A stretch of 64,000 bases of DNA from Nannocystis bainbridge (GTDB taxonomy: Bacteria > Myxococcota_A > Polyangia > Nannocystales > Nannocystaceae), in the NCBI RefSeq assembly GCF_028368995.1, contig NZ_JAQNDL010000005.1:384001-448000 (forward strand). Direction: 5' to 3'. Below, in pieces: positions 1 through 64,000 of this stretch. Position numbers and translations under genes: made by a program. The notes under the pieces were generated by a model. The model was not told the DNA's origin. It made no database searches and was given only the letters and a program-made list of their open reading frames with translations. Numbering within the stretch: the first letter of the stretch is position 1; each line of letters starts with the position of its first letter.

Positions 1-1279
1 CGGGCGGGAAGCCGTTGATCTGGCGCCACACCTCGAAGCCGAGGCGGACCCGCTCGAGCAGCACCCAGCCGTTCGCGCGCACGCCCTGGCGCAGCCACCG
101 GTGGTCGGGCCACGGCAGGTCGTCGGGATCGGGCAGCACCACCACGCGATAGCGACCGCTCTCGTCGGCCAGCGCGTCGACGAACTCGACGACGCCGCCG
201 AACGTGCCGATCGCCACCGACGGCCAGCCGATGAACTGCACCGCCGGCCAGCCCTCGAACTGCAGGCGGACGTGCCGACCCGCGGAGATGAGCGGGCCGT
301 CGCTGCCCTCCATCCACAGCTCGACCGCGCTCGTGTCCATGTCGGGCACGAAGGACGCGATCACGTCGCCGGCCGCGACCATGTCGGTCCCGTGGCGGCC
401 GATGAGCTTCAGGATCGTCCCGTCGCGCGGCGCCACGATCTTCATCCGCTGCTGCCGCGCCATCCGGACCTCGAGCTGGATCAGGTCGGCCTCGGCCGTG
501 GCGAGCGTGCTCTCGGCCGACGCCACCGAGCTGCGCGCCTCCTCGATGATCGCCCGCGCGCTGGTGTCGACCGCGTCGGCGGTGGCGTCGAGCGCCCCGA
601 TCTCCCGCAGCGACGCCCGCAGCGAGGCCCGCGACGAGTCGAGGTTGGCCTTGCGCGTGGCCGCGTCGAGCCGCGCCAGCTCGAGCTCGCGGGTCGACGC
701 CAGCCCCTCGTCGAACATCGCCTGCGTGCGCGCGAGGTTGAGGCGGGCCGTCTCGGAGGCCGACACCGCGGCATCGACCGCTCGCTGGGCCGCTTCCTGG
801 CGGTCGCGACCGATGCGCGCGCGCAGCCCCGCCGACGACGACTGCGCCGTGCGGCTCAGCTCGAGCGTCGTGATCTTGGCCCGGTTGATGTCGACCGAGC
901 TCTGGGCCGCCATCCGGCGCGCCTCGATCGCCATCCGCTCGCGCTCCAGCCGCGCCAGGATCTCCGGGTCGTTGTCGCTGATGTCGGCGATCGGCTCGCC
1001 AGCCAGCACGTGGGTGCCCTCCTCGACGTGCCAGGTCTGCAGGCGCCCGTCGATCGGCGCCTCGATCGCGGTCTGGCGGTCGAGCGGCGCGTAGGCGATC
1101 ACGCGCCCGTCGCCGGGCACGCTCTGCTGCCACGGCACCAGCGCCAGCGCGGACCCGAGCATCAGCAGCGCCAGCATCATCAGCCGGACCGCCAGGTCGG
1201 TGCCTCGCGGCTGCCGCACCGACAGCAGGCTGGGCCGCGACACGTCGTACGCCGGGACGATGTGCATGGGTAATTCCAT
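1..1279 (-). CDS. HlyD-family membrane fusion protein (3' end beyond window edge)
   Basis: Own translation: MELPMHIVPAY..., TM helix LMMLALLMLGSALALVPWQQ, lipoyl-like IEAPIDGRLQTWHVEEG, coiled coil, and FEGWPAVQFIGWPSVAIGTFGG...LRQGVRANGWVLL. Not in the ORF track because the stop lies outside the window. An in-frame upstream ATG exists at 1609. Confidence 0.85.
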   Translation of the reverse strand, partial: MELPMHIVPAYDVSRPSLLSVRQPRGTDLAVRLMMLALLMLGSALALVPWQQSVPGDGRVIAYAPLDRQTAIEAPIDGRLQTWHVEEGTHVLAGEPIADISDNDPEILARLERERMAIEARRMAAQSSVDINRAKITTLELSRTAQSSSAGLRARIGRDRQEAAQRAVDAAVSASETARLNLARTQAMFDEGLASTRELELARLDAATRKANLDSSRASLRASLREIGALDATADAVDTSARAIIEEARSSVASAESTLATAEADLIQLEVRMARQQRMKIVAPRDGTILKLIGRHGTDMVAAGDVIASFVPDMDTSAVELWMEGSDGPLISAGRHVRLQFEGWPAVQFIGWPSVAIGTFGGVVEFVDALADESGRYRVVVLPDPDDLPWPDHRWLRQGVRANGWVLLERVRLGFEVWRQINGFPP

Positions 1280-1693
1280 GGGAGCCTCGTTCAGCGGTCC
1301 GCCGTCTCGCGCAGCGTCGTCAGCCCGGCGCTCGCGGCGCGCAGCAGAGGCGCGCGACCCGAACGCGAGGGCATGGGCGCGGAGATGGGAGACAGGTCGG
1401 AGTTCGTGGACATGGGCAGAGGGCTTCGCGGGTCGCTGCCTCGAATCGAGGCCGTGCGAAGCCAGGCCACGGGCCGCGGCGGCTCGGGCAGACAGAGACT
1501 TGGTGCTTCCGCGCGACTTCGGCGTTACTGCCGCTTCGATCCTGCGAGGACCCAAGGCGCGGCCTGACAGCGCATCGACCAGACGGTCCGACACGTGCCG
1601 ACGAATCATGAGTGAGGTGCGCGATTCACATGCTGCGGCGAACCAGCGACGAATCGTCGTTGGACGCGGCAGATCGGCTGCGCAGAGCGCAGC

Positions 1694-2041
1694 TCAGCAC
1701 CGACCGACCGGAGGCCCGCGCGCCTTGAGCGTCGCCCGTATGCCCATTCGCGGCGACGCGCTCGGCGCTGGCAACGGCCAGGGCGAGAACGCGTCGACCA
1801 TGGCCATCGCGACCTCGTCGGTCCGCGGCGGCAAGACCGGAGCGGTCTCGTTCCTGCGGGCCGAGTGATCGGGCGACTCTTGCTGGCGCGAGACGACCGG
1901 GACATCGTGCTGCCCGACCGAGCAGACCTCGTCGTCCGCGCCCTCGAGGATTCGCATGCGGGCGCCGGTGGTGAAAAGCAACGCGGTGGACACTGCGATC
2001 AGCAGCGCCAGCACGAGTCTCCAACCGGTCATCACACGCAT
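1694..2041 (-). CDS. Putative leader/arrest peptide with N-terminal hydrophobic signal and C-terminal ARGPP motif
   Basis: 115 aa; WRLVLALLIAVSTALLFTT hydrophobic segment; ends ...TLKARGPPVGRC; co-oriented and upstream of the hlyD-like gene. Confidence 0.65.
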   Translation of the reverse strand: MRVMTGWRLVLALLIAVSTALLFTTGARMRILEGADDEVCSVGQHDVPVVSRQQESPDHSARRNETAPVLPPRTDEVAMAMVDAFSPWPLPAPSASPRMGIRATLKARGPPVGRC

Positions 2042-2173
2042 GAAAGCTGATCGAGCCTATCACAGGACAGGCGAAGCTGCTCGCACGAGCAGGCGATGAT
2101 GCGTGAGAAATTCCCGGCCCGGGCGCCCCGGAGCCCGCGTTTACGCATTGCTGCGGCGACAGCTTGCGGCGCG

Positions 2174-3223
2174 TCACCCGAACAGGCGTCCGATCATCGC
2201 GTCGTCGACCGGCGGAAAAGCCGGCTCGTCCTCCGGGTGCGTGGCGAGGTGAGCCGCGAGCGAGGCCTCGACGAAGCCGCACAGCGCCGCGACCGCGGCC
2301 GCAGCCCGGTCGTCTGCGCGTGCCTCTGCGCCGAGAAAAGGCTCGAAGCGCGCCGACGCGCCAGCGCCAGCCGGGGCCGGCCGCGCGCGGAAGCCCGCGA
2401 TCCGCGAGGTCCACGCCGGGCTGCCCGCCAGCTCGAGCACGACGAGCGCGCGCGGTCCGGCGAGGATCATGAAGTGGACTGCGCCCGGCGGACCCGGGAT
2501 CACGAAGGTCTCGCTCATCACCGCACACGCGGTCGCGCCGGAGATCCGCCGGACCTCGGCGCAGGCGTCCGCGATCGCCTCGATCATCGGCCGGGCCGCG
2601 CTCGACGGCGTCACCGCGAACCACGAGGCGGGGCCCGGTAACAGTTGCAGCGCCGCCTCGACCAGGCCGGCGAGGTCGATGCGCCCGCTGTCGAGCGCGC
2701 TCCGGATCAGTCGCACCACGGCCTCGGCGCTCGGACCGGGGAGCCGGCGGTGGACGTGAAACGCATAGAGGCCGTCGGCCGCCGCGTGGTGGGCCGAGCA
2801 CAGGTTCATCACCACCCACGCGGTGTCGACAGCCCACGCCGGCTCGCCGAACACCGCCAGATCGTCGGCGGTCGCGTCGGGCCATAGCCGCTCCAGCAGC
2901 GCCGGTTCGCCGCCCGCCGCCGCGAGGTACCGCGCCCCGGCGCGCCGCGCCTGCGCCCGCAGCCGCGTCACGTCGCCCGCCGCGTGCTCGAGCTCGGTGA
3001 GCGCTCGCCCGATCTCGGGGTCGTCGAAGCGCCGGGCCAGCGAGCTCGCCAGCGCCGCGTCGCGGGCCACCGGCCAGCGCTCCGAGTCGTACCCCTCCCC
3101 GTCGCGCACCGCCGTGCCCACGTAGCTCTCGGGCGGCAGACGAGCGAGCAGCGGCGCGAGCGCCTCGCGCGTCACGACCCCGTCGCGGACCAGGAAGAAG
3201 AACGGCCCCGGAGCATCCATCAC
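2174..3223 (-). CDS. Hypothetical protein
   Basis: 349 aa ORF with globular-looking composition; no motif recognised. Confidence 0.55.
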   Translation of the reverse strand: MMDAPGPFFFLVRDGVVTREALAPLLARLPPESYVGTAVRDGEGYDSERWPVARDAALASSLARRFDDPEIGRALTELEHAAGDVTRLRAQARRAGARYLAAAGGEPALLERLWPDATADDLAVFGEPAWAVDTAWVVMNLCSAHHAAADGLYAFHVHRRLPGPSAEAVVRLIRSALDSGRIDLAGLVEAALQLLPGPASWFAVTPSSAARPMIEAIADACAEVRRISGATACAVMSETFVIPGPPGAVHFMILAGPRALVVLELAGSPAWTSRIAGFRARPAPAGAGASARFEPFLGAEARADDRAAAAVAALCGFVEASLAAHLATHPEDEPAFPPVDDAMIGRLFG

Positions 3224-3394
3224 CAGCCCGAGTCTACGCGACGCCCCGCAGCGAGCCCAGCAGCCCGCGCGCCGCCCGTGCGTCGTCGCTCGCGTCTACC
3301 CGAGCCTCTCCGGCGCGCCCGCGCTCGCCCCCCTGAGGCGTCCACGTCTGCGCCCCCTGCCGAGCTCGCTGCCTCGACCCCTCCGAGACATGAC

Positions 3395-3443
3395 TCGAAG
3401 GGCATGCCCGATCGACCATGACCGATCGGACATGCCCCTTCGA
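3395..3443. repeat. Imperfect inverted repeat (REP-like, GGACATGCC family)
   Basis: TCGAAGGGCATGCCCGATCG (3395-3414) pairs with CGATCGGACATGCCCCTTCGA (3423-3443). Confidence 0.6.
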
Positions 3444-3578
3444 ACATGCCCTCGTGGACATACTCATCCAGCGAGCTCCGGAGCGCGAGCGACCGGTCCC
3501 GCCGTGCCCGGCGCTGCCTGATCTCCGGCCGCGCCTGCCAGCGCCCCCTCGCCTGCCCGACCCGGCTACACTGCGGCC

Positions 3579-4058
3579 ATGCCCAAGCAGAGCGCCGGCA
3601 TCCTGCTGTTCCGCGGCCATGGCCCCGACCTCGAGGTCCTGCTCGTCCACCCTGGCGGTCCGCTGTGGGCCCGCAAGGACGACGGCGCGTGGACGATCCC
3701 CAAGGGTGAGTTCACCGCCGACGAAGAGCCGCTCGCGGCCGCCCGCCGCGAGTTCGCCGAGGAGACCGGCGTCGCGCTCACCGGCCCCTTCCACGCCCTC
3801 GCGCCGATCCGCCAGCGCGCCGGCAAGGTCGTGCACGCCTGGGCCTGCCGCGGCGACTGCGACCCCGCCGCGCTGCGCAGCAACACCTTCGAGATCGAGT
3901 GGCCGCCGCGCTCGGGCCGGCGGCAGAGCTTCCCCGAAGTCGACCGCGCCGCCTTCTTCTCGCTCGCCGCCGCCCGCACCAAGATGAACCCGGCCCAGGT
4001 CGACCTCCTCGATCAGCTGGCCCGCCTGCCGGTCGCGCTTGACCCTCACGTGACGTGA
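3579..4058 (+). CDS. NUDIX hydrolase
   Basis: LVHPGGP..W.IPKGE...AARREFAEETG Nudix box; FPEVDRAAFF. Confidence 0.92.
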   Translation: MPKQSAGILLFRGHGPDLEVLLVHPGGPLWARKDDGAWTIPKGEFTADEEPLAAARREFAEETGVALTGPFHALAPIRQRAGKVVHAWACRGDCDPAALRSNTFEIEWPPRSGRRQSFPEVDRAAFFSLAAARTKMNPAQVDLLDQLARLPVALDPHVT

Positions 4059-4070
4059 GGCCCTATCCCT
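4039..4070 (+). promoter_or_regulatory. MerR/TipA-type promoter with operator palindrome
   Basis: TTGACC (4039-4044), 19-nt spacer, TATCCC (4064-4069); the palindrome CCTCACGT-G-ACGTGAGG (4044-4060) lies directly upstream of the MerR gene. Confidence 0.8.
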
Positions 4071-4094
4071 GTCGGCGAGGCGCGAGGCAACGCC

Positions 4095-4859
4095 ATGGCA
4101 CTCACCGTCAAACAGGTCGCGAGCATCGCCGGGGTCAGCGTCCGCACGCTGCATCACTACGACGAGATCGGCCTGCTGCGCCCCTCGGGTCGCAGCAGCG
4201 CCGGTTACCGGCTCTACAGCGAGGCCGACCTGTCTCGCCTGCAGCAGGTGTTGTTCTTCCGGGCGCTCGAGTTTCCGTTGCAGGAGATCTGCCGGCTCAT
4301 GCGCGACCCGGAGTTCGACATCGGCGCGTCGCTGCGGATGCAGCGGCAGCTGCTGCGCGAGAAGGCCGTCCGGCTGCAGAGCCTGCTCGTGGCCGTCGAC
4401 GCCGCCCTCGCCCGCCTCGGAGACGAGCGACCCATGACGAATGACGAGATGAAGCAGATGTTCGATGGTTTCGACCCCTCGGTCCACGAAGCCGAGGCGC
4501 AGCAGCGCTGGGGCGAGACCGAGGCCTACCAGGAGTCCAAACGCCGCGCCGCGACCTACGGCAAGCGCGAGTGGGAGGCGATCAAGCTCGAGGCCGACGC
4601 CACCTTCGCGCGGCTCGCCGAGCTCATGAAGGCCGGCGTCGCCCCCGACGCCGCCGACGCGATGGACGCCGCCGAGGCCCACCGCCAGCACCTCGAGCGG
4701 TGGTTCTACCCCTGCTCGCCCGCGTTCCACCGCGGCCTCGGCCAGCTCTACGTCGACGACCCGCGGTTCACCGCCAACATCGACAAGACGAGCCCGGGCC
4801 TCGCCGCCTACGCCGCGGCGGCCATCACCGCCAACGCCGGGCGCGCGGGCTCGGCATGA
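4095..4859 (+). CDS. MerR-family regulator with TipAS antibiotic-recognition domain (TipA/Mta/SkgA-like)
   Basis: GVSVRTLHHYDEIGLL..GYRLY HTH; C-terminal EAQQRWGETEAYQES...HRGLGQLYVDDPRF. Confidence 0.93.
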   Translation: MALTVKQVASIAGVSVRTLHHYDEIGLLRPSGRSSAGYRLYSEADLSRLQQVLFFRALEFPLQEICRLMRDPEFDIGASLRMQRQLLREKAVRLQSLLVAVDAALARLGDERPMTNDEMKQMFDGFDPSVHEAEAQQRWGETEAYQESKRRAATYGKREWEAIKLEADATFARLAELMKAGVAPDAADAMDAAEAHRQHLERWFYPCSPAFHRGLGQLYVDDPRFTANIDKTSPGLAAYAAAAITANAGRAGSA

Positions 4860-5011
4860 TCCGCCGGGGCGCGGCTGACCCGGCCGCGCCCCCCGAGCGA
4901 GCGAGCCCCGTCGCATCCCGAGCAGGAGAAACCCGCCGCGCGCGCCGAGCGCGGACCGCGACGATTTTTTCTGAGCCGTCTCCGAAGGCTCGTGCGACCT
5001 CTGTCCCCACG

Positions 5012-5632
5012 ATGCGAGCGCGGGTCGTGGGGAGCGACATCGAGCCAGCGCCGGCCGTGACGGCCGGGGCCGCGGCGTTGCTCGAGCTGGCGCGCGCCGG
5101 CGACCCGCGGACCGGCGAGGTCCTGTTCGACCTCGTCGGCGCCCAGGTCAATCGCCTCGTGTGGCGCGTGCTCGGGGCCGACGAGGACCACGACGACCTC
5201 GTCCAGGAGGTGTTCGTCGCCCTGCTCGCCGGCCTCACGCGCGTGCGTGAGGCCGACGCGTTGCGCGGGTGGGTGGCCGCGGTGACGATCAACACCGTGC
5301 GCAGCGAGATCCGTCGCCGCCGCGTGCGGCGATGGTTCGGCATGCAGGCGGCGCCCGACGACCTGGGGCACACGCCCACCGCCTCGCACGAGGCCCGCGA
5401 GCTGCTGGGGCGCACCTACGCCGTGCTCGGGCGCCTGCCCGCCGACGAGCGCATCGCCTTCGCCCTGCGCTTCATCGACGAGCAGCCGCTCGGCGACGTC
5501 GCCGCCGCCTGCAGCTGTTCCCTCGCCACCGTGAAGCGCCGGATCTCCGCGGCCCAGGCCCGGTTTCGCCGGCTCGCCGAGCGCGACCCGATGCTCGCCG
5601 AACACTTGCGCGAACTCGAGGTGCAGCGATGA
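5012..5632 (+). CDS. ECF RNA polymerase sigma factor
   Basis: Region 2 DDLVQEVFV..LRGWV; region 4 LPADERIAFALR..CSLATVKRR; start chosen at ATG 5012. Confidence 0.88.
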   Translation: MRARVVGSDIEPAPAVTAGAAALLELARAGDPRTGEVLFDLVGAQVNRLVWRVLGADEDHDDLVQEVFVALLAGLTRVREADALRGWVAAVTINTVRSEIRRRRVRRWFGMQAAPDDLGHTPTASHEARELLGRTYAVLGRLPADERIAFALRFIDEQPLGDVAAACSCSLATVKRRISAAQARFRRLAERDPMLAEHLRELEVQR

Positions 5633-6747
5633 CGGATCCCGTGCAGCGTCTGGCCCGCGAGGTCGCCCGCACTCTCGGCGACGGCCCGGCGCCGATCCGC
5701 CGCCAGCGCCAGCGCGCCGCGGTCGCTCGCCTCACGCGTGCGCCCCGGCGCGCGGCCCGGAGCGCGTGGTGGCTCGCGCCGCTGGTCGCCGCCGCCATCC
5801 TCGTCCTGGTGCTCGCGCGCCCGGCCCCCTCGGTCGCCCCGCTCACCGTCACGGTCGCCTCGCAGGCCGTCATGGTCGGCGCCCGGCTGGCCGCGCCCGA
5901 GCACGAGGCCCTGGTGCTCGAGTTCTCCGATCGCAGCCGCGCCGAGCTCAACCCCGGCAGCGCCGCGCGACTCACCCGGGCCGAAGCGACCCGCGTCGAG
6001 CTGCACCTCGAGCGCGGCGCCGTCGCCCTCGACGTGCAGCCCGCCGCAGGCCGCGAGTGGTTCGTGATCGCCGGCCCCTTCACCGTCGCGCTCACCGACG
6101 CCGCCGCCCGCGCGACCTGGGACCCCGAGATGCGCGCGCTGATCGTCGAGGTCCATCGCGGCAGCGCGAGTGTCGACGGCGCCGCGCCGAAGCATGTGAG
6201 CGCCGGCCAACGCCTCGAGCTGCGCGACCCGCCGGTCGTGGCTACCACCGCGGGTGACGCGAGCCCATCGCTCGACGCGACCACGTCGCTCCCGGTAGCG
6301 AGCGCGAGCTCATCCCGCGCCCCGACCGATCCGTCGATCCCGCTCTCGCGCGAAGCCACGAAGCCGCGCCCTTCCGGGTCACCGACCTGGATCGCGCTCG
6401 CCGACGCCGGTGATCACGCCGCCGCCCTCCTCGCCGCCGAGCGCCTCGGCTTCTCCTCTCTATTAAAAACTCTGGACGCCGAACGCCTCGACCTGCTCGC
6501 CCGCTGCGCCCGCTTCGCCGGCGACGGCCCGCGCGCCCGCGACGCCTTGCAGGCCCTGCGGCGCCGCTTCCCGGGCGACCCACGGGCCCGCACCGCCGCC
6601 TTCTTGCTCGGCCGCGTCGCCCTCGATCTGGGGCGCGATCCGGCGCATGCCCGCGAGTGGTTCACCACCTACCTGTCCGAAGAGCCAGACGGTCCTCTGG
6701 CTGGCGACGCCCGTCGTCGGCTCGACGAGCTCGCCCCGCGAAAATAA
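5629..6747 (+). CDS. FecR-domain anti-sigma factor with C-terminal TPR
   Basis: ATGA overlap with the sigma gene; TM WWLAPLVAAAILVLVL; FecR-like FSDRSRAEL..LERG..VIAGPFTV; TPR AAFLLGR..AREWFTTYLSEEPDGPLA. Confidence 0.82.
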   Translation: MTDPVQRLAREVARTLGDGPAPIRRQRQRAAVARLTRAPRRAARSAWWLAPLVAAAILVLVLARPAPSVAPLTVTVASQAVMVGARLAAPEHEALVLEFSDRSRAELNPGSAARLTRAEATRVELHLERGAVALDVQPAAGREWFVIAGPFTVALTDAAARATWDPEMRALIVEVHRGSASVDGAAPKHVSAGQRLELRDPPVVATTAGDASPSLDATTSLPVASASSSRAPTDPSIPLSREATKPRPSGSPTWIALADAGDHAAALLAAERLGFSSLLKTLDAERLDLLARCARFAGDGPRARDALQALRRRFPGDPRARTAAFLLGRVALDLGRDPAHAREWFTTYLSEEPDGPLAGDARRRLDELAPRK

Positions 6748-6751
6748 ATGA

Positions 6752-6907
6752 GCCGCCCATGAATCCGAGTTCGGCTGCTGCAGCGCCTCTTGCGGATTCG
6801 CCGGCCCCGACACCTGCCCGGGCGGCCTGACATCGCGACCCTACTTCGAGCTCTGGGAGGACGCCCCCGACGACCCAAAGGACATCGGCATCTGCGCGCT
6901 CCCGTGA
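6752..6907 (+). pseudogene. C-terminal remnant of a Cys-rich myxobacterial lipoprotein
   Basis: Frame reads EFGCCSASCGFAGPDTCPGG..PYFELWEDAPDDPKDIGICALP*, with no in-frame start codon after the preceding stop. Confidence 0.55.
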
Positions 6908-6983
6908 TCCGCACGACCGCGCGGCCAGGGTGACCCGCCGCAAGCTCGCCGCCGTCGCGCTCGCACCCCGGCGAATCATTCGC

Positions 6984-7025
6984 TGTCCCTCAGGACATGC
7001 CCCAATGAGCATGTCCTGAGGGACA
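6984..7025. repeat. Perfect 17-bp inverted repeat (REP-like)
   Basis: TGTCCCTCAGGACATGC-cccaatga-GCATGTCCTGAGGGACA. Confidence 0.8.
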
Positions 7026-7117
7026 TTCAAGCATGCCATCCAATCGCCGGCGCGTGCATACGAGCCGCGCCAATTCACAGTCGCCGAAGCCCTGGCCATC
7101 GGGCATCCTTCCGGCCG

Positions 7118-8359
7118 ATGGCTCGCCCCGCAGCTTGCTTGCTCGCCGTCCTCCTCGGAACGACCGGCGGCTCCGCGCGCGCGGCCACCGTGGTGGTGGT
7201 CCGCGCCGACGGCGGCGCCGGGCCGCGCTGGGGCCTCGCCGAGCAGCGCGTCCGCGACGAGCTGCGCGCGCTCGGCATGACCGTCGCCGACGCGCGCCCG
7301 TCCAGCCTCGACGACGGCGCGATGGCGGCCCTGCTCGCCGAGCACGCCGCCGTCGCCGCCGTCCACATCACCCGCGCCAGCGATCGCGCCGAAGTGACGC
7401 TGTGGCTCGCCGAGCCCGCCCCGCGCCGGATCGCCCTCACGCTCGAAGGCAGCCAGCCCGCAGCCATCGCTGCCCTGCACACCGCCGAGCTCGTGTACGG
7501 CGAGAGCCGCAGCGCGACGCCCCCTCGACCCGTCGCCGACGCCGACGCCGCTCCGCCCGCCCCGCTGGTCTCGTGGGACCCCGCCGCGAGCACGAGCCCG
7601 CCGCCCGCGATCCCGGCCCCGCCGCGACCCGCCCCGGCAATGTCGACCGAACCGTCGCCGCAATCGCTCGTCCCCCCGCTGCCCGCCGCGGCCGAGGCGC
7701 CCCGGCCGTCCTCGCGACCGCCGATCTCGCAGCCCGAATTGGCCGCCCCGCCAGCGCCGACTCGCCCGCCGCAGCCCTCCGAATTCGATGACGAGCTCCC
7801 GCCCCTCGTGCGCGCCGCACCGGCCCCCGCGGGCCGGCAGGGCCTCCTCGTCGCCGTCGACGTCGGCGGCGGCCCGGGCGGCGCCGGCGTGCTCGTGGGC
7901 CCCGAGCTGGCCGCGCGACGCGAGCTGACGTCTCGCCTCGAGTTCGGCGGCGGGCTGTTCTCGCTGCTGTCGCCGACCTGGATGGCCGGCCCTCGCGGAT
8001 CGATCCGCCTCGGCCTGGTCGCCGCGCGCGTGCAGCTCGGCCTCCGCTGGCAGCTCGCGCCCCGCCTGTCCCTGCGCCTCGCGCTCGGCGGGGGCATCGC
8101 GCTCGGCTGGGCCGTCGGTCGCGCCCTCGAGCCCTGGCGCAGCGCCACCAGTTTCGCGCCCGTCGGCCTGCTGTCGCCGGCGATCACCTTCGTGATTCCT
8201 TTCGCTCGCCGCGCCTCGCTGCACGCCGGGTTCGCGGCCGACATCCTGCTGCCGGCGATGCGCATCCACAGCGCCGGCCTCGAGACAGCCCGGCTCGGCC
8301 TGCCGCTCCTGCGCGGCGTCCTCGGTATCGCCTGGGACTGGTCGCTGCGCCGCCCGTGA
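7118..8359 (+). CDS. Secreted/outer-membrane protein associated with the ECF module
   Basis: Signal peptide, Pro-rich linker, C-terminal amphipathic beta-strands ending LGIAWDW. Confidence 0.7.
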   Translation: MARPAACLLAVLLGTTGGSARAATVVVVRADGGAGPRWGLAEQRVRDELRALGMTVADARPSSLDDGAMAALLAEHAAVAAVHITRASDRAEVTLWLAEPAPRRIALTLEGSQPAAIAALHTAELVYGESRSATPPRPVADADAAPPAPLVSWDPAASTSPPPAIPAPPRPAPAMSTEPSPQSLVPPLPAAAEAPRPSSRPPISQPELAAPPAPTRPPQPSEFDDELPPLVRAAPAPAGRQGLLVAVDVGGGPGGAGVLVGPELAARRELTSRLEFGGGLFSLLSPTWMAGPRGSIRLGLVAARVQLGLRWQLAPRLSLRLALGGGIALGWAVGRALEPWRSATSFAPVGLLSPAITFVIPFARRASLHAGFAADILLPAMRIHSAGLETARLGLPLLRGVLGIAWDWSLRRP

Positions 8360-8433
8360 GGCGCGAAAAAAACTACGCCCGCTCGGCGACGGAACCCGCG
8401 AGGCGCGGAGAACCGCTCGAGTGAAGGACGATC

Positions 8434-9807
8434 ATGGCTGCCCCATCCCCTCCACGCATTCCCCTCTTTATCGCCGTTGTCTCGCTCGGCGTGCCGGCCT
8501 GCATCGAGAACTACCAGGTCGGACAGAACCCCGCGGAGACCGACACGGCCGGCGACCCCGGCACCGACAGCGATGATTCGGGCCCATCGGCGCCGGCCAC
8601 CTGCGGGGACGGCGTCCTCGACGCCGACGAGGCCTGCGACGACGGCAACGACGACCCCGCCGACGGCTGCGATCTCGAGTGCCGTCCGACCGCCGTCGTC
8701 GCGTGGACCCGCACCGACCGCGGCGGCGCCGAGCTGGGCGCCCGCGCCGTCGACATCGCCGTCGACCCGACCGGACGGATCGTCGTCGTCGGCGCCGAGC
8801 ATCGCCCGTCCGGGTTCGAGCGAGCCTTCGTGCTCGTCCTCGATCCCGCGGGCGAGGTCGTCTGGCGCCACACCGAGGCCGACGGCGTGGCCGACGCCAG
8901 CCTGTTCTTCGACGTCGAGGTCGACGCCGGCGGCCGGATCTTCGTCGCCGGCAACGACACCGTCGAGGACAAGGCCACGAGCCTCGTCCGCGGCTTCGCC
9001 CCCACGGCCGAGCCGCTCTGGACCTTCCGCCAGTCGCTCCCCCAGCACTTCGGGCAGGCACGGGCCCTCGCGCTCGGCCCCGACGCGCTCTACTCGGTCA
9101 GCAACGAGGGCCAGCTCGACGGCACCATGGAGCTCATCGTCCGCCGCCACGACCTGCTCACCGGCGCCGCCGCCTGGCAGAGCCCGCACGGCGCGCCCAT
9201 GGTCGAGTACGGGGCCGACATCGTCGTCGCGGGCGGCCGGCTCGCCGTCGTCGGCTCCACGTTCCCGCTCGACGGCGAGGTGCCGCACCCGCTCGTCGCC
9301 TCGTTCGCGTTCGACGGCGCGTTGCTGGCCAGCGCCGTCGAAGCGCCGGTCGAGGGCGAATGGTACGGGGTCGCGCCCATCGGCGCGGCGGGAGACTTGC
9401 TGCTCGCCGGCTACGTGGTCCACCAGGGTGAAATCGACCGGGACGCGGTGCTGCGGCGCGTCGACGCCGACGGCCAGGAGCTCTGGACCTTCTTCGACGA
9501 CGGCCCCTCCGAGCTGTTCCAGAACGTCGCCGTGCGCCCCGACGAGACCTTCATCGCCGCCGGCGCCGGCCGGATCGGCGACGCCTACGCCGTCTATAGT
9601 TATACGCGCCGCTTCGCCGGCGATGGCACGACGATCTGGTCGTCGCAGCTGTTCGACGCCGGCCCGAACATGGACGAGATGGCCACCTCGATCGCGCTCG
9701 GCCCCGGCTTCGTGGCCGCCACCGGCATGTGGTGGGAGGGCGCCGCCAAGGGCACCGGCGGGGCGAGTCAGGCCAACTTCTGGGTCCGACGATTCGCCGA
9801 CCAGTGA
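8434..9807 (+). CDS. Lipoprotein with Myxococcus cysteine-rich repeat (DUF4215-like) and beta-propeller
   Basis: Lipobox-like GVPAC; [19 protein letters not shown]; repeated AVD..GRIVVVG blades. Confidence 0.82.
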   Translation: MAAPSPPRIPLFIAVVSLGVPACIENYQVGQNPAETDTAGDPGTDSDDSGPSAPATCGDGVLDADEACDDGNDDPADGCDLECRPTAVVAWTRTDRGGAELGARAVDIAVDPTGRIVVVGAEHRPSGFERAFVLVLDPAGEVVWRHTEADGVADASLFFDVEVDAGGRIFVAGNDTVEDKATSLVRGFAPTAEPLWTFRQSLPQHFGQARALALGPDALYSVSNEGQLDGTMELIVRRHDLLTGAAAWQSPHGAPMVEYGADIVVAGGRLAVVGSTFPLDGEVPHPLVASFAFDGALLASAVEAPVEGEWYGVAPIGAAGDLLLAGYVVHQGEIDRDAVLRRVDADGQELWTFFDDGPSELFQNVAVRPDETFIAAGAGRIGDAYAVYSYTRRFAGDGTTIWSSQLFDAGPNMDEMATSIALGPGFVAATGMWWEGAAKGTGGASQANFWVRRFADQ

Positions 9808-10141
9808 GCCGGCCGCCCTCGCATGCCTCGCACGCTCATGCATGCGAGGGCCCGGCGAGCGCTCGCTATATTCACCACGCGCATGCACCCCGGCGCGCGC
9901 CTCTCGGCGCCTTCGCCTGCATCGCACTCGCAGTCGCCCCGGCCCCCAATGGCTTCGGGGCCAGAGGCTCGTCGGTGAGCTAGCGAAGACCGCGGCGATC
10001 GTGCGGCGCATCATGAAACATGCTGGGAGCGTGCGAGCGCCGGCGCTGGACAGCGAAACGGTCGCCCCCGAGGGTCGCGCTCGCCGGTGCTCGCAAGAGA
10101 CCGGTGCGCCACGTCGCGAGGACGACCGCTCCGTCGAGCGA

Positions 10142-10513
10142 TCAGCCCTTCAGCTGCGGCACCTCCGGCGGGAACACGATCTCCTCCACGCTGTCGGCCC
10201 ACTCGGCCGTCACCCCCCTCGTGCCCAGGCGATTCTCGAGCGACCGGATCGCCACGTAGGGCACGGGGATCTGGATCCCGATGCCCACGTAGCGGCCGAT
10301 CACCTCGAATTGCCAGTACTCGGGCCTCTGAATGTACACCACGGGCTCGAGCCACACCTCGATGTCCGCCCGGGGCAGCATGCCGCGGACGACCAGGAAA
10401 TACGTGTTGGAGTCGGGGTCGAGCACCACGTGGGCCTCGGCGCGGACATCCTCGATCGCCCGCTCGAGCGGGAACCACTCGTTCAACAGAGGACCTCTAC
10501 TCTTGCTTCCCAT
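10142..10513 (-). CDS. Hypothetical protein
   Basis: MGSKSRG..., 123 aa, beta-rich; AGGA RBS-like sequence upstream. Confidence 0.6.
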   Translation of the reverse strand: MGSKSRGPLLNEWFPLERAIEDVRAEAHVVLDPDSNTYFLVVRGMLPRADIEVWLEPVVYIQRPEYWQFEVIGRYVGIGIQIPVPYVAIRSLENRLGTRGVTAEWADSVEEIVFPPEVPQLKG

Positions 10514-10768
10514 GACATTCCTCCGAATTGCCCGAATGTTGCAGATCGATCGCGGTTCGGGCGCGACGCACAGCCGATGGACCGAAATCCAGCCACAAAG
10601 CCTACTGCTGTCGGCTGAAAACGCCAGAAGTTTGGGTCCTTGCCCATGAGACGCAGACGGGCGCGCCGCCGGAGAGCGCGGCGCCTGCCCGTCCACGAGG
10701 CGCGCGCGAACTCGCAGAGTAATGGTGAGAGCATCTGGAGAAGAGGGTGAGCGCCCATCTTCCAAATT

Positions 10769-11050
10769 GTGCGCCAGATCGCTGGTTGGCGACTTACGCT
10801 ATTCCAAAGCTATAGGGCGAAAGGAGCCAGGTATAGGAGCGATACTGAGCGCGCAAAGAACAGCCTGAAACGTGAAACGAAGGACTACGTTATCGACGTC
10901 CACTACGAGAATTCCGGCACGCCGTCGGAGCGGGTTCAGGCGATGAAGCGGTGGATCGCCAAGAACTTGAACTTCGAACAGTACATGACGTCCAGGTTGG
11001 TGATGGAATCTGACGGGACCGTGTTCATCTATTGGCTTACGAAGGTCTGA
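10769..11050 (+). CDS. Hypothetical low-GC ORF or gene fragment
   Basis: 93 aa, Lys/Asn-rich, visibly lower GC than its flanks, weak GTG start shortly after an in-frame stop. Confidence 0.4.
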   Translation: MRQIAGWRLTLFQSYRAKGARYRSDTERAKNSLKRETKDYVIDVHYENSGTPSERVQAMKRWIAKNLNFEQYMTSRLVMESDGTVFIYWLTKV

Positions 11051-11446
11051 CAACCCGCCCACACGTCGAATCCGCCGCCTTCGCCGCGGGCTCGTCGCCG
11101 AGCCGGCACAAGGCCCCGATGCGCGCCGCCTCGCGCACTCCCGCCAGCGCCCGCCGGGGAACCGCTGCGCCTGTCCCATGCAGCCCGGCGCCCATTCGGG
11201 GGGGCTGGAATCGCTCCGGACTTTCGGCATTTTTCAGCCGGCAGAACTAGCCGTCCTCCGGACGGGCCCCAGCGGGCGGCGGATCCGCCTGATCGGCGTC
11301 ATGAACAAGGCCATGAGAGCGCGCCGCGCTGCGGCCGCAACGGTCGCTCTTTCGCGGCTCGATCGCGGCGGGGGGCGAACGCATCTTTTCCACTCATGGT
11401 CGATTCGCGCCCCCGTGACATTCGCCTCGCTCATAGCATTCACATC

Positions 11447-12601
11447 TCAGCGCCCGCACACGTAGCGCTCGAATCGCTGTACCAGCGGCGAGGTCGGGTG
11501 CTCGGCGACCAGGCGGCGGGCGGTCGCCTCGGCCTCGGCGCCGCGGTCCAGCCCGCACAGCGCCGCGACCCGCCCCGCCTCGCGCGCGTCCACCAGGGCG
11601 CTGCGCGGGAACTGGCCCGCGTGCGCGTCCAGCAGCGGCAGCGCGGCCGCGGGCCTCCCCGCGTCCAGGTGCGCCCGCGCCTGGTCGAGCAGCGCCACCT
11701 CGGCCGCCAGCCGGTCGGGCTTGCTCGCGGTCGGCGGCGTCGGTCGCTGCGGCGCCGGCGGCGGCGATCCTGCGTCTGGTTCGGAGCGGCCCGGCTCCCC
11801 ACCTGTCTCTCGGGACAGGCTCACCGGCTCGCGCGCCACCTCCGTCCCGATCGCCCGGATCGGGGTCGGGCGCGCCACCGCGTGCACCGTCGCCCCGCCG
11901 GCCACGATCAGCGTCGCCGCCACCGCCGCGCGGCTCGCCGACACCACGCCCAGCACCCCGATCGCCCCGCTCTTGCCGAGCGCCGGCCCCAGCAGCGCCC
12001 ACGAGCGCTGCGCCTGCCCGGGCGGCGGCGCGTCCTCGCGGCGGGCCCGCTCGGCCCACGCGCTCAGCTCCGCCTCGCCCAGGCGCGCCTGCAGCTGGCC
12101 CCGCGCCGCGCGCAGCCGCGAATAGACGGTGTTGACCGGCAGCGCCAGCTCGGCCGCCATCTCCGGCCCGCTCATGCCCAGCAGCTCGGACATCTCCCAC
12201 ACGGCCCGCAGCTCGCCGCTGAGCTGCGCCAGCGCCTGCTCGAGCTGCTGCGCCGTGTCGCGCCGGCTGTGCGGCGAGTCGTCGCTCCACGGCCAGCTCT
12301 CGGCCAGCGCCGCCACCCGCCGCGCCAGCCGGGCCGCGCCCCGGCGGTAGCGCCAGGCCACCCGCCGCGTCACCGCGAACAGCCACGCTCGCGGCGAGAC
12401 CTCGTAGTGGAGCGCGTCGAGCCGGCGATAGGCGGTCACGAACACGTCCTGCACCGCGTCGTCGACGTGCGCCGGCGGCACCCCGAAGCGGCGCGCCGCC
12501 GCCCACACGAACCCGAACTCGCGGCGATAGATGGCGTGAAACCGCGCCCGGCGGGGGTCGTCGGCGGGCGCGGGCGCGGTCTCGGTCGCCGGGAGCTGCA
12601 T
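11447..12601 (-). CDS. ECF sigma factor fused to a TM and TPR-like C-terminal extension
   Basis: FGFVWAAARRFGV..DDAVQDVF..RAWLFA; VNTVYSRLRAAR; then AAVAATLIVAGG hydrophobic segment and LAAEVALLDQAR..FPRSAL..HPTSP TPR-like tail in one frame. Confidence 0.85.
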   Translation of the reverse strand: MQLPATETAPAPADDPRRARFHAIYRREFGFVWAAARRFGVPPAHVDDAVQDVFVTAYRRLDALHYEVSPRAWLFAVTRRVAWRYRRGAARLARRVAALAESWPWSDDSPHSRRDTAQQLEQALAQLSGELRAVWEMSELLGMSGPEMAAELALPVNTVYSRLRAARGQLQARLGEAELSAWAERARREDAPPPGQAQRSWALLGPALGKSGAIGVLGVVSASRAAVAATLIVAGGATVHAVARPTPIRAIGTEVAREPVSLSRETGGEPGRSEPDAGSPPPAPQRPTPPTASKPDRLAAEVALLDQARAHLDAGRPAAALPLLDAHAGQFPRSALVDAREAGRVAALCGLDRGAEAEATARRLVAEHPTSPLVQRFERYVCGR

Positions 12602-12639
12602 GGCCTGAAGCTTGGATTCTCCGGCGACCCTGACTTCTG

Positions 12640-13758
12640 TCACCGCGGATCGCGAAACCGCAGCTCCGCCATGAGCAGCAGCCGGCCCGAGACCCGCGAC
12701 GAGGCGAACAGCCCCGCAGGGGGCCCGGGGTCGCGCACCTCGAACCTCGGCACCAGGAGCCCCGCGACCCCCTCGAGCGCCGCCCCCAGGCGCACGCGCG
12801 GATGCACGACCACCGCCACCCCGGCCGAGGCCACCAGCGCCAGCCAGCGCCCGGTCACGGCCCGCGCGCCGACCACGTCCTGCGCGACCCCGCGCACGCC
12901 CCCGGCCTCCAGCCCGCCGCACAGGGGAAATTCGACCCGCCGCCCGCCGAGCCGCGCGCAGCCGAGCACCGCCGCCATGCCGGCGAAGGCCCGCAGGCTG
13001 CCCTCGGCCCGCACCTCGGTGCGCGGCGTCAGGAAGGCGCCGCGCAGCTCCAGCCGCGCCCGCCGCCACAGCAGGCCGCCCGCCAGCATGATCGCCCCCG
13101 AGACCCCCGGGAGCGCCCCCAGCTCGGCCCCGCCCTGGATCCGCAGCAGCCCCCCGAGCCGCCGCGCCGGGCCTGCAGGCGGCTGCAGCGGGCCCTCGAC
13201 GCTCATGGCCGCCGCCCGGCCGTCCGGCGCAGTCCCTGCGAGCTCCGCCTCCTCGGCGCCCGCCAAGACCGGCGGGCCGACCGACTCGAACCCCGGGCTC
13301 CCCGTCGCGTGCTCGGGGCTCACCGTCTCCGCCGCGGTGGTCACGCCGGAGCTCTCCTCCGTCATCACCTCGCCCTCGCCTGCCACCTCGACGGGCAATT
13401 CGGGCGCCGCTTCGGCCCCCGAGGCCGCCGCTTCGCGCCTCGCCGCGCTCGCCACCAGCAGCGCCGTCGCGTCGACGAGCGCGGCGCAGCGCTGCGACGT
13501 CAGCGTGCGAACCGCGCCCCGGCCTCGCGCCGCGATCCGCAGGGTCAGGCGATAGCGCGGCGCCTCGGCGTGGAGGGCCACCCGGGCCTCGACCTCGACC
13601 TCGCCGGCGAAGGCCCGCCCGAGCCGCTGCTCGATCGCCGCCACCAAATCCCGCCGCCCCGGGCAGCCGCCCGGCGCCTCCCACACCAGCCCGAGCGCCG
13701 GCGGATCCGGCACTTGTGCGGCGAGAAGCCCGGCGACGACGGTGAAGATCGGCACCAC
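12640..13758 (-). CDS. Secreted/outer-membrane protein associated with the ECF module
   Basis: WEAPGGCP..RTLTSQRCAALVDA N-domain, acidic linker, beta-strand C-terminus ending AELRF; start uncertain. Confidence 0.7.
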   Translation of the reverse strand: MVPIFTVVAGLLAAQVPDPPALGLVWEAPGGCPGRRDLVAAIEQRLGRAFAGEVEVEARVALHAEAPRYRLTLRIAARGRGAVRTLTSQRCAALVDATALLVASAARREAAASGAEAAPELPVEVAGEGEVMTEESSGVTTAAETVSPEHATGSPGFESVGPPVLAGAEEAELAGTAPDGRAAAMSVEGPLQPPAGPARRLGGLLRIQGGAELGALPGVSGAIMLAGGLLWRRARLELRGAFLTPRTEVRAEGSLRAFAGMAAVLGCARLGGRRVEFPLCGGLEAGGVRGVAQDVVGARAVTGRWLALVASAGVAVVVHPRVRLGAALEGVAGLLVPRFEVRDPGPPAGLFASSRVSGRLLLMAELRFRDPR

Positions 13759-13882
13759 GAGGGGCGGCGAAGCTACCACGAATCTCCCGCGCCCGCCGAG
13801 CGCGGCGCCTGCGTGGGTGACGCGAACGCGACGACCGCTCCTCGCATGATTGCCAATCGACGCACCATACAATCACCGCTCG

Positions 13883-14128
13883 CATCCTCGACGCTTTGAC
13901 CCCATCGCGGCGAGCTTCATGGCGCTCGACGCGAGGGCCGCCCGCTCGCTGTTCGATGCATCTCACTCGCCGAGCAGCTCCGTCAGCCTCTTGATGTCGA
14001 CCTCCATCCTCGACGCTCTGACCCCACCGCAGCGAGCTTCATGGCACTCGACGCGAGGATCGCCCGCTCGCGACTCGATGCCCCCCTCACTCGCTGAGCA
14101 GCTTCGTCAGCGTCTTGATGTCGACCCC
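13883..14128. repeat. Imperfect tandem duplication, about 122-bp period, including the 3' end of the response regulator gene
   Basis: CATCCTCGACGCT.TGACCCCA... starts at 13883 and 14005; both copies end ...TCTTGATGTCGACC. Confidence 0.85.
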
Positions 14129-15457
14129 CAGAGCCCGCGCCGCGTGGGCCTTCACCCCCCCGTTTTGAGCCACCGCCCAGCGCGCGTAACGGCGCTGGAT
14201 CTCCCGCAGCGGCAGCACCGCGTCGCCGAACCCCGTGGATCCGCCCTCGCCTGCGTTCGGGTCCTCGCTGCCGAAGCCGCGGGGCAGGTCTGCCGGCGTG
14301 ATCGTCTCGTTGCGCGACAGCAGCACCAGGCGCTCGATCAGGTGGGCCAGCTCGCGCACGTTCCCCGGCCAGCGGTAGGCCAGGAACGCCGCCATCACCT
14401 CCTCCCCGATCCGCCGCGGCGCCGCTGTCGGATAGCGGCGGCGCGCCGACTCGAGGTTCTGCTCGATCAGCAGTGGGATGTCCTCGCGGCGGTCGCGGAG
14501 CGGCGGGATCTCGAGCACCACCAGCGCCAGCCGATAATAGAGGTCCTCGCGGAACTCGCCCGCGCGCACCGCCGCCGCGAGGTCGAGGTTCGTCGCCGCC
14601 AGGATCCGCGTGTGGACCCGGCGCTCGCGGGTCCCGCCGATCGGGCGGATCACCCCGCGCTCGATCACGTGCAGCAGCTTGGCCTGCAGCGCCGTCTGCA
14701 GCTCGCCGATCTCGTCGAGGAACAGGGTCCCGTGGTCGGCCTCCGCGAACAGCCCCGGGCTCGCCTGCGTCGCCCCGGTGAAGGCTCCGCGCGTGTGGCC
14801 GAACAGCTCGCTCTCGAGCAGCTGCTCGGGGATCGCCGCGCAGTTGACCGCCACGAACGGCGCCGACGCGCGCTGGCTGCGGGCGTGCAGCGCCGCCGCG
14901 ATCGTCGTCTTGCCGGTGCCCGTCTCGCCGGTGAGCAGCACTGGCACATCGGTGTCGGCGATGCGCGCGATCACCTCGAACACCGCCCGCATCGCCGTGC
15001 TGCGGCCGACCAGGCCCTGCGGCGCCGCGTCGTTCAGGCGCCGGCGCAGCTCCCCCGTCTCGCGGCGGAGCCGGCGGTCGTCGAGCGCGCGGCGCAGGAA
15101 CAGCACCAGCTCGTCGACCCCGAACGGCTTCGTCAGGTAGTGGAACGCCCCGCGCCGGATCGCCTCCACCGCCGTATCGATCGCCGCGTACGCCGTCATC
15201 ACGATCGTCGGCAGCTGCGGCACCAGCTCCTGCGCCTGCACCATCAGCGACACCCCGTCGCCGTGCTCGAGCCGCAGGTCGGTCACCATCGCGTCGAACT
15301 CGTGCGACTCGAGCCGCGCCAGCGCGGCCGCGGCGTCGCGCACCACGTGCACCTCGAAGCCGCGGCGGCCCAGCTGTTCGCCGAGCGCGTCGCCCCACTC
15401 CGGCTCGTCGTCGACCAGCAGCACGCGCGGGCGCAGGACCTTATGTTCGCTCGTCAT
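14087..15457 (-). CDS. Sigma54-dependent (NtrC-family) response regulator
   Basis: VLLVDDE receiver; GETGTGKT; ESELFGH..GAFTGA; TLFLDEIG; WPGNVREL; Fis-type HTH. Confidence 0.96.
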   Translation of the reverse strand: MTSEHKVLRPRVLLVDDEPEWGDALGEQLGRRGFEVHVVRDAAAALARLESHEFDAMVTDLRLEHGDGVSLMVQAQELVPQLPTIVMTAYAAIDTAVEAIRRGAFHYLTKPFGVDELVLFLRRALDDRRLRRETGELRRRLNDAAPQGLVGRSTAMRAVFEVIARIADTDVPVLLTGETGTGKTTIAAALHARSQRASAPFVAVNCAAIPEQLLESELFGHTRGAFTGATQASPGLFAEADHGTLFLDEIGELQTALQAKLLHVIERGVIRPIGGTRERRVHTRILAATNLDLAAAVRAGEFREDLYYRLALVVLEIPPLRDRREDIPLLIEQNLESARRRYPTAAPRRIGEEVMAAFLAYRWPGNVRELAHLIERLVLLSRNETITPADLPRGFGSEDPNAGEGGSTGFGDAVLPLREIQRRYARWAVAQNGGVKAHAARALGVDIKTLTKLLSE

Positions 15458-16899
15458 GACATCTCCCGCGGCAAGCGCAGCGTCGCTATCGCGCCGCGAG
15501 GCGACCGCGCCGTCAGGGTGACCGACCCGCGGCTCATGCGGGCGATCTCGTTGGTGAGCGCGAGCCCCAGGCCGGTGCCCTGCGCCTTGCGCGAGAAGAA
15601 CGGCTTGAGCAGCCGCTCGCGATCCTCCTCGCGCACGCCCTCGCCCTCGTCGAGCACCTCGAACACCACGTCCTCGCCCTCCTGGCGGATCCGCAGCGTC
15701 ACGCAGCTGCCGCGCGGCGACGCATCGCACGCGTTGACCAGCAGGTTGACCAGCGCGTGCTCGACCAGCAATGCATTGACTCGTACGTCCGCCACGTCCG
15801 CCGCGATCTCCATCTCGAGCGCCACCTCGGCCGCCTGAAAGCGGTGCGCGATCAGGTCGTGCACCGCCTGCGCCAGCTTCGCCGGGGCCACCCGCGCCTG
15901 CTCCGGCATGCTGCCGCGCGCGACGCGGAGGAACCCCTGGACCACGTCGCGCAGGCGGTCGACCTGGCCGAGGATCGTGCGCGCGTCCTGCTCCTCCGGC
16001 GAGTCCTGCAGCGCCTCGCGCAGCGCCTCCGCCTTGACGCGGATGAGCCCCAGCGGCGTGCCGACCTCGTGCGCCACTCCGGACGCCAGCGTCAGCATCG
16101 TCGCCGTGCGGTTCTCGCGGGCCAGCACCGCCTCGCCGGCGCGCCGCTGCTCCGCCAGCTCGAGCTGGTGGCGCGCCAGCGCCTGCGCGCGGAACTCCCG
16201 GAACGCGAAGTAGCCGAACACCACCGTCGTGATGCCTGTCAGCAGCACCTTGATGATCACCCGCAGCATCCCTCGCCGGTCGCGCTCGACCTCCTCGCGG
16301 GTGCTGCCGACCACCGCCACGCGCCAGCTCCCGAGCGCCCCGCCGTCGGCCACCGCGACGCTGACGAACGCCGGATACTCCGGCAGCCCGAGCTGCAGCG
16401 CCTGCGCGTCGTTCAACATGCCGGTGTCCTGGCCGCGCGCCACCAGCTCCGCGAGCACCCCCGGCCCGGTGGAGCGGCCGTGCAGGTTGAAGAACCTCGC
16501 CGCTCCGGGCGGCTGCACGAACACCCGCTCGTCCGCCGAACCGAGGTGGTCGGCCGCGTGGAACAGCTCGCCGATCCGCACCTGCACCTCGCGCTCGCGC
16601 CCGTCCTCGCCGACGATGCGCGACCGCCACGTCCCCGCCGCGTCTGCTTGCGATGCTGTCGCCGCCGGCGAGTCGCGGACCAGGTTCGCCAGCTCCGCCG
16701 CCAGCTCCACCGACAGCAGCGACGCCAGGTTGCCCAGGCGCCGCTGCTCGCGCTCCATCGCCAATTCGGACTCCGCGTCCTCGAACCGGATCCCGACCAG
16801 CGCCACCGCGGCGACGCTGAGCACGGCGCCGAGGAGCAGCACGAGGCCGCTGATCCGCACACGGCTGCGTTCGGCGAAAGCGAAGGTCTGTCGGGTCAC
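15454..16899 (-). CDS. Sensor histidine kinase
   Basis: Two TM helices; H-box GVAHEVGTPL; NLLVNACDA; DEGEG; GTGLGL; start uncertain (GTG 16899). Confidence 0.92.
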   Translation of the reverse strand: MTRQTFAFAERSRVRISGLVLLLGAVLSVAAVALVGIRFEDAESELAMEREQRRLGNLASLLSVELAAELANLVRDSPAATASQADAAGTWRSRIVGEDGREREVQVRIGELFHAADHLGSADERVFVQPPGAARFFNLHGRSTGPGVLAELVARGQDTGMLNDAQALQLGLPEYPAFVSVAVADGGALGSWRVAVVGSTREEVERDRRGMLRVIIKVLLTGITTVVFGYFAFREFRAQALARHQLELAEQRRAGEAVLARENRTATMLTLASGVAHEVGTPLGLIRVKAEALREALQDSPEEQDARTILGQVDRLRDVVQGFLRVARGSMPEQARVAPAKLAQAVHDLIAHRFQAAEVALEMEIAADVADVRVNALLVEHALVNLLVNACDASPRGSCVTLRIRQEGEDVVFEVLDEGEGVREEDRERLLKPFFSRKAQGTGLGLALTNEIARMSRGSVTLTARSPRGAIATLRLPREMS

Positions 16900-17322
16900 T
16901 GGCGGGTTCCTCGCCGAGGGTAGCGCGGTTCGTCGTTCGAGCTGCAATCCGCGCGCCACCCTCGCGCGCGGCCGCTGCGGCCCGGAAAATCGCCGACCCG
17001 CGCGGCCGAGGCGGCCGCCCGCTGGACCCGCCGATGGGAGCGGCTCCCCGTGCGACCAGGGAAAATTTCCAGGTCGGGCCGGCCCCCTCTGGATTTCATC
17101 AACGATCTCGCCCCGCTCCGTCCCCGGCATCGTCCGTGAAACAGCGTGAACCAGGCTTCGAGCCACGGTCCCGCGACGGGGCCGGCGGGTTCGGGCCGCG
17201 CGCCGGCAGACCGCGCGCGAGACAGGCGGACCTCGATGAACCACGACCTCCCAGGCGCCCCGCTGCGGCCCCGCACCTCCCTCGTCCTCACGCTCCTGCG
17301 CGCCTGCTTCGGCCGCGCCGCG

Positions 17323-18411
17323 ATGCACCGATCGTGGCCGCGACTGCTCGCGCTCGCGGGCGTGCTCGTGCTGCTCGGCGTGACGGCCTGCCACGCGCCG
17401 CACCACAAGCACGAGGAGATCGGCGTGTTCGCCGTCACCACCCCGCTGCGCCAGGACACCGCGCTGACCCGCGAGTACGTGGCCCAGGTCCAGGCGATCC
17501 AGCACATCGAGGTGCGGGCCCAGGAGCGCGGCTATCTGACGGGCATCTACGTCGACGAGGGCCAGCGGATCGAGGAGGGCACGAAGATGTTCCAGGTCAT
17601 GCCGCTCATCTATCGCGCCGACCTCCACCGCGCCGAGGCGGAGGCCGACATGGCCTCGATCGAATTCAAGAACACCAAGATGCTGGCCGACAAGGACATC
17701 GTCTCGCCGGCCGAGCTCGCGCTGGCCGGCGCCAAGCTCAATCGCGCCAAGGCCGAGCTGGAGCTCGCGCAGACGCACATGCGCCTCACCGAGATCCGGG
17801 CCCCGTTCACCGGCCTGATGGATCGATTCGTCGTCCGCCTCGGCAGCCTCGTCGAGGAGGGCGACCTGCTGACGACGCTGTCCGACAACCGGACCCTGTG
17901 GATCTACTTCAACGTGCCCGAGGCCGAATACCTCGACTACAAGGCCGACCCCGAGCAGACGACGGTCGTCCAGTTCAAGATGGCCAACAACCGGCTGTTC
18001 GACCAGCCGGGCCGGGTCGAGACGATCGAGGCCGACTTCGACAACACCACCGGCAACATCGCCTTTCGCGCGACCTTCCCCAACCCCACCGGCCTGCTGC
18101 GCCACGGCGAGACCGGCAACGTCATCGTCACCAGCCAGTACGCCAACGCGCAGCTGATCCCGCAGAAGGCGACCTTCGAGATCCTCGATCGCCGCTACGT
18201 CTTCGTGGTCGACGACGAGGGTATCGTCCATTCGCGCCCGATCGCCGTCGCCGCCGAGCTCCCGCACGCCTTCATCGTCGAGAGCGGCCTCGAGGACTCG
18301 GACCACATCCTCCTGGAGGGGCTGCGCAAGGTCCAGGACGGCACCCACATCGAAGTCAAGTTCGAGGAGCCCGCCGAGGTGTTCGCTCACCTCGACCTCC
18401 ACGCCGAATAG
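17323..18411 (+). CDS. RND efflux periplasmic adaptor (lipoprotein)
   Basis: Lipobox GVTAC; IEVRAQERGYL..VDEGQ; IRAPFTG; TTGNIAFRATFPNP; alternative start at 17236. Confidence 0.92.
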   Translation: MHRSWPRLLALAGVLVLLGVTACHAPHHKHEEIGVFAVTTPLRQDTALTREYVAQVQAIQHIEVRAQERGYLTGIYVDEGQRIEEGTKMFQVMPLIYRADLHRAEAEADMASIEFKNTKMLADKDIVSPAELALAGAKLNRAKAELELAQTHMRLTEIRAPFTGLMDRFVVRLGSLVEEGDLLTTLSDNRTLWIYFNVPEAEYLDYKADPEQTTVVQFKMANNRLFDQPGRVETIEADFDNTTGNIAFRATFPNPTGLLRHGETGNVIVTSQYANAQLIPQKATFEILDRRYVFVVDDEGIVHSRPIAVAAELPHAFIVESGLEDSDHILLEGLRKVQDGTHIEVKFEEPAEVFAHLDLHAE

Positions 18412-18422
18412 AGGGTGACAGC

Positions 18423-21400
18423 ATGTTCGCCAAGATTCTCCATCGACCGGTGCTCGCGATCGTCGTCTCGGTCCTGATCGTCCTCCTCGGCCTGCTGGCG
18501 ATCCGCTCGCGCCCGGTCTCGCAGTTCCCCGAGATCGCGCCGCCGCAGGTCCAGATCACCGTCTCCTATCCGGGCGCCAGCGCCGACGTGCTCGTGCAGT
18601 CGACGCTCATCCCGCTCGAGCGCGCCATCAACGGCGTGCCCGGCATGCGCTACCTGTCCTCCGACGCGACCAGCGCCGGCGAGGCCACGATCCAGGTCAT
18701 CTTCGACCTCGGCACCGACCCCGACCAGGCGATCATCAACGTCAAGACCCGCATGGACCAGGTGATGAACCAGCTGCCGAAGCTGGTCCAGCTCGAGGGC
18801 GTCGTGCTCATGCGCGTGCAGCCGAGCATGTTGATGTACGTCAACCTCTACAGCACCGCCGCCGACGCCGACGAGAAGTTCCTGTTCAACTACGCCAACG
18901 TCAACATCCTGCCGGAGATCATGCGGGTCAAGGGCATCGGCCAGGCGCGCATCCTCGGCAGCCGCCAGTTCGCCATGCGCGTGTGGCTGAACCCCGACCG
19001 GATGCGGGCCTACAACGTCTCGGCCGAGGAGGTGATGACCGCGATCAGCGAGCAGAGCGTCATCGGTCGCCCCGGCCGCGTCGGTCAGGCCACCGGCAAG
19101 ACCGCGCAGTCGCTCGAGTACGTGCTGGTGTGGGAGGGCCGCTACAACAAGCCCGAGCAGTACGGCGACATCATCGTGCGCGCCACCCCCGACGGCCACG
19201 TCCTCCACCTCAAGGACGTCGCCAAGGTCGAGCTCGGCAGCGAGTTCTTCAACATCTACTCCAACCTCGACGGTCACCCCTCGGCCGCGATCGTGCTCAA
19301 GCAGACCCTCGGCAGCAACGCCCAGGAGGTCATCGAGAACGTCAAGGCCAGGCTCGACGAGATCAAGGCCGCGAGCTTCCCGCCGGGCATGGACTACGCG
19401 GTCAGCTACGACGTCTCCGCGTTCGTCGACGCCTCGATCGACCAGGTCGTGCACACCCTCGCCGAGGCGTTCGTGCTGGTCGCCCTGGTCGTGTTCGTGT
19501 TCCTCGGCGACTGGCGCTCGACGCTGATCCCGACCCTCGCGGTGCCGGTGTCGCTGGTCGGCGCGTTCATCTTCATGAGCGCGCTCGACATCAGCATCAA
19601 CCTCATCACCCTGTTCGCCCTGGTCCTGGCGATCGGCATCGTCGTCGACGACGCCATCGTCGTCGTCGAGGCCGTGCACGCCAAGATGGAGGCCAGGCAC
19701 CTGCCGGTCTACGAGGCGATGAAGGAGGTCCTCAACGAGATCAGCGGCGCCATCATCGCCATCACCCTGGTGATGACCTCGGTGTTCGTCCCGGTCGCCT
19801 TCATGCCCGGCCCGGTCGGCGTGTTCTACCGCCAGTTCTCGGTCACGATGGCCGCTTCGATCGTGCTGTCGGGCTTCATCGCCCTGACGCTGACCCCGGT
19901 GCTGTCGGTGCTGATCCTCAAGCCCGTGCACGGCCACCGCCCCAGCCGCAACCCGATCACCCTGTTCGTGCGCGGCTTCGACCGCGCCTTCAACTGGGTC
20001 GCCGACCGCTACGTGCGGCTGATGCGGGCCATCCTGCGCCGGGTCTGGCTGACGATCCTGCTGCTCGGCCTGTTCGTGTACGGCATCTTCGCCGTCAACC
20101 GGGTCCTGCCGGCCGGCTTCGTGCCCAACGAGGACCAGGGCATCGTCTACGCCATCATCCAGACCCCGCCGGGGACCACCCTCGAGCGCACCAACGCGGC
20201 CGCCCGGAAGCTGCAGGACATCGCCCGCGCCATGCCCGAGGTCGCGTCGGTCTCGTCGCTGGCCGGCTACGAGATCCTCACCGAGGGCCGGGCCTCCAAC
20301 GCCGGCACCTGCCTCATCAACCTCAAGGATTGGTCGGACCGCGACAAGTCGGTCACCGAGGTGATCGAGGAGCTCGAGGAGAAGTCGCGGGACATCGGCG
20401 CGGTGGTCGAGTTCTTCGAGCCGCCGGCGGTCCCCGGCTACGGCGCGGCCGGCGGCGTCTCCTTCCGCATGCTCGAGAAGACCGGCAGCAACGACTACTA
20501 CGAGTTCGATCGCATCAACCAGGAGTTCATGGCCGCGCTGCGCGAGCGGCCCGAGCTGACCGGCCTCTTCACCTTCTACGCCGCCAACTACCCGCAGTAC
20601 GAGCTCGTCATCGACAACCAAAAGGCGATGCAGAAGGGCGTCTCCATCGGCAAGGCGATGGAGAACCTCGACCTCATGATCGGCAGCTCGTACGAGCAGG
20701 GCTTTATCCGCTTCGGCTTCTTCTACCGCGTCTACGTCCAGGCCTCGCCCGAGTTCCGGGCGCTGCCGCCGGACGTGCTCAAGATGTACGTCAAGAACGA
20801 CGCCGGCGAGATGGTCCCCTACTCGTCGTTCATGACGCTCAAGAAGCGCCAGGGCCCCAACGAGATCACGCGCTACAACATGTACAACTCGTCGGCCATC
20901 CGCGGCGGCAACGCGCCCGGCTACACCACCGGCGACGCCATCCAGGCCATCAAGGAGGTCGCCGCCGAGGTGCTGCCGCGCGGCTACGACATCGCCTGGG
21001 AGGGCCTGTCCTACGACGAGGCCCAGCGCGGCAGCGAGGCCATCTACATCTTCGGCGTCGTGCTGGTGTTCGTCTACATGGTGCTGGCGGCCCAGTACGA
21101 GAGCTTCATCCTGCCGCTGGCCGTGATCACCTCGCTGCCCGCAGGCGCGTTCGGCTCGTTCTTGATGCTCCAATTGATGGGCCTGGCCAACGACATCTAC
21201 GCCCAGGTCGGCCTGGTCATGCTGGTCGGTCTGCTCGGCAAGAACGCGGTGCTGATCGTCGAGTTCGGCGTGCAGACCCAGCGCGAGGGCGCCAGCGTGT
21301 TCGAGTCGGCCGTCGCCGGCGCGCGGGCCCGGTTCCGCGCGATCCTCATGACCTCGTTCGCGTTCGTCGCCGGCCTCTACCCGCTGGTCGTGGCCAGGGG

Positions 21401-21716
21401 CGCCGGGGCCGTCGGCAACAACACCATCGGCGCGTCGGCGCTCGGCGGCATGGTCGTGGGCACCGTGTTCGGCGTGATCATCATCCCGGGGCTCTACTTC
21501 ATCTTCGCCCACCTGGCGCGGTACGAGAGCTTCCTGCGGGTCGGCGGGCGCGCCGAGCCGCCGCCCCCGCCGGCCGCGCTGCCGCTGTCCGAGGTGTCGC
21601 TGGCGGCGCTGCTGGTCGACACGCTGGCCGACAACGACGCGTCGTCGACGACGCATTCGCCGGAGTCGGACACGACGCAGCCGACCGCGCTGCCGGAGGA
21701 GGACTCCGATGCGTAA
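18423..21716 (+). CDS. RND efflux permease (HAE1/AcrB family)
   Basis: MFAKILHRPV..QFPEIAPP; GIVVDDAIVVVE; GLLGKNAVLIVEF; RFRAILMTSFAF. Confidence 0.97.
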   Translation: MFAKILHRPVLAIVVSVLIVLLGLLAIRSRPVSQFPEIAPPQVQITVSYPGASADVLVQSTLIPLERAINGVPGMRYLSSDATSAGEATIQVIFDLGTDPDQAIINVKTRMDQVMNQLPKLVQLEGVVLMRVQPSMLMYVNLYSTAADADEKFLFNYANVNILPEIMRVKGIGQARILGSRQFAMRVWLNPDRMRAYNVSAEEVMTAISEQSVIGRPGRVGQATGKTAQSLEYVLVWEGRYNKPEQYGDIIVRATPDGHVLHLKDVAKVELGSEFFNIYSNLDGHPSAAIVLKQTLGSNAQEVIENVKARLDEIKAASFPPGMDYAVSYDVSAFVDASIDQVVHTLAEAFVLVALVVFVFLGDWRSTLIPTLAVPVSLVGAFIFMSALDISINLITLFALVLAIGIVVDDAIVVVEAVHAKMEARHLPVYEAMKEVLNEISGAIIAITLVMTSVFVPVAFMPGPVGVFYRQFSVTMAASIVLSGFIALTLTPVLSVLILKPVHGHRPSRNPITLFVRGFDRAFNWVADRYVRLMRAILRRVWLTILLLGLFVYGIFAVNRVLPAGFVPNEDQGIVYAIIQTPPGTTLERTNAAARKLQDIARAMPEVASVSSLAGYEILTEGRASNAGTCLINLKDWSDRDKSVTEVIEELEEKSRDIGAVVEFFEPPAVPGYGAAGGVSFRMLEKTGSNDYYEFDRINQEFMAALRERPELTGLFTFYAANYPQYELVIDNQKAMQKGVSIGKAMENLDLMIGSSYEQGFIRFGFFYRVYVQASPEFRALPPDVLKMYVKNDAGEMVPYSSFMTLKKRQGPNEITRYNMYNSSAIRGGNAPGYTTGDAIQAIKEVAAEVLPRGYDIAWEGLSYDEAQRGSEAIYIFGVVLVFVYMVLAAQYESFILPLAVITSLPAGAFGSFLMLQLMGLANDIYAQVGLVMLVGLLGKNAVLIVEFGVQTQREGASVFESAVAGARARFRAILMTSFAFVAGLYPLVVARGAGAVGNNTIGASALGGMVVGTVFGVIIIPGLYFIFAHLARYESFLRVGGRAEPPPPPAALPLSEVSLAALLVDTLADNDASSTTHSPESDTTQPTALPEEDSDA

Positions 21717-23148
21717 GCGATGGCGATCGATCGCCGCCGTGACGGCGGCCTGCACCCTGTCGCTCGCGCTCGGCTGCGCCGGTCTGCTGGGCGACAACAA
21801 GGCCCGGGAGGCCAGCCAGGAGGTGCCGCAGTCGTTCGGCGCGCTGGCGACCGCGAGCGGCCCGAGCGTCGCGGTGCAGCAGCAGTGGGACTCGTTCTTC
21901 GCCGACCCCGATCTGCGGGCGCTGATCGAGACGGCCCTGAAGAACAACCAGCAGCTCAACATCCAGCTGCAGGAGATCATCATCGCCCAGAACAGCGCCG
22001 CGCGGCTGCGCGGCGACTACTTGCCGCGGCTCGAGGCGGGGGTCGGCGCCGGCGTCGAGAAGCCCGGCGAGCACACCGCGGAGGGGGTCGCCCACCGCCT
22101 TCACAACCTGCCGCGGCCGCTCGGCGACTTCCGCTTCGGCTTCGCGGCCTCGTGGGAGACTGACATCTGGAGCAGCCTGCGCAACGCCCGGAAGGCGGCG
22201 GTGCTGCAGTACGAGGCGTCGATCGAGGAGCAGCACTTCCTCGTCACCGAGATCGTGGCCGAGCTCGCCAACTCGTACTACGACCTGGTCGCGCTCGACA
22301 TCCAGATCGAGATCCTCGACCGCAACATCGAGCTGCAGAAGAACGCGCTCGAGGTGGTCAAGCTCAAGAAGCTGGCGGCCCGCGACACCGAGCTCGGGGT
22401 CCAGCGGTTCCAGGCCGAGGTGCAGAAGAACCAGGGCCGGCGGTTCGCGCTCGAGCAGCAGCGGATCATCGTCGAGAACCGCGTCAACTTCCTGGTCGGG
22501 CGGTTCCCGCAGCCGGTCGCGCGCAACACCCGGACCTTCGAGGCCGCCCGGCCCGACATCGTCGCCGCGGGCCTGCCCTCGGACCTGCTCGACAACCGCC
22601 CCGACGTGAAGGCGGCCGAGCTGCGGCTCGAGGCGTCGAAGCTCGACACCCGCAGCGCGAAGGCCAAGTTCTACCCGTCGCTGCGGCTCGACGCCGGCAT
22701 CGGCTTCGAGTCGTTCAACCTGCAGCACCTCGTCGATCCGCGGTCGCTGGCGTTCAACCTGGCCGGCGGCCTGGTCGCCCCGCTGCTCAACCGCGCGGCG
22801 ATCAAGGCCGACTACCGCTCGGCCAACGCCCGCCAGGTCCAGGCGGTGTTCGACTACGAGCGATCGATCCTGCAGGCGTACACCGACGTGTACAACCAGC
22901 TGACCGCCATCTCGAACCTGCGCCAGCGCTACGACCAACTGGCGAGCCAGGTCGAGACGCTGCACGCGGCCATCGAGGTGTCGAAGGTCCTCTATCAATC
23001 GGCCCACGTCGATTATTACGAGGTGCTGATGATCGTGCGCGACTCGCTCGAGGCCGAGATGGACCTGATCGAGGCGAAGAAAGATCAGATGCAGGCGGTG
23101 GTGTCGATCTACCAGGCGCTGGGCGGCGGCTGGCGACAAAGCCAATGA
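21709..23148 (+). CDS. TolC/NodT-family outer membrane efflux lipoprotein
   Basis: Lipobox ALGC; SWETDIW; GLPSDLLDNRPDV; YQALGGGW. Confidence 0.95.
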   Translation: MRKRWRSIAAVTAACTLSLALGCAGLLGDNKAREASQEVPQSFGALATASGPSVAVQQQWDSFFADPDLRALIETALKNNQQLNIQLQEIIIAQNSAARLRGDYLPRLEAGVGAGVEKPGEHTAEGVAHRLHNLPRPLGDFRFGFAASWETDIWSSLRNARKAAVLQYEASIEEQHFLVTEIVAELANSYYDLVALDIQIEILDRNIELQKNALEVVKLKKLAARDTELGVQRFQAEVQKNQGRRFALEQQRIIVENRVNFLVGRFPQPVARNTRTFEAARPDIVAAGLPSDLLDNRPDVKAAELRLEASKLDTRSAKAKFYPSLRLDAGIGFESFNLQHLVDPRSLAFNLAGGLVAPLLNRAAIKADYRSANARQVQAVFDYERSILQAYTDVYNQLTAISNLRQRYDQLASQVETLHAAIEVSKVLYQSAHVDYYEVLMIVRDSLEAEMDLIEAKKDQMQAVVSIYQALGGGWRQSQ

Positions 23149-23372
23149 CCGCGGGCCGGGGGCGTTCGCCCGGCTTCGTGCGATGATTGGCGGCAGTGGT
23201 TCTCGGCGAGTCGTCGCTCTCGCCCGTGCGCCGATTCTCAGGGATGGTTGGCCGCCTGACGATTCACGGGCCGTGCGCGTAAGCAGGCGCCCGGGCCCGT
23301 GCGACGATTCGCGGCGGTGGTTCGTCGCCGTTCGGCGCGCTGGCCGCCCGCGCGGGCAGGCGCCCCGGGCCC

Positions 23373-26165
23373 GTGATACCCTGCCCACCCGTGCCTCGCC
23401 CCGGCAAACGCTCCGAGCCGCCCGCGCCGGTGCCCGGCGAAATGGCGCTGCGGGCCCTCCGCGAGCTCGTCGCGGGCTTCCCGGCCGACGCCGCGGCCAC
23501 GGAGCCCGACCTCCGGCCGCTGCGCCGCGCGCTGGTCCGGCGGGTGACGCGATGGATGTTTCGCCTGCACGCCGGGGCGCGCGGGCTCGAGTGGGGTGAT
23601 TCGCTGTGGCGCCTGTGCGCCGAGGCCGGGGATGCGCCGTCGCTCGCGCAGGCCCGCGCGCTCGCATGCGAGGACCTCGTGGACGGCCCGCAGCCGGACG
23701 CCGCGGCGGTGGGTCGGGCCCTGCAAGCCCTGCAAGCTGTCGACGATCCGCGAGCTTGGTACCGCGACCTCGACCTCGAGGCGCTCGGCGGGGTCCACGA
23801 GTCGCTGCTCGACTACCGCCTGCTGCGTCTGCGCGGGCCAGGGCTCGAGCTCGGCCCGGGGGACGTGGTGATCGATCTGGCGGAGATCCTGTCTCATGAG
23901 CCAGACGCGCGAATGGCCAGGGTCGCGGCCGCCGGTGGGTCGCCCGACGCCGCGCTGCAGCAGGCGCTGGTCTCGGCGCGCACGCCCGCGGAGGTCCTCG
24001 AGTCCCTGGCGCTGCGACCCCCGCGGCGAGCGCACCAGATCTTGCCGGCCGGGTCGCTGGTCGTGGCGCCAGGCGAGGATCGGCGGCGCGCCGGGGCTCA
24101 CTACACGCCGCGCGGGCTGGCCGACCCGATCGTGAACACCGCCTTGGGCCCGCTGCTGGTGGCCCTGGGCGAGCGGCCGACGCCGACGCAGCTGCTGGCG
24201 CTGAAGCTGTGCGATCCGGCGACCGGCTGCGGGGCGTTCCTGCTGGCGGCCTGCCGCCTGCTCGGCGACCGGCTCGAGCGCGCGTGCCACGATCATGGTG
24301 TCACGATCGCGGCCGGGGTCGACGCGACCGCGCTCGCGCGCCGCGAGGTCGCCCTGCATTGCCTGCACGGGGTCGACAAGGACCCCGACGCCGCCGAGCT
24401 GACGCGGCTCTCGCTGTGGCTGCTGACCGGCGCAAGCGGCTCTCCGGACGAATTCATGAGCGCGGCGGTGCGCTGCGGCGACGCGCTGGTCGGGCTCGAC
24501 CGGGCCCGTATCGCCGCGTTTTCATGGCACCCCGACGCGGACGAGCCAACGAGGGCGGAAGACCGCCCACATTCGCGCGAACGGCCGATCGGCGACGCGG
24601 CGGTCGCCGTGTTCTTCGCCCACGACAGCGACCGCCGCCGCGACGAGCAGCGCGAACGGCTGGCCCGCGCCACGGTGGAGCCGGCCCGCCGCGGCGACCC
24701 CGGGGCCCTCGCTGCCTTGACGCGCCTGGCGGCCGGGCTCGGCGACCTCGGGGTGCTGCCATTTCACTGGGAGCTCGAGTTCCCGACGGTGTTCGCCCGC
24801 GACGAGCCCGGGTTCGACGGCTTCATCGGCAACCCGCCCTTCTTTTGGGGCAACCGCATCGGCCGCGCGTTCGGCGATCGTTACCGCGATTGGCTGCTGC
24901 GCACCTGCCCGGGCGCGCACGGCAACAGCGACCTCGCGGCTTATTTTCTCCGGCGGTGCTTCGCCCTGCTGCGCCGGGGCGGCACGCTCGGGTTCGTCAC
25001 CACCAACTCGATCGCCGAGGCCGACACCCGCGCCACCGGCCTCGAGCCGCTGCTGCGCGCCGGCGGCGTCGTCTACGAGGCGGTCCGCAGCGCCGCCTGG
25101 GACGGCGGCGCCAGCGTGCGCGTCGCCCACGTGTTCGTGATCAAGGGCCCGTGGTCCGGGGTGCGTCGGCTCGACGGCGAGGCGGTGACCGCCATCGGCA
25201 GCGACCTGCGGCGGCCGCGAGCGGCGTGGACGGCCGTGCGCCTGCGCGAGCGCGCGGGGGAGAGCTTCAAGGGCGTCGATTTCGGCGGCACCGGCTTCCT
25301 GCTGACACCCGCCCAGCGCGAAGCGCTCGTCGGCGCGGCGCCGCACGAGGCGGCCTGCATCTGGCCGGTGATGAACGCCAGCACCTTCACCTCGTCGCCG
25401 CACGTGCGGCCGGCCGGCTTCATCATCAACTTCACCGGGCTGACGCTGGCGGAGGCGGAGCAGTTCCCGCGCTGCCTGGCGATCGTGCGCGAGCGGGTGC
25501 TGCCGCGCCGCGCGATCGACAAGCGCAAGGCCCGGCGCGAGCGCTGGTGGCTCTACAACGAGGCCTGCAGCGGGCTTTATCGGGCGATCGCCGGCAAGGC
25601 CGCGGTGCTCGCCTGCCCCGTGGTCGCCAAGTACGTCACCTTCGCCCTCGTCGACGCCCACGCGGTGTTCACCAACGCGCTCAACGTGTTCACGTTCGAC
25701 GACCACGCGTCCCTCGCGGTGTTGCAGTCCCGCGTGCACGAGCTGTGGGCCTTGACGCAAGGCTCGAGCCTGCGGGCCGACCCGCGCTACAACCCCTCCG
25801 ATTGCTTCGAGACGTTCCCGATGCCGCCCGAGTGGCGACATTCGCATTTTCTCGCCGATGCCGGGCGGCGCTACGACGAATGCCGGCGCCGGATGATGAT
25901 CGCCGGCGATATCGGTCTGACGCGCCTCTACAATCGCTTTCACGATCCAGCCGATCGCGCGGACGATATCGCCGAGCTGCGCGAGCTCCACGCGGCCCTC
26001 GATCGCGCGACCCTGACCGCCTACGGCTGGGACGACCTGGCGACGCGCGCGAGCGCGGAGTTCGCGGCCCGCGGCGACGGCACCCGCCTTGCGTGGCTGC
26101 CGGCGCTGGCCGACGCGCTGCTGGGCCGCCTCCTGACCCTGAATCAGCAGCGCGCCGGCGGGTGA
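23373..26165 (+). CDS. N6-adenine DNA methyltransferase, Eco57I/MmeI-like (type IIG/IIL) with target-recognition domain
   Basis: GAHYTP; CDPATGCGAFL (SAM binding); FHWELEFP; IGNPPF catalytic motif; C-terminal LQSRVHELW..RYNPSDCFETFP..LDRATLTAYGW; start uncertain. Confidence 0.88.
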   Translation: MIPCPPVPRPGKRSEPPAPVPGEMALRALRELVAGFPADAAATEPDLRPLRRALVRRVTRWMFRLHAGARGLEWGDSLWRLCAEAGDAPSLAQARALACEDLVDGPQPDAAAVGRALQALQAVDDPRAWYRDLDLEALGGVHESLLDYRLLRLRGPGLELGPGDVVIDLAEILSHEPDARMARVAAAGGSPDAALQQALVSARTPAEVLESLALRPPRRAHQILPAGSLVVAPGEDRRRAGAHYTPRGLADPIVNTALGPLLVALGERPTPTQLLALKLCDPATGCGAFLLAACRLLGDRLERACHDHGVTIAAGVDATALARREVALHCLHGVDKDPDAAELTRLSLWLLTGASGSPDEFMSAAVRCGDALVGLDRARIAAFSWHPDADEPTRAEDRPHSRERPIGDAAVAVFFAHDSDRRRDEQRERLARATVEPARRGDPGALAALTRLAAGLGDLGVLPFHWELEFPTVFARDEPGFDGFIGNPPFFWGNRIGRAFGDRYRDWLLRTCPGAHGNSDLAAYFLRRCFALLRRGGTLGFVTTNSIAEADTRATGLEPLLRAGGVVYEAVRSAAWDGGASVRVAHVFVIKGPWSGVRRLDGEAVTAIGSDLRRPRAAWTAVRLRERAGESFKGVDFGGTGFLLTPAQREALVGAAPHEAACIWPVMNASTFTSSPHVRPAGFIINFTGLTLAEAEQFPRCLAIVRERVLPRRAIDKRKARRERWWLYNEACSGLYRAIAGKAAVLACPVVAKYVTFALVDAHAVFTNALNVFTFDDHASLAVLQSRVHELWALTQGSSLRADPRYNPSDCFETFPMPPEWRHSHFLADAGRRYDECRRRMMIAGDIGLTRLYNRFHDPADRADDIAELRELHAALDRATLTAYGWDDLATRASAEFAARGDGTRLAWLPALADALLGRLLTLNQQRAGG

Positions 26166-26169
26166 GCGC

Positions 26170-26481
26170 TCACTCCTCGTCGGGGAAGGTAAATCGCAGG
26201 CTCACGTCCTCGCCGCCGGCCGCGGCGATCCGGCCGCGCAGGCGCTCTTCCGTCTCGGCCGACCAGACGCCGAAGCGACTGATGATCACCGGCCCGGTGG
26301 TGTACGCCTCCATGCGGACGACCGGGTCGCGGGCGCTGCCGCCACGGATGTCGACGACGACATCGAGCTTGTCGAAGCCCTCGTCCTGGTAGGCCCACGC
26401 CGCGAGGGCGGCGAGGACCTCGTCCTTGCGCTGCCGCGGCCACTTTCCGACCCTGGCGACGAACTCGAGATTGACCGACAT
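26170..26481 (-). CDS. Hypothetical protein
   Basis: MSVNLEFVARVGKW..., 103 aa, host-like codon usage. Confidence 0.6.
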   Translation of the reverse strand: MSVNLEFVARVGKWPRQRKDEVLAALAAWAYQDEGFDKLDVVVDIRGGSARDPVVRMEAYTTGPVIISRFGVWSAETEERLRGRIAAAGGEDVSLRFTFPDEE

Positions 26482-26621
26482 GGGCGCGAACCTAACACGC
26501 GCCCCGGCCCTGCACGACGGGGACGCCACCTGCCGCGATTCGGAACTTCCCCGGGCGCACGCCTGCGCGGCGCCTGACGAATCGGGCCTCGCGACCGCGA
26601 TTCGTCCGGGCTGAGCTTCTT

Positions 26622-27548
26622 TCACGCCAGCGGCAGATACAGCTCGGTGCGAAGCTGCTCGGGCGGCGCGTTGGTGGGGTTGTTGCGGTACAGCTCGTAG
26701 CTGTGGCCCTCCCCGACCCGCTGACCGCTGCGCGGCAGCCATTCGCCCATCAGGCGCGACCAGGCGTCGCCGAGCCCGGTGTACGGGCCGACGTGCACCG
26801 TCTTCGCGTAGCGCCCGGCCGGCAGGTGCTGCTCGCCGAGGCCGGCCGGCAGAGCCACGTCCGCGGGCACCACCAGGCCGGCGTCGGCGCGAAGCTGCTC
26901 CGGCGGAGTGACCTCGGGGTCGTCGTAATAGATGGCGACCATCGCCGCCTCGGGGAATCGCAGCAGTCCGGCCGGACCGACCAGCGCGCCGAGGCGGGCG
27001 AAGGCCGCGGAGATCCCATTGTAGGGACCGACGTGGGTGACGGTGGCGACCCGCAGCGCGGGCAGGGTCTCGATGTCGACGTTCATGATGGACTCCTTGG
27101 TGGCGATATGGACGACGAGCTCGCGCGTCGGGTCGTCGCAGTAGTGCACGCCCGAGGGCGCGGCGAGCTCGGGTTGCGGCGGACGCATGCAGCCGGTCCG
27201 CGGGTCGAGCACGCCCTGGCGAAAGGCCGACGGCGAGGCGCCGTAGGCCTGACGAAAGGCGCGGGTGAAGGCCTCGTGGGTCTCGTAGCCGGCGTCGAAG
27301 GCGATCGCGGTGACGCCGGCGTCGCTGGTCAGCAAGGCCCTCGCGGCCCGCTCGAGCCGCAGCCGGCGGTGCATCTCGAGCGGCGTCTCGCCGACCATGC
27401 CGCGGAACACGCGATGGAAGTGAAACGGCGACAGCGCGGCCCCGCGGGCCAGCGCCGCCAGATCGAGCGCCCGGTCGAGCGACTGCGCGATCTGCCCGAT
27501 CGTGCGCAGCACCGCCGCTTCGTAGAAGGATCGCGTCTCCGGCTTCAC
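26622..27548 (-). CDS. AraC-family regulator with GyrI-like effector domain
   Basis: LSPFHFHRVF..RLRLERAA..AGYETHEAFTRAF; GyrI HVGPY..YYDDP..ELRTELYLP-like tail. Confidence 0.93.
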   Translation of the reverse strand: MKPETRSFYEAAVLRTIGQIAQSLDRALDLAALARGAALSPFHFHRVFRGMVGETPLEMHRRLRLERAARALLTSDAGVTAIAFDAGYETHEAFTRAFRQAYGASPSAFRQGVLDPRTGCMRPPQPELAAPSGVHYCDDPTRELVVHIATKESIMNVDIETLPALRVATVTHVGPYNGISAAFARLGALVGPAGLLRFPEAAMVAIYYDDPEVTPPEQLRADAGLVVPADVALPAGLGEQHLPAGRYAKTVHVGPYTGLGDAWSRLMGEWLPRSGQRVGEGHSYELYRNNPTNAPPEQLRTELYLPLA

Positions 27549-27744
27549 GAGCACAGACGTACCGCAGCCCGGACCCGCCGACTTGACGGGCCTTGCGAAT
27601 TTGCCCGAAACGACGCCAGAGCCCGTTCTGTGGCCCGCCACGGCCCGGCTCGGCGAGTGAGCCACGGCCTGACGCCTCGCGCTGCCCGACGAGACGGACC
27701 GTCGCGTCGTGCTGCGCGAGGCGCCTTTGCGGGGCGGCGCCTGA

Positions 27745-28764
27745 CTAAAACTTCCCGGACCCGCCGGAGGCGCCGAGCACTTGCCCCGTGCAATAGCTCG
27801 ACTCCGCCGACGCGAGCAGCACATACAGCGGGGCGATCTCCGCCGGCTGGCCCGGGCGGCCGAGCGGCGTATCACCGCCGAAGTTCGTCAGCTTGTCCGG
27901 CAGCTGGCCGCCGCTCGGCTGCAGCGGCGTCCAGAACGGCCCGGGCGCGATCGCGTTGACGCGGATCCCCTGCGGCGCGAGCTGCTTGGCCAGCGACTTC
28001 GAGAAGGCGACGATCGCCGCCTTGGTCTGCGCATAGTCGAGGAGGTTGGCCGACGGGTCGACGGCCTGGACCGACGCGGTGTTGATGATCGACGCGCCGG
28101 CCGGCAGGTGCGGCAGCGCGGCCTTGGTGATCCAGAACATCGCGTACACGTTGGTCTTGAAGGTCGCGTCGAATTCCTCGGTGGTCAGCTCGAGGATCGA
28201 TCTGCGCTGCTGCTGACGGGCCGCGTTGTTGACGAGGATGTCGAGCCCGCCGAGCTGCGAGATCGCGGACGCGACCATCTGCTTGCAGAACGCCTCGTCG
28301 CGGATGTCCCCGGGGACAGCCACCGCCTTGCGGCCCTCGGCGCGGATCAACGCGATCACCTCCTGCGCGTCCGACTCCTCGGCCGGCAGGTAGTTGATGG
28401 CCACGTCGGCGCCCTCGCGCGCGAAGGCGATCGCCGCCGCGCGACCGATGCCCGAGTCCCCGCCGGTCAGCAGCGCCTTGCGCCCGACCAACCTGCCGGA
28501 GCCGCGGTAGCTCTGCTCGCCGTGATCGGGTCGCGGCGTCATCTTGCTCGCCAGCCCCGGCCACGGCTGCTGCTGCTTGGGGAACGGCGGGCGCGGGTAC
28601 AGCGTGGTCGGGTCCTGCAGCCGGGCCGGCTTCGCCGAAGCGGCGGCGCTCGCGGGCGCGGCGGCGGCAGTGGCCGGGCCCGCGACGGCTGCCGCCGCCA
28701 GCCCGACGCCCATCGTGCCGACCATTCGACGCCGCGTGATCGTGTCGCTGTCCTTCGGGTTCAT
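27745..28764 (-). CDS. SDR oxidoreductase (YghA-like) with twin-arginine N-terminus
   Basis: TRRRMVG; [14 protein letters not shown]; TGGDSGIG; NNAA; YAQTK. Confidence 0.93.
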
Positions 28765-29139
28765 GCGCGCGCAAGGATGGACCCGCCGGCTCGCCGCGCC
28801 AGCTCGCGGCCGGTCGGCACAGGCCAGCCTCGAGCGGCGCGCCATCGACCGCGCGCGTGACGGCTGGGCCGGCCGACCGGGGCGGCTCGCAGCCGAGCGG
28901 CGCAGGGTGCGGCGCCACGAGGCCAGCGCGGCGGAGGCCTCACCGGTGCACAGGAGCCCGACCCGCGAGCTCGGGCACGAAGCCCCATGGCGAAGTCGCA
29001 GCGGACACGGGACGGCGCGGCTGCTCCTGCCACCGAAGGACCAGCGTCGCCCCACGAGCCCGCGCGGCCGCGCTCCGAACGTTTTTTCAGTCGCCCCGGC
29101 AATTCGCGGCCCGCCGCCGGCGACTCCAGCGCTGCGGAA

Positions 29140-30558
29140 ATGACGATGCCCCGACTCATCCTCTCCTCGACCCTGCTGACCTTCGTCGCCGCGTGTCCTG
29201 CCGACCCGGCGAGCACGACCGCCGACCCCTCCACGTCGGACTCGTCCTCCGACGCGACCTCGACCGACGGATCCGACGCGACCTCCGAGGCCCCCACCTC
29301 GACCGGCGACGCATCGACCACCGAGGACGACCCGACGACCAGCACGACTGGCACGACCGACTCGACCGGCGACACGAGCAACACCGGCATGCCCGCCGGC
29401 GGCTGCGGCGACGGCGTGCTCGACGACGGCGAGGCCTGCGACGACGGCAACGACGCCGCCGAGGACGGCTGCGAGGCGTGCCAGCCGGTCGCGCACGTCG
29501 ACTGGACCGTCCAGCTCCCCGGCGACGCCGGCGGCCATGACCGCGCCCGCGACGTCGCCATCACCCCCGATGGCACGATCCTCGTCGTCGGCTACCAGGA
29601 CGGCACGGCCGGCGTCCGCCGCCCGCTGATCGTCGCTCTCGCGCCCGACGGCAGCGTGCTGTGGAAATACGTGCACCCGAGCGAGCACGACTACGGCGGC
29701 TACGAATCGATCGCGCTCGCCGAAGACGGCACGTACTACGTCGCCGGCTACCTCACGATCGATCCGGGCAACGCGACCTCCGCGGCGCTCCACAAGTTCT
29801 CGGCCGACCATGCGCTCGAGTGGGTCCACGAGCAGCCGGCGCCCACCAACAGCAACGCCTTCGCGCAGGGCGTCGCGCTCGCGGACGACGCCGTCTATAC
29901 CGCTGGCGCCGAGAACGGCGCGCCGATGCAGATGTTCGTCCGCCGCCATGACCTCGCCACCGGCGCGACGACGTGGGCGTGGAACGGCTCCGACCCCGAA
30001 GCCTCGGCGCGCGCGAACGGCCTCGCCGTCGCCGGCGACCGCCTGGTCGTCGTCGGCTCCTGGGTCATCGATGGCGAGGACCATCCGCTCGCCGCGGCCC
30101 TCGATTCGCAGGGCAACTTGATCACCCACGTCACCACCAACCTGAAAGGCGAGCTCACCGACGTCGAGGCGATCGGCGACGAGGTCGTGATCTCCGGCTG
30201 GCACGTCCCGCTCGACAGCTCGCCGCTGCTGTGGCGCTCCGACCTCGACCTCAACTCCGTCTGGAAGGAATTTCCCGAGACCGACGGTCAGCTCCACGGC
30301 GTCGCCGCCGATCCGTCGCGCGGGCTGATCGTCGCCGGCCTGGTCGGACACCCCGACTACGACGCCGACATCCACGTCGGGCTCCACGGCGACGCCGGCA
30401 ACCAGCTATGGTCGAGCGTCGCCACCGGCATGACGCCGGACGGGGACGACCGCGGCGAAGACGTCGCCTTCGGCCCCCACTCGTTCGTCGCCGTCGGCGG
30501 CGTGGGCGGCCCGGACGGCACCTACGACCTGTGGATCCGCCGCGTCCTGTTCGGCTGA
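29140..30558 (+). CDS. Lipoprotein with Cys-rich repeat (DUF4215-like) and beta-propeller
   Basis: Lipobox FVAAC; S/T/D-rich linker; [16 protein letters not shown]; same architecture as 8434-9807. Confidence 0.85.
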
Positions 30559-30629
30559 TTCTCGATCGACGAGCGCGACACGCGTCGCAGCGGTCGAAGC
30601 CCGTGTTGCCGTGTCCCGTGTCGCTCTCG

Positions 30630-31118
30630 TCAGGGCGCGGTCCGGGGCGCCCGCGCGCGAGGGATGCTCCGAAGCCAGGCCTGGACCTGCTTACGATACT
30701 GGCGTTCGATCTCGAAGCTCAGCACCTCACCGTGGGTCTCGGTGACCACCGTGAGGATGCTGGTGAAGAAGCTGAGCGACGCGGACTCGATATCCCCCAC
30801 CGCGACGCTCACCGATCCCGCGACGGCGCGCACCTGCTCCTCGGGCCGAAGCGGCTGAACCTGGGCGAGCATTCGTGCCCCTTCGGCGGCCGTGTCGATC
30901 ACGTCGCGCGAATGCTCCGCGAGATCGAGGAGCGCGCCCATGAGCCCGCCACCTCCGCCGGCCTGCTGATGGGTCTCCCAGCCCTGCACGAAATAGAGGC
31001 AGTCCATCGCGAGGATGAGCCGGCCGTGGTCGGCTCGGCGCTCTCGCGGATCGAGGCTCGCCAGCCTGCGGGTGACGCTCTCGAGGACAAAAGGCCGGAC
31101 CGCGTAACCATGAACCAT
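30630..31118 (-). CDS. Hypothetical protein
   Basis: 162 aa helical-looking ORF; no motif recognised. Confidence 0.5.
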   Translation of the reverse strand: MVHGYAVRPFVLESVTRRLASLDPRERRADHGRLILAMDCLYFVQGWETHQQAGGGGGLMGALLDLAEHSRDVIDTAAEGARMLAQVQPLRPEEQVRAVAGSVSVAVGDIESASLSFFTSILTVVTETHGEVLSFEIERQYRKQVQAWLRSIPRARAPRTAP

Positions 31119-31612
31119 TCGCGCGCGAGCGTATCACGCAGGAGCATCGCCGTGGCCGTCGTGGCCGAGGTCCGCGCTGACGAAGGCGATACCCGCTCGA
31201 ATCGCGAATCGCGGCAGCGGATATGCTCGTAGTCGGTTTAATCAAGCATCGCCGCCTCATGCTTCTCGGGGAGCGCGGTGTGCCGGTTCGCTCCTGCCGC
31301 GAGCGCTTCGCAGGACCGCCTACTGCGTCACCAGCGCGAAGCGGACAGGCACCGAGGAGCTCACGTCTGACGGACCTGCAAGCACGTGTCCCACCACGGA
31401 GCGGACCATGCGAAGCCTGGCGCGTTACGCTCCGACCCGTACGCAGCCAGCACCATGCGTCAGAGGCGTTGGCGACCGCGACGACGCGGCCGCCCCTCCT
31501 CGGATTTAGCGCACGACGGGGCCGCATCGGACCGTCTTGACCGTCCATTTTATTGAACTAACGTTCCGTACAGTGGATCGCGCGACCGCGGTCCCCTTGT
31601 CCACGAGGTCTC

Positions 31613-32710
31613 ATGAGCATCGACTCTTTGTTCCGGCCGCTGCAGGTCCGTTCGCTGCGCCTGCCCAACCGCATCGTCATGGCCCCCATGACTCGCTCCT
31701 TCTCGCCGGGTGGCATCCCGACGGCCGAAGTCGCCGCGTACTACCGCCGGCGCGCGCAGGGCGAGGTCGGGCTCATCGTCACGGAGGGCACGGTGGTCGA
31801 GCGTCCGGCGGCGCGCAACGACGCCAACGTGCCGGTGTTCCACGGCGACGCCCTGCCGCAGTGGAAGCGCGTGGCCGACGAGGTGCACGCCGCGGGCGGG
31901 AGGATCGCGCCGCAGTTGTGGCACGTCGGGTCGTCGCGCGGCACAGGGGCCGACTGGCGGCCGCTCGGTCGCGTCGACAGCCCGTCGGGGCTGGTCACGC
32001 CGGGCAAGCGGGCGCTCGAGCCGATGACCGAGGAGGACATCGCCGACACGATCGCGGCGTTCGGTCGCTCGGCCCGGGCGGCCCGCGAGCTCGGCTTCGA
32101 CGCGGTCGAGATCCACGGAGCGCACGGTTACCTGATCGATCAGTTCTTCTGGGGCGGCCTCAACGAGCGCACCGATCGCTGGGGCGGCGCGACCATCGGC
32201 GAGCGCGCGGCGTTCGGCGCGGAGGTGGTTCGGGCGGTGCGCGCCGGCGTCGGCGAGGACATCCCGGTGATCCTCCGGCTGTCGCAGTGGAAGGCCCAGG
32301 ACTTCGAGGTGAAGAACGCCGCGAACCCGCGCGAGCTCGAAGCGTGGTTGACGCCGCTGTCCGAGGCCGGGGTCGACGTGTTCCATTGCTCGCAGCGGCG
32401 GTTCTGGGAGCCGGAGTTCGCCGACTCGGAGCTCAACTTCGCCGGCTGGGCCAAGAAGGTCACGGGCAAGCCGACGATCACCGTCGGCTCGGTCGGGCTC
32501 GACGGCGAGTTCATCGCCGCGTTCGGCGGCGCGTCGTCGCGGCCGGCGTCCCTCGACGGATTGGTCCGCCGGCTCGAGGCCGAGGAGTTCGACCTCGTCG
32601 CCGTCGGCCGCGCGCTGCTGGCCGATCCGCAGTGGGTCCCGAAGATCCGCGAAGGCCGCCACGACGAGCTCGGCGTATTCGAGCGCTCGGCCCTGGCGAC
32701 GCTGTCCTGA
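31613..32710 (+). CDS. NADH:flavin oxidoreductase (Old Yellow Enzyme family)
   Basis: NRIVMAPMTR; QLWHVG; GFDAVEIHGAHGYL; VGRALLADP; GAGG RBS. Confidence 0.95.
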   Translation: MSIDSLFRPLQVRSLRLPNRIVMAPMTRSFSPGGIPTAEVAAYYRRRAQGEVGLIVTEGTVVERPAARNDANVPVFHGDALPQWKRVADEVHAAGGRIAPQLWHVGSSRGTGADWRPLGRVDSPSGLVTPGKRALEPMTEEDIADTIAAFGRSARAARELGFDAVEIHGAHGYLIDQFFWGGLNERTDRWGGATIGERAAFGAEVVRAVRAGVGEDIPVILRLSQWKAQDFEVKNAANPRELEAWLTPLSEAGVDVFHCSQRRFWEPEFADSELNFAGWAKKVTGKPTITVGSVGLDGEFIAAFGGASSRPASLDGLVRRLEAEEFDLVAVGRALLADPQWVPKIREGRHDELGVFERSALATLS

Positions 32711-32740
32711 AATTGGGGCGAGCCGCAGCGCGGCCACGAC

Positions 32741-33871
32741 TCATGCTCGCAGTTGGACCGCGGCCTCGCCCAGCACCTGGCCGTTGATGCGGAGGTCCAC
32801 GATGTGCGCGCCGGGATAATAACGGCGCGTCGTCACCGGCTTGAACGAGTGGCGGCGCTCCAGCGCGCGCTCCTCTCGTGGGCCGAGCTCGATCGCCCAG
32901 CCCTTGAACACCTTGGGCGAGGTGCTGCCATTGGCCTTCACGTGGTGCACGGCATAGTCGATCACGAGGCGCTGGGGCTTGGCCGCGGTCGAGCGCAGCA
33001 CCAGGCGCAGCGTGATCTCACCGCCGATGGCGACCCGGGTCGGGGTCACGCTCCACTCCGCCTCGCCGCGAAACGCCTGCCCCAGGCCCCAGGCGGCCAG
33101 CACCGCCGGATCTCCCTGCTTGATCAGCGTGCGGCTGGCGTGTCGCAGCAGCGCGCGACGCTCGGGCGACGCACCCGGCAAGTGGCGCCCCAGCCACTCG
33201 GCCACGAGCGCGGGGTGGTCCTTGGCGATGTCGTTCAGGTGATTGGCGACGCTGCGCCGCACGTACTCGCTGGGGTCGTCCTGCAGCGCGGCGAGCCACG
33301 GCAGCGTCGGCGTGGGGTCGAGCACCAGCGCTTGCAGCCGCAGGCCCCAGGGCAGGCGCGGACGGCTGCCCTCGCTGACCAGCCGTCGCACGTGCGCGCT
33401 CGGGTCCCTGACCCAGCCCGCGAGGGTCGCGTAGGACACCGCGGGGTGGCGCACGAGGAACGGCCGGATCGCAAACTCGGCGGTCAATCGCTGCGTCATC
33501 GCGTGGAGCGCCGCCAGACCACGCTCGGGCGTATCGATCGCCAGGCGGGCGATCGCCTCGGACAAGGGCCACACCGCCCAGCCGGCCAGGCCGCGCTCGC
33601 TGGTCCGTAGCGCGCTCAGGTCGTCACCCGCGCCCGGCGGCCCGAGGCTAGCCTCCAGCAGCCCGGCCGCGCGGTCGACGTCGGCCGGCAGCGTGGCCAC
33701 CAGAGCATCGGCCAATTGCAGCACGCGGGCCTTGAGCTCCAGCGTGTCCAGGCGCGCCAGCGCCCGGGCCGCGAAACCACGGCGATCGAAGCCTGGATCG
33801 ACGCGCGTCAGGTGGTGGCCGATGGCCTGCACGACTTCGGCGTTGATCAGGTTCTTGAACGGCTCGGCCAT
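32741..33871 (-). CDS. DNA alkylation repair protein (HEAT-repeat, AlkC/AlkD-like) with C-terminal Ig-like domain
   Basis: MAEPFKN; TAEFAIRPF; HVRRLVSEGSRPRLPW; YVRRSVANHLNDIAKDHP; TTRRYYPG. Confidence 0.9.
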   Translation of the reverse strand: MAEPFKNLINAEVVQAIGHHLTRVDPGFDRRGFAARALARLDTLELKARVLQLADALVATLPADVDRAAGLLEASLGPPGAGDDLSALRTSERGLAGWAVWPLSEAIARLAIDTPERGLAALHAMTQRLTAEFAIRPFLVRHPAVSYATLAGWVRDPSAHVRRLVSEGSRPRLPWGLRLQALVLDPTPTLPWLAALQDDPSEYVRRSVANHLNDIAKDHPALVAEWLGRHLPGASPERRALLRHASRTLIKQGDPAVLAAWGLGQAFRGEAEWSVTPTRVAIGGEITLRLVLRSTAAKPQRLVIDYAVHHVKANGSTSPKVFKGWAIELGPREERALERRHSFKPVTTRRYYPGAHIVDLRINGQVLGEAAVQLRA

Positions 33872-34125
33872 GGCGCGGCAGCATAAGCCGACTCGGGATG
33901 GTTTCGCGCCTCCTCGGTGGCGCGGCTCGGGGCGCGCGGCGAGCGGCATTCGCGGTCGCTGCCGCGAAGCCCGGCGGCACGGCCCCGTCGTCGCAGGCGA
34001 GCGCATCGTGTTCGCAGAACGACGCACGTCGATGCAGCGCCGCGTGCACACGCTGCTCGGCCTCGACCTTTGGCGGCTCGCGGCCCGCCGTCAGATGGCC
34101 CGCCCGCGCGTGCTAGACGCAGCGC

Positions 34126-34980
34126 ATGAAGATCGCCATCCTCGGTCCCGGAGGGATCGGCAGCACCTTCGCCTTCCAGCTCGCGCGCGCCGGCCACGAC
34201 GTCACCGTCATCGCCCGCGGCGCTCGCCTCGCGCACCTCGAGCGCGAGGGAGCGATCCGCAAGAACACGGGAGAGCGCGCCGTCGTCGACGTCCAGGCTG
34301 CCCTCGATCCCGAGACCGCGTGGGACCTGGTGCTCGTCTCGGTGCTCGCCTCGCAGGTCGACGCCGTGCTGCCGGCCCTCGCCGCCAGCGCCGCGCGCAC
34401 GATCCTCTTCATGTTCAACACGTTCGAGCCGCTCGATCGCCTGCGCGACGCCGTCGGGCGCGAGCGCGCAGCCTTCGGCTTCCCGGCGATCCTCGCCTGG
34501 CTCGACGACGGCGTGTTGACGACCAGCATCGTCACCCGCGGCCCGTTGCTCACCCCCGTCTCCGATCCCGCCTGGGCCCCGGTCTTCACCGCCGCCGGCA
34601 TCCCCACCGTCGTCGAGCCCGACATGCAGAGCTGGCTGCGCACCCACGCCGCCTTCGTCGTGCCCGGGATGATCGCCAGCATCCGCGCTTACGACCGCCG
34701 CGCCGGCCTGTCCTGGACCGAGGCGAAGCAGCTCGCTCGCGCCTCCGACGAGGGCTTCCGCCTGGTGCGCCGGCTCGGCGACGCCATCGTGCCCGCCGCG
34801 ATGGTCACCTACGGCCGCCTGCCCACCGTCGCCACCACGGCCATCCTGTGGGCGATGAGCCGGGTCCCGTCGATCCGCCGCACCGGCGCCGCCGGCCCCG
34901 GCGAGTCGCGCACGCTGATCGACATGATGACCGCCGCGGCCCCGGGCGACACGCAGACCCTGCTCGCCGTGCGCCCGTGA
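34126..34980 (+). CDS. Ketopantoate reductase family protein
   Basis: MKIAILGPGGIG..GHDVTVIARG; FMFN; SWLRTHAA. Confidence 0.82.
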   Translation: MKIAILGPGGIGSTFAFQLARAGHDVTVIARGARLAHLEREGAIRKNTGERAVVDVQAALDPETAWDLVLVSVLASQVDAVLPALAASAARTILFMFNTFEPLDRLRDAVGRERAAFGFPAILAWLDDGVLTTSIVTRGPLLTPVSDPAWAPVFTAAGIPTVVEPDMQSWLRTHAAFVVPGMIASIRAYDRRAGLSWTEAKQLARASDEGFRLVRRLGDAIVPAAMVTYGRLPTVATTAILWAMSRVPSIRRTGAAGPGESRTLIDMMTAAAPGDTQTLLAVRP

Positions 34981-35026
34981 TCGACGGCCGCCGCGAGCGC
35001 GCGACGGCTTCAGCTCCACCCCGGGC

Positions 35027-35092
35027 GAGCACGCCGCCGGCCTCGTCTACCGCGACCTGCATGCCGGCAACGTCCTGATCGACTTCGACCAG
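35027..35092 (+). pseudogene. Ser/Thr protein kinase catalytic-loop remnant
   Basis: Reads EHAAGLVYRDLHAGNVLIDFD; the rest of the kinase domain is absent. Confidence 0.55.
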
Positions 35093-35424
35093 GCGGCTCT
35101 GCTCGTGGTGGCGATCACCATCGCCGCGGCGGTGATGATCCGGCTCACGGTTGCGTCGCGACGAACGTTCGTTCGCCCCGACGATCGAAAGCAAAGAATT
35201 AAAGCCCATGGCCTCCCCATTGGGCGAAGCGACGTCGCCCCACGGTGCATCCACGCCTGCGCTTGACGTTGCCCCGGTCGTGGAGCATCCAACCGCCGCG
35301 AAATCCGAACGTCCCGTCCGACTCGCCGCCCGCGCGGTGTATCCGCGACGCACTCGCCAGCCACCACATCCATACCGAGACCCCCAGCCGCCTCGTCTTC
35401 TTTGGTGCTACGTAAGAGCCGGCC

Positions 35425-36312
35425 ATGCTGATGCGCCTCACGCTCGCCCTGAAGATGCTCGCGCCGCCCTCACAGGAGGCCGCCGACGCGGCCTTCAACA
35501 CCGGAGATTTCCGCGAGGCGCTCGACCTTTTCCTCGAGCGGGCCGCCGACTCGAGCGTCCACCGCCCGGACGCACTTCACGGTGCGCACGACAGCCTGAT
35601 CGCCCTGCACGGAGCGACCGGCGAGGGCGAGCACCTCTGCCACGCTCTCGAGCTGACCCGCGCGCTGTTGGCGAGCGGGCCGTTCGCGGACGCCGAGGAG
35701 CGCGCGGCATGGGCAGAGATCGAGGCCCGGGACCTCGACAGGGTCAAGCGGGCAGGTGTCACCTGTGCCGCCGCGACGTCGGATACGGCGCGCGTCGGAA
35801 CCTCTGTCGCAACGGCAGATTCCCCTGCCAGCGAGTCCCTCGTCGGGTCACTCGCCGCAACGATCCAGCCGCCAGGGCCGCGGGCGGGTGAACCGGACCT
35901 CGATGCGCTGCTGCCGGTGACGGGGCGCCCCCCTGCAACCCGGTCGACCACGCCGCGGCGGGGCCGCGAGCTGATGATCGCCGGAGGCGTGACGCTCGGC
36001 GTCGGTCTCGGTCTCGCCACCGCCGCCGGCGTCCTGGGCGGCCGTATGCTCGACACCTGGCGTGAAGCCGACGCCCTGTATGAAGCGTATGGCCCCGTTG
36101 GTCCCGGCGCGGTGGCCGACCAGAGCGCCGCTCTCGCCCGTGACTATCATCGGCTGCAGGCGCCGATGCTCGCGACCGCTGTCATCGGCGGGAGCGCCCT
36201 CGTCGTCGGTGCCGTGCTGACGGGCGTCGGTGCAAAGCGCCTCTCGCGTGCCACGTCCTACGCCGCTCTCCTGCCCGCGCCCGGGGGCCTCGTCCTCCAC
36301 ACTCGCTTCTGA
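35425..36312 (+). CDS. Hypothetical membrane protein
   Basis: TPR-like N-terminus and two Gly-rich TM segments, ends GGLVLHTRF. Confidence 0.65.
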   Translation: MLMRLTLALKMLAPPSQEAADAAFNTGDFREALDLFLERAADSSVHRPDALHGAHDSLIALHGATGEGEHLCHALELTRALLASGPFADAEERAAWAEIEARDLDRVKRAGVTCAAATSDTARVGTSVATADSPASESLVGSLAATIQPPGPRAGEPDLDALLPVTGRPPATRSTTPRRGRELMIAGGVTLGVGLGLATAAGVLGGRMLDTWREADALYEAYGPVGPGAVADQSAALARDYHRLQAPMLATAVIGGSALVVGAVLTGVGAKRLSRATSYAALLPAPGGLVLHTRF

Positions 36313-36332
36313 CGTGCTCTGCCGAGGCCCCG

Positions 36333-37946
36333 ATGTCCACGCTCTCCCGCTTCCTGACGCTGCTCGCCCCGTTCTGCCTCGCTGGTTGCCCGATCCCGGA
36401 GGTCGCGCACTGCGCCGACTACGACCTGTGCCCTACTTCGTCCGGCGCGGCCGCCGCGAGCACCGGCGGCGATCCGATGCTGCCCACCGGCGAGGTCCTG
36501 ACCGTCACCAGCGCCGGCGAGGTGACGACCACGAGCACGACCACGGCAGCGCCCGGCACGACGGGCCAGCCCGCGGTGCCGGCCGTGGTGTCGGTGATGT
36601 TCACGCCCGATCCGCTCGAGCAGGTCGGGATCATCGAAGTCGAGGTCGTCGCCGAGGACGCGGACCACGTCCGCATGGACCGCCCCGGCTTCGAGTCGCT
36701 CGAGCTGTCCAAGGGGCCAGACGAGCGCTTCCACGGCGCGATCGAGATCCTCAGCGGCCTGTCCAATGGGACACATGAGGCGAGCTTCGTGCCGCGGCAG
36801 GAAGGAGTCGAGGGCGCGACCGAGATCGGCTACTACACCGTGGCGCTCCCGGAGGCCGGCTCCGAGGTGCTGTGGGACGTGATCCCGGACGACGGCCTCG
36901 GCCAGGTCGACGCGCTCGCCGTCCTCGGTGACGAGGCCATCGTCGGCCTCGGCACGCTGTACGACGGCGACACCCCGCGCTGCTACGTGCACCGCCGCGA
37001 CCTCGACGGCAGCTACAGCGGCGCCGACGTGCAGGTGTTGTTCCCGGAGTATCCCTGCACCGCGGTCGACCTCGAGACCGACGGGGAGACGATCGACCTG
37101 CTCGTCACGGTGACGGGCGGCGACGGGCCGCGCTGGCGCGTGGCGACGATGGCGTGGGGGCAGGCGCCAACCGTCCTCCGCACGGGCGAGAAAGACGAGG
37201 TCGCCCACGCGCTCGCCCGCGACGGAAACGGTAAGCGGGCCGTCTGCGGCACGGCCCCGTCGCCGGGGCTGATGGACACGATCGACGGGCGGGTCTGGAC
37301 GCTCAACGGGCCGACGAGTGAGCTCGACTACCAGCCGAAGGTAGTCGAGCACCAGTTCGACGAGAACGTGATGGACTGCAAGTTCAGCGGCGACCAACTT
37401 GTCCTCGTCGGCGAGGTGTATGGGAAGCACGAGAACAGCGGGCTCGATCCGAAGCGCAAGCGGCCGTTCTTGCTCGAGCTTGACGACCAAGGCGAGGCGC
37501 ACTGGACCGTGCCGGGGCTCGGACCCGGCAACACGACACAGGGAGGTGCGAGCACGCTGGCGATCGACGATCAGGGCCGCGCCGTCGTCGGGCTCTACAC
37601 CTGCGAGGACATGTGTGACCGGGAGCCGGAGCTGTGGATCTACGAGCCCGGTGGCGACCTCGCGTTTCCGCCAGTGACGCTCCCCGCGGAGGTCTCGGTT
37701 CCGTTCGGCCTGACGTGGAGCCCGGCGGGGTACGCCGTCATCGCCGGGGCCCTCGGCACCGGCAACACGACGCAGTTTCTCATGCAGGGCTACGTGCCCG
37801 GCGCCTACGCGCCCGCGTGGACCTTCGCGAAGGGCAAGCAAGCCGGCCTGCACATCGCGTTCGCGGTCGTGGCCGCCCCGGGCGTCGTGGTCGGCGCCGG
37901 AACTGGCGCGGGCGGGTATCCGGCGTTCGCGTTCGTCAACCCCTGA
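36333..37946 (+). CDS. Lipoprotein with beta-propeller-like repeats
   Basis: Lipobox LAGC; Thr-rich linker; repeated beta blades. Confidence 0.75.
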   Translation: MSTLSRFLTLLAPFCLAGCPIPEVAHCADYDLCPTSSGAAAASTGGDPMLPTGEVLTVTSAGEVTTTSTTTAAPGTTGQPAVPAVVSVMFTPDPLEQVGIIEVEVVAEDADHVRMDRPGFESLELSKGPDERFHGAIEILSGLSNGTHEASFVPRQEGVEGATEIGYYTVALPEAGSEVLWDVIPDDGLGQVDALAVLGDEAIVGLGTLYDGDTPRCYVHRRDLDGSYSGADVQVLFPEYPCTAVDLETDGETIDLLVTVTGGDGPRWRVATMAWGQAPTVLRTGEKDEVAHALARDGNGKRAVCGTAPSPGLMDTIDGRVWTLNGPTSELDYQPKVVEHQFDENVMDCKFSGDQLVLVGEVYGKHENSGLDPKRKRPFLLELDDQGEAHWTVPGLGPGNTTQGGASTLAIDDQGRAVVGLYTCEDMCDREPELWIYEPGGDLAFPPVTLPAEVSVPFGLTWSPAGYAVIAGALGTGNTTQFLMQGYVPGAYAPAWTFAKGKQAGLHIAFAVVAAPGVVVGAGTGAGGYPAFAFVNP

Positions 37947-37976
37947 GCGCGGCGACGATCGCCCGCAGTCGGGCTC

Positions 37977-39050
37977 CTACTGCGGGATGAACTTCGAGCA
38001 GGCGGCCTCGACGAGGTCGGTCGCCTCGTCGAACCCCGGCCCATAGTCCGGCTCATCCGCCCGAATGAAGTGTGTGTAGGGGAACAGGCTCACGAACTGA
38101 CAGACCCGGTCATACGCGAGGCACTTCTCGCCGTCCTGCACGCCGCCGATGCTGAACATGACCACGGACTCCTCGTCGTCCTTGGCGTCCACGATCGCCT
38201 GCGCCCAGTCGGCGGGTGTGCCCTCCGAGTCGTAGTCGGCGGTCCACGAGACGAGCGTGGCGACGAGCAGCGCGTCATCACGAAGAAAGTCCTCGTTGCA
38301 GCCGCCGGGGTCGTTCAGCTCCGGGCTCACCGCGTGGACCAGCGCCTCGCCGAGCAGGTCGCCGCCGTCCGTGCCGACCTTGGCGATGCAGGCGAAACTT
38401 TCGGACGGGCCAGGCGTGTCCCGCGTCAGGTAGCGGCGGCCGTCCGCGATCTCGCAGGGCTTGTTGGGGGTGAACGAGCCAGCGTTGAACACCGCGCCCG
38501 CGCCCCAGGTCGTGTCGCACTCGGCGAGCTTCCCGATCATCTCACACGGATAGGCATCGCCGGCTGGGCACTTCGCGGTGAAGGGGCCGGGACACTCCTC
38601 GTCACACTTCGGGAGGCCCCACAGCGGATCGCCCTTGACGACCATGATGTGGTAGTCGAAGTCGGCGAACTTGCTCTGGATCGTCTCGAGGAACTTCGGG
38701 ACCGCGTCGGCGAGCTGGGCCTGGACGGCGTCCATGTACTCGTGGCGCGAGATCATGAATAGGAAGTCGATCTTCCCCTTGCAGCCCTCGGGCTGGAGCG
38801 GACCGAGGTCGTCGCTGCTGCCAACATCGAGGATGAGCGTCGTCTCGCCGGTGCTCGCGCTACCACTGCCCGAGCCGGTCGACAGCTCGCCGCCCGTCGT
38901 CGAAGTCGAGCCGCCACTCGAGGAGCTGGTGCTCGGATCGGAGGTGGCCAGGTTCGGCGGCGCCGTGGTGAACGGCGTCGTGTCGGTCTGCGACGGCTGG
39001 CAGGCGAGCGCGAGACCGAGGGCGAGGACAGGCCGGGACCGTGGCCGCAT
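37977..39050 (-). CDS. Lipoprotein with vWA-like domain (Nannocystaceae-type family)
   Basis: Lipobox ALAC; S/T linker; GCKGKIDFLFMIS..DFDYHIMVV..FLRDDALLV. Confidence 0.8.
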   Translation of the reverse strand: MRPRSRPVLALGLALACQPSQTDTTPFTTAPPNLATSDPSTSSSSGGSTSTTGGELSTGSGSGSASTGETTLILDVGSSDDLGPLQPEGCKGKIDFLFMISRHEYMDAVQAQLADAVPKFLETIQSKFADFDYHIMVVKGDPLWGLPKCDEECPGPFTAKCPAGDAYPCEMIGKLAECDTTWGAGAVFNAGSFTPNKPCEIADGRRYLTRDTPGPSESFACIAKVGTDGGDLLGEALVHAVSPELNDPGGCNEDFLRDDALLVATLVSWTADYDSEGTPADWAQAIVDAKDDEESVVMFSIGGVQDGEKCLAYDRVCQFVSLFPYTHFIRADEPDYGPGFDEATDLVEAACSKFIPQ

Positions 39051-39443
39051 GCCCCAAAAGGTAGCCCATGGCGCGCGGAGCGTCCACGAACCGGCAACGC
39101 AGTTCCAACCACCAACATAATGGTCACTCCGGCTCAACTTGCGATACCAGCGCCCACCGATCCCTTGTCCCTCCGCGAGCAGGCCGTCCCAACGCTACCG
39201 GCCACCAGGTCCGCGCCAGTCCGAGCCCCTCAGCGACGCCCTCGCCCGCCCACGACAGACTCACCCATGCCTCGCGGGCGGCCTCACCTGGCGCTGGTGT
39301 TCGTCGGCGCCGTGTCGCAGGAGCGGCCGGACCTCTCGCGCGCTCTCGATGAGCGCCCGCACCACCGGCAGGCACGCGTCCTTCGCCCACCAGGTGACGA
39401 CGTCGGACAGCTTGAGATCGAGGTCGACGACCGAGCTCTCCGG

Positions 39444-40817
39444 CTATGTTCCCAGTCCGCGATTCACCGCCCGCAGCACCGCCCGCGCGCAGGCGTTCCC
39501 GCCGCGGACCGCCCCCTCTTGCGAGCCGAAGAACTCCTGCTGGGTCCAGTCGCCGGCCAGGAACAGGTTCTCGATCGGCGTGACCTGCGAGGGCCGTCGC
39601 GTCATCGCCCCCGGCAGCGGGCGGATCAGGTGGTGCTCGTGCTTCAGCACCACCCGCTTGACCACCTTCGCCGCCGCGATCTTCGGGTTCGCGGCGCCGA
39701 GGTCGGCGAGCACGTGCGCGACGATCGCCGCGTCGTCCCAGCCCATGAGCGGGTCCGCCGGGCTGACGATCACCGACAGCCGGCTGCCCAGCGCGTAGGG
39801 GTACGTGTAGCGCGACTGGTCCTGATACACCGGGCAGTTGCTGCCGGCCACCAGCGTGAAGCCGTCGCGCCGGGTCACCACGCGGTCGAACCACAGCTGC
39901 ACCGAGATCGCCGGCGCTGTCGGCAGATCGAGGATGTCGGCGAAGAACGGGCGGCTGCGCAGCGGCTGCGGGATCTTCGGCGCGAACACCCACGCCGGCA
40001 GGGCGACCACATAGATGTCGGCCGCGAGCTGCTCGCCGCCGACGAGCTTGAAGCCGGTGATCGTATCGGTCTTCGCGTCGTATTCGATCTCGTCGAGCTT
40101 CACCTTGGTGCGGATCTCGACGCCGCGCTGCTTCAGGTGCGCCGCGAGCGGGGCGAAGATCTCCGAATCACGCGCGCCGCGGTAGCCGCCGAGCCGCGCC
40201 CGCAGCGGCCGGATGAGCGTCTGATGGGCCCAGCCGAGCAGGTTGTAGGCCGAGAACTGCTCGGCGTCGGTGAACTGGATCGCGCGACAGAACGGCCGCA
40301 GGGCCCGCTCCAGCGCCTGCTGTGAGCCGCTCGCGCGCCGCCACCAGTCGACCACCGTGAGCCGATCGAAGCGACGCAGCAGCGCCTCCGGCAGCGCGGC
40401 CGGGGCCAGCAGCGGGAGCAGCGACAGCTTGGCCAGCGGTCCCAGGTAATCGTTGTTGCCCAGCGCGCCGAGCAGCGTGCGCAGCGGCGCGTAAAGCGGG
40501 TTGGTGCCGAACAGCGCCGACGGGCCCGAGGGCGTCTCGAACCGCAGATCGTCGGTCCAGTACAGCACCTCGCGCGGCGGTCGGCCGATGTCGCGGAGCA
40601 GCGCCCGGAACTGCGAATAGGCCCCGGGGAACAGGTGGAGCCCCTGCTCGATCCACTCGCCGTCCTGGTCGAGGAAGGTCCCCGCGCGCCCGCCGAGATA
40701 CGGCTGGCTCTCGAGCACCGTGACCGGCAGCCCGGCCTCGGCGAGCCGCTTGGCGCAGGCGAGACCGGCGAGGCCGCCGCCGGCGATGACGACGCGGGGA
40801 TTGGAGCGCGGGCGCAT
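39444..40817 (-). CDS. FAD-dependent carotenoid-desaturase-like oxidoreductase (CrtP/CrtQ/HpnE family)
   Basis: IAGGGLAGLACA..LGGRAG; IEQGLHLFPGAY; NLFLAGDWT..SQEGAVRGG. Confidence 0.85.
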   Translation of the reverse strand: MRPRSNPRVVIAGGGLAGLACAKRLAEAGLPVTVLESQPYLGGRAGTFLDQDGEWIEQGLHLFPGAYSQFRALLRDIGRPPREVLYWTDDLRFETPSGPSALFGTNPLYAPLRTLLGALGNNDYLGPLAKLSLLPLLAPAALPEALLRRFDRLTVVDWWRRASGSQQALERALRPFCRAIQFTDAEQFSAYNLLGWAHQTLIRPLRARLGGYRGARDSEIFAPLAAHLKQRGVEIRTKVKLDEIEYDAKTDTITGFKLVGGEQLAADIYVVALPAWVFAPKIPQPLRSRPFFADILDLPTAPAISVQLWFDRVVTRRDGFTLVAGSNCPVYQDQSRYTYPYALGSRLSVIVSPADPLMGWDDAAIVAHVLADLGAANPKIAAAKVVKRVVLKHEHHLIRPLPGAMTRRPSQVTPIENLFLAGDWTQQEFFGSQEGAVRGGNACARAVLRAVNRGLGT

Positions 40818-41032
40818 GCCCTGTGGGTGTGCCCGAAGACGACGACGCGACAAGCCGCGGGCCGGTGAGCGGCGCGGACGCGGCGAGGTCGTCACAGTCG
40901 GCGCGCGGTCCTGCGGCGAGTCCCCGTTCGCGCCTCGCGGCCGCGCATCGCCACGCCGTCCGCGCCGCGCCTCGAAGACCACGCGCGCGCGGTCCGACGA
41001 ATCCGCGATCGGCGATCCGCCCGCCCGCCGAA

Positions 41033-42520
41033 TCAGGCGAGCAGCGCGGACATGTCGAAGCGCTCGGGGAACTCGATGTCCATCGCCTGGGCGATCGCCG
41101 AGTAGATGTGGCCCTCGGAGCACTCGAGCTTCGGGTCGGCGTCGCCCGTGCTGCCGTCGAAGCCGTAGGTCTCACAGGTCGTGGGCTCGATGCCGCCGAA
41201 CACCCGGTTGCCCTTGAGCAGCGGCGAGACGATGAGCGTGCCGTTGTTGAGCGAGTGGCCGGTGCCCCACGACTCCGCGCCGGCCGGGCGCGTCTTGTCG
41301 CGGCCGAAATCGGTGGCGACGTAGATCATCGACCGGTCCCACATCTTGCCGAGCGCCGGATCGCCGAGGTAATCGAGCTGCTGCAGCAGGTCGACCAGCG
41401 CGTCGATGGTCCGGAGCACGTGGCCCCACATCAGGTACTGCGCGATCCGGTGATCCGAGTGCGAGAAGTCGAACGCGATCGGCGTGGTGATCAGCTTCTC
41501 GTTGCCGAACGTCGGCTCCTGGCGCAGGCCGATGGTGCTGACGCAGGACAGGCCGTAGTACGCCAGCAGCACGGACAGCGCCGCCTGCGACTCCCACGGG
41601 TCGACCAGCATGTTGGAGAACTTGCTGGCCAGCGTCGGCAGCAGCGGGCTCGACATGACGCCGTACTTGGGGTCGAGCAGCTCGGGCGGCAGCAGGGTCA
41701 GCCGGTCCATCAGGTTGGCGGACTCGAGGCGCGGCTGGACCTCGCGGCGGTTGGCGAGGAAGCGCTGGCGCCTGGGGCTGTCGGCGAACGTGCGGCCGAA
41801 CGTCGAGGCGTCGTCGAGCTGCTCGCGGACGCCGCGAGCGCGCTCCACCAGCCCGCGGCCGGGGGCCCCGACCACCCCCTTCACGCCGTCCATCGCCGCC
41901 GCGAAGCCGAGCGGCGAGGCGATGATCTCGGCCCGCGCGAACGCGGGCATCGAGGGGTCGACGCCGGGCTGGATGTACCCGTCGTTGGCCATGTTGCAGT
42001 TGGGGATGATCAGGTCCTCGCCGTGGCGGACCGCCATCGCCTCCATGATCGTGCGGCCGCGGTTGATCCCGGCGCCGGTCACCGATCGGTGCTGCCCGAC
42101 GCTGTGATTGACGCTGGAGCACTCCTGCGTCAGCACCGTCGTCCACGGGTGGTGCTTCTTGAGGAAGCCGTCGAGCGAGTAGGTCGTCTCGTAGAGCCCC
42201 GCGAGCAGGCCGACCGACTCGAAGTAGCCGGGGCAGCGCAGGTTGCTCCCGGTCGGGGTGATCACCTTGTCGTCCTCGTAGGCGTTCAAGGTGTCGGCGC
42301 GCGCGTCGTCGCCGACCTCGCTGCGGGTCACCGGCAGGAAGCTGTCGACGATGCTCGCCCCGCCCGTCGCGCACAGCACGAACAGCAGCTTGCGATCCTT
42401 GTCGGCGTTGCTGCCCGCGCGCTCTCCGGCGGCTCGCCCGAGGGCCGAGCCGAGCGCGGTCGTGCCCATCGCCCCGGCCATCGCCAGGAGCATGTTTCGT
42501 CGCCCGATTTTGCTGGTCAT
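41033..42520 (-). CDS. Tat-exported DUF1501-like protein
   Basis: GRRNMLL twin-arginine; GGASIVDSF; FDFSH; VATDFGR..GTGH. Confidence 0.75.
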   Translation of the reverse strand: MTSKIGRRNMLLAMAGAMGTTALGSALGRAAGERAGSNADKDRKLLFVLCATGGASIVDSFLPVTRSEVGDDARADTLNAYEDDKVITPTGSNLRCPGYFESVGLLAGLYETTYSLDGFLKKHHPWTTVLTQECSSVNHSVGQHRSVTGAGINRGRTIMEAMAVRHGEDLIIPNCNMANDGYIQPGVDPSMPAFARAEIIASPLGFAAAMDGVKGVVGAPGRGLVERARGVREQLDDASTFGRTFADSPRRQRFLANRREVQPRLESANLMDRLTLLPPELLDPKYGVMSSPLLPTLASKFSNMLVDPWESQAALSVLLAYYGLSCVSTIGLRQEPTFGNEKLITTPIAFDFSHSDHRIAQYLMWGHVLRTIDALVDLLQQLDYLGDPALGKMWDRSMIYVATDFGRDKTRPAGAESWGTGHSLNNGTLIVSPLLKGNRVFGGIEPTTCETYGFDGSTGDADPKLECSEGHIYSAIAQAMDIEFPERFDMSALLA

Positions 42521-42539
42521 CGTCGCAGGCTCCCGTGGC

Positions 42540-43169
42540 TCAGAAGAACAAGAACTCGGTCGAGGTGCCGATCGCAAAGCAGGCGAGCAGCGCGAAGTCA
42601 TGGGCCGACACCGGCTTGCCGTCGTCGTCGACGGTGAGCTCGCCGAGCGTCGTCAGCTCGTGCGGCTCCGGGTCGCGCGACAACAGGCGGCGATACAGCG
42701 CCGTGACCGTCGCGGTGAACTCCTTGTCGTCGGGGGACGGCGCCGCCGCGGCGGCGAGGTCGAGGTCGACGAACACGGCCGGCGAGCCGCCGCGATCGAG
42801 CTCGGCCCGGTTGGCGCAGGCGCTCATGACCACGCGCTCGAGCACGATCGGCGTCGACACCAGAGTGTCGGGCAACGGCTCGTAGAGCCCGATGCGCAGC
42901 GGGTCGGCGCCGCCGAGCGAGATGTGGTGGATCTCGCGGGTGCACGAGCCGCGGCCCAGCTCGTTGCACACCCGGTCCTCGGGCAGCTCGAGCGCGCGCA
43001 TGAGGTCCTGCTGGAGCGCCGCGTTGCGCTTCCATTGCAGCTCGCCGCGCTGGGCGCGTTGCATCTCTTCGGCGCCGGTGTCCTCGGAGCCGCCGCCGCC
43101 GCCGTCGCGGCAACCCGCCACGAGCAGCAGCGCCGGCACGAGCGAATGAACGAGTTTATGCATGATCAT
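42540..43169 (-). CDS. Lipoprotein of the DUF1501/cytochrome operon
   Basis: Lipobox VAGC; ends ACFAIGTSTEFLFF. Confidence 0.75.
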   Translation of the reverse strand: MIMHKLVHSLVPALLLVAGCRDGGGGGSEDTGAEEMQRAQRGELQWKRNAALQQDLMRALELPEDRVCNELGRGSCTREIHHISLGGADPLRIGLYEPLPDTLVSTPIVLERVVMSACANRAELDRGGSPAVFVDLDLAAAAAPSPDDKEFTATVTALYRRLLSRDPEPHELTTLGELTVDDDGKPVSAHDFALLACFAIGTSTEFLFF

Positions 43170-43182
43170 CGTCGTGCTCCTC

Positions 43183-44622
43183 TCACGGCATGCCGAAGGC
43201 GTCGGTGTCGACGAGGCGGTGAAGCAGGCGGTTGGCCGAGTAGCCGTCGGCCGGCATCGCGGTCCAGACCGCGTCGAACTCGTCGAGCTCGTCCGGGCGC
43301 GGCTCGTGCCCCACCGCGTAGATGAAGAACATGTGGGCCAGGTTGCGCTGGAACTCGCGCGACTGCGACATCACGGCCGCGAGGTCGACGAGGCTCTCGA
43401 CCGGCCGGTCGAGCACGACGAACCCCGGGTCCGCCTCGTCCCATCCGGGGATCCGCTCGGTCGGGCGCGTGGCCCGGTACTGCCCGGTGCGGTTGAGGTT
43501 CTTGAGGTCGATGCCCTCGTAGTACGAGAACGCGTACGACAGCGGGTCGAGCGTCGAGTGGCACTGCGCGCACGCCTGGGCGGCGACGCCCTTGTCGTCG
43601 ATGTCGAGGGGCTCGCCCTCGACCGGCCGGATGCCCTCGTTCTGCGACAAGTCGAGCCCGAGGTACTCGCGGTAGGCGTGCCCGGCCGCGACGCGCGGGA
43701 CGGCGGCGAACATGATGTTGATGAACAGGTTCCACTGGGTCGTCAGCATGCCCGCGCGGTGCTCCGGCGCGAGCAGCTGGCCCCCGCCGAACGCGCCCGA
43801 CGGGTTGGCGATCGTCCCGTCGACCTTGCGGAACGCGCCGGCGTCGTCGAGGCCGACGTGGTACTGCGCGGTCAGCAGCTCACGCGCGTCGCGGTCGCCG
43901 GACAGCACGTACTGCCACAGCCGGTAGTCCCACTCGTAGTCGGACAGCGTGATCTTGTAGCCGTTGATCGAGATGTCGGTGTCGACGCCGAAGGCCTGGA
44001 CCGGGCGGATCTTCGGGTGCGCCAGCGAGGCCAGCGCCTCGTCGATCCAGAACCTGGTCTCGAGGCACTCGGCGAGCGCGTCGTGGATCGCCTCGATCTG
44101 GGCCTCGCCGCCGAGCTCGGCGAACTCCGTGACCTCGTCGTACGACGGCGAGGCGCCGCAGAACAGCAGGCGGACCCGCTTGAAGGCGTAGCGCGGATCG
44201 TACTCGCCGATCGCGTAGCTCGGGTTGTCCAGCCCTTCGGGGGTCGGCCGCGGCATCCACTGCGACAGCGGATCGCCCGGGTCGGTCCCGAGCTCGATCT
44301 CCTCGCGGTTGCTCAGGCCGTCGCCGTCGCTGTCGTCGTCCTCGATGGCCGCGAGCGCCGACGCGAGGTTGTCGTCGAACGCCGCGCCCTTCAGCGCGCC
44401 GAGCACCGCCCCGCCGTACGCGTTCCAGTTGACCGGCTGGGTCGACAGGTGACACTTGCTGCACGTGATGCTGCGGCCCATGCACTCCGGCGCGTCGGCG
44501 TAGACGTCGCAGAAGGCGCGCGGGCCGGTCGGCCTGGCCTGGCTCTCGGGCGCGAACGAGGCGACCGCGAGGCCGCAACCGACGAGCGCCAGGTACCGCA
44601 GGACGCCGTATCGAGGGATCAT
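43183..44622 (-). CDS. Di-heme c-type cytochrome (DUF1588/DUF1585-like)
   Basis: Signal peptide; CSKCH and CAQCH; DSDGDGLSNREE..GTDP Ca-binding-like repeat; AGMLTT. Confidence 0.8.
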   Translation of the reverse strand: MIPRYGVLRYLALVGCGLAVASFAPESQARPTGPRAFCDVYADAPECMGRSITCSKCHLSTQPVNWNAYGGAVLGALKGAAFDDNLASALAAIEDDDSDGDGLSNREEIELGTDPGDPLSQWMPRPTPEGLDNPSYAIGEYDPRYAFKRVRLLFCGASPSYDEVTEFAELGGEAQIEAIHDALAECLETRFWIDEALASLAHPKIRPVQAFGVDTDISINGYKITLSDYEWDYRLWQYVLSGDRDARELLTAQYHVGLDDAGAFRKVDGTIANPSGAFGGGQLLAPEHRAGMLTTQWNLFINIMFAAVPRVAAGHAYREYLGLDLSQNEGIRPVEGEPLDIDDKGVAAQACAQCHSTLDPLSYAFSYYEGIDLKNLNRTGQYRATRPTERIPGWDEADPGFVVLDRPVESLVDLAAVMSQSREFQRNLAHMFFIYAVGHEPRPDELDEFDAVWTAMPADGYSANRLLHRLVDTDAFGMP

Positions 44623-44831
44623 CGGTCCCCCTCCCCGAGCCGCGACGGCTCGGCGGGCGAACTCGGTCCAGGGCGGGGAGGCCGGGCCGTCTGCAGACGA
44701 ACGGGCGCGACGGCGAGCGACATGGCGGTCATTGGCGGCTCCTGTATCCTCGAAGGTAGAATGTTCCGCTGCAGCATACGAGCCCCACCGGCGCACCTGA
44801 CTGGTGCGTCCACGCAACAAGGACCTCGGCC

Positions 44832-45737
44832 ATGGAATCACTGCTCGCCAACCTCCCCACCCTGATGGCGCTCGTACGGCACGGCTCCGTGACCGCGGCC
44901 GCGGCAGAGCTCGGTGTCCCCCGCAGCACGGTGAGCCGCCGACTCGCCCGTCTCGAGCAGGAACTGGGGGTCGTGCTGGCGGAAAGGACCACCCGGACGC
45001 TCAAGCTGACCGACGCCGCGCGCGAGCTGGGCGGGGAATCGGCCGCGCTGCTGACGAAGCTCCGGACCACCGCCGAGGCCATCGTCGCCGAGGCCGGCAA
45101 GGTGAAGGGGCGGCTGCGCATCGCCCTCGCGCCGGGGTTGGGCGGGCCGTTCATCACGCCGCTCATCGCCAGCTTTCAGCGGCGGCACCCGGACGTCGTG
45201 GTCGAGCTGCTCGTCACCGAGCGGCAGCCGCACCTGCTCGACGACCAGATCGACGCGCTGGCCGTGACGACGCTCGACCCCGCGTTGCCGTGGAGCCGCC
45301 GGTCCCTCGGCAAGACCCCGGCGATCGCGGTCGCCAGCCCTCGCTATCTCCGCGATCGCCCGGCGCCGACCGACGCCGCGGCCCTCGAGGATCACGTCGT
45401 GCTCTGGTACGGCCTCAACCGCGGCGGCACGTTCACCTGGCCGCGGCTGCGGGGCGCGCCGCTCCCGGTGCGCCCGGCGTTCGTGACCAACGACCTGCCC
45501 ACGCTGCGAGAGATGGCGCTCGAGGGCGTGGGCGTCGCGGTGCTGCCCATGCACCTCATCGTCGACGAGCTGGCCCGGGGAGCGCTCGTCCACGTGCTGC
45601 CGAAGCAGATCGGCGCCACCATCGAGTTCTTCGCGCTGTTCGTCCCCGAGCGCGGCAAGAGCCCGGTTCTGCGCGCCCTCTTCGACGAGGTCTCGCGCTT
45701 CTCGGCCAAGCTCGCGGCCAGCCGCAGCAAGGCGTGA
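44832..45737 (+). CDS. LysR-family transcriptional regulator
   Basis: GSVTAAAAELGVPRSTVSRRLARLEQELGV..RTTR; VASPRYL. Confidence 0.95.
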   Translation: MESLLANLPTLMALVRHGSVTAAAAELGVPRSTVSRRLARLEQELGVVLAERTTRTLKLTDAARELGGESAALLTKLRTTAEAIVAEAGKVKGRLRIALAPGLGGPFITPLIASFQRRHPDVVVELLVTERQPHLLDDQIDALAVTTLDPALPWSRRSLGKTPAIAVASPRYLRDRPAPTDAAALEDHVVLWYGLNRGGTFTWPRLRGAPLPVRPAFVTNDLPTLREMALEGVGVAVLPMHLIVDELARGALVHVLPKQIGATIEFFALFVPERGKSPVLRALFDEVSRFSAKLAASRSKA

Positions 45738-45785
45738 CGCGGGAGCTGATCACGAAGGCGCGGCGCTCGCCGGCCGCGTCGATGA

Positions 45786-46403
45786 CTACATGTCTCTTGG
45801 GACATGTACGAACGTCGACCCCGGTAGTCGGCCCTGCACGCCTTCCGGCAGTCGCGGAAGGATTTCCACCACATCCGCCATCACCCGGCCGCTCTTCTCC
45901 AGCAACTGGTTGCACCTGCCGAAGAGCGGCTGCCGGAACTCCACCGCCAGGGCCTCGCTCATCAGCGCGTCTGACCAGGTCTGAAAGAAGATTGCAGGCC
46001 GGCTGGTGGAGGCTACCTGCATGTCCGCCAGCAGCCGCCCCAGCGGTACGTGCCCCTGCACCAGCAGCTCCCGCCCCCGACTCTCGAAGCAGTTCAGGTG
46101 GATGCGGATGGCCGCCAGCTCCGCGGGGCGCAGGTCCACCGCGCCCACCAGCAGCACCTGGCGCCGCAGCTCGTCCTTGCCCAGGCTGGTGTGGAGCACC
46201 TTCAGCGTCAGCCGCTGGTCGAAGAAGTCTTCCAGCGTCGGCGTCATCGTGCCCTCATGCACCAGCAGCTGTCGGTACGGTTGCGGCATGTCCTCCGGCT
46301 CGATGAAGGACAGGCGCGGCAAAGGCAGCCCCCGAGCGGCGTAGAGCACCTCCAGCGGCTCGAACGCGCTGGGATGTGAATCGGTGAACTTTCTGCCAGA
46401 CAT
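45786..46403 (-). CDS. Chorismate-lyase-like (UbiC/UTRA-fold) protein
   Basis: LLVHEGTMTPTLE..LRRQVLL..PLGRLL..FGRCNQL..VVEILP; GAGG RBS. Confidence 0.72.
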   Translation of the reverse strand: MSGRKFTDSHPSAFEPLEVLYAARGLPLPRLSFIEPEDMPQPYRQLLVHEGTMTPTLEDFFDQRLTLKVLHTSLGKDELRRQVLLVGAVDLRPAELAAIRIHLNCFESRGRELLVQGHVPLGRLLADMQVASTSRPAIFFQTWSDALMSEALAVEFRQPLFGRCNQLLEKSGRVMADVVEILPRLPEGVQGRLPGSTFVHVPRDM

Positions 46404-46426
46404 GTGGATCTCCCTCGCGCTTGGGG

Positions 46427-47229
46427 TCACCGGCCGCATCGCTCAGTCTCCGTGGGCTCGAGCGCCGCTCGAGTCGCGCTTCGTTGCGCGAATCGCCACG
46501 AGACGAGTCGGCGCCCGATCTCGTGCAGAAGCTCGGAGCGAGCGCTGTCCAAGAAGAAGTGCCTCCCCGGAAACACCTGCAGGTCGAACGGTCCGGACGT
46601 GTACTGCCGCCATGCCTTGAGCCCCTCATCCGTCACCTCCGGATCCTCGATGCCGCTGAACACGGTGAGGGGCGCTGCCAGGCCGCCTCTCACCGGTCCA
46701 CGCGCCCGCGTATCGACGAGCGCGAAGTCGGCACGCAAAATGGGAATGAACAGCTCGATAATCGCGTTGTTCGCGAGCACCTCCTCCGGCACGCCGTTCC
46801 ATCGCCGGAGCTCCACCAGGAGCTCCTCTCGCGAGACGTGCTGGAGCGAGCGGCGCTCGATATGTGGCGCCTGCGCTCCAGAGACGAAGACATGGACCGG
46901 GGAACGCTCGGCGACGGTTGCGAGCCGCGACGCCAGCTCGATGGCGATGCTGGCGCCCATGCTGTGGCCGAAGATCGCAAATGGGCGGTCGATGGCGGCG
47001 GCGCACGCCCCCGCCATCACGTCCACGAGCGACGACATGCGCCGGCAAGGCTCCTCTGCCATGCGCTGCCCGTGGCCCGGCAGCTCGATTGCCACCACCT
47101 CGATGTTATCGGGGAGCGCGGCTCCCCATTCGCGGAAGGCACTCGCATCTCCCCCTGCGTAGGGCAGGCAGAGCAGCCGCAGGTCACAGTCGGGACTTGG
47201 ACGACGTTTGGAAACCAGGAGGAGCTCAT
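46427..47229 (-). pseudogene. Type II thioesterase with an apparent 1-nt frameshift near the N-terminus
   Basis: LRLLCLPYAGG..IELPGHG..FGHSMGA..LRADF..FPGRHFFL in one frame; the natural start MSSSWF (ATG 47229) is in another frame. Confidence 0.75.
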
Positions 47230-47253
47230 GGGACTCTCGCTCACGGGTGATGG

Positions 47254-50200
47254 CTATCGCTTCCGGTTCTTGACGTCCGCGAGCGCCCTGAGCGCCTGGT
47301 CCACCTCTGCGGTAGTGTTAGCGGCCGTGATCGAGAAGCGGAGGACCCCCTTGTTGTAGGGAACGAGCGGATAGACGGCGGGGGTAATCAGAACGTCGTG
47401 CTCCCACAGGATGCGGCACGCCTCGACCACGTCGGCGTTGGAGCCGACCTCGACCGCGACGAGGGGAAAGTAGTTGTTCTCATTGACTGCGAAGCCGAGA
47501 GCCCGCGCTCCGCTCACCAGCTTGCGCGTCAGCTCGAGCAGCTGCGCACGCCATCGACCGCCCTCATCCCGATTCAAACGAACGCCCGCGATGGCGCTCG
47601 CCAGGCTTGCCACGCAGGTCGGTCCCGAGTACCCAAAAGTAGTGGTCTCGTTGGAGAGCCGCGCCTTCGTCGCCCTGTCCGGAACGGTCATGAACGCGCC
47701 ATAGGACGAGAACGCCTTCGACAGTCCAGCGACGTAGGTGATGTTGTCCTCGGCGTAGCGCAGCCCGTGGAACCTGACGAGCCCGTTTCCCTTTTGCCCG
47801 TATGGCATCCCGGGATTCGGATTCTCACCGATGACACCGAAACCGTGCGCGTCGTCGATGTAGATATGCGCGTTGTAGGTCTTGGCCAGCCGCACATACG
47901 CCGGGAGATCGGAGAACGTGCCTGACATCGAGTACACGCCGTCGATGACGATCAGCTTCGTCCGGGAGTGCGGGAACCGGACCAGCTGTCGCTCCAACGC
48001 TTGGAGGTCGTTGTGCGTGTAGTCCACGAGCTCGGCGCCGTCGACGGTGGCCCGGCAGCAGGCCTCGTACATGGTGTTGTGCGCAGCCACGTCCTTGAAG
48101 ATGACCCCATCCCTGCCGACCAGCTTGGGGATGATGCCGAGGTGCAGGAGCGAGAGAGACGGGAAGACGAGCACCTCGGGCGAACCAACGAGCTGCGGCA
48201 GCTCGGACTCCAGCTCCTCGTAAATCCTCGGGGTCGCGACCTGCCGGCTCCAGCTCGGGTGCACGCCCCACTTAGCGACCGCCGGCGCGATCGCTTCCAT
48301 GACCTTCGGGTGCAGATCCAGTCCCAGGTAGTTGCAGGACGCGAAGTCAGACCTCCACCGCCCCCCGGCGAGCACCTGCCGGCCGCGCTGTTCCTCGACG
48401 AGCACCAGTCGCTGAGGGACCAGGGGCGTGATGTCCTCGACCAGGTCGGGTCCCGGCACTCCGTCCGCGAGATGGCGCGCCAACTCAGCGGGGGTCGGGT
48501 GGGCCCAGGCAACGACCGGCGAAACCTCCCTCGCCAGGAGCCGCCGCAGGTCCTGGGCAAGGCCGACGGCGAGCAGCGAAGTCATCCCGTAGTCGGAGAA
48601 GCGCCGCTGAGCGTCCACCGGCTGGCCGTCGAGCTCGAGGTTTCGCGCGAGCCAACCGGCGATCCAGCCCTCGTGCTCTTCGACCGACTGCGGCTGCTTT
48701 GCGAATACCTCCTCATCCGAGGTGGCCGGGACCTTCGCACTCTGCCGGCGGTCGAGGGCTCGCTGATTCTGGATTGCTGCGATGGATTGCAGCTTCTTGT
48801 CGCGAAGCACGCGCTTGAGAAGCTTTCCGCTGCCGCTCTTGGGCAGCGCGTCGACGAACTCGACGTCGCTCGGAACCTTGAAGTCGGCCATGTTCTTGCG
48901 ACAAAACGCGAGGATGTCGTTCACCGTGGCCCTGGAGTCGGGACGCAGCACGATCGCGGCGCATACCTTCTCCTCCGAGATCGAATCTGGGATGCCGTAG
49001 ACCGCGACCTCCGCGATGTCTCGATTCTGATACAGGATGTTCTCGACTTCGGAAGGGAAGACCTTCATCCCCGCGACGTTGACCATGTCCTTGATGCGGT
49101 CGACGATGTACAAGCAGCCGTCGTCATCCATGCGGCCGATATCGCCCGAGAGGAACCAGCCATCGTGCAGCTTCTCGGCGGTCTCTGCGGGACGATTCCA
49201 GTAGCCCAGCATGACGCTCGGTCCGCGGATCGCAATCTCACCCAGGTCGCCCGGCTTGCCCGCTTCGCCGTCTGAGCCGACCACGCGCACTTCGACCCGG
49301 GCGATCGTGCGTCCCACCGACCCGGGCTTGCTCCGGGGGTCATGGTTGAAGCACGCCATGCAGGTTTCGGTGAGACCATAGCCTTCGTTGATGGCGAAAC
49401 CGTACTTCTCGAGCCACTTGCTTCCGAGCTCGACCGGGAGCTTCGCGCCCGCGGAGACGGCGCGCCGAATCGAGATCAGTTGCTTGGGCGCGGACTGTTC
49501 GAAGAGCATCAAGTACAGCGTCGGCACGCCGAAGAAGAGCGTGATCGCGTGTTCTTCGATGGACCGAAGCACGGACTCGGGCTCGAACTGACGATGCAGC
49601 ACCAGCGTAGCTCCGGCCTCGAAGCATGGGTTGAGCACCGCGGTCTGAGGGAAGCTGAAGAACAGGGGCAGACAAAGGAGGACGCGGTCCTCGTGCTGCA
49701 CGGACAGCGTGCCGACCGCCGTTTGACTGCTGACGATGACATTGTGGTGCGAGAGGAGCGCGCCCTTGGGAAAGCCGGTCGTCCCGGATGTGTAGTGAAT
49801 GACGGCCGGGTGGTCGGCTGTCACTTCGGCGGCGATCGCCTCAGGCGACTCGGCGAGCGACAGGGCGGCGAACGTGTCTGTGCTGGCTGGAGCACCGTCG
49901 ACGAGAACAACGCGGTCCAGGTGGGGCAGGGCGGACCGCATGGCATCCGCGGCCGGAAGGACGCCTCGCAACGTGCCCGAGGTGATCAGAACCTTGCTGC
50001 CGCTATCCTTGAGGATAAACTGCGTCTCCTCCGACTTCAGCGCGGCGTTGATGGTCACCGCGATGGCGCCGAGCTTCAGTGTTCCGAGGAATGCAAACAC
50101 GAACTCGGGCTGGTTGGGGAGCCACAGTGCCACGCGGTCGCCGCGGTGGATGCCGAGCCTGGCCAGAGCGTTCGCTGCGCGATTGCTCAGCTCGTTGAGC

Positions 50201-50292
50201 TGCCGGTAGGAAAACTTCGCACCTTCGAAGATCAGAGCGTCGTGGTCTGAGTAGAGCTTTGCGGCGCGTTCCACATGTTGTACGAGATTCAT
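47254..50292 (-). CDS. Adenylation (acyl/aryl-CoA ligase-like) - ACP - alpha-oxoamine synthase (BioF/SPT family) fusion
   Basis: YTSGTTGFPKG, GYGLTE, GWFLSGD, PKSGSGK; ACP FSDYGMTSLLAV..WAHPT; AOS FASCNYLGL, DGVYSM, IDDAHG, GLSKAF. Confidence 0.93.
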   Translation of the reverse strand: MNLVQHVERAAKLYSDHDALIFEGAKFSYRQLNELSNRAANALARLGIHRGDRVALWLPNQPEFVFAFLGTLKLGAIAVTINAALKSEETQFILKDSGSKVLITSGTLRGVLPAADAMRSALPHLDRVVLVDGAPASTDTFAALSLAESPEAIAAEVTADHPAVIHYTSGTTGFPKGALLSHHNVIVSSQTAVGTLSVQHEDRVLLCLPLFFSFPQTAVLNPCFEAGATLVLHRQFEPESVLRSIEEHAITLFFGVPTLYLMLFEQSAPKQLISIRRAVSAGAKLPVELGSKWLEKYGFAINEGYGLTETCMACFNHDPRSKPGSVGRTIARVEVRVVGSDGEAGKPGDLGEIAIRGPSVMLGYWNRPAETAEKLHDGWFLSGDIGRMDDDGCLYIVDRIKDMVNVAGMKVFPSEVENILYQNRDIAEVAVYGIPDSISEEKVCAAIVLRPDSRATVNDILAFCRKNMADFKVPSDVEFVDALPKSGSGKLLKRVLRDKKLQSIAAIQNQRALDRRQSAKVPATSDEEVFAKQPQSVEEHEGWIAGWLARNLELDGQPVDAQRRFSDYGMTSLLAVGLAQDLRRLLAREVSPVVAWAHPTPAELARHLADGVPGPDLVEDITPLVPQRLVLVEEQRGRQVLAGGRWRSDFASCNYLGLDLHPKVMEAIAPAVAKWGVHPSWSRQVATPRIYEELESELPQLVGSPEVLVFPSLSLLHLGIIPKLVGRDGVIFKDVAAHNTMYEACCRATVDGAELVDYTHNDLQALERQLVRFPHSRTKLIVIDGVYSMSGTFSDLPAYVRLAKTYNAHIYIDDAHGFGVIGENPNPGMPYGQKGNGLVRFHGLRYAEDNITYVAGLSKAFSSYGAFMTVPDRATKARLSNETTTFGYSGPTCVASLASAIAGVRLNRDEGGRWRAQLLELTRKLVSGARALGFAVNENNYFPLVAVEVGSNADVVEACRILWEHDVLITPAVYPLVPYNKGVLRFSITAANTTAEVDQALRALADVKNRKR

Positions 50293-50353
50293 TTTCGATA
50301 TTCCTTTCGATTCGAGCGTTGTTCAGCGCGCGTGAGGCGCGGGCGCTGAAGGA

Positions 50354-51136
50354 TCAGAGCTGAGCAACGAATTCGAGCTCGGTCTGTTGCTTCGTGTTGA
50401 TGACCTTCGTGTGGACCGAACCGTCGTGAACATTAGCGACGGGTGCCGCGTAGGTCAGCACGTATCCGGCAGCCTCGCCTGCCCAAATTGACAGGTCTGC
50501 ATGAAGTCGAGCGACCTTGGCTGGGCTGTCCACGCGAAGCGCGAGGTGCCATATGCTGTCGCCGCGGAAGGCCTGCGCAGTCATCTCACCCCCAGGCACG
50601 AAAGCTCGGCTCCGGGCGGCGTCCATGGGGCAGTTTGAGGCGGAACGGTGAATGTCGAAGAACTCCAGCATCAGATCCCGTTCACCCCGGCGGATCCAGA
50701 CGCGCATGATCTCCGCATACGCGGCCACCCGCTGCTGAAACGAGTCGGACGCCGGGAAACGGTGCAACTTGCTCAGTCGGAGCACATCGCCGCCCCTGCG
50801 GCGCTCCGCCGCGTTGAGCGCCGCGAGCCACAGCGGAATGCTCGTCATCAGCATATCCAGCGGCTGGGAGACCTCGAATCCGACGTGACCGACATCGGTC
50901 GCGCTCGTCGCCTCGAGGGCCGCGCGCGCCATCGCTACACTGCCGTCAAAAAATTCACCAATCACCCGGTCAGCACGCAGGTGCTGCGTCGCCGACAGCG
51001 CAGACGTGAATTTTGCCCAGTCTTTTTGGAGGAGAAGCAGAAGGTCTCGCGTGGTCGAGACGCTCTTGCAGGCCAAGATCGCCTCGTGGAGCGAGAGCAT
51101 GTGCTCCCCATGCGCATGGCATTCATGAAGATGCAT
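50354..51136 (-). CDS. Hypothetical protein, probable VOC/glyoxalase-like fold
   Basis: GHVGFEV..LEFF and WHLALRV..ELEFV resemble paired His/Glu metal ligands. Confidence 0.6.
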   Translation of the reverse strand: MHLHECHAHGEHMLSLHEAILACKSVSTTRDLLLLLQKDWAKFTSALSATQHLRADRVIGEFFDGSVAMARAALEATSATDVGHVGFEVSQPLDMLMTSIPLWLAALNAAERRRGGDVLRLSKLHRFPASDSFQQRVAAYAEIMRVWIRRGERDLMLEFFDIHRSASNCPMDAARSRAFVPGGEMTAQAFRGDSIWHLALRVDSPAKVARLHADLSIWAGEAAGYVLTYAAPVANVHDGSVHTKVINTKQQTELEFVAQL

Positions 51137-51221
51137 CGTTTACGTCCGTGGAGAATGTTATTGCCTTCGTCGCCGGCATCCCGCTCGGGGCTGCCCGGCA
51201 CTTCGGCTGGCTCCCTCAGGG

Positions 51222-52235
<1,014 letters not shown>

Positions 52236-52463
52236 GGTTCCGACCAGGTGTTACGTGCGAGTTGAAAGTTCGGGAAGACTAGGAGAGACGCGATAGGAGA
52301 CAAGGGGTAGAGACGGATGAGCAACGTCACTGTCGCGCCGGGAGGCTCCGCAGATTCACGGCGGGGAATGCCTCGCAGGCCCGCAGAACGACCTCTGCGT
52401 CGAAGCAAACTGCGGACGTGTACCCACGCCCGCGGAACTTCTGGCAAAGAGCCGCAATAGGAT

Positions 52464-52597
<134 letters not shown>

Positions 52598-53149
52598 GCA
52601 GATGAAGCGTTTGGTCTCCGGGAGGCCGAGCAAGATGCAACCGGGAGGCCGAACGCGACTTTTACTGAAGTCATCTGGACGTTCTGGCACTGCCGCCGCC
52701 GAATCCGCGCAGCATGACAAAGGTTCAGAGACCCCTGTCTGTCACCACGACGGCGCTATCAGGAGTTTGTCCTCGTCGGCGTTGGGCGCTCGTCGGTACG
52801 GTGGGGGGCAGACGATTGGATGCGAATCAGCGCTGAGCACGACATGGTCATCTCCGCAGCGCGACCGATCCGTCATCGAAATCGGCGTCCCCGTTCGCCC
52901 GTCGACCAGGCACCCGCCCCTGGCAACCAGTCTTCGTAAGAAGAGGCCCCCTCCGAGCGGTTCGCGCAACGTCCCACGACCCGGGACCGACGCCGTCCCT
53001 GGATCTCCGGAAGATCCCCGTCTGTCCGCCGGTCGGATGGTCCGAGGGGAGGCCGGCGATCTGGAAGCCGCGATGTGCGTTGCCCGCGTTGTCCAGCCCG
53101 CCGACGGGGCGAAGATTGTCGGTAGGTGGCGCCGAGGGCGAGCGCCTCG

Positions 53150-53329
53150 TCAGTCGCAGGAGTCGCAGACGCCGTCGACGTGGCAGCCGCATTGCGTGGC
53201 GCCGGTCTCCGGGGCCATTCCGCCCTTCACCTGGCACAGCTCGTCCGCGCCGAGCGTGCGAAACTCGAACTTGGGCAGCTTCTCCTCGTCGTCTCTCTGC
53301 TTCGTTGTCTTAAGCATGGTCCAATCCAT
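53150..53329 (-). CDS. Double-glycine-leader RiPP/bacteriocin-like precursor peptide
   Basis: (MDWT)MLKTTKQRDDEEKLPKFEFRTLGADELCQVKGG|MAPETGATQCGCHVDGVCDSCD*; starts at 53329 or 53317; too short for the ORF track. Confidence 0.78.
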   Translation of the reverse strand: MDWTMLKTTKQRDDEEKLPKFEFRTLGADELCQVKGGMAPETGATQCGCHVDGVCDSCD

Positions 53330-54149
53330 TGAGTTCAGTTCAGTTCAATTTAATGTAAGTCGGTGCGAGGGCTCGTTCGCCCGGTCCCGCGCACGATCGC
53401 CGCTACCCGGAGGCGCGGCGGCCGTGGCGGGGCCGCTTGCGACGGTGTGCCTCTGACTCGGCACCGTCGCCGCGGGTTTCGCGGACGCCACCGAAATGAT
53501 TCACCAGCACATCACCGCCGAACCCGCGACCGTAGCGACGCACCATGACGCACACGTCATGGCGAACCGCCACGGAGCACCACCGCACCGCGGTGCACGA
53601 GGGCGACGGGATGTCGGCTGGAAGGCGCATCAATAAGCTCTCTCAGGCGAAAGCAAGTGAGTAAGGAAGTCAAGAATGCCCCGGAAGGACGCGCCGGCCC
53701 GAGCGTCTACAGTGACGACCAGGCCGGTCGAACTCTTGTAGCAGCGGCACCTGACCTTGCCAATAGTTTCGCCAGGATTTTTCGCGTGATCGCAGTGAAC
53801 GGGTCCGCGCAGACCCGTGAATTGCGTTCATGCGACGGCGCTTTTGAAAAGACGCCAATCGACGTCCGCCAGCGGTCCTATGCATGGAGAAACTCCGGCC
53901 GCGCCCGAACTATGCCCAATCATTTTTGCCCGTCCTCCTTACATTCGCCGCGCGACACGGTGCGCGCGTTCATCGGAGCCGCTCAGGTGTGACCACCTCG
54001 ACCGCCGACTTCGCCGCGCTGGCTCACTCGCCGAACCTCCCTGCCGCTGAAACCCGCCGGACGACCCCGGCGACGGGCGGCCTCGATCGCTCGTAGAAGC
54101 GCGCCAGGGTCGGTCTGCGGCCCGCCCGAGCGACCACGACGCTTGAACT

Positions 54150-54610
54150 CAGCTTCGCCGGCCTGGCTGCCGCGAGCGAGGCCGACGGCGAACGCGCGAG
54201 TGCGCAGCCGCGGGGCTCGTGCACCTGCGCGCGGCACGGCTGGAGGAGGCGCGGGCCGACATCTCGCGTGCACACGAGCTGTGGCCGACCCGGCCGGACG
54301 TCGCGCTGCTCGCGGCCGAAATGGCCGAGCGCGACGGCGACCTCCGCCGCGCCGAGCAGATCCTCGCGCGCGCGATCGTGAAGGAGGGCGCGTGGGCACG
54401 GGCGTGCCAGGACCGGTTGCTCGAGCTCATGCGCGCACGCGGCGGGAAAAAGGTCGATCTCGATCGCACGATCGCGCGCTCGACCGCGAGTGGAAGGACG
54501 AACGGATTACAGAGGTGCTCGCCGCGCGGGCCGCTGCGCCGAAGCCCCTCGCGCCGTTCGAGCTCGACCTGCGCGGCGGCGGCCGAATCACGAGCGACTC
54601 GCTGCGTCGT
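54150..54610 (+). pseudogene. Frameshifted fragment of a TPR plus redoxin-like protein
   Basis: ARLEEARADISRAHELWPTRPDV..RAEQILARAI (TPR-like), then a frame change to PLAPFELDLRGGGRITSDSLR (redoxin-like start); no CxxC follows. Confidence 0.5.
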
Positions 54611-54813
54611 GCGGTCCGCCTACCGGCCGATTTTCCCCTGCGGTACCGGGGCAATGCAATCCGGCAGATTATACCGGAGCATTACCTTCCGGTGGGGCGA
54701 TGCCCCAACTCCACACGAGCGCGCCCAGATCGGCGAGATACCGAACCTCACGGCGTCATTCGTCCGCGATGAGCACCGGGACGAACAGCGCCCGCACGCG
54801 CGTCACAAGTCGG

Positions 54814-55056
54814 TCATGGTCCGCGTCGCGCGAAGGCCGGTCCCCCGAAGTGCTCGACCGCCGCGAACCGCTGCGACGAAGATAACGAGAACGACGGCGG
54901 GGTCCCGTCGCGCGAGAGGAAGCCGTGGACCGCGCGCGAGGCGTCGTTCCGGTGGTCCCCGCCCTCGCACACGAGCACGCTGCGGACGCTGCGTCCGAGT
55001 ACGAGCGCCGCGCTGAGCCCCGCAGGCCCGCCGCCGATCACGATTACGTCGTACAT
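54814..55056 (-). pseudogene. Truncated thioredoxin-reductase-like FAD oxidoreductase
   Basis: MYDVIVIGGGPAGLSAALVLGR..RN..VHGFLSRDGTPP, then the similarity is lost and a stop follows at about 80 aa. Confidence 0.75.
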
Positions 55057-55425
55057 GCCATTCGAGGATGGTCGCAGACCGTTGCATCGGCAAGGACCGC
55101 CGGGCCTCTGGCGCCCGACCTGACAATCGACATTCAGCCGCGTTCGGTGCCAATCACGCGTCCAAGGTATTTCCCCGTCCGAGATCCGACAGCGTGACGC
55201 ATGTCCTTTCATCATGAATCCTCCCGAGGAAATCCGGGGCGAGTCCGCCGGGCTCGCGGCGGTTCGAGCCGACGACCCTCGATCGGCCCCTGGATGCGCG
55301 CATCACGGCCGCGCATCACGGCCGCCCGCGCGCTCTCCCCCACGCGCGGACGGCCGTGAGCCAGGCGCCTCGGGCTTGCGGGGGGCCTGCCCGCTGGGCT
55401 AGGGTGCGCGCCGCCTCGGCGGAGC

Positions 55426-56837
<1,412 letters not shown>

Positions 56838-56841
<4 letters not shown>

Positions 56842-57080
56842 CGACGACCCCCAAGCCCAAAGATCCGCTGCACGGCATCACCCTCGAGGCCATGGTCAAC
56901 GACCTGGTGGCCTTCTTCGGCTGGGAAGAGCTCGGCCAGCAAATCTCGATCCGCTGCTTCACCAGCGAGCCGAGCGTGCCGTCGAGCCTCAAGTTCCTGC
57001 GCAAGACCCCCTGGGCCCGCGAGAAGGTCGAGAGCCTTTACCTCTTCGTCCAGCGCGAGCGCCGGCGGCAGGGGCTGTAG
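56838..57080 (+). CDS. VF530/DUF2132 family small protein
   Basis: DPLHGITLE..GWEELG..IRCF..PSVPSSLKFLRKTPWAREKVE; GTGA overlap with dbpA. Confidence 0.9.
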
Positions 57081-57173
57081 GCGCGCCTGGCCGCGGCCTT
57101 CGCCGGCGTCTCGACCGCCGCTGCACGGCGCAAGCCGGTGGGCAGGTGGACGCCGCAGGGCTCGCGGGTGGGC

Positions 57174-57761
57174 TCAGGAGGTGGGCGGCCCCTCGGGGGG
57201 GGTCAGCAGGTTCCCGGGCAGGAAGCCCGGGCACCGGTTCTGCACGCGCTGGCACGCCTCACCGAGCTCGGGCTCCGGGCTCGGCATCTTGCCCTGGTAG
57301 TTCTTGATGTTGCCGCAATCGAGCTCTTTGTAGAGCGCCTCGAGCTCGGTGACGACCTCCTCCATGCACGCATCGAGCTCGCCGATCGTCGTCGCGCAGG
57401 TGTCCCAGGCCAGCTCACAGCCTTTTCCGCCCGCCTCGACCGCGCCGGGCTCCTCGGGCGAGCCGAGGCACTCGTCGCGCGCGGTGACGCAGGCGTCGAC
57501 GCTGCCGTCGCCCAGCGTGCCCGCGATCAGGATGCCCTGCAGCGAACACAGCGCGCGTCGCACGTCGTCTGGCGTGATCTCTCGCGCGACGAAGGCAGCG
57601 GCGCCCTCGCAGAGCTGCTGTTGCTCGGCCGCGGTCAGGTCGGAGACCTTCTTGTTCACGGGCAGCTCGGAGATGGCGGAGTTGGCGGTCGCGCCGTCCT
57701 CCTTGCAACCTGACAGACTGAGCAGACCGACGAGCAGCAGCGGAGAAATCCTGGCGATCAT
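57174..57761 (-). CDS. Cys-rich lipoprotein
   Basis: Lipobox LSGC; multiple Cys (CATTIGELDAC). Confidence 0.75.
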   Translation of the reverse strand: MIARISPLLLVGLLSLSGCKEDGATANSAISELPVNKKVSDLTAAEQQQLCEGAAAFVAREITPDDVRRALCSLQGILIAGTLGDGSVDACVTARDECLGSPEEPGAVEAGGKGCELAWDTCATTIGELDACMEEVVTELEALYKELDCGNIKNYQGKMPSPEPELGEACQRVQNRCPGFLPGNLLTPPEGPPTS

Positions 57762-58430
57762 GGTCCGCGACTATGCGCAGCTTCGCCGAGGGTGCAACCA
57801 CGCGAAGCATGCGTCCGGGCGAGCCGCTGGACGCTGCGATGCACAGGCGTCGGGAGCGCCGCGAAGCGCGGGACCTCTGCTCGTTGTCCCGTCGAGGGTG
57901 TCGAGCACGAGACGCGTCGAATGCATCGAGTGCATCGAGACGGCTCGTTGAGCTCGGCGCCGGGGCCGATGCCCGAGCACGGGACGCGCGAGGGATCGGG
58001 CGCCCAGCAGCACGGCTTCCGCGAGGCCAGCGCAGAGCGCAGCAACTTCGTGGCGGGCTCGAGGTCCCGCGCACTCGGCCCCTGGTGCGCGGTCGTACAG
58101 GGCCCAGCGCAGGCGGACCCGTCGCGTCGCTCGGTCCAGCCCCTCGGCCGCGGCAGAGCGCGAGCGCGAGCGGACGGGCGGTGGACGTGCTCGCCAGTCA
58201 CCGCGATCCACAGGACCAGCGATTTGCGGCGCGGCCGGGGCCCGTGCGTCGAGCTCGTGCGGGCGAACGACGGTCGTCCCTCGTTCGCTCTCCGACGACT
58301 GCTCCCATCGCGCGAATACACCGTTTTTATCGACAATGAGCATTAACGCGATATCCCGGGGCGCTGGATCGTGGACACGCCATTGTCAGGTCGCCGGGTC
58401 CTGGTGTACCGTCCCCGGCGAAAAGAGGTG

Positions 58431-61331
58431 ATGATGCCCGCGCCCGGTGAATTCAGCCCTCCTGCGCCTCCCTGCGACTGTGACAACGATCCGATCGGCG
58501 GCCTCGAGCGAATGTTCGTGCGATTCGCCCAAAATCGGGCCCTCGCCACCGGCCGCGATCCCGCGACGCGCCCGGTCTTCCTGCGGCTGCACGGCGTCGC
58601 GTTCGGGCGCTTCGAGATCAGCCCGGACTTGCCGGAGGAGCTACGGGTCGGCCTATTCGTGCCGGGCGCGTCCCACCGCGCGTGGGTCCGCTTCTCGAGC
58701 GACCTCCAGCCGGGGCGGCCGGATCTCGGCGGCACTCTGGGCATCGGTATCAAGCTGTTCGATGTCGAAGGTCCGAAGCTGCTCGAGCCCGACACCGAGG
58801 CGCGGACGCACGACTTCATCCTGCAGAATCACCCGGTCTTCTTCGTCGATGACGCCGCCAAGATGTGCGCGTTCACCTGCGCCTCGCTGAACGGTCAGCT
58901 CGACGCGTGGCTGGCCGACAACCCGGTGACCGCCCAGATCCTGAAGGACATGGAGAAGAAGGTCGATTCGGCGCTGGACTCGCCGTATTGGAGCGTCCTG
59001 CCGTACAGCTTCGGCCAGCGGCACGTCAAGTACAAGCTGGTGCCCGAGGCTGCCGGCGAGGGTCCGCCGGTCGACGTCGCGGATCCGACCTACCTGCGCG
59101 CCGACCTCCACCGGCGTATGGCCGCCGGCGAGGCCCGCTTCGGGTTCTACGTGCAATTGAAGCAGGCGGACATGCCGCTCGATCGCGCGACCGTGGAATG
59201 GTCGGAGCGCGAGAGCCCGCCGGTGCGCGTCGGCACCCTGGTGCTCCCGCAGCAGGACCTCGACGCCCGCGGACAATCGGCGTACGGCGAGAACCTGGCC
59301 TACAACCCATGGCACGCCCTGCCCGCCCACGCGCCGGCCGGCAGCATCTCCGACGCGCGCCGGGTCGTCTACCGCGCCTCTGCCGACAATCGCCGCGACG
59401 TCAATGGCCAGCCGCGCGGCGAGCCGACCGCGCCGCGGCCCGACACCTGGGACGGCGGTCGTCCGTACCCCACCGCCGTCGATCGCCGGATCGTGCGCGC
59501 GGCCATCCACCCTGCGATCGGCATCGCCCGCGTCGGCAACAGCGAGCATGAATTCCTCTACGGCCCCGAGGTCGTCGACGCACCGCCCGCGCCCGTGGGG
59601 GCCTGGCGCGACTCGACCGGGGCGTTCAAGCGGCAGGCCGCGCGCTTCCGGATCTACGGCTACAACGCCGCCGGCGACGTCGTCGGCGAGATCACCGCCA
59701 ACACCGCCGACATCACGTGGCGGGTCCACGTCGCCAATCACAAGGCCGCCTGGTACCAGTGGCAGATGGCGCTCGACATCCCCGAGGCGGAGGCCCTGGC
59801 GCTGCCGCTGCGGAACGCCGGCGTGAAGCCGGCCGATCGCGCGGAGCTCGTGATCGACGGCGGTCCGGTCGAGGTCCGCGGCGTGTCCACCGTCGGCTCG
59901 ACGATCGACGGCGAATTCCAGGGCACCCCGGTTCGCCTCGGCCAGCTCCGCACCGACGAGGTCGGCCGCCTGGTGTTCCTCGGGGGCCATGGCACTTCCG
60001 CCTCGCCGACCAACCAACCGATCTACAATGACAAGATCCCGACGACCTTCATCAACGCCGACGGTTGGTATGACGACACCTCCGACGGCCCCGTCACCGC
60101 GACCGTCCGCATCGAGGGCGCCGAGATCCCCGTCGAGGGCGCCTGGGTCGTCACCGCGCCGCCGGACTACGGTCCCGGGGTCCTCGGCGTCCGCACGCTG
60201 CACGATCTGCTCGTCGATATGTACGTGCAAGCGGGCTGGCAGGCGGCGCCGCGCGACATCACCTTCAAGCACGACGTGTGGCCGCTGCTGCGCCGCCTGA
60301 CCGGCTTACAGTGGAACAATCGCGGCTTCGCGGTCGCGTACGGGGCCGGCTCGCGGCTCGACTTCGACGATCGGGCCTTCGCCGCCGAGCTCGCGTGGAG
60401 GCCGGCGCCAGACGGCTACGATCGCAACCAGGAGCTCCGGCGGCAGATCGCCAATTGCTTCCGCCCGTCGAGCCCGACGGACGGCAATCAGCTGCCCTGG
60501 CCGTGGCTCTACGGCGACGCGATGGAGTCGGTGGCGATCGACAACCCGCGGCAGAACGCCACGATCACGCGGACGCAGGAGCAGGTCCTGGCGAAATGGG
60601 TCGCGGGGGAGTTCGTCGATGATTTCGCGGCCGCGCTGCCGACGTACGCCGCGATCGAGCAGGTGCCGCTGGCCGAACAGCCGGCGATGCTCGACCGTGC
60701 GTCGCTCGAGCACGCGCTCGCCGACGCCTTCCACCCCGGCTGCGAGGTGACCTGGCCGGTCCGCCACCTGACGATGTTCGCCCGGCCGTTCCGGATCCGT
60801 CAGCGCCCGGCGGGCACCCCGGCGCCGGATTACGGCCCGAAGCTGACGCAGCCGGTGGCGCTCGGCCCGGACGGCCCGCTGTACGAGCAAGGTCCGGGCG
60901 ACCTCACGCGCTGGATGGGGCTGCCATGGCAAGCCGACACTGCGTTCTGCCGCGCCGGCTACGACGAGCACTACGACCCCTTCATCCCCAGCTTCTGGCC
61001 GGCGCGGGTGCCCAACCAGGTGCTCACGCTCGAGCAATACCGCGTGCTCATGGACAGCTCGCAACCACTCGAGACCCGGCGCGACGCCTTCGCCGCGCGC
61101 ACCGACTGGAACGCGCGCCTCAGCGGCGACGCGCCGGCGCAGATGAAACAGATGGTCCATGAATTCCAGGAGATGGGGCTGCTCGAGGTGCAGCCGGGTC
61201 CGAGCGACATCCCGGGCGTGCCGGCTCAGCTCCGCGTCGCCACGGGCGGCCGCCCCGCCCCGCTGAAGGGCGTGGCCGAGAAGCTCCAGCCGCACGAATG
61301 GCCGGTGCCCGTCCACAAGCCGGCGCGGTGA
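58431..61331 (+). CDS. Catalase-like heme domain fused to LodA/GoxA-family CTQ-dependent amino acid oxidase
   Basis: N-terminus: LHGVAFGRF, WVRFSS, DFILQNHPVFF, YNPWHAL, RRVVYRAS. C-terminus: IHPAIGIARVGNS, KRQAARFRIY, WYDDTSDGPV, FHPGCE, PGDLTRWMGLPWQAD, FWPARVP. Confidence 0.93.
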   Translation: MMPAPGEFSPPAPPCDCDNDPIGGLERMFVRFAQNRALATGRDPATRPVFLRLHGVAFGRFEISPDLPEELRVGLFVPGASHRAWVRFSSDLQPGRPDLGGTLGIGIKLFDVEGPKLLEPDTEARTHDFILQNHPVFFVDDAAKMCAFTCASLNGQLDAWLADNPVTAQILKDMEKKVDSALDSPYWSVLPYSFGQRHVKYKLVPEAAGEGPPVDVADPTYLRADLHRRMAAGEARFGFYVQLKQADMPLDRATVEWSERESPPVRVGTLVLPQQDLDARGQSAYGENLAYNPWHALPAHAPAGSISDARRVVYRASADNRRDVNGQPRGEPTAPRPDTWDGGRPYPTAVDRRIVRAAIHPAIGIARVGNSEHEFLYGPEVVDAPPAPVGAWRDSTGAFKRQAARFRIYGYNAAGDVVGEITANTADITWRVHVANHKAAWYQWQMALDIPEAEALALPLRNAGVKPADRAELVIDGGPVEVRGVSTVGSTIDGEFQGTPVRLGQLRTDEVGRLVFLGGHGTSASPTNQPIYNDKIPTTFINADGWYDDTSDGPVTATVRIEGAEIPVEGAWVVTAPPDYGPGVLGVRTLHDLLVDMYVQAGWQAAPRDITFKHDVWPLLRRLTGLQWNNRGFAVAYGAGSRLDFDDRAFAAELAWRPAPDGYDRNQELRRQIANCFRPSSPTDGNQLPWPWLYGDAMESVAIDNPRQNATITRTQEQVLAKWVAGEFVDDFAAALPTYAAIEQVPLAEQPAMLDRASLEHALADAFHPGCEVTWPVRHLTMFARPFRIRQRPAGTPAPDYGPKLTQPVALGPDGPLYEQGPGDLTRWMGLPWQADTAFCRAGYDEHYDPFIPSFWPARVPNQVLTLEQYRVLMDSSQPLETRRDAFAARTDWNARLSGDAPAQMKQMVHEFQEMGLLEVQPGPSDIPGVPAQLRVATGGRPAPLKGVAEKLQPHEWPVPVHKPAR

Positions 61332-62392
61332 TGAGCGAAGTCGCCGTCATCGGCGCGGGGCCGGCCGGCGCGCTCGCGGCAGGGCTGCTCGCGCGCGCCG
61401 GGCTCGCCGTGACGCTGATCGATCCGCGGCCCGAGGGCTTCCGGATCGGTGAAGGGCTCCCCCCGGCCGCCCGGCCCCTGCTGCAGGCGCTCGGGCTCCT
61501 GCCGCTGGGCGGCACCCTGCCCGGCCACGGGACCCTCTCCGCGTGGGGTAGCGATGACCTCGGCGTGTACGATCATATCGGCGGGCCGTACGGGCCCGGG
61601 TGGATCCTCGACCGCGCACGATTCGACGACGGCCTGCGCCGCTGGGCCTGCGAGGGCGGCGCGGTGCTGCGAATCGCCCGCCTCGTCGGCGCCGCCCCGC
61701 GCGGCGACGAGGCCCTCGAATTGCGCCTCGACGACGGCACCCTCCTGGTGCCCGCATTCGCGATCGACGCCTCGGGTCGGCCGGCCGTGCTCGCCCATCG
61801 GCTCGGCGCGACGCGGACCTGCATCGATGCGCTCGTGGCGACCTACATCCGCTGCCGCCCCGGCGTCCCCGGCGACCGCGACACCCGCGTGCTCGTCGAG
61901 GCCGCGGCGTACGGCTGGTGGTACACGGTGCGGGTGCCCTCGGGCGAGCGGGTCGTCGCCCTGCTCCGCGATCACGCGCCGGGCAGCAGCTCGGCGCGCG
62001 CCGAGTTCGAGTCGCAACTGAGGAGCACGCGCTTCGTCGCCGCCACTCTGGCGGCGCACGCCTACCAGCCGCTCGAGGCCCCTCGCGGCGCGGACGCGCG
62101 GACCGGCCGGCTATCTCATGTCTTTGGGGACAGGTGGCTCGCGGTCGGTGACGCGGCCTTCTCGGTCGATCCGCTGTCGTCGCAGGGCCTCGTCGATGCC
62201 CTGCTCACCGCCGATGCCGCCGCGAAGGCCGTCGTCGCGGCCCTCGACGGCGACCGCGGCAGGCTGCCGGCGTATGGCGAGCACGCCTGCCGGCTCTACG
62301 AGCGCTACCTCGAGCACCGCTCGGCCACTTACGCCCGCGAGCGTCGGTGGCCCGACGCACCCTTCTGGCAGCGCCGTCACGGACCGCCTTGA
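61331..62392 (+). CDS. LodB/GoxB-family flavoprotein (CTQ cofactor maturation)
   Basis: IGAGPAG; IGEGLPP; LDRARFD; IDASGR; GWWY; VGDAAFSVDPLSSQG; ERRWPDAPFWQRR; translationally coupled to the lodA-like gene. Confidence 0.92.
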   Translation: MSEVAVIGAGPAGALAAGLLARAGLAVTLIDPRPEGFRIGEGLPPAARPLLQALGLLPLGGTLPGHGTLSAWGSDDLGVYDHIGGPYGPGWILDRARFDDGLRRWACEGGAVLRIARLVGAAPRGDEALELRLDDGTLLVPAFAIDASGRPAVLAHRLGATRTCIDALVATYIRCRPGVPGDRDTRVLVEAAAYGWWYTVRVPSGERVVALLRDHAPGSSSARAEFESQLRSTRFVAATLAAHAYQPLEAPRGADARTGRLSHVFGDRWLAVGDAAFSVDPLSSQGLVDALLTADAAAKAVVAALDGDRGRLPAYGEHACRLYERYLEHRSATYARERRWPDAPFWQRRHGPP

Positions 62393-62417
62393 CGGCAGCG
62401 GCCCCGACGGCGCCCTG

Positions 62418-64000
62418 TCACAGCGTCTTGAGGTACTCGAGGATCGCCAGCCGCTCCTCGTCGGTGAGCACCGCCGTGAACTCGTGGCCTTCGTTGCCCT
62501 GGCCGTGCATGTGCGTGTTGTAGATCTTGCGCTCCTCCATCTGCTTCTCGGTGAGGATCGGCGGATAGAGGATGTTCCACACCCCGATGAAGTTCGAATA
62601 CAGCGTGCCGAGGAGCAGCTGCACCAGCGGGTCGTTGTCGCTGCCGGGCACACAATCGATGTACGGCGACACGTCGGGCTGGTTCAGGCCCTTCATCTCG
62701 CACGCGATCTCCTGGTAGTACCAGCCGACCCGTTCGGCGTCGAAGGCGGTGAGGCTGGTGTCGTAGCCCATCACCACATCGCCCGCCTGATCGGGCCGGG
62801 GCGGCGTCGAAAGTCGCAGCCAGATGTTCTTGCGCGCCGCGGGCTGCAAGATCTCCCAGATGTTGGGCACCGACCCGTTGTGGAGGTACGGCGCCGTCGC
62901 CCACACCCCGTGGAGCGGCGGCGCGAGGTAGCCGAGCTCGCGATCGCCGCGCAGGTCCTCGCGGTTCTGCGGGCCGCAGTCCTGGTCGGTGCCCGCGGTC
63001 TCGGGGTAGCCGAAGAAGTTCTTCGCGCCGGCCACCTGCACCGCCTCGTTGTTGGTCTCCATGCGCACCGGGTCGGTGCCGATGACGTCGAGCGGGGTGA
63101 TGTAGCTGGCCACGCCCTCGAGCTCCGGCCGGGCCAGCCACGCCAGGTCGTTGAAGAAGCGCGGCGCGTAGGCCCCGTGGCAGCTCGAGCACGAGCCGTT
63201 GCCGGCCTTGGGGTTTTTGATCGGGTTCTTGCGCTCCGGCGCCCACAGGTCGAGCGTGTGGAAGTGGACGGCGCCGCTGCTCGCCAGCCCCTCGTCGATG
63301 GCGAACGGATAGCGGGGCGCCTTGAGCGTCACGATCCAGTCATTCGCGTCGGGGGCGTGCTGGCGCATCCAGTCCTGCCCGGACTCGCTGAGCTGACCGA
63401 GGATGCCGCCGAAGAGGCCGAAGAACGGGGTGTAGAACACCATGTCGACGCGCGGCGCGTCCATCGGGAACGTCCCGTCGACGAACTTCAACGCGCGGTG
63501 GCCCATGTTCCACCACGACGGCGTGTTCATGCCCGCGGTCGATCCGGAGGTGAGCACGCCCCATAGTGTCTGTAGATCGAACCCCTCCTCGTCGGGGAAC
63601 AAAAAGGCGAGGTTCACGTCGCTGGCGTTGTTGACCCCGCGGGTGCGGTTGAGGTTGGCGATCGTCGCCGCCGAGGCGAGGTAGCCGAGCGGGAGCATGT
63701 CGCGCAGGAAGAGGTTGTGATCGGCGAGCGGGCTGCCGCTGCCGAGCATCAGCCCGAGGCCGGGGCCGTCCTCCGCGGCGCCGATGCTGCCGGAGTGGCA
63801 GCCCTGGCAGGTGATGCCGATCTTGCCGGTCCACGTGCCGTCGGGCCCGCGCAAGTGCGTGAAGAACTGCGGCAGCCGACCCGAGCCGCCGTTGGTGAGG
63901 TTCGGATCCTCGCCCGGCAGCGGATACGGGTTCGGCGTCGATCCGAACGGCGCGCCGTAGCGCTGCGACACCAGCTCGTCGAAGTTGTCGGGCCGCGATT
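62418..64000 (-). CDS. RoxA-like di-heme cytochrome c (5' end beyond window edge)
   Basis: CQGCH and CSSCH; IGTDP; YLAPPLHGVWATAPYLHNGSVP; GNEGHEF..ILEYLKTL; frame open to the window edge. Confidence 0.85.
   Translation of the reverse strand, partial: SRPDNFDELVSQRYGAPFGSTPNPYPLPGEDPNLTNGGSGRLPQFFTHLRGPDGTWTGKIGITCQGCHSGSIGAAEDGPGLGLMLGSGSPLADHNLFLRDMLPLGYLASAATIANLNRTRGVNNASDVNLAFLFPDEEGFDLQTLWGVLTSGSTAGMNTPSWWNMGHRALKFVDGTFPMDAPRVDMVFYTPFFGLFGGILGQLSESGQDWMRQHAPDANDWIVTLKAPRYPFAIDEGLASSGAVHFHTLDLWAPERKNPIKNPKAGNGSCSSCHGAYAPRFFNDLAWLARPELEGVASYITPLDVIGTDPVRMETNNEAVQVAGAKNFFGYPETAGTDQDCGPQNREDLRGDRELGYLAPPLHGVWATAPYLHNGSVPNIWEILQPAARKNIWLRLSTPPRPDQAGDVVMGYDTSLTAFDAERVGWYYQEIACEMKGLNQPDVSPYIDCVPGSDNDPLVQLLLGTLYSNFIGVWNILYPPILTEKQMEERKIYNTHMHGQGNEGHEFTAVLTDEERLAILEYLKTL

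Follow-up and report, generated by a model that had tools for sequence, protein, structure and literature searches.

The 64,000-nt window (the whole stretch of Nannocystis bainbridge DNA analysed here) contains a gene that fuses a LodA/GoxA-family quinoprotein to an N-terminal catalase-like domain in which the distal His is replaced by Phe. We tentatively favour the view that this domain is a haem-binding partner that may deal with the oxidase's peroxide by non-catalase chemistry within a two-gene module.

Organization of the two-gene module

The fused gene was assigned to positions 58431..61331 on the + strand, as are all of the features below, from the open reading frame list and Pfam and NCBIfam matches. 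Its possible starts are GTG 58371 and ATG 58431/58434, with a common end at 61331; the product is 986 aa from GTG 58371, from which residue numbers are counted here, or 966 aa from ATG 58431. A GAGGTG sequence lies immediately 5' of the ATGATG. An early start is favoured because the database call P0003 (937 aa) begins downstream of a conserved N-terminal motif, P-P-C-x-C-D-x-D-P (58467..58493; Cys35 and Cys37). The motif was present in all 24 rows that extend that far in an alignment of 30 rows, six of which end before it. It is specific to the fused forms; forms encoded in split operons carry FDP at this position and lack the CxC. Inspection by eye of the fused form in the window revealed no signal peptide.

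The coupled lodB-like gene reported in the initial annotation lies at 61298..62392. It starts at ATG 61298 or, more likely, at ATG 61331, where it overlaps the lodA stop as TGATG. Its product scored 236 bits against the NCBIfam GoxB model, 167 against QhpG and 160 against LodB, each below the equivalog cut-off. A lodB homologue was found in 75 of the 80 related loci, downstream with one exception, and lodA and lodB were the only conserved neighbours across these loci. By these comparisons, the module is a self-contained pair of genes encoding the fused oxidase and a putatively co-translated LodB/GoxB-like flavoprotein, the usual maturase of the family.

The LodA/GoxA-family domain

The full LodA domain claimed earlier was recovered by both Pfam models at scores above gathering: LodA_N (PF17990; 59508..60152, residues 380-594) with an E value of 1.2e-77 and 261.2 bits against a threshold of 26.3, and LodA_C (PF18417; 60540..60998, residues 724-876), which contains the cofactor site, with an E value of 4.4e-36 and 124.3 bits against 25. 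On domain content, the C-terminal two thirds of the protein are thus those of a LodA/GoxA-family quinoprotein. The active-site Asp and the CTQ cysteine were assigned to Asp856 and Cys860 (D-T-A-F-C, 60936..60950), which are both invariant among 30 aligned homologues. Cys860, in QADTAFCRAGY, corresponds to LodA C516 (numbered as in PMC4417212) in an alignment that matches residues 378-861 to residues 4-517 of PDB 3weu. It also corresponds to C682 of Pseudoalteromonas luteoviolacea GoxA, four residues past a conserved Asp (D856, aligned with D678); GoxA Asp678 is a named residue near the cofactor (PMC7876137). The probable CTQ tryptophan is Trp876 (FWPARVP, 60996..60998), which is invariant and aligns with GoxA W697; the LodA alignment ends at the Cys, short of LodA W581. 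A second invariant Trp is W913. Cys791 (FHPGCE, 60741..60743), which the initial annotation took to be the CTQ cysteine, was ruled out, as its counterpart in P. luteoviolacea GoxA is Val586 (FHPGVE). That assignment was the one observation of the annotation that proved wrong; its domains, distal Phe, retained Asn and Tyr, and lodB-like gene all stood.

GoxA (P. luteoviolacea, PDB 6byw) and LodA (Marinomonas mediterranea, PDB 3weu/2ymw), the CTQ-dependent glycine and lysine-epsilon oxidases, share with the window protein the LodA_N/LodA_C domains, the Asp-x3-Cys arrangement and the aligned Trp. Their operons also carry a flavoprotein maturase gene downstream; unlike the window protein, however, they have no haem domain. 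The NCBIfam equivalog cut-offs were missed for both GoxA (388.6 versus 750) and LodA (174.5 versus 600), and by this measure the fused protein is distinct from both the lysine oxidase LodA and the glycine oxidase GoxA. The scores fall far under the cut-offs, and its substrate probably differs from theirs.

A catalase fold with a remodelled haem pocket

The initial annotation described about 320 N-terminal residues as catalase-like and proposed structure prediction and alignment to catalases and allene oxide synthases. Our analyses bear this out, with some 340 residues showing the catalase core fold by profile, AF2 and Foldseek. We delimited a catalase-core domain of the y4iL / MAP-2744c-like mini-catalase type at residues ~40-345 (58488..59405). 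A domain profile built from 110 sequences matched PDB 3e4w at an E value of 2.9e-24, catalases at about 1e-14 and the coral allene oxide synthase (AOS; PDB 1u5u, 3dy5) at 1.5e-9. The AF2 model of the domain (pLDDT 92.6, pTM 0.90) had catalases and 3e4w as its best Foldseek matches (TM 0.71; E about 1e-15 for catalases), and hhalign against the canonical catalase of the same genome gave a probability of 97.7%. The domain missed the gathering score of Pfam Catalase (PF00199), at 16.5 bits versus 25.

The best solved relative by profile and fold is MAP-2744c (PDB 3e4w/3e4y), a catalase-related protein of 33 kDa from Mycobacterium avium ssp. paratuberculosis. Both are mini-catalase cores of about 320 aa that lack the catalase C-terminal domain; however, MAP-2744c stands alone, keeps the distal His (RALHAKG) and has RFSNG where the window protein has RFSSD. 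MAP-2744c is reported to have peroxidase activity on organic hydroperoxides and, despite its His, negligible catalase activity.

Phe70 (58578..58580) occupies the position of the catalytic distal His, as the initial annotation had proposed, in three independent alignments: to PDB catalases and 3e4w, to 72 His-type relatives and to the genome's own catalase (RRMHAKGSG). Phe was found at this position in 30/30 homologues and in all 79 evaluable loci; the 80th related locus (L033) ends before the distal motif and was left out. We considered whether the later His74 (58590..58592), the family-specific second His of R-x-x-[H/F]-x-K-x-H-G, might be a displaced distal His, a prospect raised in the initial annotation. 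His74 is present in 105/112 rows and is shared by Phe-type and His-type members, whereas catalases and 3e4w have Ala/Ser or a gap there. The 72 His-type relatives carry both histidines, so no shift of the distal His has occurred, and this candidate was rejected. Relative to the two-histidine y4iL / MAP-2744c motif R-x-x-H-x-K-x-H-G, which was defined from the 72 His-type rows and not from a curated source, the window protein has Phe as the first His and retains the second.

The claim that the distal Asn and the proximal RxxxY are retained also held in the alignments. Asn153, the distal Asn, aligns with the catalase N-N pair together with Gln152 (58824..58829) and is present in 39/40 Phe-type rows. 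The proximal haem ligand Tyr334 and its partner Arg330 (59358..59372) align with the R...Y pair in the genome's canonical catalase, fall within the proximal helix predicted by the AF2 model and are each conserved in 111/112 rows; Arg67, Arg107 and Arg341 are kept in 112/112. Judged by alignment, every haem-holding residue of catalases, that is, the Tyr334-Arg330 pair and the three arginines, is kept. We infer a haem b-binding domain that does not act as a catalase. Around these residues the Phe-type pocket and channel differ at four positions: Val to Asp111, a channel Asp to Ser/Gly121, Arg to Val/Leu123 and Ile to Gln152. Asp111 (58701..58703) falls in the column of the RFSTV valine, which lines the distal channel of catalases; it is Asp in 38/40 Phe-type rows, Gly/Ala/Ser in His-type rows and Val in catalases. 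Gln152 is typical of Phe-type rows (38/40) versus Ile/Ala/Val in His-type rows; it is not confined to them, as three His-type loci have Q-N.

These residues bear on whether the domain might be catalytically dead and serve, whether or not haem is bound, only to aid folding, oligomerisation or anchoring. Loss of the catalytic His, the subthreshold Pfam score and the tendency of catalase cores to oligomerise are consistent with such a scaffold. However, the haem-ligating residues are invariant across six phyla (Myxococcota, Proteobacteria, Actinomycetota, Acidobacteriota, Planctomycetota and Chloroflexota), and polar residues newly arisen in the pocket columns are themselves invariant, which indicates remodelling and not decay; we therefore regard a dead scaffold as very improbable.

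The same residues could instead be those of a catalase that protects its own oxidase by dismutating H2O2 at the source, with Asp111 or His74 replacing the distal His in acid-base catalysis. The retained distal Asn, Tyr-Arg pair and arginines would suit this role, as would the new acidic residue in the pocket and a fusion partner whose family produces H2O2. On the other hand, catalase variants at the distal His are reported to be inactive, and even the His-containing MAP-2744c is said to be barely catalatic. Two ordinary catalases are encoded elsewhere in the genome, so the haem domain is not needed for general peroxide defence. We consider this explanation distinctly improbable. Canonical catalase function in particular appears very unlikely because the acid-base His is Phe in every evaluable fused gene, and the earlier suggestion that the domain may be no true catalase is supported, His74 being no displaced distal His.

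Strict association with LodA-like genes

We selected 160 loci by haem-domain patterns alone, 86 of them Phe-type and 74 His-type. A LodA-like domain was found in 78 of the Phe-type loci and in none of the His-type loci, which lacked both lodA and lodB; these counts ignore kinship, as many His-type loci are from Pseudomonas and many Phe-type loci recur from the 80-locus genome set. Among the eight Phe-type loci without a LodA-like domain, six lie at contig ends, one has lodB and one has nothing within 6.2 kb. Representative proteins in which a LodA domain accompanies the motif region were Phe-type in 15/15 cases and never His-type; seven further LodA-bearing fragments lack the motif region and stand outside this count. 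Homologues among the 120 matches listed had the same length and coverage as the fused protein. In five loci (L082, L083, L085, L160 and L161), the haem-domain, lodA-like and lodB genes are separate and form split operons. In a FastTree phylogeny, a branch with 99% support separated the His-type rows from the rest. By gene content and phylogeny, Phe-type domains form a distinct clade that occurs only with LodA-like partners, fused or neighbouring. The survey of the spread of the fusion suggested in the initial annotation thus found Phe fixed in several phyla.

The split operons are relevant to two further explanations. By eye, their haem proteins carry Sec or lipoprotein signals and their LodA-like proteins a twin-arginine motif and a lipobox. 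Both partners therefore appear to be exported, as might be expected if the haem accepted electrons from reduced CTQ and were re-oxidised by an external acceptor, making the protein a quinohaemoprotein amine dehydrogenase and not an oxidase. Other tryptophylquinone dehydrogenases likewise act outside the cytoplasm. GoxA is documented to be exported by the Tat route (PMC3948610), the group III proteins discussed below are not known to have oxidase activity (PMC4417212), and QHNDH provides a precedent for CTQ and haem in one enzyme (PMC7876137).

QHNDH, a quinohaemoprotein amine dehydrogenase, resembles the window system in that the lodB-like product is a relative of its flavoprotein maturase, QhpG; however, its haems are c-type, belong to another subunit and act in electron transfer without a catalase fold, whereas the window domain has that fold. 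Haem of the catalase type with Tyr-Arg ligation resists reduction, its Fe(III)/Fe(II) potential being very low, and it would therefore be a poor acceptor for CTQ. In addition, the fused form in the window shows no visible signal peptide, and no conserved gene for an electron acceptor was found nearby in the 80 loci, so we judge electron transfer unlikely.

Alternatively, the haem domain may perform or aid an oxidative step of CTQ biogenesis in cis, such as the initial hydroxylation of Trp or the last oxidation, acting like MauG beside LodB. MauG is a haem enzyme that makes tryptophylquinones by long-range oxidation. In LodA, the initial hydroxylation is considered autocatalytic and dependent on copper (PMC7876137), the invariant C-x-C of the fused forms could bind metal, and the strict LodA-like partnership would fit a dedicated factor. 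However, for LodA and GoxA the flavoprotein suffices for maturation (PMC7876137), and its gene is retained here; a 1:1 covalent fusion would also be wasteful for a maturase needed once. Moreover, the Sec-type haem protein of the split operons could contact its Tat-type partner only after export; since a Tat substrate should be folded and matured before export, it would arrive too late. A maturation role is accordingly improbable in our estimate.

A possible peroxide-handling role

The strict genomic partnership and the remodelled pocket together favour a real haem-dependent function tied to the oxidase, and the peroxide-handling partner that we tentatively prefer would provide one. Catalase, allene oxide synthase and the MAP-2744c peroxidase, the activities known for this fold, all act on peroxides. 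The CTQ site would yield a peroxide, which could be H2O2 or a peroxy adduct formed from the aldehyde or imine product, and the haem domain would take it up for peroxidase- or peroxygenase-like chemistry. A non-His group in the haem pocket would then act in acid-base catalysis, the best candidate being Asp111. The full-length model (pTM 0.60) gave no confident interdomain geometry, and channelling between the domains is therefore unsupported.

The coral fusion offers a possible parallel, although its AOS domain keeps the distal His and its partner is a lipoxygenase, with a fatty-acid hydroperoxide as the peroxide, where the window protein has a LodA-like domain. In coral AOS-LOX, the N-terminal catalase-related haem domain consumes the peroxide from the fused lipoxygenase (PMC5617202). 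DyP is an example of a peroxidase that lacks a distal His (PMC9050505).

Relation to group III LodA-like proteins

The initial annotation left room for the fusion being already characterised. It was indeed catalogued in 2015, when Campillo-Brocal et al. (BMC Genomics, PMC4417212) listed it as group III of the LodA-like proteins; our literature search found no biochemical characterisation of any fusion member. Table 3 of that paper lists 21 proteins of 963-1072 aa with a pfam00199/CD08152 (y4iL-like) domain, and its text on the group states that no member had been characterised. It also reports that an M. mediterranea lod/gox double mutant lacked both activities, pointing to some other activity for the product of the third gene. 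The window protein fits group III in architecture and size: it carries a pfam00199/CD08152-like domain at the N-terminus of a LodA-like protein, has a length of about 1000 aa and shares the lodB-like partner given there. The passages of the paper on group III present the domain match only, without the His-to-Phe replacement, the pocket changes, the restriction to LodA-like partners or the split operons. New here are the fixed Phe with its coupled pocket changes, the tracking of LodA-like genes by Phe-type domains and the split operons.

The fused gene and its lodB-like partner

The fused gene is on the forward strand, from a GTG at 58371 to 61331, and encodes 986 residues, numbered here from that start; alternative ATG starts lie at 58431 and 58434, directly preceded by GAGGTG. 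Pfam placed the LodA_N domain at residues 380-594 (E = 1.2e-77) and the LodA_C domain at residues 724-876 (E = 4.4e-36), and the match to the Catalase model was sub-threshold (16.5 bits; cut-off, 25). The NCBIfam GoxA and LodA models gave 388.6 bits (cut-off, 750) and 174.5 bits (cut-off, 600), respectively; as judged from these models, the protein is a member of the LodA/GoxA family and neither GoxA nor LodA proper. It is the only LodA-family protein in this genome (a single LodA_N match), which also encodes two canonical catalases.

A GoxB/LodB/QhpG-like flavoprotein gene follows on the same strand, from 61298 or 61331 to 62392, and scored 236, 160, and 167 bits on the three NCBIfam models, respectively, all under the equivalog cut-offs. 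Its likely start is the ATG at 61331, which shares the sequence TGATG with the lodA stop codon; the match to the GoxB model and this overlap bear out the coupled lodB-like gene of the initial annotation.

A P-P-C-x-C-D-x-D-P motif, encoded at 58467-58493 of the forward strand, was invariant in fused forms and seen in fused forms only, and could be a metal site. Copper dependence of CTQ biogenesis has been reported for LodA (PMC7876137). The database version of the protein (P0003, 937 aa) begins at Met50 and has lost this motif; its start was probably mis-called.

A predicted mini-catalase core at the N-terminus

A single-sequence search of the PDB with the N-terminal domain returned weak matches to MAP-2744c (3e4w; E = 1.3e-4) and to catalases. 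A profile of 110 domain sequences matched 3e4w with an E value of 2.9e-24, coral allene oxide synthase with 1.5e-9, and about 90 catalase sequences with values down to 1e-14. The AlphaFold2 model of the haem domain alone was confident (pLDDT 92.6, pTM 0.90), and Foldseek placed catalases and 3e4w at the top of its matches (TM 0.71 on the target). Because these profile matches, the model, and the Foldseek ranking agree, the N-terminal region of approximately 340 residues is predicted to be a catalase core of the mini-catalase type, and the proposed fusion of a catalase-like domain to a full LodA domain in one ORF is upheld. The full-length model (pLDDT 75.6, pTM 0.60) had low-confidence stretches at residues 65-68, 788-797, and 853-880 and gave no confident geometry between the haem and LodA domains.

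Replacement of the distal histidine

In the profile-to-PDB alignments, Phe70 was opposite the catalytic His of RVVHARG, RNPHAHG, and the 3e4w sequence RALHAKG, and hhalign placed it opposite the His of RRMHAKGSG in the genome's own canonical catalase. A third alignment set the window domain beside 111 representatives, taken from the 150 best (3536 in all), the other 39 being fragments that do not span the region from the motif to the proximal Tyr; the residue in its distal column was His in 72 rows (His-type) and Phe in the other 40 (Phe-type). Three independent alignments thus agree that the catalytic His column is occupied by Phe70, as had been suspected. A branch supported at 99% separated all 72 His-type rows from the rest (FastTree; unrooted, SH-like). 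Phe70 was invariant in 30/30 full-length homologues, and Phe was present in 79/79 evaluable fused genes (75 by the regular expression R-P-[VA]-F and 4 more by tblastn), that is, in all 80 fused genes from named genomes except L033, which is truncated before the motif. At the level of sequence, the His-to-Phe change is real and general.

The initial annotation had allowed that a later His might take the distal site. His74 was kept in 105 of the 112 rows, in Phe-type and His-type sequences alike, and its column in catalases and 3e4w contains Ala, Ser, or a gap; it is therefore not a displaced distal His. The haem-holding residues Arg67, Arg107, and Arg341 were each present in 112/112 rows, and Arg330 and Tyr334 in 111/112 each. 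Asn153 was opposite the catalase distal Asn in both the PDB profile alignments and the hhalign comparison, so the Asn (LQN) and the proximal RxxxY are indeed kept. We infer that this is a haem-binding domain but no catalase. An electron-transfer haem and an unconventional catalase are rival readings; for the latter, the retained ligands speak in favour and the loss of the catalytic His against.

Further columns of the pocket change along with the His-to-Phe exchange. The RFS-N-G sequence of His-type proteins becomes RFS-S-D, with Asp111 in 38/40 Phe-type rows; Asp111 was opposite the Val of catalase RFSTV in the PDB profile and own-catalase alignments, a residue that we take to line the distal channel. 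The catalase channel Asp column, which contains Asp in 60/72 His-type rows, becomes Ser, Thr, or Gly, the Arg next but one after it becomes Val or Leu, Ile152 is replaced by Gln in 38/40 Phe-type rows, and Arg160 is replaced by Asp. Because these residues are new and invariant, they suggest that the function of the pocket has changed rather than decayed, which argues against the domain being a dead scaffold. With the ligands kept, His exchanged for Phe, and an Asp gained, the family is a natural experiment in retuning the catalase fold.

Distribution and linkage to LodA-like partners

The homologues of the fused protein that were listed (at least 120) were all 854-1052 aa in length, with a coverage of 86-98%. 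From 564 relatives with the LodA motif we retained 80 species genomes, spanning Myxococcota, Gamma-, Beta-, and Alphaproteobacteria, Streptomyces/Kitasatospora, Acidobacteriota, Planctomycetota, Gemmatimonadota, and Chloroflexota, and including a Nannocystis sp. protein with 85% identity to that of the window. Since at least 80 species across many phyla have the fusion, it is a common enzyme type. The closest named genome, Nannocystis sp. RBIL2, carries two copies on two contigs (L100 and L102). In an Ectothiorhodospiraceae metagenome-assembled genome (L036:1178-1413), the fused gene shifts frame within the haem domain, which may reflect misassembly or a disrupted gene.

A lodB gene was near the fused gene in 75/80 related loci, and no other neighbour was conserved (the best other ORF recurred in only 7/80); since lodA and lodB alone recur, the neighbourhood was dropped as a clue to the substrate. 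A LodA domain was present in 22 of the 150 representatives: the 15 that span the motif were all Phe-type, and the other 7 were fragments without it. The fusion partners of the long His-type forms were instead RoxA-like cytochrome c, DyP, or patatin domains. Among these uncharacterised fusions outside the LodA partnership, P0174, P0201, P0198, and P0182 have y4iL-like His-type domains with DyP-type peroxidase, patatin, or LsmAD/ankyrin/TPR partners.

In a control set of 160 loci picked by haem-domain patterns alone, a LodA-like domain was found in 78/86 Phe-type loci, and neither lodA nor lodB was found within 7 kb of any of the 74 His-type loci; these counts are not phylogenetically independent, and many of the motif-search loci duplicate genomes of the 80-genome set. 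Six of the eight Phe-type loci without a LodA-like domain end at a contig edge just past the haem domain; of the remaining two, L084 contains lodB and the 6.2 kb of L086 yielded nothing. An apparent exception, L094, was a regular-expression artefact. The Phe-type domain is thus strictly linked to LodA-like partners.

The linkage extends to separate genes. Some short Phe-type proteins are complete and carry Sec or lipoprotein signal peptides (by eye), and a genome search with their motifs retrieved split operons (L082, L083, L085, L160, and L161) in which separate genes encode the haem domain and the LodA-like protein, alongside lodB; in L148 and L164, lodA is on the opposite strand. The LodA-like proteins of the split operons have a twin-arginine leader with a lipobox (by eye); in L081, L082, L083, and L085 this leader accompanies a Sec or lipoprotein signal on the haem protein. 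Neither signal type was seen by eye in the window's fused form, which implies different predicted cellular locations for the split and fused forms of the same module.

The CTQ site and possible roles of the haem domain

The Cys of FHPGCE, proposed earlier as the CTQ cysteine, must be abandoned, since C791 is opposite Val586 of Pseudoalteromonas luteoviolacea GoxA (FHPGVE). C860 (QADTAFC) was opposite GoxA C682, four residues past Asp678, and also opposite LodA C516 (residues 378-861 aligned to 3weu 4-517), the residue named for LodA in PMC4417212; the CTQ cysteine is C860. W876 (FWPARVP), opposite GoxA W697, is the candidate CTQ tryptophan and is invariant, as is W913.

The strict pairing of the domain, in fused or split form, with a partner from a peroxide-generating family leads to a clear hypothesis that is cheap to test. 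Most likely, the haem domain would spend peroxide made at the CTQ site on peroxidase-like or peroxygenase-like reactions, for which Asp111 could supply the acid-base group. Parallels are the coral allene oxide synthase-lipoxygenase fusion for in-situ peroxide use (PMC5617202) and the DyP peroxidases, which are likewise His-less (PMC9050505). If so, annotation would be misleading in implying antimicrobial oxidases that release H2O2. Alternatively, and in our view less likely, the domain might be an in-cis maturation factor whose haem oxidises in a MauG-like manner during cofactor formation; this would also accord with its linkage to LodA-like partners. A bolder extension of in-situ peroxide use, which we regard as possible but doubtful, would make the Phe-type mini-catalase a second catalytic centre that is obligate: its His-less, Asp-assisted, Tyr-ligated haem would spend all of the CTQ-made H2O2, retained within the enzyme, on oxidising either the product or a co-substrate in a second step. 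An entire branch within the LodA-like enzymes would then be a new class of quinohaemoproteins, with a physiological reaction other than H2O2-releasing amino-acid oxidation. The module is real and well conserved, and we offer its functional reading as a testable hypothesis.

To our knowledge, LodA and GoxA are the only tryptophylquinone oxidases characterised. PMC4417212 assigns to group III 21 LodA-like proteins whose N-terminal domain is pfam00199/CD08152, and none of the members of this group had been characterised as of that report. The fusion is therefore already catalogued and ours is one more example; the further concern that it might already be characterised was not substantiated, as a literature search, with most subscription journals outside its reach, found no characterisation of LodA-catalase fusions. 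No activity has so far been assigned to this branch.

Other features of the window

A gene for a RoxA-like di-haem cytochrome c (PF21419; two CxxCH) is on the reverse strand, from 62418 to past 63998, convergent to lodB and with its N-terminus outside the window. It was considered as a third component because two His-type relatives of the haem domain (P0267 and P0192) are fused to RoxA-like domains. A homologue was found near the fused gene in 0/80 related loci, the 85%-identical Nannocystis locus included; it was therefore ruled out as a component and is probably unrelated to the module. Upstream, an ORF of 574 aa at 55356-57080 of the forward strand encodes a VF530 DNA-binding domain (PF09905) at its C-terminus; no conservation of this ORF near the module was seen in related loci. 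The G+C content falls to 0.58 at 52000-53000, compared with 0.70-0.75 across the fused gene and lodB.
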